The notes below the pieces were generated by a model, which saw only the letters and a list, made by a program, of their open reading frames with translations, made no database searches and was not told the DNA's origin. DNA of 64,000 nt, from the NCBI GenBank assembly GCA_963726245.1, contig CAVSBT010000015.1:64001-128000 (forward strand), in the 5' to 3' direction. Made by a program: the position numbers and the translations under genes. This stretch comes from an uncultured Chloroflexia bacterium (GTDB lineage Bacteria; Chloroflexota; Dehalococcoidia; DSTF01; JALHUB01). Positions 1 through 64,000 of this stretch are shown here, piece after piece. Each line of letters begins with the position of its first letter. The first letter of the stretch is position 1.

Positions 1-651
1 TGCAGAAGCGTTGCTGGGGCTTGCTCTGCTTCCCGCAGCTCGGGCAGAAGCGCGATTCGGCGGCGGAAGCGGGTGCGGGACCGGCCGGGGCGGGTGGAGC
101 CGCGGGGCGGCGCTGGCTGCGCTTCCACAGGCGCAGCAGCAGCCTGCGCCAAATCCGAGGCGAAAGCGCCGGTCTCCTCCGCAAGCGCTCGCACGCCAGA
201 CACGATGTCTGCGGCCACAGATATCCCTCAATCTCCCACCCAATCACACGGACAACCTTCCTCACCTCCTCGAGCGCGGTGAGGAGGTTCTGTTTGCTGA
301 CCCCGTCCGCGTGCAGCGTGACCGCCACCTCCGCCGCCAACTTGCCCCTTGTGCCACTGGGCGACACTCAACGAGTGCCGAGCGGCTGGCCGCCACCCGC
401 TCCAGAAGTGCTGCTATCCGTTGTGGTCCCTCCGGGTCAGCGGCCATTTCAGCCGACAGAGACAGCTCAAAGTTGCACCCCAGCACGACCCGGGCTGGTT
501 GGGGACCGGTGGCGTGCACTGCGATAGAGAGTGGAGGATCGCCCGAAAGGGAGACAACGCAGGCTAGAGCACTTTCCTCGTCCCGTTCAACCACGACCGA
601 CAGGGATTCCTCCTGACTCCAGCGGCTGATGCTGTCACCCAGGAGCGTCAT
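1..651 (-). CDS. Hypothetical protein with C-terminal zinc ribbon (runs off window start; frameshifted)
   Basis: ORF 262..651 appears to continue by frame changes into VAVTLHADGVSKQNLLTALEEVRKV, then an Ala/Pro linker, then ESRFCPSCGKQSKPQQRFC at the window edge (read from the reverse complement of 1-60). Confidence 0.6.
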
Positions 652-696
652 CGTCGCTAATCCTTTCCGGCAGAGGGGCCTAGCCCGCCCGACCTT

Positions 697-1878
697 CTAC
701 GCGCCTTCGCGGGCCCGCTGCAGTTCTTCGTTCACTTGCACCTGTTGTGAGCGAATCTCATTTACGCGGGCCAGGGCTTCATCTTGCCGCCTGGTGGCCT
801 CTTCGTATTCGGCGGGGATCCGGTTCAGCTCACCGCGAATCTGGCTCTGGAGCTGCGCAGTTCTCGCCTTGGCATCCGAGAAACCGTCCCCTATATTCTT
901 CCATACGTCAGACTGGATGCTCCTCAAGCCCCCAGCCACGGCCGCCGCCAAGGCGGCGCAGAGCCGAAGAGCAGCCGATCTGATTGACAGTGCGGTAACC
1001 TCCATTGCCTTCGCTTCCAGACCCAGGCCCGCCAGAACGCCTATTTGAGGGATAATCGCCGGCGCGGCCAAAAGCCCTGCCAGCCCTGCCAACGCGGCGC
1101 TGATGGAGAACATCGCTCTACTCGTGTTCAGGCTCCCACGGTAGGCCTCAATTCGGGCCATTATGCCGTCCAGGCGTGTCTGCTGCGACTGGAACGCGCC
1201 AGCCAATGCCTCCAGCACTTTGCGTTCCTGCTCGAGTGCTTCGCGGTCCTGATGCGCTTTGTCCAGGGCTTGCGCCGCATCCGAGTACTGGCGGTCCAAC
1301 GCCGCAAGGCGCTCCGTCAGCTGCTTGATTCGCGCATTCGCCGCGCCGGGGCCCGATAGGCGGCCGCGCGCCAGCGCCGCCGCGCCTGCCGCTGCGCCCA
1401 TGGTTCCCGTTATGGCGCCCGCCGTCGCCAGGTCCCGATTCGAGGGTCCCCCACCGCCCTCATAGACCGCCTCGCTGGCGTCCCGTATGACGCCACCGCC
1501 GCCGAGGGTGCTCCCTCCGGGCACGGCGGCGTCTGCACCACCGTTCTTCTTAGTGCATTCCGTGAGAAAAGCAAAGGAGGTGTAATTGGGGCAGCCCGGA
1601 GGGCCCTTGCCATCTGTCGTCGGCCGGTGTACGTAGACTCCCGCATAACCGTCGTCGCAGAGGCTGTTGCCGGTGTAGCCGATGTGCCCAAATCGGGGAA
1701 TGGTGTCCTCATCCTGCACGCAACATTGCCCGGACATGCGCTCCCAGTGGAAGTCTGCCGGGCAGTTCTTCTTCTCCACCTGGGCCGACGATGAGTTCCC
1801 TGCGACGAGCCAAAGGAGGGTCGCCAGGGTGAAGCTCACACCTACTACGAACGTGGTCAGCAGCAGCCTTCGGAGCAT
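697..1878 (-). CDS. Exported/membrane protein: signal peptide, Cys-rich domain, coiled coils, hydrophobic hairpin
   Basis: 393-aa ORF; hydrophobic N-terminus ending SSSAQ, six Cys in residues ~39-108, Gly/Ala-rich segment, heptad-rich helices. TGG-TATGCT -10 box 9 nt upstream of the ATG. Confidence 0.7.
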   Translation of the reverse strand: MLRRLLLTTFVVGVSFTLATLLWLVAGNSSSAQVEKKNCPADFHWERMSGQCCVQDEDTIPRFGHIGYTGNSLCDDGYAGVYVHRPTTDGKGPPGCPNYTSFAFLTECTKKNGGADAAVPGGSTLGGGGVIRDASEAVYEGGGGPSNRDLATAGAITGTMGAAAGAAALARGRLSGPGAANARIKQLTERLAALDRQYSDAAQALDKAHQDREALEQERKVLEALAGAFQSQQTRLDGIMARIEAYRGSLNTSRAMFSISAALAGLAGLLAAPAIIPQIGVLAGLGLEAKAMEVTALSIRSAALRLCAALAAAVAGGLRSIQSDVWKNIGDGFSDAKARTAQLQSQIRGELNRIPAEYEEATRRQDEALARVNEIRSQQVQVNEELQRAREGA

Positions 1879-2019
1879 GGCGTCGAGAGCATACCATCGC
1901 CGGACGCGAGCCGCCAGAGCGAATACGGATCGAGAACGTCGCAGTGCATCTGCAATGTGTGTTGCACGTTGCGGGCCGGTCGCCCATCATGCTGGCGAGA
2001 GTCTGACAGGAGAACGGCC

Positions 2020-2784
2020 ATGCCGTACTGCCCCAACTGCGGCTCCGAGACCGAAGCCGGCGCTGCCTTCTGCGGCTCCTGCGGTGCGCAACTGGAGGGT
2101 GAAGCGCCGCCACCTCCGCCTAGCCCTCCGGCACGTCAGGGATCACGGTGGGCTGGCTTTGCCGGGCTGCTTGCCTTGATATTGCTGGTGGCGGGCGGGG
2201 TCGCCCTCTACGATCAGGTTGGCCGGGACGGAGAGTGGCGTCATCGCCTGTTCGGCGGCGAGGAAGACCAGAGAGTCGTGGCAGGGCCGTCTCCCACGAT
2301 GTCGGCTGCCCCCACGCCCACGGCCGCCGTGCCGTCGCCCACTGCATCGGCGCTTCCCGAGCCCACCAGGGCCCCCGCTCCCACCGCGACCGCCAGGCCC
2401 ACCACGCCCCCTGAGCCCCCGCCGCGACCCACGCCCACGACACCCTCCGAGGCCACACCCACCGCCGTTCAGGCGCCAACCGCCGTCCCGCCTGCCCCAG
2501 GCTACACCACCCCGGAGGAGGCCATTGGCGCCTATCTCGAGCAGTACGGGGTGTCCTATGCCGGTGATTGCGCGTCAGCCGACCTGCAAACGGACGTTGG
2601 GTCTTTCTGCTCCACCATGTGGGAGAAGACGGACACAGGCCTCGTATACCTTGCCGGCCTGGCGTTCTCGGAGCCCGAGTCCTGGTTGCTGCTGGCCGAC
2701 CAGGGCGGAGGTAGCGGCTGGCTGGTCGTGGATCAAGCCGAGGTTGTGCCTGGACCCCAAGGCCTCGTGTCGCCCTGGCCCTGA
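2020..2784 (+). CDS. Zinc-ribbon membrane protein with Pro/Thr linker and extracytoplasmic domain
   Basis: MPYCPNCG...FCGSCG, TM helix, PTPT linker, C-terminal domain with a Cys pair; AGGAG RBS upstream of ATG 2020. Confidence 0.8.
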   Translation: MPYCPNCGSETEAGAAFCGSCGAQLEGEAPPPPPSPPARQGSRWAGFAGLLALILLVAGGVALYDQVGRDGEWRHRLFGGEEDQRVVAGPSPTMSAAPTPTAAVPSPTASALPEPTRAPAPTATARPTTPPEPPPRPTPTTPSEATPTAVQAPTAVPPAPGYTTPEEAIGAYLEQYGVSYAGDCASADLQTDVGSFCSTMWEKTDTGLVYLAGLAFSEPESWLLLADQGGGSGWLVVDQAEVVPGPQGLVSPWP

Positions 2785-3033
2785 ACACCAGAGGTTGCTG
2801 GGCGCCCCAGCGTAGACTGCTTCTGGCATCACCCTCAAGATGCCCCGCCTCCCCTGGCGGGTCGCAGATTCCCCAAGGCTGGCAGTTCCTCGATATTGAT
2901 CGCGCCCTGTGAGTTGACGCCCCTGGGGGCGAGCGGTAAGCTTGATTTATAGCATGCAATGCATCCCGCTCGTACAGGGCTGCTCGCGGTCGCTGTCTGA
3001 TTCTCACCCGCAGATACGCAGAGAGACGACAAC

Positions 3034-4113
3034 ATGAAATCAGGGAATGGTACCCAGCACGGGATCAAAGAAAGGGTGGCTGGCTCCGGACAGGTTCTGG
3101 ACCGCCCGTCACACGATGTGGCCGGCCAGCACTCAGAGAGCGCTCGTAGCGTGGCGGCGCCCAACGCGGCCGAACCAGCCGCCATCCGGACACATGGTCT
3201 GGTGAAGCGCTACCCGCCGGACACATTGGCCGTCGACGGGCTTGATCTCGAGGTCGGGCGCGGAGAGTTCTTCGGGCTCCTCGGGCCCAACGGAGCAGGC
3301 AAGACGACGACCATCGGCATGCTTACCACCAGGGTCATCCCCACGAGCGGCGAGGCGGCAGTGGCTGGGCTCGACGTTCGGACCCACGCCGTGGACGTCA
3401 AGCGGATGATCGGGGTCGTGACACAGGATAACACGCTTGACAGGCGTCTGACGGCCTGGGAGAACCTGTACTACCACGGCCGGTACTTCGGGCTCAGCCG
3501 CTCTGTAGCCCGCGATGAGGCCGAGCGGTCGCTCCGCATGGTTCGCTTGGAGGACCGGGCACGCTACTTCGTCGACCAGCTTTCGGGTGGCATGCAGCAG
3601 CGATTGCTCATCGGGCGGGCGCTGGTTCACCGGCCGCAGGTGCTGTTCCTGGACGAGCCAACAGCAGGGATCGATCCGCAGGGGCGTCTGGCGCTCTGGG
3701 AGATCCTGCAGGGCCTTCACAATGACGGGCAGACAATACTGCTCACAACCCACTACATGGAGGAAGCCGACGAGCTCTGTCAGCGCGTAGCGATCATGGA
3801 TCACGGACGAATTCTCGCGATGGGTTCCCCGGAGGAGTTGAGGCGTTCGGTCGGAGCGGAGACGGTCCTGAGCTTTCAGTTTGAGCCGGTAACGGATCAC
3901 TTGGTGGCGACGCTGGAAGCTCTCCCGGGTGTGAAGGGATTGGAGAGCGGATCAGGCGGACTGAGGGTGTATGCCGACGGTAACCACGGGCTGTTACCGC
4001 AAGTGGTCCAGACAATCCTGGCCGAGGGCGTGACGCTGCGGGACGTGTCTGTCAGTACGCCAACCCTGGAAACCGTGTTCATAAAGCTGACCGGAAGGGA
4101 GCTGCGGGAATGA
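3034..4113 (+). CDS. ABC transporter ATP-binding protein (DrrA-like exporter)
   Basis: Walker A GPNGAGKTT, signature LSGGMQQR, Walker B LFLDEPT, TTHYMEEA. Confidence 0.95.
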   Translation: MKSGNGTQHGIKERVAGSGQVLDRPSHDVAGQHSESARSVAAPNAAEPAAIRTHGLVKRYPPDTLAVDGLDLEVGRGEFFGLLGPNGAGKTTTIGMLTTRVIPTSGEAAVAGLDVRTHAVDVKRMIGVVTQDNTLDRRLTAWENLYYHGRYFGLSRSVARDEAERSLRMVRLEDRARYFVDQLSGGMQQRLLIGRALVHRPQVLFLDEPTAGIDPQGRLALWEILQGLHNDGQTILLTTHYMEEADELCQRVAIMDHGRILAMGSPEELRRSVGAETVLSFQFEPVTDHLVATLEALPGVKGLESGSGGLRVYADGNHGLLPQVVQTILAEGVTLRDVSVSTPTLETVFIKLTGRELRE

Positions 4114-4934
4114 CGGCAGAGGCTACAGCAGTTGCGCTGCCGCTCCAGCGGCGTCGACCTTGGTTGGCATGGGCGCAGACGTTCTTCGCCCTCATGGAGC
4201 GAGACGCGCGGGTGTTGCGGCGCGACATTGTTCCCTTCCTCTTGAGGACAGTGATGCAGCCGCTGATGTTTGTCTTCGTCTTCGCATACCTCCTTCCCAA
4301 GATTGGGGAAGGGTCAAGCTCGTTCGGCAACATCCTGGTTCCCGGCCTCATCGCTTCCGCTCTCTTTTTCCAGGGCATCCAGGCTGTTGCCCTCCCTTTG
4401 GTGCAGGAGTTCAGTCAAACCAAGGAGATCGAGGACCGGGTAATGGCGCCCCTTCCGGTGGCGGGGGTGGCTATAGAGAAGATCTTCTTCGCATTACTGC
4501 AGGCGCTGCTTTCGGCGCTGGTGGTGTTCCCGCTCGTGTACATTATTCCGCTGCAGAGGCCCGACCTTCATGTCGACCCCGTCGTTCTCGTGACCGTGCT
4601 GCCTCTAGCCGCGCTCGTCTCCGCATCGCTTGGGCTCCTCATCGGAACCGTGGCTGGTCCGCGTCAAATCCCGCTCGTGTTCTCGGTAATCGTTCTGCCC
4701 GTAGTCTTCCTGGGCGCGGTCTACTACCCTTGGTCGCAACTTGAATCCCTCCGCTGGCTCCAGGTGCTCATCCTGCTCAACCCGCTCGTGTACATGAGCG
4801 AGGGGCTTCGGGGAGCGCTCACCCCCCAATACGGGCACATGAACTACTTGGCGGTGTACCTCGGGCTGATGGTCGGTGCTGCTGTCTGCACCTACCTCAG
4901 TGTCCGGCGCTTCATCAACCGCGTGCAGTCCTGA
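4110..4934 (+). CDS. ABC-2 type transporter permease
   Basis: Six predicted TM helices, LNPLVYMSEGLR motif, ATGA overlap with the ATPase gene. Confidence 0.93.
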   Translation: MTAEATAVALPLQRRRPWLAWAQTFFALMERDARVLRRDIVPFLLRTVMQPLMFVFVFAYLLPKIGEGSSSFGNILVPGLIASALFFQGIQAVALPLVQEFSQTKEIEDRVMAPLPVAGVAIEKIFFALLQALLSALVVFPLVYIIPLQRPDLHVDPVVLVTVLPLAALVSASLGLLIGTVAGPRQIPLVFSVIVLPVVFLGAVYYPWSQLESLRWLQVLILLNPLVYMSEGLRGALTPQYGHMNYLAVYLGLMVGAAVCTYLSVRRFINRVQS

Positions 4935-4966
4935 CTTCGGTAGATCCCGCGCGAGCCACGACTCGG

Positions 4967-5695
4967 TTAACGCAGGCCTTTCATCCACTCGTGGGCAAAC
5001 TGCTCCGGTTGCCCGGTTGTTACCGCTTCCAGCACCCTTTCAGCCATGAACTCGGCTGAATCAGGGGGTCGAAGAGCGCTATCTCCTCCCTCTTCGTATT
5101 GGGTGTCAGGGCCGTCTTTGATTGTTCTCTCTTCAAAATCAGTCAGTGTCATGTACGGGTACACGACGCTCACCACAATGTTGTCTTCCTGCAGTTCTTC
5201 GCGGGCAATGAGGCTAAGCGCATTTAGCGCGCGCTTTACAGAGGAGTATGGGCTCATATTCGGCAGGTGCATGAGTGATGCGCCAGAGCTGATGTTCACA
5301 ATCGTGCCACCGCCCTGCTTTCTCATTGCTGGGATGACAGCCTGCATGGCAACTAACGGTCCGACGACATCCAGTTCGAAAAGCCGGCGGTACTTGACGA
5401 TGTCTATATACTCCAGAGGCGCATCATATCCTTGGCCGGCGCAATTAACGAGAATATCAACGCGGCCGTAGTGCTTAAGCACTTCCCCCACCATCTTCTT
5501 GATGTCCTTCTCTTGACTCATGTCGGCCGGAGCTACAAAGGAGTTCGGAAGCTCTCTCGAGAGCTCGATGAGCTTGTCGACTGATCGCGCCACCAGAGCC
5601 ACCCTGGCGCCGCGTTGCGTCAAGAGTCTGGCGGTTGCGAGACCAATGCCGGACGAGGCTCCGGTAACTATCGCGACTTTGTCTTTGACAATCAT
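4967..5695 (-). CDS. SDR family oxidoreductase
   Basis: TGASSGIG, DILVNCAG, NISS, YSSVK catalytic motif; visibly lower GC than neighbours. Confidence 0.93.
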   Translation of the reverse strand: MIVKDKVAIVTGASSGIGLATARLLTQRGARVALVARSVDKLIELSRELPNSFVAPADMSQEKDIKKMVGEVLKHYGRVDILVNCAGQGYDAPLEYIDIVKYRRLFELDVVGPLVAMQAVIPAMRKQGGGTIVNISSGASLMHLPNMSPYSSVKRALNALSLIAREELQEDNIVVSVVYPYMTLTDFEERTIKDGPDTQYEEGGDSALRPPDSAEFMAERVLEAVTTGQPEQFAHEWMKGLR

Positions 5696-5794
5696 ACAAA
5701 ACACCACCACAGAAAGTTCGAATCAGATTCTCGATTCGGTGGCCTCACGATCCGCGAGGATAATACATCAACGCCTCTAGCGAGAAACAGCATG

Positions 5795-5854
5795 AAAGAA
5801 AAGCGACCCGCCCCGCGGCAAACGTCATCTCCCCAACCGCTTGCCGGGGGCGGG
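5795..5854 (-). terminator. Probable intrinsic terminator of the dcw operon
   Basis: Inverted repeat 5807-5824 / 5838-5854 followed on the minus strand by TCGCTTTTCTTTC, downstream of ftsZ. Confidence 0.6.
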
Positions 5855-5965
5855 CCTGAGCGACCCCTCTTCTGGAAGGGTGCTATCCCGGTCCGTCCGG
5901 GGTCAATTTGACTGCTCGGCTAGACAGACACCTCCTCTCTTTGGCTTCTTCATGGCACACCTTCC

Positions 5966-7032
5966 TCAGCGCGCCGCGACCGTGCGGCGCAAGAAGGTGG
6001 GCAGCTCGGTGTCGGCCACAGCGGCCATGGCTTCGGGCCGGATGGTGCGGAAGCGTTCCTCTTGCGCCTCCCGCATCTCGTGCGTCACGAAGCCGGTGGC
6101 GATGACGGTCACCTTCACCTCGTCGCCCAGGTCGGGGTCGGTGGCGGTGCCGAAGATGATCTCCGCGTCCGGGTCCACGATCTCGGCGATGACCTGGGCC
6201 GCCATGTTCAGCTCGTGGAGGCCCAGGTTGCGGGCGCCGGTGATGTTGAAGAGAACGCCTCGGGCGCCGGCGATGCTGACATCCAGCAGCGGGCTGCTGA
6301 TCGCCGCCTTGGTGGCCTCGACGGCCCGGTTCTCGCCGCTGGCCCGGCCGATGGCCAGCAGGGCCTGGCCCGCCTCGCTCATGATCTTGCGCACGTCGGC
6401 GAAGTCCAGGTTGATCTCGCCGGGCAGCGTGATGATCTCGGCGATGCCCTGGATGCCCTGGCGAAGGACGTCGTCGGCGGTGCGGAACGCCTCGTCCAGC
6501 GTCGTCTTGACGTCGCAAACGGCGAGGAGGCGGTCGTTGGGGATGACGATAAGCGTATCGACCTTGCTGCGGAGCTGGTTGATGCCCTCCTCGGCCTGGT
6601 GGCGGCGCTTCGAGCCTTCGAAGCCAAAGGGCTTGGTGACGACGCCGATGGTGAGGGCGCCCGTCTCCCGGGCTATCTCGGCCACGACGGGTGCGGCGCC
6701 GGTGCCGGTGCCGCCGCCCATTCCGGCCGTAACGAAGACCATCTCCGCGCCGCGAGATGGCGTCGTAGATCTCGTCGCGGCTCTCCTCGGCGGCGCGCTG
6801 CCCCTTGCCGGGGTCGCCGCCTGCCCCGAGACCCTTCGTCAGCTTCTCGCCGATGCGGATGCGCACGTGCGCCTCGGCGCCGGCCAGGGCCTGGGCGTCG
6901 GAGTTCACGGCCACGAGTTGGACGCCCGGCGCCCGTTCGCCCATCATGCGCGTTAACAGCGTTGCAGCCGCCGCCACCGACGCCGACCACCTTGATGGGT
7001 GGGAGTCCCTCCAGGTTCGATTTAGCGGTCAA
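5966..7032 (-). CDS. ftsZ: Cell division protein FtsZ (two apparent frameshifts near 6950 and 6760)
   Basis: [42 protein letters not shown]-terminal LPTFLRR across three frames; TTG start with AGGAGG RBS. Confidence 0.95.
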
Positions 7033-7125
7033 ATGTGTCCTCCTTTCCCCCTCATTTGTGTTCTCTTGCGGCAAGCCTGCTGCCATCACCTCCCCCTGGT
7101 CCGCCCGTCGGCGGACGGGCTGCCC

Positions 7126-8373
7126 CTACTCGGGCAGCAGAACTTTGGCCCAGTTGGTGAACCGCTTCAGCCAGCCCCCGAACGGCGTCGGCGGGCGCAG
7201 CTTCGTGGATTGGTAGCCGTGCGCGCTTTCGCGGACGGCCCATTGCAGGAGGCCGACGCTGGCGGCGTAAGCCGGGTCGGCCAGGGTGTCGGATAGGCCC
7301 TGGAGGTTGCGCGGCCGTCCCACGCGGGCCGGCAGCCCCGTCACCTGCTCGGCCAGGATGTCGATGCCGCTCAGCTTGGCCGAGCCGCCGGTGAGGACGA
7401 GTCCCGCCGATACGATGTCGCCCTGGACGGAGCGCTTCACCTCCATGACGATCAGCTCCAGGATCTCTTCCATACGCGCCTGGAGGATCTCGCAGAGCTG
7501 ACGGCGGTGGATGGTCCGGCGCCTCTCGCTGCCGAAGGCGTCCAGCTCCACCGTCTCGTCCGGATCGATGCTGCTTGGAATGGCGTGGCCGAGGCTGGCC
7601 TTAGCTTCCTCGGCGGCTTGGTAGGGGCAGCGCAGGCCAATGACCACGTCTCTCGTCAGGTGGTGGCCGCCCAGCGCCAGGACGGCGGTGTGGTAGACGG
7701 CGCCGTCCAGGAAGAGGGCGATGTCGGTGGTGCCGCCGCCGATGTCCGCTACCACCACGCCCTGCCGCTTCTCCTCGTCCTCCAGCACCGCCTCGGCGCT
7801 GGCCAGTGGCTGAAGGATGAGGCTGTCCACCTGCACGCCGATGCCTTCGATGCAGCGCGAGAGGTTCTGGATAGCGCTGACGGCGCCTGTCACGATGTGT
7901 GTCTCGACGTCCAAACGCTGGCCGTACATGCCCAGGGGATCGCTGACGCTGTCCTGGCCGTCCACCACGTAGTAGCGAGGGATGACATGCAGGATCTCCC
8001 GGTTGGCGGGCAGGCTGACCACGCGGGCGCCGTCGAGGGCGCGGGAGACGTCATCGGGCGTGATGGGGCGCTGGCGTTCGGGGATGGCCACTATGCCGCG
8101 GTTGTTCAGCGATTGGATGTGGCTGCCGGCGATGCCAACGTGGGCGGAGAGGATACGCGTAGCGCTCGATCGCTCCGCCTTCTCCACCGAGGCCCGTATG
8201 CATTCGCTGGCGTCCCGGATGTTGTCGACCATGCCCCGGCTGAGGCCGGCGGCGGGAGCGACTCCTACCCCGAGGATGCGCATCTCGCCCTCGCCGGCGA
8301 TCTCAGCCACCAGGGTGCAGATCTTGGTGGTGCCTACGTCTATGGAGGCAAAGGTGCTGCCTTTAGCTGCCAC
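7126..8373 (-). CDS. ftsA: Cell division protein FtsA
   Basis: IDVGTTKI, DIGGGTTD, VLTGGSA actin-like motifs; position next to ftsZ. Confidence 0.96.
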   Translation of the reverse strand: MAAKGSTFASIDVGTTKICTLVAEIAGEGEMRILGVGVAPAAGLSRGMVDNIRDASECIRASVEKAERSSATRILSAHVGIAGSHIQSLNNRGIVAIPERQRPITPDDVSRALDGARVVSLPANREILHVIPRYYVVDGQDSVSDPLGMYGQRLDVETHIVTGAVSAIQNLSRCIEGIGVQVDSLILQPLASAEAVLEDEEKRQGVVVADIGGGTTDIALFLDGAVYHTAVLALGGHHLTRDVVIGLRCPYQAAEEAKASLGHAIPSSIDPDETVELDAFGSERRRTIHRRQLCEILQARMEEILELIVMEVKRSVQGDIVSAGLVLTGGSAKLSGIDILAEQVTGLPARVGRPRNLQGLSDTLADPAYAASVGLLQWAVRESAHGYQSTKLRPPTPFGGWLKRFTNWAKVLLPE

Positions 8374-8403
8374 CTCGACCCCTCCTTCCTCACAGCGGGT
8401 CCC

Positions 8404-10270
<1,867 letters not shown>

Positions 10271-10271
<1 letters not shown>

Positions 10272-11192
10272 CAGAAGCCCTCCCCCACCAGCGCCACCTC
10301 CAGCTCGAGCTCGATGCCGAAGCGGGCCATGACCCGCTCTCGCGCCAGCTCGATGAGGGCTTTCACGTCGGCGGCGCGGGCATGGCCGGCGTTGATGAAG
10401 AAGTTGGCGTGCTTGGGCGAGATGACGGCCTCGCCGATGCGATGTCCCTTCAGTCCTACCTGGTCGATGAGCCACCAGGCCGGGTGCTCCGGGGCGTTCT
10501 TGAAGATGGAACCGGCGTTGCGGCCTCGAGGCTGCGCGGCCAGCCGCCGGCGGTCCAGCTCCGACTACCCGCTCCACGAGCTGAGCGGCGTCGCCGCGCA
10601 GGAGGCGGAAGGTCGCGGAGAGGACGGCCTTGTTCTCCAGGAGGCCGCGGGTGAAGGCGCTGCCCCGGTAGGCCAGCTCCAGGTCGGCGGCGGGCACGTC
10701 ATGCTCGCCGTTGCTGTTGGCGATGCGGACGCTGAGCAGGATGTCGGCCAGGCAGCCGCCGTAGGCGCCGGCGTTGTAGACGACGGCGCCGCCGACAGTG
10801 CCGGGGATGCCGCCCGCCCACTCGAGGCCGGCCCAGCCCTGACGTGCCAGGCTGCGGGCCAGGGCGGCGAGGCTGACGCCGGAGGCCGCTTCGAGCAAAG
10901 CGCCGTCACCGTCCGGGCGTGGACCCTCGACCTGGGTGGCGCGGTTCTCGATCACAACCCCGCGGATGCCCAGGTCGCCGACCAGGATGTTGCTGCCCGA
11001 CCCCAGGACGAAGAAGGGCGTCCGGTAGCGATGGCAGAGGGCGAGGGCCCCGGCCAGCGCCTCCGGCGAGCCGGCCACGACGTACACGTCGGCGGGCCCG
11101 CCGATGCCGAAGGTGGTGTGGCGGGCCAGCGGCTCCTCCTCTCGGACCGGGCCCAGCGCGGCCAGCTCAGCTACGAGTTCGCGCGCTATCAT
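10271..11192 (-). CDS. murB: UDP-N-acetylenolpyruvoylglucosamine reductase (frameshift near 10565)
   Basis: HTTFGIGGPA, GSGSNIL, GIPGTVGGAVVYNAGAYG, AGSIFKN, KHANFFIN. Confidence 0.95.
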
Positions 11193-12614
11193 CACGCCTT
11201 CCTGCTCCGCAGGCGCTCCAGCACCATGGGGCCTACCTGGTCCACGTCGCCGGCGCCGATGGTGAAGAACACGTCGCCCGGCTTGAGCAGCGCGGCGACC
11301 GTCTCCGCCGCCTCCTCGAACGTGGCGACGAAGCGGGCGCGCGGCCGCTCGATGGCCTCGGCCAGTTGGCGGCCGTCCATGCCGGCGTCGGGCGTCTCGC
11401 GGGCGGCGTAGGTGTCAGCGATCAGCAGCTCGTCCACGTCTTCGAAGCAGGTACGGAAGCCCTCCAGCAGATAGCGCGTGCGGCTGTAGGTGTGGGGCTG
11501 GAAGAGGCACACCAGCCGCCGGCCGCGGAAGCGCTGGCGGGCGGTGGCCAGGGTGGCGCGCACCTCCGTCGGGTGGTGGGCGTAGTCGTCCATGACGGTG
11601 ACGCCGCCGGCCTCGCCCACCAGCTCGAAGCGCCGGTGGACGCCCCGGAAGGCGGCCACGGCCTCCCGCACCGTCTCCAGCGGCACGTCCAGGGCGTGGG
11701 CGGTGGCGATGGCGGCCAGGGAATTGGCAACGTTGTGGCGGCCGGGAATGCCGGTGTGGAACGCACCGTGGACCTGCCCCTGACGGAGCGCCCGGAACGA
11801 GTAGGAGCCGTCGGGCTGGGGCTCCAGGGCCTCGGCAGTCCAGTGGGCAGGGCCGTCCAGGGCGTAGGACTCGACATAACGTGCGACGACATGAGCCGCC
11901 GGCGGGCTGCCGTCGAACCCGAGGAGGCGGCGCACTGTCGCGTTGTCGGCGCAGCCGATGATGCGCCCGTCGGCGGGCACCTGGCTCAGGAAGCGGCCGA
12001 AGGTCTCGGTCAGGCGCTCCAGGGAGCCGTAGATGTCGAGGTGGTCGGCCTCGACGTTGGTGACCACGGCTAGCTGCGGGTGGTAGCTCGAGGAAGGCGG
12101 CGTCGAACTCGTCGGCCTCCACCACGACGTGGCGGCCGCTGCCGGCGGCGGCGTTGCCTCCCAGGTCGGGTACCTCGCCACCGATCAGGTAGGTGGGCGA
12201 GAGGTCGGCCCGCTTCAGGATGAAGGCGATGAGGGCGGAGGTGGTGGTCTTGCCGTGGCTGCCGGCAACGGCGACGGCGTAGCGGCCCTCCATGAGGCGG
12301 GCGACCATCTCGGCGCGCTTGATGACGGGCAGGCCGCGACGGCGAGCCTCGGCGATCTCGGGGTTGTCGTCGCGGGCGGCGGACGTGATCACCACCAGCG
12401 CCGCCTCGCCCACGTTCTCTGCACGATGCCCTTCGAAGAAGGAGGCCCCCTCGGCGGCCAGGCGGTCGGTGAGCGACGACGGCCGCAGGTCGGAGCCGGT
12501 GACGGTGTGGCCCCAGGTCAGCAGGATGTGGGCGATGGCGGACATGTGTATCCCGCCGATGCCCACCAGGTGCACTCGCTGGGGGATTTGCTGGCCGACC
12601 GGTGTTTCTGTCAT
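11192..12614 (-). CDS. murC: UDP-N-acetylmuramate--L-alanine ligase (frameshift near 12090)
   Basis: HLVGIGGIHMS, AGSHGKTTT, EADEFD, DDYAHHPTE, FQPHTYSRT. Confidence 0.95.
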
Positions 12615-12625
12615 CGTCCTCACGT

Positions 12626-13736
12626 TCAGGCTGCCGCCTCCAGCACCAGCCGCGCGATATCGCGGGCCGCCTCTGGCCGGGCGGCGCCGCGCAGGGCGGC
12701 GGCCATGGAATCCAAGCGTGGCCGGTCGCCCAAGAGCTCGCGCACGCGCTCGAACAGGCTGGGCAGGTCTTCTTCTTCCAGGACGACGGCCCCGCCCAAG
12801 TCCGCGAGGTAGCGGGCGTTGGCCCGCTGGTGGCCGCCGGCGTAGGGATAGGGGACCAGGATGGCGGGCAGGCCCACGGCCGTCAGCTCGCCCAGCGTCG
12901 AGGCGCCGGAGCGCATGACCGCCAGGTCGGCGGCGGCCATCGCCCACGGCATCTCCTCGTGGAGGTAGTCGTGCAGGTGGTAGGCGGAGCGCGGGGCGGG
13001 CCGCGGGCGGGCAGGCAGGCTGTCGCGGGCCTTGGCCAGCCAGCCATGGTCGGCGCGACCGGACACGTGCACCACCTGGCACACCTCCAGCAGCCGCGGG
13101 AGCTGTTCGGCCACGGCCTGATTGATGGCGCGTCCGCCCTGACTGCCGCCGCTGACGAACAACGTCGGGAGCTGCGGCTCGAGGCCAAGGCGGCGGCGCC
13201 CTTCGTCCTTCTGAGTATCGAAGAAGGCGCGTCGCACCGGGTAGCCGGTGACCACGGCCTTGCCCGACGGTAGTCGCGCCACCGCCGGCTCGGCCGTGAC
13301 GGCTATCCGGCGCGCCAGACGGGCCATGAGGCGCACGGCCCAGCCGGGCACCAGGTCCGGTAGGTACACGACCAGTGGTCGCCGTCGTAGGGCGGCTGCC
13401 AGAGACACCGGCACGCTGGCGTAGCCGCCGGTGGCGAAGACGACGTCGGGCCGGAAGCGGCCGAGCGGCGCGTGTGGCCTGGAGAGCGCCGGCCGTCAGG
13501 TTGGCGAGGCCCTTCGCCAGGTTCCACGGCGTGGCGCCGCGAAGCGCGCCGGCCCTGATTGGCTGGAAGTCCAGGCCCTCACGCCGCACCAGTTCCTCCT
13601 CGCCGCGCGCCCTGGGGCCTACGAAGAGCAGGTCCACCGGACGCTCCGCCGTCGAGAGCTCACGAAGGGCGGCCGCGACGGCCAGGGCCGGGTACACGTG
13701 TCCGCCGGTGCCGCCGCCGGTCAGCATCACTTTCAC
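12626..13736 (-). CDS. murG: Undecaprenyl-PP-MurNAc-pentapeptide GlcNAc transferase (frameshift near 13470)
   Basis: GGGTGGHVYP, GGSQG, RSGASTLGE, HQRANA. Confidence 0.95.
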
Positions 13737-14941
13737 CGGCGTCCTTTCTTGCTTGCGGGGCGGGCGGGCCAGCCCGCCCGCTTAGCACGCGGCAGCACCT
13801 GCCTCTCGCGGTCCAGGTAGCCCTTGTCGCGCCCATAGCGCGATACGCTGAGGACGATGCCGATGCCGGCGAGGATAGCCGCCAGCGCCGAGCTGCCATA
13901 GCTCAGGAAGGGCAGCGGCACGCCCGTCAGCGGTATGGAGCGGGTGATGCCGCCTATGTTTATCAGGCTCTGGTAGGCGATCCAGCTAATCACGCCCACC
14001 GTCAGCAGGGCCCCGAAGTCGTCGCGGGCGTTCGCCACCGTCCGAAAGCAGCGGTAGATGAGGAAGGCGAAGAGGGCTATGACCACCACGGCGCCGATGA
14101 AGCCCATCTCCTCGCCGATGATGGCGAAGATGCCGTCGGTGTGGGCGCCGGGCACGTAGAAGAACTTCTGGCGGCTGGCGCCGATGCCCAGACCGTGGAT
14201 GCCGCCGCTGCCCAGGGCGATGAGGAGCTGGAGGATGTGAAAGCCGCGGCCGGAGGGGTCGTCCTCGGCGGAGGTGAAGCCTATGATGCGGTCCAGCCGG
14301 TACTGGCCGGCCAGGATGAGGAAGCCGCCCATGACGGCCCCAATCGGCAGTAGAGCCGACAGGTGGGTCAGGGAGCCGCCGGCCACGAAGAAGAGGGTGA
14401 CCATGACGAGGGTGATGATGAGGGTGGTGCCCATGTCGGGCTCAAGCATCACCAGGCCTCCCACGAGCCCCACCAGCAGAACGAAGGGCACGAAGCTCAT
14501 GGCGAAGCTCTTCACCTCGAGCTTGGGGGAGGTCAGCCAGGCCGAGACGTAGACGATCAAGGCCAGCTTGGCGAACTCGCTGGGCTGCACCGGCGGCAGG
14601 GGCCCGAAGGCGATCCAGCGCGTGGAGCCGTTGGCCTCGAAGCCGATGCCGGGTACCAGGACCGCGACGAGCCCCAGCAGAGCGGCCGCCATCAGGAACG
14701 GGCTCACCTGGCGCAGCAGGTGGTAGTCCATGCGCATCAGTATCACCAGGGCCGTCAGCCCCAGGAGAGCCCCACCGACCTGGCGGACCACGAAGTAGGT
14801 GACGTCGTTATACTCGACCTGGCCCAGGGCGAAGCTGGCGCTGTAGACGGTGATCAGGCCCAGCACCAGCAGCGCCATCACCAGAGCGAGGATGACGTAG
14901 TCCGGCTGGCCGGCGCGGAGGCGGCTGGTCTGCGTGGCCAC
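13733..14941 (-). CDS. ftsW: Peptidoglycan polymerase FtsW (SEDS family)
   Basis: RWI, QPSEFAK, EPDMGT, HTDGIFAIIGEE, PLTGVPLPFLSYG; GTG start after GAGGAGG. Confidence 0.95.
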   Translation of the reverse strand: MATQTSRLRAGQPDYVILALVMALLVLGLITVYSASFALGQVEYNDVTYFVVRQVGGALLGLTALVILMRMDYHLLRQVSPFLMAAALLGLVAVLVPGIGFEANGSTRWIAFGPLPPVQPSEFAKLALIVYVSAWLTSPKLEVKSFAMSFVPFVLLVGLVGGLVMLEPDMGTTLIITLVMVTLFFVAGGSLTHLSALLPIGAVMGGFLILAGQYRLDRIIGFTSAEDDPSGRGFHILQLLIALGSGGIHGLGIGASRQKFFYVPGAHTDGIFAIIGEEMGFIGAVVVIALFAFLIYRCFRTVANARDDFGALLTVGVISWIAYQSLINIGGITRSIPLTGVPLPFLSYGSSALAAILAGIGIVLSVSRYGRDKGYLDRERQVLPRAKRAGWPARPASKKGRR

Positions 14942-14943
14942 GA

Positions 14944-16356
14944 CTACTGCCCTCCTCGTCCGCCCGTGGCGGAGCGAAGCGCCAGGACCAGGCGGCGGAA
15001 CTCCTCGCCCCGCTGCTCGAAGTTCTCGAAGGCGTCGAAGCTGGTGCAGGCCGGCGAGAGCAGGACGACGTCGCCCGGACGGGCGGCGCCGCCGGCAGCC
15101 GACACCGCCTCGGCCAGCGCGCCCGCCTTCAGTACTGAGGCCTCTCCTCCGGGGCGAGCTCGCGGCTGGCGGCCTGCAGCGCACCCTCCATCACCGCCGC
15201 CGCCTCGCCGAAGACGACCACGGCCCGGCAGCGCCGGCAGGCCTCGGCTGCCATTTCCTCCAGGGGCAGGTGCTTCTCGCGCCCGCCCAGCAGCAGCACC
15301 ACCGGCTCCTCGAAGGAGCGCAGGCCGGCCAGTGTGCGCTCCGGCGTCGTGGCGATGGAATCGTTGTAGTAGTCGACGCCTCCCACGCGGGCGACCAGCT
15401 CCAGGCGGTGGGGCGCCGGCCGGAAGGCGCGTATGGCCGCGGCCATGTCGGACGGCGGCAGGCCGCAGGCGGCGCCCACTGCTACCGCCGCCACGACGTT
15501 GTTCAGGTTGTGCCGCCCGCGCAGCGGCACCTCCGATGCCTCCAGGACGGCCGTCTCGCGGCCACCGCGCCGGCAGATCACGACTCCATCGCGCAGGAAG
15601 GCGCCGTCGCCGGGAGGCTCGGCGTCAAGGGCGAAGAAGAGCACCTCGCCGGCAGCGTCGCCGGCCGTCTTCCGGGCCACCTCGTCCTCGTAGTTCAGGA
15701 CTGCCAGATCACCCGTCCGCTGGTAGGCCAGTATCTTGCGCTTGAGCGCCACGTAGTCGGGCCAGGTGTAGCGGTCCAGGTGGTTGGGCGTGATGTTGAG
15801 GATGCAGGCCACGTGCGGGCTGCGGTCCATCAGCTCGAGCTGGGTGTGGCTGATCTCCAGCACTACCCAGGTTTCGGGCGTCAGCCGGTCGAGGAGCGCC
15901 AGCAGGCCGACGCCGATGTTGCCGCCCACGGCGTGCGGCCGGCCGGCGGCGGCGAACATGCTGCCGACCAGGCCGGTGACGGTGGTCTTGCCACTGCTGC
16001 CGGTGATGCCGACCACCGGCCCCGGACAGAGCTCCAGGAAGAGACGCATCATGGAGCTGAAGGGGATGCCCTTCTCCTGGGCCGCCCGCAGGGCCGGGAT
16101 GTCCAGCGGCACCCCCTGGGAGACGAAGACCACGTCCGCCGACACGGTATCGGCGACGGCGTTCTCGCCCAGATGAGAGGCGCACCGGCACGCCGTTCAA
16201 CTCCTTCAGGCGGTGGGCCAGCCGATCGGCGGGCCTGGCGTCGCTGGCCGTGACTTCGGCGCCCTGGGCCGCCAAATAGCGCACCAAGTCGACCCCTTCG
16301 ATGCCGAGACCGACCACCGTCACTTTCTTGCCCCGGAAGTCCGGATAAGCGGTCAT
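14944..16356 (-). CDS. murD: UDP-MurNAc-L-Ala--D-glutamate ligase (frameshifts near 16170 and 15130)
   Basis: [52 protein letters not shown]. Confidence 0.95.
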
Positions 16357-16362
16357 AGCATT

Positions 16363-17337
16363 TTAACTAATTGTCAAGGCCAATGCTATACCCAAAAGGC
16401 CCCCAACCATGCCGATTAGCCAAAATCTGGTCACAACCTGCGGCTCAGACCAGCCCAGAAGCTCAAAGTGGTGGTGAAGGGGCGTCATGCGAAAGACGCG
16501 CCGCCCTCCCGTGAGCCGGAAGACGGCGATCTGGATGACGTCGGACAGGGCTTCTATGACAAAAACGACCCCTACCACGGGCAGAAGCAGCCACTGGCCG
16601 GTCATGAGGGCCACCACCGCCAGGGCCGAACCCAGGGCCATCGCCCCCGTGTCGCCCATGAAGACGCTGGCCGGGTGGGCGTTGTACCAGAGAAAGCCCA
16701 GGGTTGCTCCCACCACCGTGAAGCTGAACGTGGCCAGGAAGGTCTGCTCCTGGAGAAAGGCGATGACTCCGTAGGCGCCGAAAGCCAGGGCGGCGGTGCC
16801 GCCGGCCAGCGCGTCGAGGCCGTCGGTGACGGCGACGGCGCTGGTGGTGCCGACGAAGATGGCTACCGCCAGGGGGATATAGACCAGCCCTATCTCGTGC
16901 TTCCCGAAGTGGGGCACGTTGATGCTGCGGGCATCCAGGCCGTAGTAGAGGACCAGGGCGGCGGTCAGCCCCAGGGCCGTCAAAGCACCCAACTTGGCGA
17001 TCATGTGGACGCGGGCGTGCGCTTCGATGCGCTCGTTGCGTTCCAGGGTCAGGTAATCGTCGACGAGGCCGAGGAGCCCGGCGGCGACGATGGCGCCCAG
17101 CGGCAGGAAGATTGAGCGGTGGCCTGTGAGGTTGGTGGGCGCCGTCACCAGGAACACCGCCCCGAAGATGAGCAGGCCGCCCATGGTGGGGGTGCCGGCC
17201 TTGACGGCGTGCGAGGCGGGCCCGTCGGCGCTGATCGCCTTGCCCAGGCCGCTCCGTCGCAGCAAGGCGACCACTGGGCCTCCCGCTGCAAGCGAGAGCA
17301 CGAAGGCCGCAGACCCGACAACGAGCGCGTAGACCAT
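16363..17337 (-). CDS. mraY: Phospho-N-acetylmuramoyl-pentapeptide transferase
   Basis: KAGTPTMGG, TDGLDAL, FMGDTG, PLHHHFE. Confidence 0.96.
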   Translation of the reverse strand: MVYALVVGSAAFVLSLAAGGPVVALLRRSGLGKAISADGPASHAVKAGTPTMGGLLIFGAVFLVTAPTNLTGHRSIFLPLGAIVAAGLLGLVDDYLTLERNERIEAHARVHMIAKLGALTALGLTAALVLYYGLDARSINVPHFGKHEIGLVYIPLAVAIFVGTTSAVAVTDGLDALAGGTAALAFGAYGVIAFLQEQTFLATFSFTVVGATLGFLWYNAHPASVFMGDTGAMALGSALAVVALMTGQWLLLPVVGVVFVIEALSDVIQIAVFRLTGGRRVFRMTPLHHHFELLGWSEPQVVTRFWLIGMVGGLLGIALALTIS

Positions 17338-17338
17338 C

Positions 17339-18745
17339 TCAATCCACCAGCAGGGGCAGCACCGTCTCCAGGGCCATGGCCCGCGACGCCTTCAGCAGGA
17401 CGACATCGCCGGGCTCCAGGCGCTGGCGCAGGTCCTGGGCTGCCTCTTCCTTCGAGTTCCAGAAGCTGACGTCGCTGTGGCCGGCCTGGCGGGCCGCCTC
17501 TCCTGTCAGGCGGCCCAGGTCGCCCACGGCGTAGATGAGCTCGGCGACCTCAGCGGCGCGCCGGCCCACCGAGCGGTGTCCCTGCTTCTCCAGGGCACCC
17601 AGCTCCCGCATGTCTCCCAGCACGGCGATGCGACGCCCCGGCAGCTCGGCCAGCAGGTCCAGCGCCGCCATCATGGATGACGGGCTGGCGTTGTAGGTGT
17701 CGTCCAGGATGGTGGCGCCGCAGCGAGCGCGGTGCACGCTGAGCCGCAGCGACACCTGGGCCTTCGCCAGGGCCGAGACCACCTCGTTGAGGGCCAGGCC
17801 TTCCACGAGGCCGGCGGCGGCGGCGGCCAGGGCGTTGTGGAGGAGCTGCCGCCCCGGCAGGTGCGTCTGGACGCGGATGCGACGGCCGCCGCACTCGATG
17901 GTGAAGGCGATGCCCTCCAGTCCACGGCCCTCCACGTCGAGGCCACGCACGTCGCAGCCCGGCGATGTCCCGTAGTGGAGGACGCGCGCGCTGGTGCGCT
18001 TGGCCATGGCGGCCACCCGGGGGTCGTCGCCGTTGAGGATGGCGGTCCCTTCGGGCGGCAGGCTCTCCACCAGCTCAGCCTTGGCATCGGCGATGGCCTC
18101 CAGGCTCCCCAGGCGCTCCAGGTGGGAAGGTCCCACGTTGGTGACTATGCCCACCCGCGGCCGGGCGATCTGACAGAGCAGGCGGATCTCCCCCAGGCCG
18201 TACATGCCCATCTCCAGTACGGCCCTCTCGTGCTCGGGGCGGAGATCGAGCAGGGTCAGCGGCAGCCCAATTTCGTTGTTGTAGTTAGCCTCGTTCTTGA
18301 GGACACGGTAGCGGGTGCCGAGGACGGCCGCCGTGATCTCCTTGGTCGTCGTCTTGCCGACGCTGCCCGTGATGCCGATGACCTCCACCGGGGATCGCTC
18401 GCGGCGGGCGGCGGCCAGGCGCTGGAGGGCGGCCAGCGAGTCGGGCACGACGTAGGCGGCGACGCCGTTGGCCAGGGCTTCGGGCATGTGCTGGACGAGG
18501 AGGCCGGCGGCGCCGCCCGTTATCGCTTCCTGGAGAAAGGTATGGCCGTCCTCGTGCTCGCCGCGCAGGGCCACGAAGAGGTCGCCCCGCTGCACCTGGC
18601 GGGAGTCCGTGACCACCCGCCGGAAGCTGCGAGCGCGGCCGGGACGGCTCTCCAGAAGAACGGGCTTGAGGCTGCGGGCCACTTCCGCGGCGCTAATCAT
18701 AGCTTTGCTCTCTGCCCCTCGCCCTTCTCCGCCCTGCCGGTTCAC
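17339..18745 (-). CDS. murF: UDP-MurNAc-tripeptide--D-Ala-D-Ala ligase (start may be 18700)
   Basis: GITGSVGKTTTKE, NNEIGLP, DDTYNASP, LGDMRELG, LLKASR. Confidence 0.95.
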   Translation of the reverse strand: MNRQGGEGRGAESKAMISAAEVARSLKPVLLESRPGRARSFRRVVTDSRQVQRGDLFVALRGEHEDGHTFLQEAITGGAAGLLVQHMPEALANGVAAYVVPDSLAALQRLAAARRERSPVEVIGITGSVGKTTTKEITAAVLGTRYRVLKNEANYNNEIGLPLTLLDLRPEHERAVLEMGMYGLGEIRLLCQIARPRVGIVTNVGPSHLERLGSLEAIADAKAELVESLPPEGTAILNGDDPRVAAMAKRTSARVLHYGTSPGCDVRGLDVEGRGLEGIAFTIECGGRRIRVQTHLPGRQLLHNALAAAAAGLVEGLALNEVVSALAKAQVSLRLSVHRARCGATILDDTYNASPSSMMAALDLLAELPGRRIAVLGDMRELGALEKQGHRSVGRRAAEVAELIYAVGDLGRLTGEAARQAGHSDVSFWNSKEEAAQDLRQRLEPGDVVLLKASRAMALETVLPLLVD

Positions 18746-20475
18746 GGCTCCTGCTGGACCATCTCTGACGCGTCGGGCTGCACGTTCAGGTAGGACAGGA
18801 TCTTGGGGGCCAGGGTGCCGAACACGGGGGCTGCCACCCGGCCGCCCAAGGGATCGTCCTTGGGCTGGTCGATCTTCACCAGCATGATCATCTGCGGGTC
18901 CTGGACGGGCGCGAAGCCCACGAAGGAGGCGATGGTGGAGTTCAGGTCGTAGCCGCCGGGGATGGAGACAATGGTAGTGCCTGTCTTGCCGGCCACGTGA
19001 TAGCCGGGGACCCGCGCCAGGTGGTAAGGCACGCCCTCCACCACCTGGTTCATCATCTGAGCGACGGTCCTCGCTGTGGCCTCCGAGATGGCCTGCCTGA
19101 CGACCACCGGCTCGTACACCCGGCGGCCCTGAGGCCCCGACACCTCCTGCACGATGTAGGGTCGCATGAGCTTGCCGCCGTTGGCAATCGCCGCCACGGC
19201 GGTTATGACCTGAAGAGGGGTGGCGGCGACGCCCTGTCCAAAGCTGTTGGTGGCCAGGTCCACCGGATACCAGCCATCCTCGTCGCTGCTGCGCACCAGA
19301 CCCTCGGCCTCGCCGCCCAGGCCCGAGTTGGTGGGCTCGCCGAAGCCGAAGCGCTGCAGGTAAGCGTAGAAGTTGTCCGCTCCGATGAGGCCGGAGAGCC
19401 AGACGGCGCCCGTGTTCAGGCTCTTCTGCAGGAGCTCCGTCGCTGTCTGCGTACCGTTGGTGCTGTAGTCCCAGTTGGTGATGGTGGAGCCGCCGATGGT
19501 GACGGAGCCGGCGTCGTAGTAAGTCGTGTCGGGGTTCACGAGGCCGAGGTCGACGGCGGTGGACATGGTGATAACCTTCATGACAGAGCCGGGCTCGTAG
19601 ACGTCGGTGACGGCGCGGTTGCGGAACAGGCTCTGGTCTAGCTTGCCGGACAGGTCCAGGTGGCTGAGCTGGAAGCTGGGGCGGCTCGCCATAGCCAGGA
19701 TGGCGCCGGTCTTGGGGTCCATGACGATGATCGTGCCGCCGCTGGCGCTGTGCTTCTTTATGTCCTGGTCCAGCTCCTCTTCCACCAGCCGCTGGATGTA
19801 GCGGTCGATGGTGAGGCGGACGTCGCCGCCCGGCACAGCGGGCTGGCCCCGTTGGGTGCCCAAGGGAATGGGGTTACCCAGGCTGTCCCGCTCGAAGTAG
19901 AGGTCGCCGGGCGTGCCGGACAGCTCGTCCTGGAGGTCCGCCTCCAGGCCGGCCAGGCCCACGTGGTCGCGGCCGGTGAAGCCCAGGAGAGCGGAGGCCA
20001 GGTCGCCTTCGGGGTAGAAGCGGCGGGTCGAAGGGACGGCCTTCAGGCCGGGCAGTCCGAGGTTGATGACGCTCTGGCCTTTGTTGTAGTCGATCCCCAG
20101 GGCGAGGGTGTAGTCGCCGTCGGGCTCGCCGGCGATGCCGGCCACGATGTCATCCACCCGCTTGTTCACCAGCGGGGCCAGGGTTTGAGCCCACCGGCGG
20201 AGCGAAGTCGGGTCCTGCCAGGAGCGGCGCTCGATGTAGAGGTCATAGGCGTCGAGGCTGGTCGCCAGGGGGTAGCCGTTGCGGTCCAAGATGGCGCCGC
20301 GGGTGGGGCTAACCGTCTGGCGGCTCAGATGTTCCTGCTGAGCCTCAACGGCGTAGTAGTGGTGATGCACGATCTGGAGATAGGCAAGGCGACCCACCAG
20401 GCCCAAAGCGCCGATTGCGAAGACCAGCGCCAGGACGATGAGCCGCCACGATACGCGACCCGCGCGTCCGGACAT
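18742..20475 (-). CDS. ftsI: Class B penicillin-binding protein FtsI
   Basis: RGAILDRNG, YEPGSVMK (SxxK), SLN, KTGT. Confidence 0.95.
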   Translation of the reverse strand: MSGRAGRVSWRLIVLALVFAIGALGLVGRLAYLQIVHHHYYAVEAQQEHLSRQTVSPTRGAILDRNGYPLATSLDAYDLYIERRSWQDPTSLRRWAQTLAPLVNKRVDDIVAGIAGEPDGDYTLALGIDYNKGQSVINLGLPGLKAVPSTRRFYPEGDLASALLGFTGRDHVGLAGLEADLQDELSGTPGDLYFERDSLGNPIPLGTQRGQPAVPGGDVRLTIDRYIQRLVEEELDQDIKKHSASGGTIIVMDPKTGAILAMASRPSFQLSHLDLSGKLDQSLFRNRAVTDVYEPGSVMKVITMSTAVDLGLVNPDTTYYDAGSVTIGGSTITNWDYSTNGTQTATELLQKSLNTGAVWLSGLIGADNFYAYLQRFGFGEPTNSGLGGEAEGLVRSSDEDGWYPVDLATNSFGQGVAATPLQVITAVAAIANGGKLMRPYIVQEVSGPQGRRVYEPVVVRQAISEATARTVAQMMNQVVEGVPYHLARVPGYHVAGKTGTTIVSIPGGYDLNSTIASFVGFAPVQDPQMIMLVKIDQPKDDPLGGRVAAPVFGTLAPKILSYLNVQPDASEMVQQEP

Positions 20476-20544
20476 CTTCCTGCTTTCGCTAGATGCTGTT
20501 GTCGCCCGCCGGTCCGCCGAGCCGAGGCCGAGGGGCGATATTGA

Positions 20545-20979
20545 CTAGTAGAAAGGCAGGAGCTTTAACAGGGCCTGCCACCAGGAGGTGCCGGATTCAT
20601 CGACGCCGGGCTTGGAGGCGGAGAAGCGCCGCGGCAGCAACTGCTGCTGTGGCGGCGGCGTGTCCACCTGCAGGTAGAGGACCTTCTCGGCCGGCACCAT
20701 GCCGAGGCGGTCCCGGGCCTCTCTCTCCACCCGATCCAGGGAAGTCAGGGTCGCCACTTCCGCTTCCAGGCTGTGCACTTGCGCCGACCAGTCCTGCCGC
20801 TCTTGCTCCAGGTGCTGGATGTTGTAGCTGGTGCTGGTCGCGCCGCTGGTCTGAATGACCTGGAGCAGACCCAGGAGGGCCACGGCGCCGAACGCGAGGG
20901 CAAGGATGCGCCGCAGGCTCCAGGGCCGGGAACTTGGTCGAGCGACGGGCCGTCCGATGGCTGACATGGCTCTCTCCAT
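20545..20979 (-). CDS. ftsL: FtsL-like cell division protein
   Basis: TM helix, coiled coil, SLDRVEREARDRLGMV; lies between rsmH and ftsI. Confidence 0.75.
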   Translation of the reverse strand: MERAMSAIGRPVARPSSRPWSLRRILALAFGAVALLGLLQVIQTSGATSTSYNIQHLEQERQDWSAQVHSLEAEVATLTSLDRVEREARDRLGMVPAEKVLYLQVDTPPPQQQLLPRRFSASKPGVDESGTSWWQALLKLLPFY

Positions 20980-20983
20980 CGGA

Positions 20984-21937
20984 CTAGGTTGACGCCAGGG
21001 GCAGCCGTTCGGCGGCCCGGAGGCGGGCGCTGCGGGCGCGCGGGTTGGCGGCCACTTCGTCGGCCGACGGCCGGGTGACTCCTCGGGCAACCAGCCTGAG
21101 GGTGGCGCGGTGGCCGCAGACGCAGACGGGCGCTTCCGGCGGACAGATGCAGTCTCGTGTCTCCCGCGCCAGGAAGCTCTTGACTATGCGATCCTCGAGG
21201 GAGTGGTAGCTGATCACGACAAGTCGTGATCCAAAGCCGAGCAGGCCGTGGGCCTGGATTAGCGCTGTCCCCAGGTGCAAAAGCTCCTGGTTAACCGCGA
21301 TCCGAAGGGCTTGAAACGTCCTGGTGGCGGGGTGGATTACGCCTCGAGCCCTCCTGCCCACGGCCTGCTCAACGGCTTTGGCTAGTTGGGTGGTGGTACG
21401 AAGAGGCCGCTCCTCGACAAGCCGCCGCGCGATGCGACGGCTCCGGCGCTCCTCACCGTACCTCCAGAGCAGGTCGGCCAGATCCTCCTGGCTGTACGTG
21501 TTGACGATTTCGGCGGCGGTCAGCTCCTGGCTAGGGCTGAAGCGCATGTCCAGCGGCCCCTCGCGCTGGAAGCTGAACCCCCGCGACTCCTCCTCCAGTT
21601 GAAGTGACGACAATCCAAGGTCGAAGAGGACGCCCTGCACGGGCGCGAAGCCGCGCTCCCGGCAAAGGTCCCCCACCTGGCTGAAGTTCCCCTCCGCGAA
21701 CGTGACGCGCCCGCCAAAGGCCGCCAGCCGCTCGCGGGCGGCAGCGAGGGCCTCGGGGTCCAGGTCAATGCCCAACAGCTCGCCGTCCGGCGAAGCGGCC
21801 TCCAGGATGGCCTGGCCGTGGCCGCCGCCGCCCAGGGTGCAGTCCACGTAGCGGCCGCCGGGGCGGACAGCCAGGGCCTCCACCACTTCCCGTAGGAGGA
21901 CCGGTATGTGTTGTCTCATCATGACGGCGATGCTCAT
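20984..21937 (-). CDS. rsmH: 16S rRNA m4C1402 methyltransferase
   Basis: [51 protein letters not shown]. Confidence 0.97.
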
Positions 21938-22365
21938 GCTCGCTCTTCCAGGGTCTCGAGAGCCGCCTCGTACGCCTCGTCGACCAGCGCCTCCTCGGCC
22001 TCCCAGCGATCGGGGTTCCAGATCTCCAGGCACTCGTTGCGTCCTACCATGAGGACGGTCCCCGACAAGCCGGCGTGCTGGCGAAGCAAGGGAGGCACCA
22101 GGAGGCGGCCCTGGCGGTCCAGCTCGGCGTCCATGGAGCTCCCGAAGAAGCGGCGGCGCAATCTCCGGCCGCGCTGCCGGTTGGGCTTCTCCTTGGTGAG
22201 GAAGCTGGCCCAGGCTTCGTATCCGGAAGGGGTGTAAACTTCGACGCACCCCTCGAGGCCCTGCACCAGGATCACGCCGTCGGCGAAGGCGTCGCGGTAG
22301 CGGGCGGGAATGGGCAGCCTGCCCCGCCCATCGATGGCGTATTCGTAGGTGCCGCGAAAAACCAT
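21934..22365 (-). CDS. mraZ: Transcriptional regulator MraZ
   Basis: [32 protein letters not shown]; first gene of the dcw cluster. Confidence 0.96.
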
Positions 22366-22400
22366 GCCAAAAGAGGGCCGAGCCTACCGCCGGGCCTTGG

Positions 22401-22455
22401 TCACCACTTCTCACCACAAGCCCCCACATATTACCACCAACCGGCCGGATGTCAA
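22401..22455 (-). promoter_or_regulatory. mraZ promoter with four GTGG boxes at 10-bp period (MraZ-binding repeats)
   Basis: Minus strand TTGACA (22455-22450), 16 nt, TG-extended TAATAT (22433-22428); repeats ttggtggtaa/tatgtggggg/cttgtggtga/gaagtggtga overlap the -10 and start region. Confidence 0.85.
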
Positions 22456-22499
22456 CAGTTTTTCCCCAAGAAGGCGGTTTTTTCAGGGCAAAGCAGCCG

Positions 22500-22638
22500 A
22501 AAAGAGGAGGGGGCTGGACTGGCCAGCCCCCTCTGCTCGATGGCGGCGGGTGCGCCGTGTGGCCGTAGCTTGTTCGGTCAGCCAAACAGCCCCTCCTCAG
22601 TCTGCCGTCATGTTACGGCAACATTATTAGTATTTCAA
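22500..22638 (-). ncRNA. Candidate ~105-nt structured sRNA or attenuator with its own promoter and terminator
   Basis: TTGAAA (22638-22633), 17 nt, TAACAT (22615-22610); GC hairpin 22507-22533 followed by CTCTTTTC. Confidence 0.45.
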
Positions 22639-22764
22639 GTACTCGCGTGAACATTTTTCTGGCTATTTGTGGATTCGGGGGCTGACCGTGGCTTCCTTCA
22701 CCCTGATGGTGCCCTGTGCTATCATAACCGCGGGCTGGGGTATTCCCCGGCCCTGGAGCTTACT

Positions 22765-23295
22765 ATGGAGATGCGCATCGGCGTGCTCACGGTCAGCGAC
22801 AAGGGCTACCGGGGCGAGCGCCGCGACACCAGCGGCCCCGCCATCGGCGAGATGATGGCCACCATCGGCGGCCGCGTGGAGCGCTACGAGGTGGTGCCCG
22901 ACGAGGCGGAGGCCATCGCCGGCCGGCTGCGCGACTGGGCCGACGAGGAGGGCCTGGATGTGGTCCTCACCACGGGCGGCACCGGCCTTACACCGCGCGA
23001 CGTGACGCCCGAGGCCACGCTATCTGTCCTCGACCGGCTGGTGCCCGGCGTGGCGGAGGCGATGCGCCAGGGCGGCATGCAGAAGACGCCTCTCGCCATG
23101 TTGAGCCGGGCCGTGGCCGGCGTCCGCGGCCATACGCTCATCGTCAACCTGCCCGGCAGCGAGAGAGCCGTGCGCGAGAACCTGGCCTTCGTCCTGCCAG
23201 CCCTCGGCCACGCCGTCGAGTCGTTGCAGGGGCGAACGGGGGACCACCGCGCGGCCGGCGCCGCCGTGGAGCGCGTGCCGGAGGGCGGTGGCTAG
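22765..23295 (+). CDS. mog: Molybdopterin adenylyltransferase (MogA/MoaB family)
   Basis: [27 protein letters not shown]. Confidence 0.93.
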
Positions 23296-24088
23296 GGTGC
23301 GCATCGATATCCTGACGCTGTTCCCGGAGGTGTTCCGGGGCCCGTTCGAGGCCAGCATCATCGGTCGCGCCGTGCAGTCGGGCCTGGTAGAGTTCTTCGT
23401 GCACGACATCCGTGACTACGCCGAGGGCCGCCACAAGGTGGTCGACGACTACCCGTTTGGCGGCGGCCCAGGGATGGTGATCAAGCCGGAGCCCCTCTTT
23501 CAGGCCGTGGAGTCGGCGGCGGCCCAGGCCCCACAGAGGGGCCGTGTCGTGTTGCTGACGCCCCAGGGCCGGCTGCTTAGCCAGTCGGTGGCCGAAGAGC
23601 TGGCGTCCGAAGAGCGCCTCATCCTCGTCTGCGGCCACTACGAGGGGGTCGACGAGCGGGTGCGTGAGCACCTGGTAGACGACGAGGTCAGCATAGGCGA
23701 TTATGTGCTATCGGGCGGCGAGTTCCCCGCCCTGGTCGTCGTGGATGCCGTCGTGCGCCGGCTGCCGGGTGCCCTGGGCTCGGAGCTGTCATTGGAGGAG
23801 GAGTCGCACGCCGGGGGGCTTCTGGAGTATCCTCAGTACACGCGCCCGGCTGAGTTTCGCGGCTGGCCGGTGCCGGAGGTGCTCCTCTCCGGCCATCACG
23901 CCGAGGTAGCTCGCTGGCGCCGGCAGCAGAGCCTGCTGCGCACGGCGCGCCGCCGGCCTGACCTTCTGGCCCGCGCCGAGCTGGCGGATGCGGAGCGGCG
24001 CTGGCTGGAGGAGCGGCTGGCTGGAGAGGAAGATCTGCCTCTGGAAGAGGTTATCGGGCGGAAGAAATCCAGGACGGCATCGTCCTGA
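23288..24088 (+). CDS. trmD: tRNA (guanine-37-N1) methyltransferase
   Basis: [40 protein letters not shown]. Confidence 0.97.
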
Positions 24089-24103
24089 GAGCAGGATAGG
24101 CCA

Positions 24104-24454
24104 ATGGACGCCAAGAGCGCTGTCGAGCTGAAAGAGAACCCCAACATCCCTGGCTTCAAGCCCGGAGACACCCTGCGCGTCAGCGCTAAGGTGGTGGAGG
24201 GGGACCGCGAGCGCACCCAGACCTTCCAGGGAGTGGCCATACGGGTGCGGCGCGGAGGCCCGGCCTCCACTTTCACGGTGCGACGCATCTCCCACGGGGT
24301 TGGGGTAGAGCGCACCTTCATGTTCCACTCGCCTCGCCTGGAGAAGGTGGAGGTCCTTCGAGAGGGCCGGGTGCGCCGTGCCAAGCTCTACTACCTGAGG
24401 GGTCTGACCGGCAAGGCCGCCCGCATCAAGGAGAAGGGGCGCGCCCCCAAATAG
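24104..24454 (+). CDS. rplS: 50S ribosomal protein L19
   Basis: [37 protein letters not shown]. Confidence 0.98.
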
Positions 24455-24477
24455 GGTGTCGGCCAGTCTTTCCGGTG

Positions 24478-24549
24478 TGTCACCCTGAGCGAAGCGAAGG
24501 GTCTCGCCGAACCGGATTCTTCGTCCGCCTCGGCGGACTCAGAATGACA
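24478..24549. repeat. REP-like palindromic element
   Basis: TGTCACCCTGAGCGAAGCGAAGG...TTCTTCG[TCCGCCTCGGCGGA]CTCAGAATGACA: imperfect inverted ends with a nested CCGCC/GGCGG hairpin. Confidence 0.75.
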
Positions 24550-24565
24550 GGCGCGCGGCGGAGCC

Positions 24566-27344
24566 ATGCCCTACGCTGAAGTGGCCGTCAACGCCGCCAT
24601 TCCTCACCGACGCGCCTTCAGCTACTCGGTGCCGGCAGGAGATGCGCCTTGATGTGGGGCAGGCCGTCTACGTCCCTTTCGGCCGTCGCACCCTCCAGGG
24701 CATCGTCCTCGAACTGCCGGAGGTCCCCTCTTACCCGGAGACGCGTGACGTCCTGGCGCCCCTGACAGAAGGGCCTATCCTCTCGCCGGCACAGGTCGCC
24801 CTCGGGCGCTGGATCAGCGAGGAGTACCTGGCGCCGCTCTTCCTGTCGCTGGCCCTCATGCTGCCCCCGGGATTCGAACAGAAGCCCCTCACCTACGTCG
24901 TGTCCCTGGTCGGCGACGAGGAAGTCGCGGCACTCGACCTGTCGCTCCGGCAGCGGGAGGTGCTCGCGGTGCTGCTGGCGGATGGCCGCCAGGAGGTCGA
25001 GGAGCTTCGGAAGCGGGCGCGTGTGCCCGCCCTGGCGGCCATCCTGGGCCAGTTGGAGAAGCGAGGCCTCGTGGAGCGGAGCTATGGCCTGGCGCGCTCC
25101 GCATATGCGGCCCAAGGTGCTTGGTCTACTACCGCCTGCTGGTCTCGGCAGAAGAGACCCTCGCCCGCGCCCAGGCGCTCCCCGGCAGCCGGCCTTCGCG
25201 CCGCGCCGAACTCCTGGAGCGCCTGGCTGAAGTCGGCTCACTGCCGCTGGACGTCGCCCGGCGACTGGCCGGCGGCGAGCCGGGCCTGCGCGCCCTGGAG
25301 CGCGCCCGCCTGCTGTCCGCGAATGAGAAGACGGGCGTCGTGAGCCTGTTGGTGGCAGCGGAGCGGGCCCGCGCCGGGGCCCTGGCCCTGCGACGCACGG
25401 CCGTCGAGAGAGCGCAGGCCGCCGCCCTGCGGCTCCTGGCCGTCGAGGGCCCGTCGCTGCCGGCGAGCCAGGTGCGGGCCCGCACCGGGCCTCACCGCCG
25501 CCGCTGCCGCGCCCCTGGTCGAGCAGGGCCTCATCGCCCTCGAGGAGGTGCCGGTGGAGCGCGACCCCCTGGCCGGGCACCACTATCCTCACCGGCCGCC
25601 GCCGGTCCTTACGCCGGAGCAGCAGGGGGTCTACGGCGCCATCGAGGAAGCGCTGGAGGCCTCGGCCCGCGGCGACGGTGCTTCGACAGGCTCAGCACGC
25701 GGCGGCGCCGCCTTCCTGCTGCACGGGGTCACCGGCAGCGGCAAGACGGAGGTCTACCTGAAGGCGCTGGAGAAGACGGTGGCCCTGGGCCGGCGGGGCA
25801 TCGTGCTGGTGCCGGAGATAGCCCTCACCCCCCAGACGGTGCGTCGCTTCGCCGAGCGCTTCCCGGGCCAGGTGGCCGTCATTCACAGCGGCCTCTCCGA
25901 GGGGCAGCTCTTCGACCAGTGGCAGGGCATCCGCCAGGGCCGCTATGCCGTGGTCGTGGGCAGCCGCTCCGCCCTCTTCGCGCCGCAGCCGGACCTGGGC
26001 CTCATCATCATCGACGAGGAGCACGAGTGGACCTACAAGCAGGAGCAGTCGCCCCGCTATCACGCCCGCGAGGCGGCCAGGATGCTGGCCGAGCTAACAG
26101 GCGCCGTCCTTCTGCTCGGCAGCGCCACCCCCGACGTGTGCACCTACCAGCAGGCCCTCGGGGGACAGTATCGCCTCCTTACCCTGCGCCAGCGGGTGCG
26201 GCCCCAGGTGGCCGCCGGAGGCAGCGTCACCCTCGCTACCTCGGAGGCGATGCCGTCCGTGGAGGTGGTGGACCTGCGGGAGGAGCTGATGGCCGGCAAC
26301 CGCAGCATCTTCAGCCGGGCGCTGGCGCAGGAAGTGCGCGCCGTTCTCTCCGCCGGCGAGCAGGCCATCCTGTTCCTCAACCGTCGCGGCGCCGCCAGCT
26401 TCGCCCAGTGCCGCGACTGCGGCTACGTCCCTCACTGCTCGAGCTGCGCTGTGTCCCTCACCTACCATCGCCAGCAGGACCGCCTCGTCTGCCACCAGTG
26501 CAACCGGGGGCGGCGTATGCCCGCTGTTTGCCCTCAGTGCCGGAGCCGCCGGCTGCGGCTGGTCGGCATCGGCGTGGAGCGGGTGGAAGAGGAGGCGATA
26601 AAGACGTTTCCGGGGGCCCGCCTGTTGCGCTGGGACCGCGACGTGACCCGCGGTCGGGGAGCACACGAGCGCATCCTGGCGCGTTTCCTGGCCCGCGAGG
26701 CCGACATCCTGATCGGCACGCAGATGGTGGCCAAGGGGCTGGACATGCCCGCGGTCACCCTGGTCGGCGTGGTGAGCGCCGACGTGAGCCTCCACCTGCC
26801 CGACTTCCGGGCCGGGCGAGCGCACCTTCCAGCTCCTGACGCAGGTGGCGGGACGCGCCGGCCGCGCCCAGACGGGCGCCCGTCCGGGCGCCGGCTCAGG
26901 CAATGGAGAGCGGCCGTCCGGCGACGGGGGCAGCCCGCCGGAGCTGGGGCGCGTCGTCATACAGACCTACACGCCGCAGCACTACGCGATTGTGGCCGCC
27001 GCCCAGCACGACTTCGAGTCCTTCTTCGCCCAGGAGATTGAGCTGAGGCGGCAGCTCGGATACCCGCCCTTCGGCCGCCTGGCCCGGCTGGTCTACTCCC
27101 ACACCAACTCCGCCTACGCCTACCAGGAGGCGGCCCGTCTGGTGCGTGTCCTCCTCAGCAGCGTGACACCCGCGGCCTGCCTGACCTGGAGGTCATGGGC
27201 CCTTCGCCGGCCTACATCGCGCGGCTGCGAGGGCGATACCGCTGGCAGGTGCTGGTGCGCGGTCGCCACCCGGCCGAGCTGCTGGCTGAGGTCTCCCTGC
27301 CCCAGAACTGGGTGCTGGACATCGACCCGGTGACCGTGGCCTGA
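24566..27344 (+). CDS. priA: Primosomal protein N' (several frameshifts)
   Basis: MPYAEVAV, VPFGRR, LLHGVTGSGKTEVY, IDEEHE, four CxxC pairs, GTQMVAKGLD, C-terminal DIDP across frames. Confidence 0.93.
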
Positions 27345-27420
27345 GGAGCTTAGGTTAGCTTCCCGAAGACAGCAGGCGAGGGCATGGGATAGAATAGTTG
27401 CGCAAGAGTGCGCTTGCTGC

Positions 27421-27448
27421 GTAGGGGCGCAGCATGCTGCGCCCCTAC
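27421..27448. repeat. GTAG-type REP palindrome
   Basis: Perfect 28-bp palindrome GTAGGGGCGCAGCATGCTGCGCCCCTAC. Confidence 0.85.
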
Positions 27449-27462
27449 AAAGTGGTGAACGC

Positions 27463-28023
27463 TTGGCTGTGCTGACCATTCGCGTTCTTGGGGACCCCGT
27501 CCTGCGCCGCAAGGCCGGGAGGGTGGCCAAGATAGACGCGTCCATTCAGAAGCTGATCGACGACATGATCGACACGATGCACGCCGCGGGCGGCGTCGGG
27601 CTGGCGGCGCCCCAGGTCGGGCGGCCCCTTCGGGTCGTCGTCATCGAGGTGCCTGCCACCGGGCAGGAGGCGGCGCCCTCCGAGGAGCAAGCCCGGCCCC
27701 GCGGGGAGGTCATCGTCCTCATCAACCCGCAGATTGTCCGCCGGTCCGGCCAGAGGCAGGTAACGGAAGGCTGCCTTTCCGTCCCCGGCTACTGGGGCGA
27801 GATCAACCGCTCTCTGAAGGTAACCGCCAAAGGCCTGAACCGGGAGGGGCGCGAGGTTCGCATCAAGGGCGAAGACCTGCTGGCCCAGGCGCTGGAGCAC
27901 GAGCTCGACCATATCAACGGCGTTCTCTACATCGACCACCTGGAGAGCATCGACCAGTTGGTCAAGATCGAGCCTGAGGAGGAGGAGTCAGGACTGTCTG
28001 AGGCAGCCCGGACAGGTCCCTGA
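27463..28023 (+). CDS. def: Peptide deformylase
   Basis: GVGLAAPQVG, EGCLS, HELDH. Confidence 0.97.
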   Translation: MAVLTIRVLGDPVLRRKAGRVAKIDASIQKLIDDMIDTMHAAGGVGLAAPQVGRPLRVVVIEVPATGQEAAPSEEQARPRGEVIVLINPQIVRRSGQRQVTEGCLSVPGYWGEINRSLKVTAKGLNREGREVRIKGEDLLAQALEHELDHINGVLYIDHLESIDQLVKIEPEEEESGLSEAARTGP

Positions 28024-28026
28024 GGG

Positions 28027-29574
28027 ATGAGGCCCCCGCAGAGAATCTCTCTTTCCCTGGAACCCCCGGTCGAGGCGCTGGTGGGCAGGCTGGCTCACTG
28101 TCTGGCCTTGCGTGGAGTGTCCGCCTATCTTGCCGGCGGCTCCCTCCGCGATGCCATGTGCGGCCGGCCGGTCCGTGACATTGATCTGGCTGTCCAGGGT
28201 GACTCTCTCGCTATTGCCCGCTCCGCCAGCGAGGAGCTAGGCGCGACGTACGTGCCTCTGGACCGGGAGCGTGGCATCGCCCGGCTGGTCTTTCCTGCCG
28301 AGGAGGACGAGGTCCGCTACGTGGACTTCACCCCTCTGCGGGGTGACATCATCGCGGATCTGGCCCTCCGCGACTTCACCATTGACGCCATGGCCGCGGC
28401 TCTGCTTGCCGGCCATGACCTGGAGCTCGTCGACCCGTTCGGCGGGCGCGAAGACCTGGCGAAGGGCGTCGTGCGGGCAGTGGCGCCCACCGCCTTCGAG
28501 GCCGACGGCCTCCGGTTGCTGCGCGGCGTCCGCATCGCGGCCGAGTTGGTCTTCCGCCTGGACAACGTCACGCTGGCCTGGATGCGGGAGCGGGCGGGCC
28601 ACCTGGAGGGCGTGGCGCCCGAGCGCCAGCGCGAGGAGCTGGTGCGCATGCTGGCGACGGGCCGGGGCTCCTTGTCCCTTCGCACCTTGGATGAGCTGAC
28701 GCTCCTGGAACGCATTCTCCCGGAGCTCGCCGCCGCCCGTGGCGTCGAGCAGCCCAAGGAACACTACTGGGACGTCTTCGATCACTCTCTGGAGACGGTG
28801 GAGGCCCTGGATTTCCTGCTGGCCGAGCGTCCGCCGGAGGAGACACGCTGGGCTACCCTCTGGCGGGAGCTTTGGGGGCCCCTGGGCTGGCTTCCGGGCG
28901 GCCGCGCCCACTTCCGAGAGGAGGTGTCGGAAGGGCACCCGCGGCTGGCGATCCTGAAGCTCGGCGCCCTCCTCCACGACATCGCCAAGCCGCAGACCAA
29001 GGCCGCAGACAGCAGAGGGCGGATCCGCTTCCTCGGCCACGCCGCCGCCGGCGCCGACATGGCGAGGAGCATCATGGAGCGGTTGCGCTTCAGCGCTCGA
29101 GAGGTGCGCCTGGTGGCGCTGCTGGTGGAGGAGCACCTGCGCCCGGGCCAGCTCAGCAGCGATGGCGGGCCGCCCAGCAGCCGGGCTCTCTTCCGCTATT
29201 TCCGTGACACCGGCGAGGCAGCCCTCGACGTCCTTATCCTGAGTCTGGCCGACCACCTGGCGGCCCGCGGGCCGAGGATGCGCGTCACCAGTTGGCGCAA
29301 CCATGTCGCCTACGTTAACCACGTCATGGCCCGGCGCCATCAGGAGGAGAGCCTGGTGGAGCGCGTGCGGCTCGTCACCGGCCACGACGTCATGGAGACG
29401 CTGGGCATAGGGCCGGGGCCCGAGGTCGGCCGCCTGGTGAAAGCGGTAGAGGAGGCGCAAGGCGCGGGCGAAGTCCGCACCCGCGAGGAGGCGCTGGCGC
29501 TCATCCGCCGGCTGGGCGGCGTCGTAGTATCGGATGTGGGAGTGGAGGGGACGCCGCCGGCGTCGCGAAGTTAG
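28027..29574 (+). CDS. tRNA nucleotidyltransferase/poly(A) polymerase family with HD domain
   Basis: GGSLRD, DIDL, RDFTIDAMA, DPFGG, LLHDIAKP. Confidence 0.92.
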   Translation: MRPPQRISLSLEPPVEALVGRLAHCLALRGVSAYLAGGSLRDAMCGRPVRDIDLAVQGDSLAIARSASEELGATYVPLDRERGIARLVFPAEEDEVRYVDFTPLRGDIIADLALRDFTIDAMAAALLAGHDLELVDPFGGREDLAKGVVRAVAPTAFEADGLRLLRGVRIAAELVFRLDNVTLAWMRERAGHLEGVAPERQREELVRMLATGRGSLSLRTLDELTLLERILPELAAARGVEQPKEHYWDVFDHSLETVEALDFLLAERPPEETRWATLWRELWGPLGWLPGGRAHFREEVSEGHPRLAILKLGALLHDIAKPQTKAADSRGRIRFLGHAAAGADMARSIMERLRFSAREVRLVALLVEEHLRPGQLSSDGGPPSSRALFRYFRDTGEAALDVLILSLADHLAARGPRMRVTSWRNHVAYVNHVMARRHQEESLVERVRLVTGHDVMETLGIGPGPEVGRLVKAVEEAQGAGEVRTREEALALIRRLGGVVVSDVGVEGTPPASRS

Positions 29575-29598
29575 CGCTTTGAGATAGGTGATGAGGAC

Positions 29599-29627
29599 TT
29601 GACCTCTAGGCCTTTCATGGCTAACGT
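29599..29627 (+). promoter_or_regulatory. Sigma70-type promoter of secDF
   Basis: TTGACC, 17 nt, TAACGT upstream of the TAAGGAG RBS. Confidence 0.55.
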
Positions 29628-29677
29628 CAAAGAGGTTAGTTGGCGCGGCGCGGCTGCGGCCGCAGCGGCGCTAAGGA

Positions 29678-31262
<1,585 letters not shown>

Positions 31263-31263
<1 letters not shown>

Positions 31264-32267
31264 TGTTCGACTTCGTAAAGCGGCGCGATTTCTACTATCT
31301 GCTGTCCTTGCTCGTGCTGGTGCCCGGCATTATCTCGCTGATCATACCGCCCTCCCTGAAGCCCGGCATCGAGTTCACGGGGGGAACCACCTTCACGGTG
31401 CGCTTCGCCCAGACCGTGCACCAGGACGCGCTGCGGACCGCCATATCAGAGCTGGGTCACCCTGAAGCCATCGTCCAGAGCACGGGCGGGAACCAGTTCC
31501 TGGTGCGGACGAAGGAGCTCACGGGAGCGGCGGCGGCGCCCGAGGTGGGTCCGGCGCCCCCTTCGGAGCGGGATACGATCGAGGCCGGGCTTCGACAGCG
31601 GTTCGGCGATTTCCTGGATGCCAACGGCAACGTCAGCAACCGTTTCCTCGACTTCTCCAGCGTCTCGGGGACGGTGTCCGAGGAGATCGGCCGCAGCGCC
31701 GGCATTGCCGTGGTCGCGGCTTCGGTGGCGATTCTTCTTTACATAAGCTGGGCGTTTCGAGCCGTGCCCAAGCCGTTCTTGTACGGCGCGGCGGCCGTCA
31801 TTGCGCTTCTTCATGACGCTCTCCTGGTGCTGGGCATGTTCTCGATCTTCGGGAAGGTGTTCGGTATCGAGATCAACACGATGTTCCTCACGGGACTGTT
31901 GACCGTGATGGGCTTCAGCGTGCACGACACCATTGTGGTCTTCGACCGCATCCGCGAGAACCTCCGCCGTGGTGAGGGGAAGGACTTCAGCGAGTGCGTG
32001 AACGCTAGCTTGAACCAGACGCTGGCGCGGTCCGTGAACACCTCGTTCACCGTGGTGCTGGTGCTGGTGGCCATGCTCCTGATGGGCGGCGTTACAATCC
32101 GTGACTTCCTGCTCGTTCTCCTCATCGGCATTATCTCCGGTACATACAGCTCCATCTTCATCGCCAGCCAGTTGCTGGTCACCTGGGAGGAGAGGGACAT
32201 CCAGCGGCTCTTCGGACGGTTCCTGCCCCGGCGTCGACGGGCGGCGCCGGTGGAGACAGAAGGGTAG
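31263..32267 (+). CDS. secF: Protein translocase subunit SecF (in frame with the SecD C-terminus as read)
   Basis: [34 protein letters not shown]; GGAGG RBS before ATG 31263. Confidence 0.92.
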
Positions 32268-32297
32268 ACCGCCGTCCGGCCCCTCGGAGAATGAAGC

Positions 32298-32664
32298 ATG
32301 CCTGGAGCGGGTTCTGAGCCTACCCGGTTTATGGACCGGGAGATCGAGAGTGGAGGCGACGGAGGACGCCCCGCGGCGGCCCGTAGCCTTCAAGGTCGGT
32401 GGGCGCCGCTACGGCGTGGCCGAGGTGCTGAGCACCTGGGAGGACGAGGCGCCGGGCGCCACACGCGATTGGCGTCAGCGTCACGATCGCACCTTCTACC
32501 GGCTACGGACCGACGAAGGCGACCTCTTCGACATCTACTACGATTGGAACGAGTCCCGCCGCCACCACCGCGACCGCTGGGTGCTGCACCGGCGCCTGTC
32601 GACTGCCCCACCAGCAGCGTCTACGCCAGAGCCCCCGTCTGGAGAAGAGCCGCCCTCGGCCTAA
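32298..32664 (+). CDS. DUF6504-like small protein (frameshift near 32345)
   Basis: PVAFKVGGRRYGVAEVLSTWED, HDRTFYRLRTDEGDLFDIYYD, WVL pattern; family assignment from recall. Confidence 0.6.
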
Positions 32665-32683
32665 GGGGCCATGAGCCTTCGCC

Positions 32684-33523
32684 CTACACCGCCCTCTCGA
32701 TGACATCAGCGTAGAAGCCCCAGTACTCGCGGGGCAGCAGCCGCCCGATGGCCACCATTGTCTGCTCGCGCGCCAGGCGGTCGAGCTCCTCCTGCCCCCC
32801 CGTGGCCGGCAGCTTCAGGCTGAAAGTGGGCCCAAACACGGCGGTGAGGGCGCCGTCGCGCTCCAGGAGACCGACGGGCAGGATCGGCAGGCCGCGGTCG
32901 CTGATGATCTTCAGGAAGAGTCCCACGCCCGGTGTCGCCTCGACAAGCATGCCTTTGCCCCGGGCCTCCGGCATGAGGCCCAGGGGCTCGCCGGGGCGAC
33001 CGTCCCTGCCCTGGGCATAGGCGATGGCCTGGTGCAGGGCGGCGGCGCGCGCCATCACCTTCTCCGGCACACGGGGCATGACCACGAAACCGTACATGCG
33101 GGCGACGCGTCGGAAAGTCCAGCGCCAGAAGCCATCGGGCACGGGCAGGACGCCCAGTCGACGCCCGAACCACTCGCTGGTGATGATCCAGTGGATGTCC
33201 GGCGACTGCGGCCGCCGCTGCGCCACCACCTGGCTGACGTGCATGCCGGCGAAGTGGACATTCAGCCCCGGCCGCTCATAGTGGTTGGCGACCAGGACGA
33301 AGGGCCCCTGAGACGGGATGTTCTCCTCACCCTCCGCCTGCGGCCGCGGCCGGACGTCGCGCAGGGTCCAGCGGGAATCGCCGGCGAAGGAACGCCGCCG
33401 GCCGAGGAGCCAGTCAAGTGCCCAGAGGGCGAGGCCGATGCGCGGGAAGTGGTATACGTTGAGGGCGCCTCCGGCGGAGGCGGGGCCGTCGCTCACGGGT
33501 GGGCCGTCAGGAGCTTCCCTCAA
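32684..33523 (-). CDS. PlsC-like acyltransferase
   Basis: GEENIPSQGPFVLVANHY, LGLMPEA, ILPVG. Confidence 0.75.
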   Translation of the reverse strand: MREAPDGPPVSDGPASAGGALNVYHFPRIGLALWALDWLLGRRRSFAGDSRWTLRDVRPRPQAEGEENIPSQGPFVLVANHYERPGLNVHFAGMHVSQVVAQRRPQSPDIHWIITSEWFGRRLGVLPVPDGFWRWTFRRVARMYGFVVMPRVPEKVMARAAALHQAIAYAQGRDGRPGEPLGLMPEARGKGMLVEATPGVGLFLKIISDRGLPILPVGLLERDGALTAVFGPTFSLKLPATGGQEELDRLAREQTMVAIGRLLPREYWGFYADVIERAV

Positions 33524-34082
33524 GGCGCAGGTAGAGGAAGAGGGCGGCTACGGACTTGGCGTCCTCCAACTCGCCGGTCTCGACCATGCGGAGGAGTTCC
33601 GCCAGCGGAAGCGCCAGCACCTGGATCTCCTCTTCGTCGCCGCCGCCGGCGGGGGCGGGCTCGAGGTCCGTGGCCAGGTAGGCATGAATGTACTCCGTGC
33701 TGTAGCCCGGCGAGACGAGAAACCGGCCTAGACGCCGGAGACGGCCGGGCCGGAAGCCGGTCTCCTCCTGCAGCTCGCGGGCGGCGCAGGCCTCCGGCTC
33801 CTCATCGCCGTCCAGAGTGCCGGCGGGCAGCTCCAGCAGAGGCCGGGCAATCGGATGGCGGTACTGGCGCACCAGCAGAATCTGACCCTCCGCGTCCACG
33901 GCGACGATGACGACGGCGCCGCTGTGCTCGACCACCTCTCGAACGGCCTCGCGGCCGCTGGGCATACGGACGCGGTCGACCCGCAACCTCACCACGGCGC
34001 CCTCATAGAGGCGGCGGCTGGACACGGTTTCCTCCGCGGTCAGGGGCGTGGGCTCAGGAGGCTGTTCGGAGGGAGCGTCCAT
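33507..34082 (-). CDS. NUDIX hydrolase (ADP-ribose pyrophosphatase-like)
   Basis: Nudix box ELPAGTLDGDEEPEACAARELQEETG, DAKS. Confidence 0.93.
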   Translation of the reverse strand: MDAPSEQPPEPTPLTAEETVSSRRLYEGAVVRLRVDRVRMPSGREAVREVVEHSGAVVIVAVDAEGQILLVRQYRHPIARPLLELPAGTLDGDEEPEACAARELQEETGFRPGRLRRLGRFLVSPGYSTEYIHAYLATDLEPAPAGGGDEEEIQVLALPLAELLRMVETGELEDAKSVAALFLYLRLEGSS

Positions 34083-34651
34083 CAGGAAACGGAATCGGCC
34101 GGATGGGCCCGGGCGGGCTGCTGTCCGCGGTCGGCCGCGTGGCCGCCTTCCAGATCGAGGACCATCGCTATCTCGTTGCAGCCGGGGAACTTGGGGCAGC
34201 GATAGCACTCGTTCCACACCTTACGAGGCAGGGTCATGACGTCCGCCTGGCGGAAGCCCAGCTTCTCGAAGAACGGGGGGCGGTAGGTCAGGGCGAAGAC
34301 GGTCTTCACACCGAGCGTCCGCGCCTCCTCCACGCACGCCTGCACCAGGACGACACCCAGGCCCTGAGCCTGACTCTCCTCGCGTACGGACAGGGATCTT
34401 ACCTCCGCCAGATCCTCCCACATGACATGCAGTGCCACGCAGGCCAGTATCTGCTGATCGTCGCGAATCACGAAGAAGTCACGCAGGTTCTCGTAGACCT
34501 CGGCCAGGCTGCGGGGCAGCATCTCGCCGCGCTGGGCGAAGTAGTTCACCAGGCTGAGGATCGAGGAGGCATCGCCGACGGTCGCCTTCTCGACCCGCAG
34601 GCGCGGCGCGACGGCGCCGCCTTTGCGTCGGGTCTCCGCCCGCGTGCTCAT
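34082..34651 (-). CDS. argA: Short ArgA-type GNAT (amino-acid N-acetyltransferase)
   Basis: MLPRSL, LAEVRSL, FALTY, LPRKVWNECYRCPKFPGCNEIAM. Confidence 0.8.
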   Translation of the reverse strand: MSTRAETRRKGGAVAPRLRVEKATVGDASSILSLVNYFAQRGEMLPRSLAEVYENLRDFFVIRDDQQILACVALHVMWEDLAEVRSLSVREESQAQGLGVVLVQACVEEARTLGVKTVFALTYRPPFFEKLGFRQADVMTLPRKVWNECYRCPKFPGCNEIAMVLDLEGGHAADRGQQPARAHPADSVS

Positions 34652-35574
34652 GGGCGCCCCCTGTCCTGGCGCGCCGGATCGGCCTGTCCGCCTGCCGGGC
34701 GGGCAGACGGCGACTCCTCGGGCTGCCGCACCCAGTTCAGGCGACGGGCCACGCGGGCGTAGAAGTCTGAGGGCGGGCTCAAGCGCAGAAAGCGGGCTAC
34801 GTGCGGGCTCAGCCGCACGTGCAGCGTCTGCGAGAGGGTGAGCTCGGGGCCGGGCTCTCCGTCGACGCTGACCATGGCCCGCTGGTCGGCTGCCATCGCC
34901 ACCTCCACCAGCGCCGTCGAAGGCAGGACCACAGAGTGCCGCTCTGCCAGGTGAGGCGCCACGGGAGTGACGACGATCTCCCTGCACTCCGGGTAGAGGA
35001 TGGGTCCGCCCAGGGCCAGGGAGTAGGCCGTGCTCCCCGTGGCTGTGGCCACGATGACGCCATCGGCGCGGTAGTCCGCGACCTTGATGCCGTCCGCCAG
35101 GACGGCGAGTTGGAGCAGGCGGGCGGCGCCGCCGCGGCTCACGACGACATCGTTGAGGGCGTTGTGACAGGACTCTTCCTCGCCCCAGACGACGCGGCCG
35201 CTGTCGACGGAGACGACGGCGGCCTGGAGCATGGTTCGCTCCTCGATCCGCCCCTGGCCACTCAGGACCTCGGTCAGACGGCCCATGACGGCGCCCTCGT
35301 CCATCTCGGTCAGGAAGCCGACACGCCCCATGTTCAACCCGAGGAGCAGAGTGCGGTGAGGACCCACGCAGCGGGCGGCGCGCAGCACGGTGCCATCGCC
35401 GCCTATGGACATCAGCAGGTCGGTGCCGGGGATCTGCGCCCTCATGAGCTCCTCGTCCCAAGCGGAGCTCACCCAGACGGCCTCGACCTCCCGTTCGAGC
35501 CGCAGACGCAGCTCGTCGGCCAGGGCGCGGCCCGCAGCCAGCTTCGGGTGGTAGCAGATGCCGATCTTCTTCAC
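34648..35574 (-). CDS. nadK: NAD kinase
   Basis: GGDGTVL, GRVGFL, ALND, DGVIVATATGSTAYSLALGGP. Confidence 0.95.
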   Translation of the reverse strand: MKKIGICYHPKLAAGRALADELRLRLEREVEAVWVSSAWDEELMRAQIPGTDLLMSIGGDGTVLRAARCVGPHRTLLLGLNMGRVGFLTEMDEGAVMGRLTEVLSGQGRIEERTMLQAAVVSVDSGRVVWGEEESCHNALNDVVVSRGGAARLLQLAVLADGIKVADYRADGVIVATATGSTAYSLALGGPILYPECREIVVTPVAPHLAERHSVVLPSTALVEVAMAADQRAMVSVDGEPGPELTLSQTLHVRLSPHVARFLRLSPPSDFYARVARRLNWVRQPEESPSARPAGGQADPARQDRGRP

Positions 35575-36335
35575 GACAGAACCTCGGCGGGGACGCCCAG
35601 CAGAAGGAAGAACTCCTTGTTGCCGGCCGGCCCCAGCAGTGGAGAGGTGGTCAGGCCGAGCAGGCGCAGACGGCGCCCAACGCACCAGGCGATGAGCCGG
35701 CCCAAGACGGCCGCATGCACCTGAGGGTCGCGCACCACGCCGCCCTTCCGCACCTCCTCTCGCCGCGCCTGGAACTGGGGCTTCACCAGCGCCACAATGC
35801 GCGCGCTGCCTCTCAGGACACTCACGATGGGCGGGACCACCTTCTCCAGCGAGATGAAGGACACGTCAACAGTCGCCAGGTCTACCTCTTGAGGCAGACC
35901 CGCCTGCCGGACGGGCAGGGCTTCCAGGTAGCGAACGTTCATCCCCTCCATCACCACTACCCGCGGGTCATTGCGCAGACGCCAGTCCAACTGGCCGCGC
36001 CCAACGTCGACCGCATAGACCCGCGCCGCGCCTCGCTGCAGGAGGCAGTCGGTGAAGCCGCCCGTCGACGCCCCCACGTCTATGACCGTTAGGCCGCCCA
36101 CGTCGAGCGCGAAGACATCCAGCGCGTGAGCCAGCTTCTCGCCGCCGCGGCTCACGTACTGAGGGCCGGCCAGCACCCGGATGTCGGCATCGAGCGCAAC
36201 GAGGGTTCCGGGCTTCAGGGCCGGTCTCTCGTCCACCACGACGGAGCCAGCCATGATGATGGCGCGCGCCTTCTCGCGGCTTTCGGCCAGGCCGCGCTGG
36301 AGAAGGAGGACATCCAGGCGGCTCCTGTCCGCCAT
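35571..36335 (-). CDS. tlyA: TlyA family rRNA methyltransferase
   Basis: RLDVLL, YVSRGGEKL, DVGASTGGFTD, DVSFISL, LVKPQF, GNKEF. Confidence 0.95.
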   Translation of the reverse strand: MADRSRLDVLLLQRGLAESREKARAIIMAGSVVVDERPALKPGTLVALDADIRVLAGPQYVSRGGEKLAHALDVFALDVGGLTVIDVGASTGGFTDCLLQRGAARVYAVDVGRGQLDWRLRNDPRVVVMEGMNVRYLEALPVRQAGLPQEVDLATVDVSFISLEKVVPPIVSVLRGSARIVALVKPQFQARREEVRKGGVVRDPQVHAAVLGRLIAWCVGRRLRLLGLTTSPLLGPAGNKEFFLLLGVPAEVLS

Positions 36336-36424
36336 AGCTTCAGTATAGGAACGGCCCCTGCAAATGGCAAGGAAGCCGGGCTCGGTTGACGGGCCCAGGG
36401 GCGGCCCTTATCATCGGGGCAACG

Positions 36425-37438
36425 ATGGCGAACCAACGGCAGCGCTTCTCCGGCGCTCCCGCCCGCGTGGGCGCGTCCCCCGAGGCGGCGCCTCTCCGCT
36501 TGCCGGCCAGTCCAGGCGGGCCTTTGCTGGGAGCCGCCGGTTACCTGCGGTCCCTTGTCATCTCCATGCGACCCCGCCAGTGGACGAAGAACCTCATCGT
36601 CTACATGGCGCTCATCTTCTCCGTCGGCAGCGCCTGGCACGTCCGCCAGCCGGATACGTGGCTTCCGCTGCTGGGCAAGGCGAGTCTCGCCTTTGCCCTC
36701 TTCTGCCTCGTGTCGAGCGCCGACTACCTGGTGAACGACGTCCGCGACCGCGAGCAGGACCGCCTGCATCCCACCAAGAGTCGCCGGCCCGTGGCCGCGG
36801 GCGCCTTTCCGGCACGAGCGGCGCTGGCCTGCGCTCTTGTCCTTTCGCTGGTAGGACTGGGCGGCATGTTCGCCCTCGACCTGCGGGCCGGTGGGGTCGT
36901 GGCGGGCTACATCGCGCTTATGCTGGCCTACTCGTTCCACCTGAAGCACACGGTACTGCTCGACATCATGACTATTGCCGCGGGCTTCGTGCTGCGCGCC
37001 ATGGCCGGCGGCCTTGTCATCGAGGTGCCTATTTCGCCCTGGCTCTACGTGGTCACGGCCCTCGGCGCTCTCTTCCTGGCGATCAACAAGCGTCGCGCCG
37101 AGCTGGTTCTCTTGGAGGACCAGGCCAACCAGCACCGCGCCACTCTGGAGGAGTACACGCCCGACCTGCTGAACCAGCTCGCCGCCACGGTCACGGCCTC
37201 CACCCTCATCGCCTACGGCCTCTACACCTTCACCGCCGACAACCTGCCGAAGAATCACTCGATGATGCTGACCATCCCCTTTGTCCTCTACGGCATCTTC
37301 CGCTATCTCTTCTTGGTCCACGCCAAGAACCAGGGTGGCAGCCCGGAGGAGGTGCTGCTCAAAGACTGGCCCTTGCTCCTCGACATCCTGCTCTGGGTGG
37401 TGACTTCGCTGGTGATCCTCACCGTCTTCCGCGAGTAG
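36425..37438 (+). CDS. UbiA-family decaprenyl-phosphate phosphoribosyltransferase-like protein
   Basis: MRPRQWTKN, YLVNDVRDREQDRLHPTKSRRPVAAG, KRRAEL, YGIFRY. Confidence 0.88.
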   Translation: MANQRQRFSGAPARVGASPEAAPLRLPASPGGPLLGAAGYLRSLVISMRPRQWTKNLIVYMALIFSVGSAWHVRQPDTWLPLLGKASLAFALFCLVSSADYLVNDVRDREQDRLHPTKSRRPVAAGAFPARAALACALVLSLVGLGGMFALDLRAGGVVAGYIALMLAYSFHLKHTVLLDIMTIAAGFVLRAMAGGLVIEVPISPWLYVVTALGALFLAINKRRAELVLLEDQANQHRATLEEYTPDLLNQLAATVTASTLIAYGLYTFTADNLPKNHSMMLTIPFVLYGIFRYLFLVHAKNQGGSPEEVLLKDWPLLLDILLWVVTSLVILTVFRE

Positions 37439-37440
37439 CC

Positions 37441-37980
37441 AAGCAAAGTAGGGACGGAGGAAAAGAACGAGACGACGCTCAAGGGCACCAACGAGGCTGA
37501 CGAGACATGCGATGGCGGCAAGCCACGCGGCCACCGCGAGCGCCGCTGCGCCACGAAGAACAAGAGAGAGCGGATAACCGCAGCGAGGGCGAACAAGACA
37601 CCAGTGTGCGGCAAAAGGGAGCGCGGCGGCCGCGAGAGAGAGCGCGACAAGCCGAAGGTATCGCAGCGAGAGATCGAGTGCACGATGTTCCACAACAACG
37701 ACCGGCGAGCCTCCCGCCTCAACGCAGACGAGCGCGCGACTCAATGCACATAGGGAAGATGCTCCCGCACGACGTCAACCGCCACAACAGCGAATACGTG
37801 CGTGGCGAAATCCACACACAGGGCATCGAGCCTGGGCGACAGAAGCGCGGTCTGATCGGGACGACCACCGCGAGACGCGGGCTACCCGCGCAGACGCGCG
37901 GAGACGAGGCCGCCACAACACGCGGCACATAACCGATGTGGAGCGGGCTTCAGCTCCGTCCTTACGGCTTCGCTATTAGT
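37441..37980 (+). pseudogene. 5'-truncated, T-depleted IS1595 (ISXO2-like DDE) transposase remnant
   Basis: Motifs in family order across frames: LKGTNEADETCDGGKPRG (37478), NKTPVCGKRERGGR (37592), RLNADE (37715), EYVRGEIHTQGIE (37792), KRGLIG (37843), RHNTRHITDVER (37911). Only 34 T in 480 nt (hand count). Confidence 0.75.
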
Positions 37981-38013
37981 GCCGGTCTGTCTCAATCTGT
38001 GGCAGGCAAGGGG

Positions 38014-38033
38014 AAGGCCCCTTTCGGGGCCTT
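38014..38033. terminator. Hairpin downstream of clpX
   Basis: AAGGCCCC-TTTC-GGGGCCTT (GAAA loop on the minus strand); weak U tail. Confidence 0.55.
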
Positions 38034-38063
38034 GCTTATCGAAGCGGGTTGGCGGGCGCGTCG

Positions 38064-39365
38064 TTAGGCCGATTCGTCTCTGATCTCGTCATCGCCGCCG
38101 GTCTCCACCACCTGGCCGGAGCGCGTCAGCATAATGGGCCGCGCCCGCCCCAGGATGGTGTCGGCGCTGACCACGCACTTCTTGACGTCTCCCCGCGAGG
38201 GGATCTCGTACATCACGTCCAGAAGCGTGTCCTCGAGCACGGTGCGCAGGCCGCGGGCCCCCGTCCTGTGGCGGATGGCTTCCTCGGCGCAGGACTCCAG
38301 CGCCTCCGGTGTCATGACCAGCTCCACGTTGTCGAGGGCGAAGAAGCGCTGGAACTGCTTGATCAGCGCGTTCTTGGGCTCGGTGAGGATGCGGACCAGG
38401 TCGCCCTTCTGTAGCGACTCCAGGCTCACCACCAGCGGCAGCCGCCCGACGAACTCAGGGATGAGGCCATACTGGAGGAGGTCATCATGGGTGACGTACT
38501 TCAGCAGCTCGTCGGAGAGCTCCTGGCCCGTCTTGTTGGCGAAGTCGGCGCGGAACCCCATGGACTTCCGGCTCTTGCTCAGGCGCCGGTCGACCACCTT
38601 GTCCAGCCCCTCGAAGGCGCCGCCGCAAATGAAGAGGATGTTGCAGGTGTTGATCTGAATGAAGTCCTGGTGGGGATGCTTGCGGCCCCCCTGAGGCGGC
38701 ACGTTAGCCACCGTGCCCTCGATGATCTTGAGGAGAGCCTGCTGGACGCCCTCGCCGGATACGTCTCGGGTGATGGAAGGGTTGTCGCTCTTGCGGGAGA
38801 TCTTGTCGATCTCGTCGATGTAGACGATGCCACGCTCTGAGCGCGAGATGTCGAAATCGGCAGCCTGAATGAGGTGAAGGAGGATATTCTCCACGTCCTC
38901 GCCGACATAGCCGGCCTCGGTAAGGGCCGTGGCATCGGCGATCGTGAAGGGAACGTCCAGGATGCGGGCCAGGGTACGGGCCAGTAGGGTCTTGCCGCAG
39001 CCGGTGGGCCCCAGGAGGAGGATGTTGCTCTTCTCCAGCTCGACTTCCCCACACCCGCTGCCGGCAGAGATGCGCTTGTAATGGTTGTAAACGGCGACGG
39101 AGAGGACTTTCTTCGCCTGCTCCTGGCCGATGACGTACTCGCCTAGCTGCTGGTAGATGGTTTTGGGGGGAGGTGTGCGCTCCGCGCCGGCCTTCGGCTT
39201 GCCGACGCCCGCCGCCTCCTCGTCGATGATCTCGCGGCAGAGCTCGACGCACTCATCACATATGTAGACGGCGCCGGGACCGGCAATGAGCCGCTTTACC
39301 TGGTCCTGGTTCTTGCCGCAAAAGGAGCAGTGGTAGAGGACGCGGCTACTGCGGCTGTTGGCCAT
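38064..39365 (-). CDS. clpX: ATP-dependent Clp protease ATP-binding subunit
   Basis: CSFCGK zinc domain, [31 protein letters not shown]. Confidence 0.98.
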
Positions 39366-39407
39366 CTCTAGCTACCCTCTCGGCCATCCTTCCCAGCCCG
39401 ACGGTGC

Positions 39408-40010
39408 CTATTGTGTGGGCGTGGATAGGATCTCGTCAACGATGCCGTACTCCTTGGCCTGCTGGGCATCCATGTAAAAGTCGCGGTCGGTGTCGCGGGC
39501 TATGCGTTCAGTCGACTGACCGGTGTGCTTGGCCAGGATGTCTCGGATGATCTGCTGCTCGCGCAGGATCTCCTTGGCAGCAATGGCGATGTCGGACGCC
39601 TGGCCGGTGGCGCCGCCCCTCGCCTGGTGCATGTGGACCGTGGCGTTGGGCATGGCGAAGCGCTTGCTCGGCGTGCCCGAGCACAATATCACAGTGGCGA
39701 AGCTGGCCGTCATGCCCACGCAATACGTGGCTATGTCGGGCCGCACCAACTGCATGGTATCGTAGATGGCCAGCCCGGCAGGGACGATGCCCCCCGGCGA
39801 ATGTATGTACATGTTGATGTCTTTTTCGGGGTCTTCCCGCTCCAGGTAGAGGAGCTGGGCGATGATCAAGTTCGCAATCTGGTCGTCGATGGGCGTGCCC
39901 AGGAAGATGATGCGTTCCCGCAACAGCAGAGAGTAGATGTCGAAGGCGCGCTCGCCCCGGGCGCCCGTCTCGATGACCATCGGGATGATGTTCTCGGTCC
40001 TCAAGTCCAT
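39408..40010 (-). CDS. clpP: Clp protease proteolytic subunit
   Basis: [31 protein letters not shown]. Confidence 0.97.
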
Positions 40011-40104
40011 GAGTTTACACCTCTGGGCTCCGCTCCCATAATACTAACGCTGACGACACCAGGACGTATCATGTCACGCCCGCTTCCCACGGCAGGAGGC
40101 CGTC

Positions 40105-41463
40105 TCAGGAAGGCTCACCCTCCTCTTCTGATTCTGAAGGGGCCGGGCTCTCTTCCCCCTCGCCGTCCGCAGCGCTCTCGCCCGAGGCGATGCTCTCCAG
40201 ACGGTCCAGCGTCGTGCGGGTCAGCAGCCGGCGCTTCAGGGCGTTGCGACCATCGGCTTCGGCAAAGAAACGGCGCACCCCTTCGCTCTGGGGGCCCGCC
40301 GACGAGACCAGCCTCTCGACCTCCTGGTCGATCTCAGCATCGCTCACATCTATATTCTCGGCTTCCGCCACCTGAGTCAATATAAGGGAGCGCCGCACTC
40401 TCTCCAAGGCCAGAGGCCTTAGCTCCTGTCGCAGTTCTTCCTCGGACTTGCCCTGCGACTTCAGGTAGCGATCCACGTCAGCCGCATTGCCGGCCCGACC
40501 GCCCGCGGCCATCTGCTCGTCGCGCAGGAGCCGCTCCACCTCCCGATCGACGAGAACCGGCGGGAACTCGAGTGTGGCCCTCTCCTCCAGGGCGGACAGA
40601 ACCTGATCGTGATAGGTGTGGCGGGCCTCCTCCTCCTCGAACTGGCGGATGTCCGCCTCTACGCGCTCGCGGAGGGCCGCCAGGGATGTGAATCCTTCAC
40701 CTACCTGGCGGGCGAAGCTGTCGTCCAGAGCGGGAAGCTTCTCCTCTTTGATCTCGTGGATGATGACGCGGTAGCGCACCGTCTTGCCGGCCACCCTCTG
40801 GTCGGCGAAATCAGCCGGCACGGGAACCTCCACCTCAGTCTCTGCTCCCTTGGCAAGCCCGAGGAGCCGCTCTGCGAAGCCAGGCAGGGAGACCGTCTGC
40901 CCCTCACGGAGCTGGAATTCCGCGTCCTTCTGGTCGACGATGCTGATATCATCGGCAGCGCCCGCGATGTCGGCGCGTAGCACGTCGCCCCACTTCACGG
41001 GCCGGTCGACGGGCTCCCACGTGGCGTAGCGATGACGCAGGTCCTCGAGCGTCTGCTCCACCCGCTCCTCCGGGACTTCCACGGGCTCGCGGGGAACGCG
41101 CACCTGGCGGTAGTCGTCGAGCTCGACGGTGGGGCGCACGGGAACGGTGGCCTTCACCACCAGGGGCTCCGTGGTCACCACCTCCAGCTCCGGCAGATCG
41201 ATGGGCTCCACGTCTTCCTGGCGCGCCGCCTCCTGATAGACCTCGGGCACGAGGCGGTCCAGGGCCTGGCGCATGAGGGCGTCGCGGCCGAGGTAGCGCT
41301 CGAGCATGGTGCGAGGCGCCTTGCCGGGGCGGAAGCCCGGCACGCGCGTCCTGTTCACCAGTTGGCGATAGGCGCGATCGAGTGCCTTCTCCACCCTCTC
41401 GGGCTCGACCTCAATCTCCAGGACGACTTGGCTGTCGGGGATCTTCTGGGCGGAAACCTTCAC
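40105..41463 (-). CDS. tig: Trigger factor
   Basis: VPGFRPGKAP ribosome-binding motif; tig-clpP-clpX order; TATAAT at 41490-41485. Confidence 0.95.
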   Translation of the reverse strand: MKVSAQKIPDSQVVLEIEVEPERVEKALDRAYRQLVNRTRVPGFRPGKAPRTMLERYLGRDALMRQALDRLVPEVYQEAARQEDVEPIDLPELEVVTTEPLVVKATVPVRPTVELDDYRQVRVPREPVEVPEERVEQTLEDLRHRYATWEPVDRPVKWGDVLRADIAGAADDISIVDQKDAEFQLREGQTVSLPGFAERLLGLAKGAETEVEVPVPADFADQRVAGKTVRYRVIIHEIKEEKLPALDDSFARQVGEGFTSLAALRERVEADIRQFEEEEARHTYHDQVLSALEERATLEFPPVLVDREVERLLRDEQMAAGGRAGNAADVDRYLKSQGKSEEELRQELRPLALERVRRSLILTQVAEAENIDVSDAEIDQEVERLVSSAGPQSEGVRRFFAEADGRNALKRRLLTRTTLDRLESIASGESAADGEGEESPAPSESEEEGEPS

Positions 41464-41531
41464 TCCGAGCGCCTCTAAGTCTGAATTATACACGAGCCCT
41501 GGATTCGGCGATAGGCGCTGGCGGAGGCCGC

Positions 41532-42499
41532 CTATCGCGCCCGAGGCGTCAGGACGTCGGTGAGGGCATCGCCCAGGAGGTTGAAGGCGAAGATGAGCGC
41601 GGCTACCACGCCCCCAGGGACCAGCAGCAGTTGCGGGTGAGCCTGGAGGGTGCGGATGGACCCTCCCTCGAACAGCATGGCGCCGAAGCTGGGCGTGGGG
41701 GGATGGATGCCGACCCCGAACCAGGTGAGGGCGATCTCGGTGCCGGCGATGGCCCCCAGGCCGGCGGAGAGGCTGACGATGATGATGTTGCTCACGTTGG
41801 GCAGAAGGTGCCGGAAGATGATCCTCCAGGTGGAGGCGCCCATGGCCCGCGCTGCCTCCACGTACTCTGTCTCGCGCAGGGCCAGGATCTGAGAGCGGAT
41901 GACGCGCGCGCCGCCCACCCAGGCGAAAAGGGAGAGGGCGCCAAAGATGAGGATGTAGTCCGCTAGGCCGTCCACCCGCAGCCAGTCCTGCAGGTCCTTG
42001 ATCCACGCCTGATCCGCCACGCGCGGCTTGAGGGCTGGCGTTGATCAGGATGAGCATGGGCAGGCCGGGGAGGGCGAAGAACACGTCGCCCACGCGCATG
42101 ATCGACCGTGTCCACCTTGCCGCCCATGTAGCCCGCCAGGAGCCCCAGCGAGACCGAGAGCACGAGCCCTCCGGTCACCAGCGTGGCGATGGTCACGATC
42201 ACAGTGGTGCGCGAGGCCCAGATGACGCGGCTCAGCACGTCGCGCCCCAGGCTGTCGGTGCCCAGGGGATGAGCCAGGCTGGGGCCCTGGAAAACGCTGT
42301 CCAGGTTCTGATCGGTGTAGCTGTGCGGGGCCACCAGCGGGGCGAAGAGCCCGCAGAAGTAGAAGACGGCGATGAAGATCAGCGCCAGGACGGCGATCTT
42401 CTTGCGCAGCAGACGGCGGAACGCCAGCCCCAGAGGGCTGTGCCTGGCGCCGAGCGCCCGCTCGTCCGGCGTGTCGATGGCCGCCTGCGCTTCCGTCAT
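41532..42499 (-). CDS. Oligopeptide ABC permease OppC/DppC (frameshifted)
   Basis: HPLGTDSLGRDVLSR, EYVEAARAMGAS, FNLLGDAL. Confidence 0.9.
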
Positions 42500-42500
42500 G

Positions 42501-43457
42501 TCAGGACGCCGCGCCCCCTTGGAGGCGCACCCGCGGGTCGATGAAGGTGTAGGCGATGTCGATGACGATGTTGCCCAGGATGAAGGCCGTCGCCAGCACC
42601 AGGGTCAATGCCAGGATCACGTCGTAGTCGCGGCTGGTCACGGAGGCGAACGCCTCCGCCCCGATGCCCGGTATGCCCAGGAGCAACCTCCGCGAAGAAG
42701 GCCCCCTCCAGGAGCGTGACCAGGGAGAGGCCGATGACGGTGGTCATGGGCAGCAGGGCATTGCGGGCCACGTGCCGGCTGATCGACCGTGAACTCCGGC
42801 AGGCCCTTGGCCCGCGCCGTGCGCACGTAGTCCTCCTTCAGGACGTCGAGGGTAGTGGCCCGCATCAGGCGCGCCACGCCGGCGATGCCCGGGCAAGGAG
42901 AGGGCCAGCACCGGCATGACAATATGTTTGTCGAAGCCGCCTCCCCAGCCGGTGGCGGGAAACCAGTGCAGCTTGAGGGTGAACACGAGCAGCATGACCG
43001 GCACGGTAATCAGCACCGGCACGGACCGGAAGAAGAGAAGGGTGCCGATTGCGGCCGGGTCCATCCAGCGTGCCTTGCCGAGGGCAGCCAGGATCCCAAT
43101 CGGTATCCCCAGGCCGAAGATGATGATCAGGGCCACGAGTCCCAACCGGGCGGAGACCCACATCTTGGGGAAGATGATCTCGGAGACGGGGCGACCACCG
43201 AAGCGATAGCTCTCGCCCAGGTCCCCGTGCAGGACGTTCCAGACGTAGATCCGGTACTGGTCGAGGAGGGGCTTGTCCAGCCCCTTCTCGTGGCGGACGC
43301 GGGCCAGCACGTCAGGATCGCGATACTGGCCCATGGCCACGCTGATCGGGTCGCCGGGACCGAAGCGGGCAATCGTGAAGGCGATAAAGGAGACCGCGAG
43401 AAGGATGAGCGGCACCCAGAGGAGGCGCCGCAGGACGTAGGGCAGTATTCCTTGCAT
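42501..43457 (-). CDS. Oligopeptide ABC permease OppB/DppB (frameshifted)
   Basis: PGDP, GDLGES, DYVRTARAKGL, RNALLP, IDPRVR. Confidence 0.9.
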
Positions 43458-43489
43458 GAACGCCCCGCCGCCCGAAGGCTGGCCCCTGG

Positions 43490-45184
43490 CTAATTCTCGA
43501 GTGTGACGTAGCGCAGGTTCGGGATCATCATGGGCGAAAACTCAAAGCCTTTGACGTAGGGCTTCACCACGGCATGGTCCCTACCGTTGTAGAGCGGCAC
43601 CCAAACGGCGTCGTCGATGACGATCTTCTCTGCCTGCTGGTAGAGGGACAGCCGCCGGTTCACATCCTGTTCGGTCCGCGCCTGCTGCAGCAGGGCATCC
43701 AGCGCCGGGTTGCTGTAACGGCCCTGGTTCAGCCGGCTCTGGCTGTAGAAGTGAACGTCAAGGACGTCCTCGGGGTCAGGGTAGTCCATGATCCAGCCCG
43801 TCTCCCACATTTGAAGGCGGCCCGCGTCAACGTCCTCGAAGAAAGTGGCCGCCTCGGTCTGCTCGATCTGGACGTCAACCCCCAGGTTCTGCTTCCACAT
43901 CTCCACCATCGCCTGGGTGTCATCGCCAACGTTGGCGCCGCCCCCCACGAGGGTGATGGTCACGGTGGGCAGACTGCTGGCGCCGCCGTACTTTGACTCG
44001 CTCAGAAGTTGCTTGGCGAGGTCCGGGTCGAACGAGAGGCCTTTGCTATCAGGGTTATAGCCGGGCAGGCCGGGCATCATAATACCCTGGGCGACGGGCA
44101 GCGTATCCTTCAGGACCACGTGAGCGATCTTGTCGCGGTCTATGGCATGGGCGAAGGCCTGGCGCACCTTGGGGTCATCGAACGGCGCCACGTTGGTGTT
44201 GAAGCCAATATAGGAGATGGACATGTTGTCACTACTCATGTACTCCGGGTTCAGGTTCGAGGTGGGATCCTGCACGCGGTCGATGTCGGCGATTCCTACG
44301 CCGGCGACGTCTATCTCATTGTTCTCATACATAGTGAGCACATTGCCCCCGGCCAGCAGGAAGGTCACTGTCTTCACCGAAGGCTTTCCCAAGTGGTAGC
44401 GGTCATTGGCCTCCAGGGTGATCTTTTCGCCCAGGCTCCACTCCTGCATCTTGTAGGGGCCGGTGCCGTTGGGCTTGCGCGACCAGTTGCGGGCGTTGGA
44501 CTCGATCTGCTGCCGGTCGACAACGAAGGCCGTGGGGTAGGTGAGCTTGGCCAGGAAGTAGGGCTTGGGGGCGTCGATGGTCAGCTTCAGGGTGGTGTCA
44601 TCTACCGCCTGGATGCCCTTGACCTCGGTGGCCCGACCACGGACCATGTCCCTTGCTCCAACGATGTCTCCCAGGTAGGACTCGGCTACCGTCGAAGCGG
44701 TGTGCGGGTCGAGGGCGCGCTCCATCGAGTACTTGAAGTCGGCCGCTGTGACCACGCGGTCGGTGTTGTGGAAGACGACGTCGTTGCGCAGGTGGAAGGT
44801 ATATGTGACCGTGCCGTCCGGGTTGTTCACGATGCCGCCGTTCTCTCGAGTCGGCAGCTCCGTCGCGATGTCGGGGATGATGTTGAGCTTCGGGTCAATG
44901 GTGACCAGGCCGCCGAAGATCTCGACGACGTATCTGGCCGAGACGGAATCGCTGACCAGGGCAGGGTCAAGAGTGATGGGGTCGCTGCCGGGCAGCCGGA
45001 GCTCGCCGGAGACTCCGCCGGATTGCTGGCCCCCGCCCTGCGCCGTGGCCGCCGGCGTGGATTTGGTCTGCTGGTTCCCATCTCCCCCACCGCCTCCACG
45101 AACGATGACAATCGCTGAGATGGCACCGATGGCCAGGACCAGCACCACCACCACCGCAAGAACGGAGCCGATCAGCCGGTTCAT
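43490..45184 (-). CDS. Peptide ABC transporter substrate-binding protein (family 5)
   Basis: TLDPA, YTFHLR, NGTGPYK, PFDDPKVRQA, WIMDYPDP. Confidence 0.94.
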   Translation of the reverse strand: MNRLIGSVLAVVVVLVLAIGAISAIVIVRGGGGGDGNQQTKSTPAATAQGGGQQSGGVSGELRLPGSDPITLDPALVSDSVSARYVVEIFGGLVTIDPKLNIIPDIATELPTRENGGIVNNPDGTVTYTFHLRNDVVFHNTDRVVTAADFKYSMERALDPHTASTVAESYLGDIVGARDMVRGRATEVKGIQAVDDTTLKLTIDAPKPYFLAKLTYPTAFVVDRQQIESNARNWSRKPNGTGPYKMQEWSLGEKITLEANDRYHLGKPSVKTVTFLLAGGNVLTMYENNEIDVAGVGIADIDRVQDPTSNLNPEYMSSDNMSISYIGFNTNVAPFDDPKVRQAFAHAIDRDKIAHVVLKDTLPVAQGIMMPGLPGYNPDSKGLSFDPDLAKQLLSESKYGGASSLPTVTITLVGGGANVGDDTQAMVEMWKQNLGVDVQIEQTEAATFFEDVDAGRLQMWETGWIMDYPDPEDVLDVHFYSQSRLNQGRYSNPALDALLQQARTEQDVNRRLSLYQQAEKIVIDDAVWVPLYNGRDHAVVKPYVKGFEFSPMMIPNLRYVTLEN

Positions 45185-45301
45185 GCTCCTGCCGCCTCCT
45201 CCCCTTCTATGAACTGAATCTCTCGTTGCTCATCGTTATCCTCGACCTCGGGGCTGATAAGGATAATAGCAGAGGGGCAGGCGAGCCTCAACGAGCCGGC
45301 C

Positions 45302-47116
45302 CTACTGGGGTTCCGTCCCGGCCAGCCCCGGCTTCAGGGCGAGGCCCAACTCGTCGAGCGCTTCCTTCTTCACCGGGGAGGGAGCGCCGGTCATGGGATC
45401 GGAGGCGGTCTTGGTCTTGGGGAAGGGGATGACCTCTCGAATGTCGTCCATCCCCACGAGCAGGGCCACGTTGCGCTCCAGGCCGGCGGCGATGCCACCG
45501 TGCGGAGGCGCCCCATACTCGAAAGCCTCCAGCATGTGGCCGAAACGCGCCTGCGCCTCCTCCGGCGCGATGCCCAGCATGGCGAACATCCGCTGCTGAA
45601 CGTCACGCTGGTGGATTCGGACGCTGCCGCCGGCCATCTCCCAGCCGTTGCAGACAAGGTCGTAGGCCTGGGCACGCACGCGCCCCGGGTCCGACTCCAG
45701 GAGTGGCAGGTCCTCCACCCTGGGCGAAGTGAAGGGGTGATGGACGGCGTACCAGCGGTTGTCCTCCTCGTTCCACTCCAGGAGGGGGAAGTCGGTGACG
45801 CGGCACCAGGCCAGCAGGTTCGGGTCGGCCAGGTTGAGGCGGCGAGCCACCTCTCGACGGAGGGCATCGAGGGCGGCGCTGGCCACCGACTCCTGGTCGG
45901 CCACCATCAGGATGAGGTCGCCGCGCCGAGCGCCGGTGCGCTGGGCCATGCCTTTCACCACTTCAGCGCTGAGGAAGCGGGCCACGGGTGAGCGGACCTC
46001 CTCATCGGTCAGCGTCTCCAGGGAGCCCTGCCCCAGCAGGCCGGCGGAGATGAGGCCGCGGCCGCCGGCGCTCTGGACGAAGGTCGTGAGGTCGTCGATC
46101 TGTTTGCGGGACAGGGCCTCGACGCCGCCGGGCACGGCGAAGCCCCGCACCTGGCCACCGGCCTCTATCGCCTGCCGGAAGACGGCGAATTCCGAGCCGG
46201 CCACCAGCTCCGTCAGGTCCGCCAGCTCCATGCCGTAGCGCATGTCCGGCTTGTCGGTCCCGAAGCGGCGCATCGCCTCGTCGTAGGTCAGGCGGGCGAA
46301 AGGCACGGTCGCCTTCACGTCCGGCCGGATCGTCTTGCAGAGGGCCGTGTACAGCTCCTCCATGAGGTCGAGGACGTCTCCGGCGGTGACGAAGCTCATC
46401 TCCAGATCGAGCTGCGTGAACTCCGGCTGGCGGTCGGCGCGCACGTCCTCGTCGCGGAAGCAGCGGGCGATCTGGAAGTAGCGCTCGTAGCCGGCGACCA
46501 TCAGCAACTGCTTGAACTGCTGCGGCGACTGGGGCAGGGCATAGAAGGAGCCTTTGCTCGGGCGGCTCGGCACCAGGTAGTCGCGGGCGCCCTCCGGCGT
46601 GGGGTTGGCCAGGATAGGCGTCTCAATCTCGATGAACCCCTTCGCGTGCAGGAAGTCGCGCATGAACTTGATGACCTGGTAGCGCGTCCAGAGGTGGTGC
46701 TGCATGCGCGGCCGCCGCAAGTCCAGGTAGCGGTAGCGGAGGCGCAGGAGGTCCTCTACCTCGCTCTCCTCGCTGATGTAGAAGGGCGGCGTCTTGGAGG
46801 GATTGAGAATGACGGCCTCGTTCGCCTGCACCTCGACCTCGCCCGTGGGCAGGGAGTGGTTCTCCGTGCCCGGCCGCCGGGCGCTGACGCTCCCCTTTAC
46901 CTGGATCACGTACTCGGGGCGGACCTCGCTGGCGATGCCGTGGGCCTCGAGCGCCTGAGCCGGGTTGAACACGACCTGGACCAGGCCGCGGCTATCGCGC
47001 AGGTCGATGAAGATGAGGTTGCCGTGGTCGCGACGGCGGTTGACCCAGCCGGCCAGCTCAACCTCCTGGCCGACATGCTCTTTTCGCAGCTCGCCGCAGA
47101 AGTGGGATTTCAGCAC
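45302..47116 (-). CDS. aspS: Aspartate--tRNA ligase
   Basis: [41 protein letters not shown]. Confidence 0.98.
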
Positions 47117-47216
47117 GGAGAAACCTCCAGAAGCGACGTTACCACGGGGGAATCCACGGCGCGGGAGCGACTCCCGCGTGGGTCCGCGGAGAGTGTCGCA
47201 CGGCGCCGAGGCCCGG

Positions 47217-47459
47217 TCAACGAGAGCCCGTTCCCTCCGACACTCCGAGCACCGGGAAGCCCAGGTAGTCGAGCCGCGAGGTCACCTCTTCCTCGGAAGT
47301 GTGCTCGAGGTCCAAGCGGACCTCCACCTGGCGGGTCTTACGGTCGGCTTTGACGGAGCGAACTCCGGTCAACTGCAAGAGCGCGGCCTTTATGCGGTCC
47401 TGGCAGGCCTCGCAATGAATGTCCTTTAGCCTGAAGATTCGCAGCGCAAGCTGGGGCAT
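47217..47459 (-). CDS. Heavy-metal-associated (CopZ-like) protein
   Basis: DIHCEAC, GVRSV, LGFPV; GGGAG RBS. Confidence 0.8.
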
Positions 47460-47541
47460 GGCTCTCCCTGTTAGGACAGCTTGCCACGGCCGGGAACGGA
47501 GGGCAAGCCCACCCGCGGCCGCCGGCAGCGCGGGGCTCAAT

Positions 47542-47569
47542 GCCTGCGGGTTGAAACCCGCAGCTTCAC
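47542..47569. repeat. REP-like hairpin
   Basis: CTGCGGGTTGAAACCCGCAG followed by CTTCAC. Confidence 0.55.
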
Positions 47570-47656
47570 GCGTGAAGGTCACAAGCTGGGGGATTCATCC
47601 CGCAGAAAGAGAGTCTCGTTGTCCGGCCGGCGCGAGCGATGCTACGATGGTCATCG

Positions 47657-48903
47657 ATGGAGCGCGAACGCCGCCTCAGCCTGTATGTCCACATCCCGTT
47701 CTGCGCCGCCAAGTGCGGCTACTGCGATTTCAACTCCTACGCCGGCCAGGAGTCCCTGATCCCCGCCTACACTGACGCCCTGCTGCGCGAGGCGGAGATG
47801 TGGTCGGCGGCCTACCGAGACTGGCGGGCCGAGACGCTCTTCTTCGGGGGCGGCACGCCCAGCCTCATGCCCCTGCCGGAGATGGAACGCATCCTGGATG
47901 GCCTGCGGCGGCAGCTTCGGGCTCACCCCCGAAGCCGAGGTATCGCTGGAGGCCAACCCCGGCACGGTGGACGAGCCGTACCTCTCGCGGCTGCGAGAGC
48001 TGGGCGTGAACCGGCTCAGCCTGGGTGTGCAGAGCTTCCGCGACGATGAGCTGGCCTTCCTGGGACGCATCCACTCGGCCGAAGAGGCCCGGTCGGCCTA
48101 TCGCGCGGCCCGCAGCGCCGGCTTCGACAACGTGAGCCTGGACCTCATCTTCGGACTGCCCGGCCAGACGGCGGACCGCTGGCTGGGGAGCCTGGAGGAG
48201 GCGATAGGCCTGGGGCCGGAGCACCTGTCCCTCTATCCCCTGACGGTGGAGGAAGGGACGCCCCTGGCCCACGAGGTGGCCCGCGGCCGCACGCCGGCGC
48301 CCGATCCCGACCTGCCAGGCGGAGCTGTACGAGCGCGCTACCGAGCGCCTGGCATCCGCCGGCTACGAGCAGTACGAGATCTCCAACTGGTCCCGCCCGG
48401 ACTACCGCTGCCGCCACAACCTGACCTACTGGCGCAACGGCTGGTGGCTGGGACTGGGGGCCGGCGCCCACTCGCACCTGCCTGGGAACTGGGAACCGGC
48501 AATCGGGAACCAGGAACCAGGGATTGGGGACCGGTGTTGCAGATTTGCCGCGGAGGCCTTACCCAGGCGATACGTTGAGCTGGTGAACGAGACGTGGGAG
48601 CAGTGGTCGCAAGGGGGCGCCTTAACAATTGACGACATGCGGCAGGTAACGTTCCGAGAGGAGGCCGGCCTGTCGCGGGAGCTCTCGGACACGCTGGTGC
48701 TGGGGCTGCGCCTGTGCGATGGGGTGAGCGTGGAGGAGATCCGGCGCCGCTTCGGGCAGGCTGCCCTGGAGAGCCACGCCGCCGCTTGCGAGGAGGCGAT
48801 CTCCCTGGGGCTACTGGAGCCTGTCGATGGCCGCCTGCGCCTGACCCCTCGCGGCCGCCTGCTGGCCAACGAGGTCTTCGTCCGCCTGCTGCCCCCGACC
48901 TAG
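47657..48903 (+). CDS. hemW: Radical SAM heme chaperone HemW (frameshifts near 47915 and 48315)
   Basis: LYVHIPFCAAKCGYCDF, FFGGGTPS, EANP, QYEISNW, HNLTYW, LTPRGRLLANEV. Confidence 0.9.
48484..48532 (+). repeat. Seven tandem degenerate heptamers (GGGAACC) inside hemW
   Basis: gggaact gggaacc ggcaatc gggaacc aggaacc agggatt ggggacc. Confidence 0.8.
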
Positions 48904-49943
48904 ACCTTGTCCAAGCCGTGCGTCTTGCCTATCACCGTCAGCAGGTCGTCGATACCGACCGGCGGCGGAGAGTCGCGCCTGCCCAGGGGGTCGGGTGTCG
49001 GTTGCTCGTCCAGCAGCACCTCCAGTGAGTTGCCGATGGACCAGGCGAGGGCGGTGAAGTCGTAGCCCCCCTCCAGCGTCAGCACCAGTCGTCCGCCGCA
49101 CAGCTCGCGGGCCAGGTCTCGCAGGCCGGCCACCTGCTCGGCAAAGCCGGCGCAGCTGAGCGCCATGCCGGCCAGGGGATCGGCGAAGTGGCCGTCGTAC
49201 CCGGCCGAGGCCAGCACCATCTGAGGCTCGAAGCGCCTCAGGGCCGGCGTCAGGAGGTCTTTCCAGATGCGGGCGAAGATGGGGTCGCCGGTGCCGGCGG
49301 GCAGGGGCACGTTGATGGTGGTCCCCAGGCCCGCTCCCTGGCCCATCTCGCGCCAGTGGCCGGTGCCGGGGTAGAACGGGTACTCGTGCGTCGAGAAGTA
49401 GAGGACGTCAGGGTCGGCGTAGAAGGCTGCCTGAGTGCCGTTGCCGTGGTGGACGTCGAAGTCGACGACGGCGACATGGCGGAGGCCGTGGTGCCGCCGC
49501 GCGTGCTCGACCGCGACGGCGATGTTGTTGAAGAGGCAGAAGCCCATGGCCCGCGAAGGCATCGCATGGTGGCCGGGCGGCCTCACCAGGCAGAAGGCCG
49601 ACTCCACCTCGCCGGCCAGGACGGCATCGACGGCAGCCAGACCGCCGCCGGCGGCGCGCAGGGCGGCGTCGTAGGACCGAGGCGAGACGAAGGTATCGGC
49701 GTCCAGCCAGACGCCGCCGCGCCCGGCGGCCCACCGCACCGAATCTATGTAATCGCTCTCGTGGATGTAGGCCAGCTCGTCAACGGTGGCGTCGCGGGCG
49801 GCCACGGGGCGCAGCCGGGCCATCAGACCGCTCTCCTCGAGGTGGCCGGTGACGGCCTGGAGGCGGATAGCGTTCTCCGGGTGGTGTCCGGTATCGTGCT
49901 CCAGGTAGAGGGGGTCGTAGACCAGGCCTACCGCTGCCAACAC
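48900..49943 (-). CDS. Histone deacetylase family protein
   Basis: HPE, RPPGHHA, GFCLFNN, DFDVHHGNGTQ, SAGYD, LEGGY. Confidence 0.95.
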   Translation of the reverse strand: MLAAVGLVYDPLYLEHDTGHHPENAIRLQAVTGHLEESGLMARLRPVAARDATVDELAYIHESDYIDSVRWAAGRGGVWLDADTFVSPRSYDAALRAAGGGLAAVDAVLAGEVESAFCLVRPPGHHAMPSRAMGFCLFNNIAVAVEHARRHHGLRHVAVVDFDVHHGNGTQAAFYADPDVLYFSTHEYPFYPGTGHWREMGQGAGLGTTINVPLPAGTGDPIFARIWKDLLTPALRRFEPQMVLASAGYDGHFADPLAGMALSCAGFAEQVAGLRDLARELCGGRLVLTLEGGYDFTALAWSIGNSLEVLLDEQPTPDPLGRRDSPPPVGIDDLLTVIGKTHGLDKV

Positions 49944-49996
49944 GCCTCCTGAGCGTTAGGGATCAACTCATTATAATGGACGCCGACGGAGTCGCC

Positions 49997-50437
49997 ATGC
50001 CCCTCTACTTTGCCTACGCCTCCAACATGGAGCCGCGACGCTTCCGGCGCCTCTGCTCGCGCAGTAGCGTCGTCGGGCCGGCGCGCCTGCCCGGCCGCCG
50101 ACTCGCCTTCTCCCGTTACTCCCGCCAGCGCCGCGGCGGCTCGGCCAACGTCCTGCCCGACGACGGGGCCGAGGTGTGGGGCGTCCTGTACGAGGTGAGC
50201 GACGCCGATCTGGACACCATCGACCGCAGCGAAGACGTGCCGGCGGCCTACCGTCGGGAGGCGGTGGTCGTTGAGGACGCGGAGGGCCACGAGCGTCAGG
50301 CCGTCACCTACGTCGCCAACCGGACGGGCGACTTCCTGCCGCACCCGGACTATCTGCGGCTCATCGTGGAGGGCGCAGAGGCCCGCGGCCTGCCGTCGCA
50401 CTACGTGGCCGCCCTCCGCCAGATTCGCACCTTGTAG
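49997..50437 (+). CDS. Gamma-glutamylcyclotransferase family protein
   Basis: [26 protein letters not shown]; TATAAT and GGAG upstream. Confidence 0.85.
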
Positions 50438-50441
50438 CGCC

Positions 50442-52347
50442 ATGTACGTCATCGGCACCGCCGGCCACGTCGACCACGGGAAGTCGGCCCTCATCCGGGC
50501 CCTGACCGGCATCGACCCCGACCGCCTCCAGGAGGAGAAGGAGCGGGGCCTCACCATCGACCTGGGCTTCGCCTGGCTGACGCTGCCCTCGGGCCGTGAG
50601 GTCAGCATCGTCGACGTGCCGGGCCACGAGCGCTTCGTGCGCAACATGCTGGCCGGCGCCGGCGGCATGGACCTCGCCCTGTTGGTGGTCGCCGCCGATG
50701 AGGGGGTCATGCCCCAGACCCGCGAGCACCTGGCCATCCTCGATCTCCTCCAGGTGCGCAGCGGCGTCCTGGTGCTCACCAAGAAGGACCTGGCCGACCC
50801 CGACTGGCTGGAGATGGTGGCCGTCGACATCCAGGAGACGGTCAAGGGCACCACCCTCGAGGGCTCGCCGCTGGTGGCCTGCTCCGCCGTCAGCGGCGAG
50901 GGCCTGGACGACCTCCTGGCGGCCATCGAGGAGCGCTTGCAGTCGACCCCCGCCCGCCGCGACATCGGCCGCCCGCGCCTGCCCATCGACCGCGCCTTCA
51001 CCATCGCGGGCTTCGGCACCGTGGCCACCGGCACCCTCATCGACGGCCCGCTGCGCGTGGGCCAGGAGGTGGAGGTGGTGCCGGCCCGTCCGACAGGCGC
51101 ACCCGACGCGCTGCGCTCCCGCGTCCGGGGGCTCCAGACCCATCGCAAGAAGCTGGAGGAGGCCCGGCCCGGCAGCCGCACGGCCGTCAACCTCGCCGGC
51201 CTCGGCCGCCGCCGACCTCTACCGCGGGCAGGTGGTGACCACGCCCGGCTGGCTGGCCCCCACCGCCGTGCTCGACGTTAAGCTGAGGGCCCTTCGCTCC
51301 ATACGACACGCCATTCGCCACAACCAGACCCTCTCTCTCCACACCGGCTCCGGCGAGACCAGGGCGCGGGTGCGGCTGCTCGACCGCGAGGAGGTGCCGC
51401 CCGGCGAGGAGGGCTGGGCGCAGCTCCGGCTGACGACGCTCGCGGCCGTGGTGAAGGGCGACCTCTTCGTCGTGCGCACCGCCAGCGAGACCGTCGGCGG
51501 CGGGCAGGTCGTGGACGCCCATCCGCCGCGGCACCGTCGCTTCCACGCCGCAACGGTGGAGGCGCTCTCGGTGGCGCAGGGCGGCTCGCCGGAGGAGGCG
51601 CTTCTCGGCCTGCTGGCCCGCGCCGAGCCCTGCGAGCTCTCGGCCCTGGTGCGCCGGACGGACCTGGGCGCCGACCAGGCGCGCGCCGCCGCCGAGGCCC
51701 TGGTCGCTGACGGCCGGGCCGTGGCTTTGGGACCCGGGCCGCTGACAGATACCACCGTCCTCTACAGCGCCTCCGGGTTCGCCGCCCTGGGCGAGCGAGC
51801 ACGCCACGCTATCGAGGCCTATTACCGCCAGCACCCTTTGCGGCGCGGCATGCCGCGCGAGGAGTTGAAGAGCCGCCTTCGCCTGTCGCCCCGCGTTTTC
51901 GACCTCGCGCTGGAGCGCTGGACCGCATCGGGCGAGCTTGAGGAGATGAGGTTGCTGACCGGGCAGGCGGGTACAGCAATAGGTTTGCCCGGCCACGAGG
52001 TGCGCCTGACTGCCGCCCAGGAATCGGAGATGAAGGCGCTCCTGGCGGCCCTGGAATCGAACCCCTACTCGCCGCCCACAGACCGGCGTCCATCGCCGGA
52101 GCTGGTCGTCTACCTGGAGGAGCGCGGGAAACTGGTGGACGTGGGCGACGGCGTCGTCTTCGGCGCCGTCGCCTACTGCGACATGGTGGAGCGCATCGTC
52201 GAACACCTGAAGCGGGAGGGCACCATCACCCTGGCGCAGGTGCGGGACATGTTCGGCACCAGCCGGAAGTACGCTCAGGCTCTGCTGGAGCACCTGGACC
52301 TCCGTCACGTCACCCGTCGCGTCGGGGACGAGCGGGTGCTGCGGTAG
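50442..52347 (+). CDS. selB: Selenocysteine-specific elongation factor (frameshift near 51205)
   Basis: [27 protein letters not shown]-terminal [13 protein letters not shown]...RRVGDER. Confidence 0.95.
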
Positions 52348-52354
52348 ACATGAG

Positions 52355-52384
52355 TTGAACGTGCCTGGAGGCATCTGCTAGAAT
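52355..52384 (+). promoter_or_regulatory. Promoter of the sdh operon
   Basis: TTGAAC, 18 nt, TG-extended TAGAAT. Confidence 0.5.
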
Positions 52385-52508
52385 CTCAGGTGCCGTGCGG
52401 AGGCCGGCCGCCATTGGAGGACGGCCCGCCGGCATGCTCGGGCTCCGGCCCTGTCTCAACCTCATTGAGCTCCTTCGCCATTGTCTCTCTCAGAAGGGTT
52501 GGTGGGTG

Positions 52509-54185
52509 ATGTCCAGCCATGATGTCCTGGTGGTCGGGGCTGGCCTGGCAGGCATGAGGGCAGCCCTGGCGGCTTCCCGCCAGGGAGTCGACGTGGCGTT
52601 GCTGTCCAAGGTACAGCCGCTCCGCAGCCACTCGGCGGCGGCCCAGGGCGGCATCAACGCCGCCGTGGGTATGGACGACTCCTCGGAGAAGCACGCCTTC
52701 GACACCGTCAAGGGCAGCGACTACCTGGCGGACCAGGACGCGGTCGAGGTCTTGTGCAAGGAAGCGCCGGGCGACATCGTCGAGCTGGAGCGCATGGGCA
52801 CCACCTTCAGCCGCCGCGACGACGGTCGCCTCGCTACCCGCGCTTTCGGGGGCGCCGGCTTCCCCAGGACATGCTTCGTCGCCGACATAACCGGCCAGGC
52901 CATCCTGCACGTCGTCTGGGAGCAACTCCAGAAGGGGGGCGTCCACCCGTACGAGGAGTGGTTCTGCACCTCCCTCATCGTCGATGACGGCGTCTGCCGC
53001 GGCGTCGTGGCCATGGACATGATGACGGGCCGGTTCCAGCCCATCCTGGCCAAGGCCGTCGTCCTCGCCACCGGCGGCCTGGGGCGCATCTACCAGCCGA
53101 CCACGAACTCCATCATCAGCACCGGCGATGGCACCGCCATGGCCTACAGGGCCGGCGCGACCCTCGCCGACATGGAGATGGTCCAGTACCACCCGACGAC
53201 CCTCAAGGAGAGCGGCGTCCTCATCACCGAGGGCGCCCGCGGCGAGGGCGCCTACCTCCTCAACTCCCTCGGCGAGAGGTTCATGAGCAAGTACGCTCCG
53301 GAGAAGCTGGAGCTCGGCCCCCGCGACCTCATCTCCCGCTCCGAGCGGACCGAGATCGAGGAGGGTCGCGGCGTTGACGGCTGCGTCCTCCTGGACCTGC
53401 GCCACGTGGGCGAAGCCACCATCAAAGAGCGCTTGAGCCAGATCCGTGAGCTGGCCCACGACCTCGCCAACACCGACATCGTGCGCGAGCCGCTGCCGGT
53501 GCGGCCCGGCATGCACTACCACATGGGCGGCATCAAGACCGACATTGACGGCGCGACGACCATCCAAGGGCTGTTCGCCGCCGGCGAGTGCGCCTGCGTT
53601 AGCGTCCACGGCGCCAACCGCCTGGGCGGCAACTCGCTCCTGGAGACGGTGGTCTTCGGGCGAAGGGCCGGGCGCGCCGCCGTCGAGTACGCCCGCGATC
53701 ATTCATCGCCAGCCGACGTCTCGGAGGCCGTGGTGCAGAAGGATGTCGAGAGCATCCAGGAGCTGCTCGCCCGGCCGGAGAACGGCGACAGACCGGCCCA
53801 CATTCGCCGCGAGATGGGCGAGACCATGAACTCCAACGTCGGCGTCTTCCGCCGGGAGGAGGAGTTGAAGGCGGCTCTGGGCAAGGTCCGCGAGCTCAAG
53901 GATCGCTATCGCCGGGTGCCGGTCCAGAACAAAGGGAAGGTCTACAACACGGACCTGTTCCAGGCCCTGGAGCTGGGCTTCATGCTCGACCTGGCCGAGG
54001 CAATCGCGCTCGGCGCCGTGGAGCGCAAGGAGAGCCGCGGCGCCCACGCCCGGCGGGATTTCCCGGAGCGCGACGACGCGAACTTCCTCAAGCACACGCT
54101 GGCCCGCTACACGCCGGACGGGCCGCGGCTGGAGTATGCCCCCGTGACCATCACCCGCTGGCAGCCGGAGAGGAGGGCCTACTAG
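52509..54185 (+). CDS. sdhA: Succinate dehydrogenase flavoprotein subunit
   Basis: [43 protein letters not shown]. Confidence 0.96.
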
Positions 54186-54908
54186 ATGCGAGTCAACCTC
54201 AAGGTCCGCCGCCTCGACCCGGAGGCCGGCGGCGAGCCGCACTTCCAGTCGTACTCCATCGATGCGCCCCAGTCCGCCACCGTCCTCGACAGCCTCTTGC
54301 AGGTGAGGGAGGACGTGGACGGTACTCTGGCCTTCCGGTGCTCGTGCCGGAGCGCCATCTGCGGCTCCTGCGGCATGCGCATCAACGGCGTGTCGCGCCT
54401 CGCCTGCAAGACCAACGTGGTAGATGTCGCCCCCGGCGGGCAGGAGATAAGCTTAGAGCCTCTGGCCAACCTGTCGGTCTTGAAGGACCTGGTAGCGGAC
54501 ATGGAGCCGTTCTACAACAAGCTCCGCGAGCTGACCCCCTGGCTGGTGCCGGACGAGGAGCATCCTCCCGAGCGCGAGTACCTAATGGAGAACAAGCGCG
54601 CCCTGTACCTCTCGCAGTTCGCGGCCTGCATCCAGTGCGCCGTCTGCTACTCGGCCTGTCCTATCGAGGCCATGGACAAAGACTACTTGGGGCCCGCCGC
54701 CCTCGCCAAGGCCTTCCGCTACTGCTACGACCCCCGCGACCACGGCAAGTCGCAGCGCCTGGCGAGGATAGCCAAGGAGCAGGGGCTGTGGCGCTGTCAC
54801 ACCGTGTTCAGTTGCTCGGAGCAGTGTCCGAAGGGCGTGGACCCCACGCAGGCCATCCAGCAGCTCAAGAAGATGGTCATCCTGAGGCGGCTGGGCCTGT
54901 CCCGCTAG
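54186..54908 (+). CDS. sdhB: Succinate dehydrogenase iron-sulfur subunit
   Basis: SCRSAICGSC, CIQCAVCYSACP, CHTVFSCSEQCP. Confidence 0.96.
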   Translation: MRVNLKVRRLDPEAGGEPHFQSYSIDAPQSATVLDSLLQVREDVDGTLAFRCSCRSAICGSCGMRINGVSRLACKTNVVDVAPGGQEISLEPLANLSVLKDLVADMEPFYNKLRELTPWLVPDEEHPPEREYLMENKRALYLSQFAACIQCAVCYSACPIEAMDKDYLGPAALAKAFRYCYDPRDHGKSQRLARIAKEQGLWRCHTVFSCSEQCPKGVDPTQAIQQLKKMVILRRLGLSR

Positions 54909-54935
54909 GCCGGCAAGTCGCTGGAAGGAGGCGAG

Positions 54936-55307
54936 ATGTACAAACCGGTGGATGCCCAATTTCAGGCGCGAGCCATGAGGACGGGCACGGCGGCCTGGAT
55001 CCTCCAGCGGCTCACCGGCGTCTTCCTCACCCTCTACCTCATCACCCACATCATCGTCATCGGCAACTCGGTGCGCGGCGAGGGCTCGTTCGACGATCTC
55101 CTGAGCACCTTCGAGAAGCCTGTGTTCCTGGTGCTCGACGCCGGGCTGCTGGGGATCGTGGCTTTCCACGCCATGAATGGCCTGCGGCTCATCCTGCTCG
55201 ACTTCACCATCGGCCTTCGCTACCAGAAGGCGCTCTTCTGGCTGGCGTTCGTCGTGGCGGTGGGGATGTTCGTCGGCTCATTGATAGCGGTGCGCAACCT
55301 GTTCTGA
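54936..55307 (+). CDS. sdhC: Succinate dehydrogenase cytochrome b subunit
   Basis: QRLTG, HAMNGLR, three TM helices. Confidence 0.9.
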   Translation: MYKPVDAQFQARAMRTGTAAWILQRLTGVFLTLYLITHIIVIGNSVRGEGSFDDLLSTFEKPVFLVLDAGLLGIVAFHAMNGLRLILLDFTIGLRYQKALFWLAFVVAVGMFVGSLIAVRNLF

Positions 55308-55323
55308 GAGCGGGGAGACGGTC

Positions 55324-55737
55324 ATGGCACAGATAGCGTCGAAAGAGAGGCTCCCCCAGGCGCCGGCCGAGCCCATGGGCATCACCTTCTGGCCCTGGTT
55401 CCTGCAGAGGGTGACCGGCGCCGGGCTTATCGTCCTGCTCCTCATCCACGTCATCGTCAACCACTACCTGAACATCACCGAGGCGGAGAAGGGCATCCTG
55501 CCCGGCCTGGTGGTCTTCTCCAACGTCGCCGAGCGCTTCGAGTCGGCCGGCTACTGGACCATCGACATCCTCTTGCTCTCGTTCGTCCTCTACCACGGGC
55601 TGAACGGCATCCGCAACATCGCCCTCGACTACGGCGCGCGTGGCGCCGTCGAGCGGGCGGTGACGGCGGTGCTGCTGGCCATCGGCGCCGCGGCCTTCGT
55701 CTTCGGCGTCATCGCCCTCGCCGCCTTCATCGACTAG
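55324..55737 (+). CDS. sdhD: Succinate dehydrogenase membrane anchor
   Basis: QRVTG, HGLNGIRNIALDY. Confidence 0.9.
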   Translation: MAQIASKERLPQAPAEPMGITFWPWFLQRVTGAGLIVLLLIHVIVNHYLNITEAEKGILPGLVVFSNVAERFESAGYWTIDILLLSFVLYHGLNGIRNIALDYGARGAVERAVTAVLLAIGAAAFVFGVIALAAFID

Positions 55738-55782
55738 CCGCTAGGGCGGAGATGGAGACAGAGGAACGGATCTCGGAGAGGC

Positions 55783-56478
55783 TTGGGCACGAAACTAGTC
55801 GTGGCTTGGAGCGGGGGCAAGGACAGTGCCTTAGCCCTGCACCGGCTCCAGCAGTCCGGCGCCTGGGAAGTGGGGGCGCTGCTCACCACGGTAACGGAGG
55901 ATTACGACCGGGTGAGCATGCACGGCGTGCCGAGGGCGCTCCTGGAAGCACAGGCGGCGTCGCTGGGTCTGGCCCTCATACAGGTCAACATCCCGGCCGA
56001 CTGTTCCAACGAACTCTACGATGAGCGAATGCTCCTGGCCCTGACGGAGTGCAAGGCCAGGGGAATAGAGCACGTCGCCTTCGGCGATCTCTTCCTTCAG
56101 GACGTGCGCCGCTACAGGGAGGAGAGGCTCGCGCAGGTTAGCATGCAGGCGGTCTTCCCCCTCTGGGGCCTGGACACGCCGCGTCTGGCGCGCGATTTCG
56201 TGCGCCTGGGTTTCAAGGCTATCACTACCTGTGTGGATCTACGCGTCCTGGACGCCTCGTTCGCCGGAAGGGAGTTCGACGAACGGTTTCTGGCCGACCT
56301 GCCCCCGGGTGTGGACCCTTGCGGCGAGAACGGCGAGTTCCACTCCTTCGTGTACGACGGCCCGAACCTCTGCTTCCCTTTGACGCTGGAGGTCGGCCAG
56401 CTTGTCGAGAGGGCCGGCTTCCTTTTCGCTGACCTGAAGCTGATGGACGGGGCGACAACAATCGAAGGCCAGGCTTAA
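55783..56478 (+). CDS. PP-loop ATPase, diphthamide synthase/DUF71 family
   Basis: WSGGKDS, MHGV, FGDLFL, VDPCGENGEFHSFVYDGP. Confidence 0.9.
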   Translation: MGTKLVVAWSGGKDSALALHRLQQSGAWEVGALLTTVTEDYDRVSMHGVPRALLEAQAASLGLALIQVNIPADCSNELYDERMLLALTECKARGIEHVAFGDLFLQDVRRYREERLAQVSMQAVFPLWGLDTPRLARDFVRLGFKAITTCVDLRVLDASFAGREFDERFLADLPPGVDPCGENGEFHSFVYDGPNLCFPLTLEVGQLVERAGFLFADLKLMDGATTIEGQA

Positions 56479-56490
56479 GCCTGGCCTTCG
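56463..56490. repeat. Perfect 28-bp palindrome centred on a stop codon
   Basis: CGAAGGCCAGGC-TTAA-GCCTGGCCTTCG between convergent transcription units. Confidence 0.8.
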
Positions 56491-56581
56491 TCGTAACCGT
56501 GATCGCGGGGGTTAGTTTGCCCTAGGCACCTCTCGCGGCGTAGCTGCCCAGGCGCTCGAGTTGGCGGTACTTGCGACTGGT

Positions 56582-57030
56582 CTAGCCCTCCTTGGGCTCC
56601 GGCTTGCGGCGGCGGCGCAGGGCGCGGCTGGCCAGCAGGGCGATGACGGGCGGCAGAACTCGGACGGCGATCCGCAGCCAGGCCCGCGAGATAGGCACCC
56701 AGCGGGCGCCCTTCGCCGTGATCTCGATGAAGCCGATGGGCCGCACCACACCGCCTCCCCCGCCGCCGGTGCCGCCGGTCCTGCCTCCTCCACCGCCGGC
56801 GCCGAACCCGACAAAGGTCTGCGCCACCGGGATCACTGTCACGCCCTTCGACTCGACAGGGTCGCCGTAGACGGTGCGCACGGTGAACGTGTCGCGCACG
56901 CCGTCTATGAAGCGCCGGATGACGTCGTGGACGCCGGGGGTGGTCACCTCGCGGCCTCGCCAGGGGCCGCCGCCGGCTCGGATGCTGCCAACTCTGTGGG
57001 GATGGGGCTTTCTTCGGGGCTTTCTTCCAT
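56582..57030 (-). CDS. GerW/YtfJ family protein (frameshift near 56960)
   Basis: VYGDPV, TVIPVA, GFGAGGG, GGGGGVVRPIGFIEI; GGAGG RBS before ATG 57030. Confidence 0.75.
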
Positions 57031-57061
57031 CGCATCCCTCCTCCGCTGCTTCACGCGCCAC

Positions 57062-57268
57062 CTATGCCTCGACCAGTTCGGTCCAGGTTGCGGCTTCGGG
57101 GATGGGCTCGCCTTCCTTACGCATCCCCTCCAAATGAAGGTCGATGGCCTGACGAATGTTCCTCTCCACCTCCCCTCGAGTGGCCCCAGTAGCCACACAC
57201 CCAGGCAGATCAGGCACGTAGGCCGAGTAGTTGTTAGCCGTCTTTTCGTACACTACTGCGTATCTCAT
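57062..57268 (-). CDS. hicB: HicB-like antitoxin
   Basis: YSAYVPDLPGCVATG, AIDLHLEG, GEPIP. Confidence 0.9.
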   Translation of the reverse strand: MRYAVVYEKTANNYSAYVPDLPGCVATGATRGEVERNIRQAIDLHLEGMRKEGEPIPEAATWTELVEA

Positions 57269-57465
57269 TCTTGGGCTCCTTTGAGTCCGGCCTGTTTCAG
57301 GATGCTGTTGTACGTGCCGGGGGCCAAGTCATCGTTTGGGTGGCCGGCGATAGTGACCAGGCCTGGCTTGTCTGGATGTTTGTACTGTCGGTGGCCCCCT
57401 CGCGTCCTTATGAGGACCCAGCCTTCCCTTTCAAGTTCGCGGACGACGTCTCGAACCTTCGGCAT
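57265..57465 (-). CDS. hicA: HicA mRNA interferase toxin
   Basis: GWVLIRTRGGHRQYKHP, VTIAGH, GTYNSILKQAGL; ATGA overlap with hicB. Confidence 0.92.
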   Translation of the reverse strand: MPKVRDVVRELEREGWVLIRTRGGHRQYKHPDKPGLVTIAGHPNDDLAPGTYNSILKQAGLKGAQE

Positions 57466-57486
57466 GTCCTAGCCTTACTATAGCCC

Positions 57487-59974
57487 CTATCCCGCCAGCA
57501 CGGCGACGGTCACGCCCTCGCCGCCCTCTTGCTGCGGGGCCGTCTCGACGGCGCGAACCAGCGGGTGGCGGGACAGCATGTCGCGCACCGCCTTCCGCAG
57601 CACGCCGGTGCCCCGCCCATGCACGATGCGCACCGAGCTCAGACCGGCGCGGTAGGCGTCGTCCAGGTACTTGTCGAGGGCCGGCAGCGCCTCGTCGATG
57701 GTCTGGCCTCGTATCTCGATCTCCGGATCGACGGCCGGCGCGGGCGGCATGGCGGGGATGGGCTGCGGCGCGCCCTCCTTGTGGTGCGGGCGCTGCACCC
57801 GCTCCACCTGCTCCAGGGAGACGCGGCTGCGCAGCGGGCCCAGGCGCACCTCGAACTCGCCGTGTTGGTCGGGCGCGCCGACCGCCTCGCCGTAGCGCTC
57901 CAGGCCGCGCAGCCACACAAGGTCGCCGGCCTGGACGGACTCGGGGGCGACGGTGGGCTCCGGACGGCGTGGCCGGCGGCGACGGCTCATGACTCTGGAG
58001 GCGCCGGATGGCCTCATCGGCGGCGGCGAGCTTCTCCTGAGTCGCCTCCAGCCCAGCGGTGTCGGGCGGCTTCGGCGGCCGCACCCTGGGCCGGAGGGCG
58101 GCCGCGGCCTTGCGTGCCAGCTCGGCGGCCTGCTCGGCGGCGGCGCGCTCGTGCTCGATGCGGCGGCGCGCCTCCTCCAGCAGCTCGCGGGTGGCCGACA
58201 CTTCCTGCTCGATGGCGTCGCGGGTGGACGACAGCAGCTCCTCGCGCTCCTCGTCCAACGCCTCCAGTCGCGCCTCCAGCCGCCCGCGGATCTCCTCCGC
58301 CTCGCGACGGGCGACCTCCTCAGACCGCCGCTCGAACGCCGCTTCCTGTCGCTGGCGCTGGATGTCGGCCAGGAGGCTTTCGACCTGCACCTGGTCGGGC
58401 GTCAGCGAGGCCTGGGCGGCTTCGATGACCTCCGGCGCCAGGCCCAGGCGGGCGGCGATGGCCAGGGCGTTGCTGCGGCCGGGCAGCCCGATGCTCAGGC
58501 GGTAGGTGGGGGCCAGCGTCTCCGGGTCGAACTCGACGGAGGCGTTCATGACGCCGGGCGTGGCGTGGGCGAAGACCTTCAGCTCGCCGTGGTGGGTGGT
58601 GGCAACCGTCACGCAGCCGATGGCCAGCAGGTGCTGGAGGATGGCGCGCGCCAGCGCCGAGCCCTCGTCGGGGTCGGTGCCGGCGCCCAGCTCGTCGAGC
58701 AGCACCAGGCTGCGTGGCTCGGCGTCTTTCAGGATGGCGATGATGTTCGTCATGTGGCTGCTGAAGGTGGAGAGCGACTGCTCGATGCTCTGCTCGTCGC
58801 CGATGTCGGCGTGGACGGAGGCGAAGACGGGCACCTGGCTGCTGGCGTCGGCGGGAACAGGCAGGCCGGCGAGCGCCATCAGCGCGAGCAGCCCCGTCGT
58901 CTTGAGGGCGACGGTCTTGCCGCCGGTGTTCGGCCCGGTGATGAGGAGGGCTGAGTAGCCGGTACCCACGGAGAGCGAGATGGGCACGACGTCCCTGGTG
59001 AGCAGGGGGTGACGGGCGTTGACCAGGTTAAGGGGCGCCGGCGCGGCCACCAGCCACGACTGCGACGCGTCCTCGTGGGGCAGCTCGTGGGCGCCCATGT
59101 CGTCGGCCAGGCGCGCCTTGGCCAGGGCGAGGTCGATCTCGGCGAGGCCCTCCACGTCGCCGGTGATGGCGTCGGCGGCGGCGCCGACGGCGGCGCTCAG
59201 GCGTCGCAGCACCCGTTCGACCTCGCGCTCCTCCTCTAGTTGCAGCTCGCGCCAGGTGTTCCCCAGGTCGACGATGGCCAGGGGCTCGAGGAAGATGGTG
59301 GCGCCGCTGGAGGACACGTCGTGGACGATGCCCTGCATCTGGCCCCGGAAGTCGGCCTTGACGGGGATGACATAACGGCCGTCGCGCAGCGTGACGATGG
59401 GCTCCTGGGCGACCTGCCGGCCCTGGGCCGAGTTCAGGATCTCCTGGAGCTTGGCGTTGAGGCGGTCGTGGGCGATGCGCACGTCGCGGCGGAGGGTGCC
59501 GAGGACGGGGCTGGCGGCGTCGGTGACCTCGGCGCGAGGGTTGATGCAGCGGGCGATGTCCGCCACGAGGTCGGGCGCCTCCGGCAGGTCCTCGGCCAGC
59601 TCCGCAAGCAGGGGCAGGCTCGCCTGTCCGGCGGAGCCGCCGCCTGAGAGCCGGGTGATGGTGGCGCGCATCTCCGCGGCGGCCCGCAAGGTAGAGGCGA
59701 GGTCGAGGAGCTCCGTGGGCTCCAGGATGCCGCCCAGGGCAGCCTTGTGGGCCAGGGGGCGCGCGTCGTGGGCGCCGCGCAGCGAGACGCTGGGCTTCAT
59801 GGCCCGCAGGCGCCGCGCCTCAGCCGTCAGGCGGTGGCGGCGCACGACCTCGGCGTGGTTGGTGGATGGCCGCAGGGCGAGGGCCAGCTCGCGGCCGGCC
59901 GAGAAGGAGGCGTGGCGGGCCAGCCGCGCCAGTACCTTCTCGAACTCCAGTGTGGCGAGAGTCTTCTCTTGCAT
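57487..59974 (-). CDS. mutS2: MutS2 (MutS ATPase plus Smr domain; frameshift near 57995)
   Basis: TLEFEKV, ITGPNTGGKT, DIGDEQSIEQSLSTFSSH, LDELGAGTDP, Smr IVHGRGTGVLR, GGEGVT. Confidence 0.94.
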
Positions 59975-60009
59975 CTGCCCGAATTGTAGCAGACCTGCCT
60001 GACCGCGGT

Positions 60010-60207
60010 TTACCTCTTGGGCCTCGCTCCTCTTGACCTGATGCCCAGAAGCGTCGCTCCGGAACCCAGGAGGAAGCCGAAGGCGTACCAGCTACCGTCC
60101 CTCGCGCCGTTGTAGATCGGCCAATCTCCGCCGAAGACGTGGATGACCAGCACGATCCAGGCGGTCATGCCGTTCCAGAACCCCCACAAGAGGTCGGACC
60201 ACCACAT
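60010..60207 (-). CDS. Small membrane protein
   Basis: 65 aa, WGFWNG...IY...WYAFGFLLG; AAGGAG RBS. Confidence 0.7.
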   Translation of the reverse strand: MWWSDLLWGFWNGMTAWIVLVIHVFGGDWPIYNGARDGSWYAFGFLLGSGATLLGIRSRGARPKR

Positions 60208-60263
60208 GTCAGCACACTCCTTTGTGTGTAGACGTTCGGACCATCTACCGTATCACGACAAGA

Positions 60264-60752
60264 CTACAGGTCGCGGCCGAGGACCACCGAGACCTCCCGC
60301 TGGCGGTCGGGGATGTGCCAGTAGGTGCGCAACAGGAGGTCGCCGTCGGGCAGGAGGCGGAAGCCGTGCCTCTGGTAGAAATCGATAGCCCAGGAGGCAT
60401 CGGCCCAGGTGCCGACCAGTAGTCGCGGCGTCGTCGTCAGGCCGATCAAGTGCCGGAGGAGGGCGCTGCCCACACCCCGGCGCTGGCGGTCGGTGAGCAC
60501 GTAGGCGTGGCGTATGAGCGTGACCGCGGGCGGCGGGCGCATGATGGGCTGGTAGCCCATGACCCCCGTCAGCTCGCCCGACTCCTCCCAGCCGAAGAAG
60601 GTCATCTCCGCGCTCTCGGCGATGAGCTCCTCCAGGGGCATGTAGGGCTCGTGGTAGCAGTCGTCAGGGATGACGCCTCGATAGGCGGTGGCGGCGTCGT
60701 TGATCATGCGGAAGATGCGTGAGAGGTCGGCTTCCGTGCAGGGGCGGATCAC
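60264..60752 (-). CDS. GNAT family acetyltransferase
   Basis: LIRHAYV, QRRGVGSALL, AIDFYQRHGF. Confidence 0.88.
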   Translation of the reverse strand: MIRPCTEADLSRIFRMINDAATAYRGVIPDDCYHEPYMPLEELIAESAEMTFFGWEESGELTGVMGYQPIMRPPPAVTLIRHAYVLTDRQRRGVGSALLRHLIGLTTTPRLLVGTWADASWAIDFYQRHGFRLLPDGDLLLRTYWHIPDRQREVSVVLGRDL

Positions 60753-60758
60753 GCGTCG

Positions 60759-62180
60759 CTATCCGTACCGCTCGACCTGGAAGCGGTAGAGAGTGGCTGG
60801 CTCGCCGGGAAGGATGCCCCCCTTGGCGCGGGCGATGGCCACCTGCTCTTCTACGGAGTCGACGCCCGGCAGGCTGGGCAGGAGAAGGCCGCGGCGGCGG
60901 CCGCTCTGGACGATGACCCCGTAGCGGCGTGGGTCCAGCGCCTCCGGCCCGTCGACGCGCTCCGGCGGGCTGAGGACGTCGACGCTGTAGGTAAGGAGGG
61001 GCAGCTCGCTCTCCGTCACGGGGTCGAACCGGGGGTCTCGCGTGGCGGCGGCGATGGCGTTCTGAATGATCTCGTGCGCCAGGTCAGCGTAGGCCGGCTC
61101 GACGGTGCCGATGCAGCCCCGCAGCCCGCCGTGCTTCTTGATGGACACGAAGGCGGCGGCCCGCCGGCTCATCTCAGGCGGCAGGTCGAAGGGTTCAACC
61201 ACCTTGTGGTAGCGCGCATGGTTCTCCACCGCCTCCCGCGCCAGCCGAACGAAGGGGTGGACTGCCTCCGCCGTCTCCGCCCCGGAAGGCCGGCTTCTCC
61301 TGCGGGCGCGCCCTCCTCTGCGCTGCGCAGGTACGCCGCTGGCGCTGGCGGTCTGCGCTTCGCCGTCCTCCCGCGGGCCCAGGACGTCGATGGCCGCCAC
61401 CAGATAGCCGACGCCGAAGGGCCCTTCGTAGGAGAGCACGCGGGGGCGCACCGTGAGACCACTGAGGGCGCCCATGAGGAGGCTCGTCTGGGGCACGGCG
61501 TCCTCAGCGGCGTTGTGGCGGAAGGCGAGGTCGACGTGGAGCATCCAGTCTACGTCCCACTCCTCCAGCGCGCGGCGGTAACGCTCGTCGAATTCGTGAC
61601 CGGCGGGATCGTAGCCATTGGGGGCGCCGGGAAGCAGTGCATGGGAGAGGTCGGCGCTGCAGACGATGGCCGCTCTGCGTCCGAGCCGCGTCAGGGAGTG
61701 GCTCACGGCCTTGCCCAGAGCGTAGTGGGCCTCTGGTGGGAGGAAGGAGATCGCTACGGTCACCAGGCGGGCGCCGCGCATCCCCGAGCGGAGATGGTAG
61801 AGGGGCACGGTGCAGCCCCAGTCCAGATTCAGACCCCAGTCCTCCAGCGCGGTCAGGGGCAAGCCTGCCGCCGAAGCCTCTTGCTGAAGGACTGACACGG
61901 CCTCCAGGTCGTTGTCGAACGCGAAGCTCACGCCGGGCGCACCCCACTGGAGGAAGCCGCCGACAGCGCGCGGGGCCGTCGAGATGCCCATGGACTCGGG
62001 CTGGAGGGGACCGTGAGGACTTATGACGACGACGGTCTCGGGCTGCTGCTCGCCCAGTTCCTCGGCCACCTGGCGAAGCGCCTCGATGGTGTGGGCCGTC
62101 TCGCGTTCACGGCCCCGGCCTATCTCGGGCACGATGACGGGCGGATGAGGCGAGATGCAGGCGAAATTGATGGCGCTCAT
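60759..62180 (-). CDS. LigB/MEMO-like plus AMMECR1 fusion (AmmeMemoRadiSam B/A type)
   Basis: N-terminal [23 protein letters not shown]; C-terminal LRGCIGT, DPRF, GLLLP, FQVERY. Confidence 0.88.
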
Positions 62181-62300
62181 GGCCGGCTCCCCGTGAGGTA
62201 TTATAACTCTGTGGAGAGCAGGCGATCTTGTCTGCTTTCCCTCTGTCTTGGGGATGCCACAGGTCTAGCACCGCAGGGCTCGCTGAGAAAGCAGCCGCCC

Positions 62301-62370
62301 GCCCTTCGACAAGCTCAGGGTGCGCGGTTTTCGGATTCCGCTCGTGGTGAGCCTGTCGAACCACGAGCGG
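62301..62370. repeat. REP-like element with paired TTCGAC-AG-GCTCA motifs
   Basis: CCCTTCGACAAGCTCAGGG and CCGCTCGTGGTGAGCCTGTCGAACCACGAGCGG in inverted orientation. Confidence 0.8.
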
Positions 62371-62384
62371 CCCGCTTGGGCTTG

Positions 62385-63767
62385 TCAACAGACCTCACTA
62401 GCGCCGCCTTCAGCGCTTGTAGCAGCAGGCGGTCCTGCCGTCGGGTCCACCGTGCGGGGGTCGAGGAGCAGAGCGTCGCGCTCGATGCGGGCGACCACGG
62501 GCGGCTCTCCCTCCCGCAAGCGCCTGGCGAGGCCTTCCACGTCCAGCGAGCCGTCGCCGCCCAGGGCCAGCAGGCGGGTGGGCAGGCTCTCCTCCGGCAG
62601 GCTGCCGCCTCCCACCATCGAGCGGCCCTCCACCACGCGGGCCGGCAGTCCGGCCCGGCGGCAGGCCCTCCCCCAGCGCTGGGAGCGCCGCTCCAGGTCA
62701 GGCAGGGGCGCGGCGATCATGCGCCAGACGGGAACCTTGCTGACAGCCTCGCCGCGCAGGTAGTGGAGCAGGGTCGCGGCCAGGCCGGCGATGCTCGTCT
62801 TGTCGAGGCGAACGGCGCGGGCCATCGGGTGGCGCTGGAGAAGAGACACCAGGTGCTGGCTTCCCACGACTATGCCCGCCTGAGGCCCGCCCAGGAGCTT
62901 GTCGGCGGAGAAGAAGACGAGGTCGGCGCCGGCGGCCAGCCTCTCCTGGGGCGTGGGCTCCGCCGCCAGCCCGAAAGGCCGGGTGTCCAGGAGGCAGCCG
63001 CTCCCCAGGTCGTCGAAGAGGAGGAGCGAGCGCTGATGGGCGAGAGTCGCCAGCTCAGTCAGAGGCGGCGAATGGGTGAAGCCGCTGAGGCGGAAGTTGC
63101 TGGCGTGCACATGCATGATGGCGGCGGTCTGTTCGCCGATGGCGGCCTCGTAGTCGTGGAGGTAGGTGCGGTTGGTGGTGCCCACCTCTACCAGGCGGGC
63201 GCCGCTCTGGCCCATCACGTCGGGGATACGAAAGCCGCCGCCGATCTCCACCAATTCTCCGCGTGAGATGATCACCTCGCGCCCCTGGGCGAGGGCAGTG
63301 AGGGCCAGGAGCAGGGCGGAGGCATTGTTGTTGACGGCTATCGCGGCCTCGGCGCCGGTCAGGCGGCAGAGGGACGCTTCCAGGTGAACGAATCGAGACC
63401 CCCTCTCGCCCTGCGCGAGGTCGAACTCCAGGTTGCTGTAGCCGCCGCCGACGGCGGCCATAGCGGCCAGCGCCTCGTCCGAGAGGGGAGCGCGGCCCAG
63501 GTTGGTGTGGATGATGACCCCCGTGGCGTTGATGACGGGCCGCAGGGTGGGGGCGAGGCTGGAGGCGGCGCGCTCCACCAGAGAAGACGCGATCTCGTCG
63601 AACGGAGGGCACGGGCGACCGGCGGCGATGGCCTGTCGCAGGTCGTCCAGGTGCCGGCGCGCCAGCTCCGTGACCGTGGGCGTCCCGTACTCAGCGGTCA
63701 GGGCGCCGACGCGGCTGTCGGCCAGTAGCCGGTCGACGCTGGGAAGGCTTCGATAGGCGCTGGTCAA
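62385..63767 (-). CDS. selA: L-seryl-tRNA(Sec) selenium transferase
   Basis: VINATGVIIHTNLGRAPL, YSNLE, SRGELVEIGGGFRIP, EVGTTNRT, DLGSG, DKLLGGPQAG. Confidence 0.97.
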   Translation of the reverse strand: MTSAYRSLPSVDRLLADSRVGALTAEYGTPTVTELARRHLDDLRQAIAAGRPCPPFDEIASSLVERAASSLAPTLRPVINATGVIIHTNLGRAPLSDEALAAMAAVGGGYSNLEFDLAQGERGSRFVHLEASLCRLTGAEAAIAVNNNASALLLALTALAQGREVIISRGELVEIGGGFRIPDVMGQSGARLVEVGTTNRTYLHDYEAAIGEQTAAIMHVHASNFRLSGFTHSPPLTELATLAHQRSLLLFDDLGSGCLLDTRPFGLAAEPTPQERLAAGADLVFFSADKLLGGPQAGIVVGSQHLVSLLQRHPMARAVRLDKTSIAGLAATLLHYLRGEAVSKVPVWRMIAAPLPDLERRSQRWGRACRRAGLPARVVEGRSMVGGGSLPEESLPTRLLALGGDGSLDVEGLARRLREGEPPVVARIERDALLLDPRTVDPTAGPPAATSAEGGASEVC

Positions 63768-63909
63768 GGTACGCTCCTCGACCGTATTCTAGCATGCTGA
63801 GGGCGGGTGCCTCGGCCGGCGTTCTGAATTGCACCTTTTTTCACGATAACCTTGACCATCGACAAGGGGCTCCCTTATGATGGCCGCAGAGTTCGAAGGG
63901 AGGCCTCCA

Positions 63910-64000
63910 ATGAACCTGCGCATCCCCGGCCCGACGCCCTGCCCACCGGAAGTGCTGCAAGCGGTCGGGCGCCAGATGATCAACCACCGCGGACCGGAGT
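63910..64000 (+). CDS. Class V aminotransferase, N-terminal fragment (runs off window)
   Basis: MNLRIPGPTPCPPEVLQAVGRQMINHRGPE; GGAGG RBS; TTGACC/TATGAT promoter at 63852-63881. Confidence 0.85.
   Translation, partial: MNLRIPGPTPCPPEVLQAVGRQMINHRGPE

What the first reader, a model, noticed from the sequence alone, without database searches (positions are those of the whole stretch)
37441..37980. IS1595 transposase fragment with strand-specific T loss: possible DGR-like A-to-N hypermutation of a mobile element
Seen: between the ubiA stop and the clpX hairpin the plus strand has only 34 T in 480 nt (about 7%, hand count), with abrupt edges. It still encodes IS1595/ISXO2 DDE motifs in order. 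Inference: most departures from the remembered family consensus are repaired by restoring a T. Examples: acc aAc gag to TIE; tGc gAt to FV; gtg tGc ggc aAa to VFGI; cgc gAg aga gAg cgc gAc aAg ccg to RVRVRVMP; aac aAc gac to NID; ctc aAc to LI; gtc aAc cgc cac to VIRH. The small deletions (GIE-SFW-xxKRG, GT-Y-H) also fall where T-rich codons are expected, while C/G/A positions look conserved. T-to-N on this strand equals A-to-N on the antisense strand. Established: adenine-specific mutagenesis is the signature of DGR reverse transcriptases. Hypothesis: an antisense RNA of the IS was reverse-transcribed error-prone and written back, i.e. a RIP-like transposon-inactivation or capture pathway, or off-target DGR retrohoming. 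No RT gene is visible in this window. A basecalling artefact on modified T is the main alternative.
Basis: partly seen in the sequence, partly recalled or inferred. Interest (0 to 1): 0.88.

Follow-up and report, generated by a model that had tools for sequence, protein, structure and literature searches.

The report
Foreign IS fragment with one-strand T loss
A 488-base piece of a foreign transposase gene sits inside a DNA hairpin between two housekeeping genes, and about half of its T's on one strand have been replaced (mostly by A) or deleted, a rare record of a single burst of base-specific copying errors unless it is an assembly artefact.

Summary
Window 37441-37920 has 34 T in 480 nt. The stretch is an internal fragment of an IS1595 transposase gene, 75-81% identical in DNA to intact copies elsewhere. 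Contigs from three other studies join 37458 directly to 37947, so it is a precise 488-nt insertion (37459-37946) into the 5' arm of a 9-bp hairpin. There is no target duplication and no IS ends. Six-nt microhomologies lie at both joints (joint chance about 7e-4).

Where four parents agree, 27 of 52 T's are changed (13 to A, 6 to C, 3 to G, 5 deleted) against 31 of 302 other sites (p = 5e-11). Four control lineages changed 1-3 of 53-55 T's. Only T>A, T deletion and C>A are unequal to their complements.

The rate and the A>C>G order resemble DGR reverse transcriptases. However, no RT gene is found in the host, in 16 of 17 family relatives or in 5 donor-family genomes. Deletions and C>A fit bypass of an unreadable template purine better. 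Other IS1595 relics are normal, so this is a single event and not a RIP-like defence. The assembly does carry indel errors, of a different kind, and no raw reads were available, so an artefact remains possible (about 15%).

The parts
36386..37438 (+). Its stop codon is at 37436-37438.
   Evidence: ORF list. I did not test the family assignment. The 3' end is 87-88% identical to G001 and G007.
37439..37458 (+). Left target flank. Its last 7 nt are the start of the 5' arm of the hairpin that the insertion disrupts; it ends in GACGGA.
   Evidence: Contigs of X2, X3 and X4 run through it and join directly to 37947 (tables 5 and 8). Fold of the reconstructed empty site.
37459..37946 (+). 488-nt insert (position +-1). 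It is an internal fragment of an IS1595-family transposase gene, about codons 140-307 of the 327 aligned, in sense orientation, T-depleted, with no IS ends and no target-site duplication.
   Evidence: Joint 37458>37947 'skips 488' in 3 runs. DNA homology. HMM matches. Codon range. Substitution spectrum.
37459..37740 (+). 5' regime of the insert, with substitutions only. 19 of 32 parental T's are changed (11 to A, 6 to C, 2 to G) and there are no indels. The transposase frame is still open (103 codons, 37442-37750).
37741..37946 (+). 3' regime of the insert. All T deletions lie here (6 by MAFFT against L046). A closer parent-like contig in run X2 shows 8 single-T gaps plus AGTT and C. T>C is as common as T>A. 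The frame is broken.
   Evidence: tables 3-4. Deletions 0/19 versus 6/20 of T changes, p 0.02.
37947..37961 (+). Right target flank: the rest of the hairpin (end of the 5' arm, 4-nt loop, 3' arm). It contains TTCAGC two nt after the joint.
   Evidence: The hairpin has a 9-bp stem; 7 of its 9 pairs span the joint; z -3.2 against shuffles.
37969..38010 (.). Short dispersed repeat (about 42 nt) next to the insert. It is not part of the insert.
   Evidence: It matches 5 places in G001 and 2 in G000, and contigs with unrelated flanks in X1, X3 and X4 (tables 7-8).
38013..38032 (.). GC-rich 8-bp hairpin just downstream of the minus-strand clpX-like gene (the 'clpX hairpin' of the finding).
   Evidence: Fold of 37935-38045.
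38064..39365 (-). Downstream convergent ORF (433 aa), ClpX-like by its sequence. I recognised this by eye and did not test it with an HMM.
   Evidence: ORF list.

Best explanation
This was a single capture event followed by no special process.

At a stable hairpin between two convergent genes, replication or repair stalled or the DNA broke. A foreign single-stranded copy of part of an IS1595 transposase gene, from an IS lineage otherwise seen only in another family of the same order, annealed to the site through 6-nt microhomologies at both ends. The plus strand of the 488-nt insert was laid down once by a low-fidelity polymerase for which template adenine, and to a lesser extent guanine, was uninformative. 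That polymerase put in A, or nothing, where T belonged.

I favour a host repair or translesion polymerase doing template-switch or gap-filling synthesis. The genome has a Y-family polymerase and a Ku-LigD pair. The template would be either purine-damaged, or copied when dTTP was scarce.

Shown: the precise insertion, the empty site, the hairpin target, the microhomologies, the foreign origin, the strand- and base-specific spectrum, and the uniqueness among homologues.

Inferred: that the plus strand is the newly made one, that it was made in a single pass, and the identity of the enzyme.

My odds: about 80% that this is a real one-off capture carrying a burst of strand-specific errors made before or during integration; about 35-40% that the enzyme is a non-RT repair polymerase.
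For: - Empty site: found in 3 runs of 3 studies, with flanks showing 2-11 differences in about 220-310 nt. The insertion is therefore recent, and slow decay in place cannot remove half the T's.
- Joints: no target duplication and no IS ends. GACGGA and TTCAGC are shared by target and parent at the two joints; the chance of both is 121/176200 breakpoint pairs.
- Target: the joint lies inside a 9-bp hairpin stem.
- Origin: DNA relatives occur in 9/36 f4 genomes, and in 0/17 f1, 0/2 f3, 0/16 f5 and 0/21 f2 genomes. Identity at non-T columns is 79-82%, the same as among the parents themselves (80-87%).
- Spectrum: T changed at 27/52 against 31/302 for non-T, and 39/68 against 72/434 relative to L046.
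- Complement test: T>A 15/68 versus A>T 1/123 (p 7e-7); T deletion 6/68 versus A deletion 2/123 (p 0.025); C>A 14/163 versus G>T 1/148 (p 9e-4). T>C and T>G are not significant.
- Match to known bypass: dAMP insertion and one-base deletion make up 92-98% of outcomes when E. coli bypasses an abasic site (PMC4167244 passages).
- Against the DGR spectrum: T>G and T>C fall below DGR expectation (p about 0.04 each).
- Host toolkit: Ku, LigD polymerase domain next to it, Y-family polymerase, ComEC, DprA.
- No RT genes.
Against: - About 35 unreadable adenines in 488 nt is a very high lesion density. Bypass of even one abasic site is under 1% efficient in E. coli.
- Chemical depurination should affect G at least as much as A (recalled, not from a call). 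Here sites opposite template A are hit about 3-4 times more often than sites opposite template G.
- No adenine-specific lesion source or dTTP shortage is shown.
- A per-site rate of 52-57% and a T>A share of 22-25% equal the DGR RT values almost exactly.
- The sharp switch from substitutions only to deletions along the insert is unexplained.
- SPDIR-type events described so far are 3 to about 100 bp, not 488 (bioRxiv 10.1101/2023.11.22.568220 passages).
- This is a single instance in a metagenome-assembled genome that carries base-level errors.
Confidence: 0.4

Rival explanations
1. The plus strand is a cDNA made by an adenine-mutagenic reverse transcriptase of the DGR type, probably phage- or plasmid-borne and now absent or unassembled. 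It copied an antisense transcript of the IS gene. Synthesis was either primed by the nicked hairpin or the cDNA was captured afterwards at microhomologies. This would be off-target DGR activity, not canonical retrohoming.
For: T changed at 52-57% per site against 51.6% for bRT-Avd. Replacements are ordered A>C>G as in bRT-Avd (22.2, 17.8, 11.6%; PMC7826257 passages). Chi-square p is 0.45 and 0.50. Other bases change only at the level of ordinary inter-copy divergence. Such an enzyme makes about 35 errors in 488 nt without stalling. cDNA is single-stranded, a natural substrate for microhomology capture. bRT-Avd mutagenises non-DGR templates too (PMC6182149 discussion passage). A hairpin near the target is a DGR requirement according to the title and abstract listing of PMC3240598 (not read further).
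Against: No RVT_1 hit in the host (82.8% complete), in 16 of 17 other family genomes or in 5 of 5 genomes with the closest IS copies. No Avd-like gene. No template copy in the genome. bRT-Avd makes only short cDNAs on non-DGR templates. T deletions run at about 9% against 0.1% indels. The C>A asymmetry is not expected at this level, since template G misincorporation is 1.6%. T>C and T>G are below expectation once background is added (p about 0.04 each). It is an insertion, not replacement of a homologous variable region, and the site is not in a protein-coding target.
Confidence: 0.25
2. Technical artefact. The T-specific differences, or the whole insertion, arise from sequencing or consensus errors. 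For example, the consensus at this locus may be built from few noisy single-strand long reads of a rare allele, or the basecaller may have been confused by modified bases.
For: The assembly has base-level errors. rpoB carries 18 private single-base indels in 3.3 kb relative to two relatives. mutS2 is split over two frames. Thr/Pro repeat units differ by indels. No public run holds more than 16% of the sampled words, so no reads of the source could be inspected. No other record carries the T-poor version.
Against: The assembly's own error mode is different. In rpoB 15 of 18 indels are insertions, 8 of them G, with T>A 2/425 and T deletions 0/425; the insert shows 15/68 and 6/68 (p 3e-12 and 6e-6). 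The insert has no private insertions, where 2.2 would be expected. The flanks agree with independent contigs without indels (table 4). The joints share only 1 nt with each other, so a graph chimera is unlikely. Microhomologies to the parent at both joints and a hairpin target are features of a biological event. Errors confined to one base on one strand over exactly the foreign segment would need modified bases on one strand of the insert only.
Confidence: 0.15
3. Gradual change in place after insertion of a normal fragment, through a strand-asymmetric mutational bias (for example transcription-associated) or selection for a T-poor transcript.
For: The site lies between two convergent genes and is probably transcribed. 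This is inference; no RNA data exist.
Against: Strains with the empty site differ by only about 1-3% in the flanks, so there has been too little time to lose about 55% of T's. The flank differences show no T-specific pattern (table 3). Non-T divergence of the insert equals normal divergence between IS copies. Rfam finds no RNA family here.
Confidence: 0.03
4. A RIP-like genome-defence pathway that hypermutates mobile elements.
For: The mutated sequence derives from a transposase gene.
Against: The two other IS1595 relics in this genome have normal T content (19-23%). Among 144 tblastn segments from about 130 homologues, this fragment is the only outlier (T 6.3%, next lowest 13.8%, mean 17.2%, SD 2.9%). 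The fragment arrived already truncated and immobile.
Confidence: 0.02

Closest known systems
Diversity-generating retroelements (mutagenic retrohoming by bRT-Avd-type reverse transcriptases)
   Same: Base-specific, strand-specific change at about half of the sites of one base, equivalent to adenines of the template strand. The replacement order is A>C>G in the newly made strand. Other bases are copied faithfully.
   Different: No RT, Avd or template repeat was found. The event is an insertion of 488 nt at an unrelated intergenic hairpin, not replacement of a homologous variable region in a gene. T deletions run at about 9%. There is a C>A asymmetry. It is a single event.
[quoted passage not shown]
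   Same: Heterologous DNA is joined at short, imperfectly placed microhomologies on both sides, without a target duplication or a recombinase site. The host has DNA-uptake genes (ComEC, DprA).
   Different: Described SPDIR events are 3 to about 100 bp; this one is 488 nt. SPDIR is not reported to carry base-specific hypermutation. Those reports come from Acinetobacter baylyi.
Translesion bypass of abasic sites (the 'A-rule') in bacteria
   Same: The two dominant outcomes are the same ones that are strand-asymmetric here: A inserted opposite the unreadable base, and a one-base deletion. C>A is also raised, as expected for lost guanines.
   Different: The implied lesion density is extreme. Adenine is affected far more than guanine. 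No lesion source is known.
Ku/LigD non-homologous end joining with capture of filler DNA, and microhomology-mediated template switching (MMBIR-type)
   Same: Foreign DNA is inserted at a break or stall site by low-fidelity polymerases. The Ku and LigD genes are present and adjacent.
   Different: I did not read primary reports of captured fragments in bacteria; my knowledge here is recalled. A base-specific error spectrum is not a known feature.
Repeat-induced point mutation (RIP) of fungi
   Same: A mobile-element sequence carrying dense changes of one base type.
   Different: RIP makes C-to-T changes on both strands of all repeated copies. Here the change is T loss on one strand of a single non-repeated fragment, and other relics are untouched.

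Membership tests
IS1595-family insertion sequence | Transposase with the IS1595/ISXO2 DDE domain | tested here: met
   As a degraded fragment only. NF033547 E 1.6e-4 (21.6 bits, cut-off 75); PF12762 E 0.009. DNA is 75-81% identical to genes whose products pass the cut-off, e.g. G036:C48 at 183.6 bits.
IS1595-family insertion sequence | Complete element with terminal inverted repeats and a target-site duplication | tested here: not met
   The insert covers only about codons 140-307 of the gene. The empty site is contiguous with no duplicated bases. It is a gene fragment, not an IS.
Diversity-generating retroelement | Reverse transcriptase gene (RVT_1 type, DGR clade) | tested here: not met
   0 hits in G000 at E<=1; 1 of 17 other family genomes; 0 of 5 donor-family genomes. 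G000 is 82.8% complete, so absence is not proven.
Diversity-generating retroelement | Accessory protein (Avd-like four-helix bundle) | tested here: not met
   TIGR02436 gives 0 hits in G000; the control rang in 1 of 14 genomes.
Diversity-generating retroelement | Template repeat / variable repeat pair differing at adenines | tested here: not met
   No second copy of the fragment in the genome.
Diversity-generating retroelement | Mutations confined to template adenines at about 50% per site, with indels rare | tested here: inconclusive
   The rate (52-57%) and the order A>C>G fit. T deletions at about 9%, the C>A asymmetry and low T>C/T>G do not.
Diversity-generating retroelement | Variable region at the 3' end of a protein-coding target gene, with an IMH and nearby hairpin | tested here: not met
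   The target is intergenic. A hairpin exists but the insert lies inside its stem. No homologous region was replaced.
Microhomology-mediated illegitimate recombination (SPDIR-like) | Microhomologies between donor and target at both joints, without target duplication | tested here: met
   6 nt at each joint, displaced 2-3 nt from it; joint chance 7e-4.
Microhomology-mediated illegitimate recombination (SPDIR-like) | Size range of described events (3 to about 100 bp) | tested here: not met
   488 nt against the range quoted.
Microhomology-mediated illegitimate recombination (SPDIR-like) | Single-stranded donor integrated during replication | not testable with these tools
   This is only inferred, from the one-strand error pattern.
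DarT-type thymidine ADP-ribosylation damage | Modification at a short T-containing motif | tested here: not met
   Lost T's show no fixed motif: after A 13/20 lost, after G 8/17, after C 2/10, with any 3' neighbour. The DarT HMM search was uninformative because no control genome rang.

The most novel reading that the evidence does not exclude
An adenine-mutagenic (DGR-type) reverse transcriptase copied a non-cognate antisense transcript of a transposase gene for nearly 500 nt. The mutagenised cDNA was then written into the chromosome at a hairpin by target priming or microhomology capture. That would be the first natural record of off-target DGR activity creating a new genomic insertion, and it would mean DGR enzymes can act as general mutagenic retro-inserters.
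Probability: 0.25. Interest if true: 0.85.

Novelty: new variant of a known kind. Interest (0 to 1): 0.6.

Why it matters
If real, this is a fossil of one copying event in which a single template base was misread about half the time. It is preserved because the product was captured in a chromosome and can be compared with close, unmutated relatives and with an empty target site.

It shows that bacteria can acquire several hundred bases of foreign DNA at a hairpin through 6-nt microhomologies. It also shows that the captured strand can carry a dense, base-specific error signature. So far that kind of signature is known only from DGR reverse transcriptases or from heavy template damage.

Either enzyme-level reading would be informative. 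One would extend the reach of DGR-type enzymes beyond their cognate targets. The other would document very long error-prone repair synthesis in nature.

The complement-asymmetry test used here (each change compared with its complementary change on the same alignment) is a simple screen that could find more such events in other genomes.

It is one instance in an imperfect metagenome assembly, so its weight depends on read-level confirmation.

Tried and rejected
- Rfam, permissive thresholds, window 37200-38200: no match.
- Genome-wide composition scans. With 300-nt windows and |AT skew| above 0.5, the top hits are Thr/Pro tandem repeats, a G-rich stretch and ordinary genes. With 200-nt windows there were 167 candidates, and my ORF/GC3 filter could not separate coding from non-coding sequence at this GC content; it did not even flag the finding. 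Dropped as uninformative. I therefore did not establish whether other captured fragments exist in this genome.
- Public runs: no listed holder is on record as RNA, and no run holds more than 16% of the sampled words. In the four runs laid, 37462-37758 had no cover.
- Exact 27-nt T-poor signature: 0 matches in genome contigs and 0 in viral contigs. The tool notes that records of the window's own genome may be left out.
- blastn-short of the 56-nt region holding the dispersed repeat found only itself in G000, although one search had found two weaker copies.
- DarT HMM: no hit, but no control genome rang either.
- UV damage: rejected, because lost T's are not restricted to dipyrimidines.
- Adenine deamination: rejected as the main cause, because T>C is not significantly above its complement A>G.
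- Uracil or modified T in the plus strand as template: rejected by reasoning, since A insertion opposite it would be correct and not mutagenic.
- Literature searches for a prior report of adenine-specific hypermutation of a captured fragment outside a DGR, and for cDNA capture or template switching in bacteria, listed none. I saw only titles and abstract openings there.
- Papers read as passages only: PMC7826257, PMC6182149, PMC4167244, PMC13646829 and bioRxiv 10.1101/2023.11.22.568220. The per-base bRT-Avd figures cite supplementary figures that I could not see (supplements are closed and I did not ask for them).
- The '3p' line counts overhanging parent columns. I did not use its deletion figures and used instead.

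Full report
**Observation**

Window 37441-37920 holds 34 T in 480 nt (7.1%), with A at 28.7%. The window means are T 16.4% and A 15.7%. No other 480-nt stretch of the window has T below 10%, and AT skew reaches +0.64.

Composition alone is not exceptional in this 67% GC genome. Scans of the whole assembly (G000: 46 contigs, 2.68 Mb, 82.8% complete, 6.3% contamination) find many windows with strong A/T skew. The most extreme are Thr/Pro-coding tandem repeats and ordinary genes. What sets this stretch apart is that it is intergenic, non-repetitive and homologous to a gene whose other copies are not skewed to this degree.

**Identity**

- Pfam PF12762 and NCBIfam NF033547 (IS1595 transposase) are the only families that match, weakly but colinearly. 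Rfam finds nothing.
- At the DNA level, window 37459-37946 is 75% identical to IS1595 transposase genes in G039, G036, G044 and G046, which belong to the same order but a different family. It is 81% identical to metagenome locus L046.
- It corresponds to about codons 140-307 of the gene. It still translates at 65-70% identity to an intact transposase, in two frames.
- With T-containing columns removed, it is 79-82% identical to the four genome copies, and those four are 80-87% identical to each other. It is therefore an ordinary member of that IS clade with something extra done to its T's.
- DNA-level relatives occur in 9 of 36 genomes of family f4 and in none of 17 (f1, the host's family), 2 (f3), 16 (f5) or 21 (f2). 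The fragment looks foreign to the host lineage.

**Anatomy of the insertion**

- Contigs from three public runs of three studies (X2, X3, X4) match both flanks with 2-11 differences over about 220-310 nt, and join 37458 directly to 37947, skipping 488 nt (tables 5 and 8). The same-genus genome G001 has an 88-nt spacer here against about 625 nt.
- The element is therefore a precise, recent 488-nt insertion (37459-37946, +-1). It has no target duplication and no IS ends.
- The reconstructed empty site folds into a 9-bp stem with a 4-nt loop (z -3.2). The joint lies in the 5' arm.
- The last six bases of the left flank (GACGGA) recur across the parent's left breakpoint. The six bases that follow the captured segment in the parents (TTCAGC) recur in the right flank two bases after the joint.
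- Sliding breakpoints along the parent gene gives such matches at both ends in 121 of 176,200 pairs.
- The endpoints were set by annealing to the target, not by a transposase.

**The mutation spectrum**

*Four-parent test.* At sites where four parents agree, our lineage changed as follows.

| Base | Changed | Of | Fraction |
|---|---|---|---|
| T | 27 (13 to A, 6 to C, 3 to G, 5 deleted) | 52 | 52% |
| A | 12 | 96 | 12% |
| C | 12 | 101 | 12% |
| G | 7 | 105 | 7% |

Fisher's test for T against non-T gives p = 4.7e-11. The same calculation on each parent against the other three gives T changes of 1/53, 3/55, 1/53 and 1/53.

*Against L046.* 39 of 68 T's are changed (15 to A, 14 to C, 4 to G, 6 deleted), against 72 of 434 other sites.

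*Complement test.* This compares each change with its complement on the same alignment, which cancels any strand-symmetric divergence.

| Change | Count | Complement | Count | p |
|---|---|---|---|---|
| T>A | 15/68 | A>T | 1/123 | 7e-7 |
| T deletion | 6/68 | A deletion | 2/123 | 0.025 |
| C>A | 14/163 | G>T | 1/148 | 9e-4 |
| T>C | 14/68 | A>G | 16/123 | not significant |
| T>G | 4/68 | A>C | 2/123 | not significant |

The four-parent set gives the same picture.

*Closer partial parents (tables 3-4).* Two short contigs in X2 and X3 differ from our sequence mainly by T's that we lack: 8 single-T gaps, plus C>T, A>T (twice) and G>T.

*Distribution along the insert.* The loss is spread over the whole insert, but its form changes. 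From 37459 to 37740 there are only substitutions (19 of 32 T's) and no indels. All T deletions lie further 3' (0/19 against 6/20 of T changes, p 0.02).

*Context.* Lost T's have no fixed sequence motif. T after A is lost more often than T after C (13/20 against 2/10).

*Flanks (table 3).* Flank differences from the empty-site strains show no T bias.

**Uniqueness**

Among 144 tblastn segments from about 130 IS1595 homologues, this fragment is the only outlier. The set includes intact genes and relics from relatives, metagenomes and this genome. Sense-strand T is 6.3% here, the next lowest is 13.8%, and the mean is 17.2% with SD 2.9%. The two other IS1595 relics of this genome have normal T. 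The T-poor signature has no exact match in the species-representative genome collection or in viral contigs.

**What made it**

"A where T, or sometimes C, belonged, or nothing" means the plus strand is most simply read as the newly synthesised strand. The polymerase that made it found template purines uninformative, adenine far more than guanine.

*The reverse-transcriptase reading.* The published bRT-Avd figures are 51.6% of template adenines misread, with A 22.2%, C 17.8% and G 11.6% inserted (PMC7826257 passages). These fit the rate and the order (chi-square p 0.45 and 0.50). Against this reading:
- No RVT_1 gene in the host, in 16 of 17 other genomes of its family or in five donor-family genomes.
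- No Avd-like gene and no template copy.
- Indels in DGR cDNA run at 0.1%, and cDNAs on foreign templates are short (PMC6182149 passages).
- The event is an insertion, not a replacement.
- T>C and T>G fall below expectation once background is added (p about 0.04 each).

*The repair-polymerase reading.* dAMP insertion and one-base deletion make up 92-98% of abasic-site bypass products in E. coli (PMC4167244 passages). Those are the classes that are asymmetric here. C>A is what lost guanines would give. The host has a Y-family polymerase, an adjacent Ku-LigD pair, ComEC and DprA. Against this reading: the implied lesion density, the under-1% efficiency of bypassing even one abasic site, and the preference for adenine over guanine.

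I favour the repair-polymerase reading slightly (35-40%) over the DGR-type reading (25%). The data do not decide between them.

**Artefact**

The assembly is not clean.
- rpoB carries 18 private single-base indels in 3.3 kb relative to two relatives. In all four relatives searched it is a single frame.
- mutS2 is split over two frames.

Those errors are mostly insertions (15 of 18, eight of them G). The private substitutions there are strand-symmetric: T>A 2/425 and T deletions 0/425. Both differ strongly from the insert (p 3e-12 and 6e-6). The insert has no private insertion, and the flanks agree with independent contigs.

I could not inspect source reads, because no indexed run holds more than 16% of the words. 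I keep the artefact at about 15%.

**Rejected readings**

- Slow change in place is excluded by the near-identity of the empty-site strains in the flanks.
- A RIP-like defence is excluded by the normal relics.

**Verdict**

Its DGR-style interpretation is partly supported at the level of the error signature, but not at the level of components or of the "write-back" idea.

The best description is a one-off, microhomology-guided capture of a foreign gene fragment at a hairpin, carrying a single burst of adenine-directed copying errors. It is a new variant of known kinds of event, and worth read-level confirmation.

Noticed in passing
G000:C37:113000-116800 (outside the window): The essential gene rpoB carries 18 private single-base indels (15 insertions, 8 of them G) relative to G001 and G007, and hops between frames. 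In four relatives it is one clean frame. This points to base-level consensus errors in the assembly.
   Followed up: yes
window 57499-59971 (G000:C15:121499-123971), minus strand: mutS2 is split. Model positions 1-615 and 633-789 (the Smr end) lie in different frames. This stretch is also the most A-poor part of the window. It could be an assembly indel or a real frameshift.
   Followed up: partly
window 37969-38010: A dispersed repeat of about 42 nt beside the insert. It matches five places in the same-genus genome G001 and two in G000 (C33:4739-4765, C16:98558-98593), and also contigs with unrelated flanks in runs X1, X3 and X4. It may be a REP- or MITE-like element.
   Followed up: no
G000:C19:33656-33877 and C19:122950-123078: Two other C-terminal relics of IS1595-family transposases, the second with frame breaks. 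Both have normal T content. No intact IS1595 copy was found in this assembly.
   Followed up: partly
G000:C30:91997-94358, C37:192739-193750, C25:106786-108395, C29:35795-36367: Long tandem repeats coding Thr/Pro-rich (TPT-type) linkers, with almost no A or no T on one strand. Repeat units differ by single-base indels.
   Followed up: no
G000:C3:23209-24869: The LigD polymerase domain and Ku lie side by side, forming a complete bacterial end-joining pair.
   Followed up: no
G000:C46:8278-8895, C25:35270-35890, C31:42822-43440: Three DprA-like genes. The one on C31 is split into two overlapping pieces.
   Followed up: no
G000:C27:120872-121338: A 470-nt stretch that is 88% G+C with 55% G and 3% T, close to the contig end. 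Its nature was not examined.
   Followed up: no
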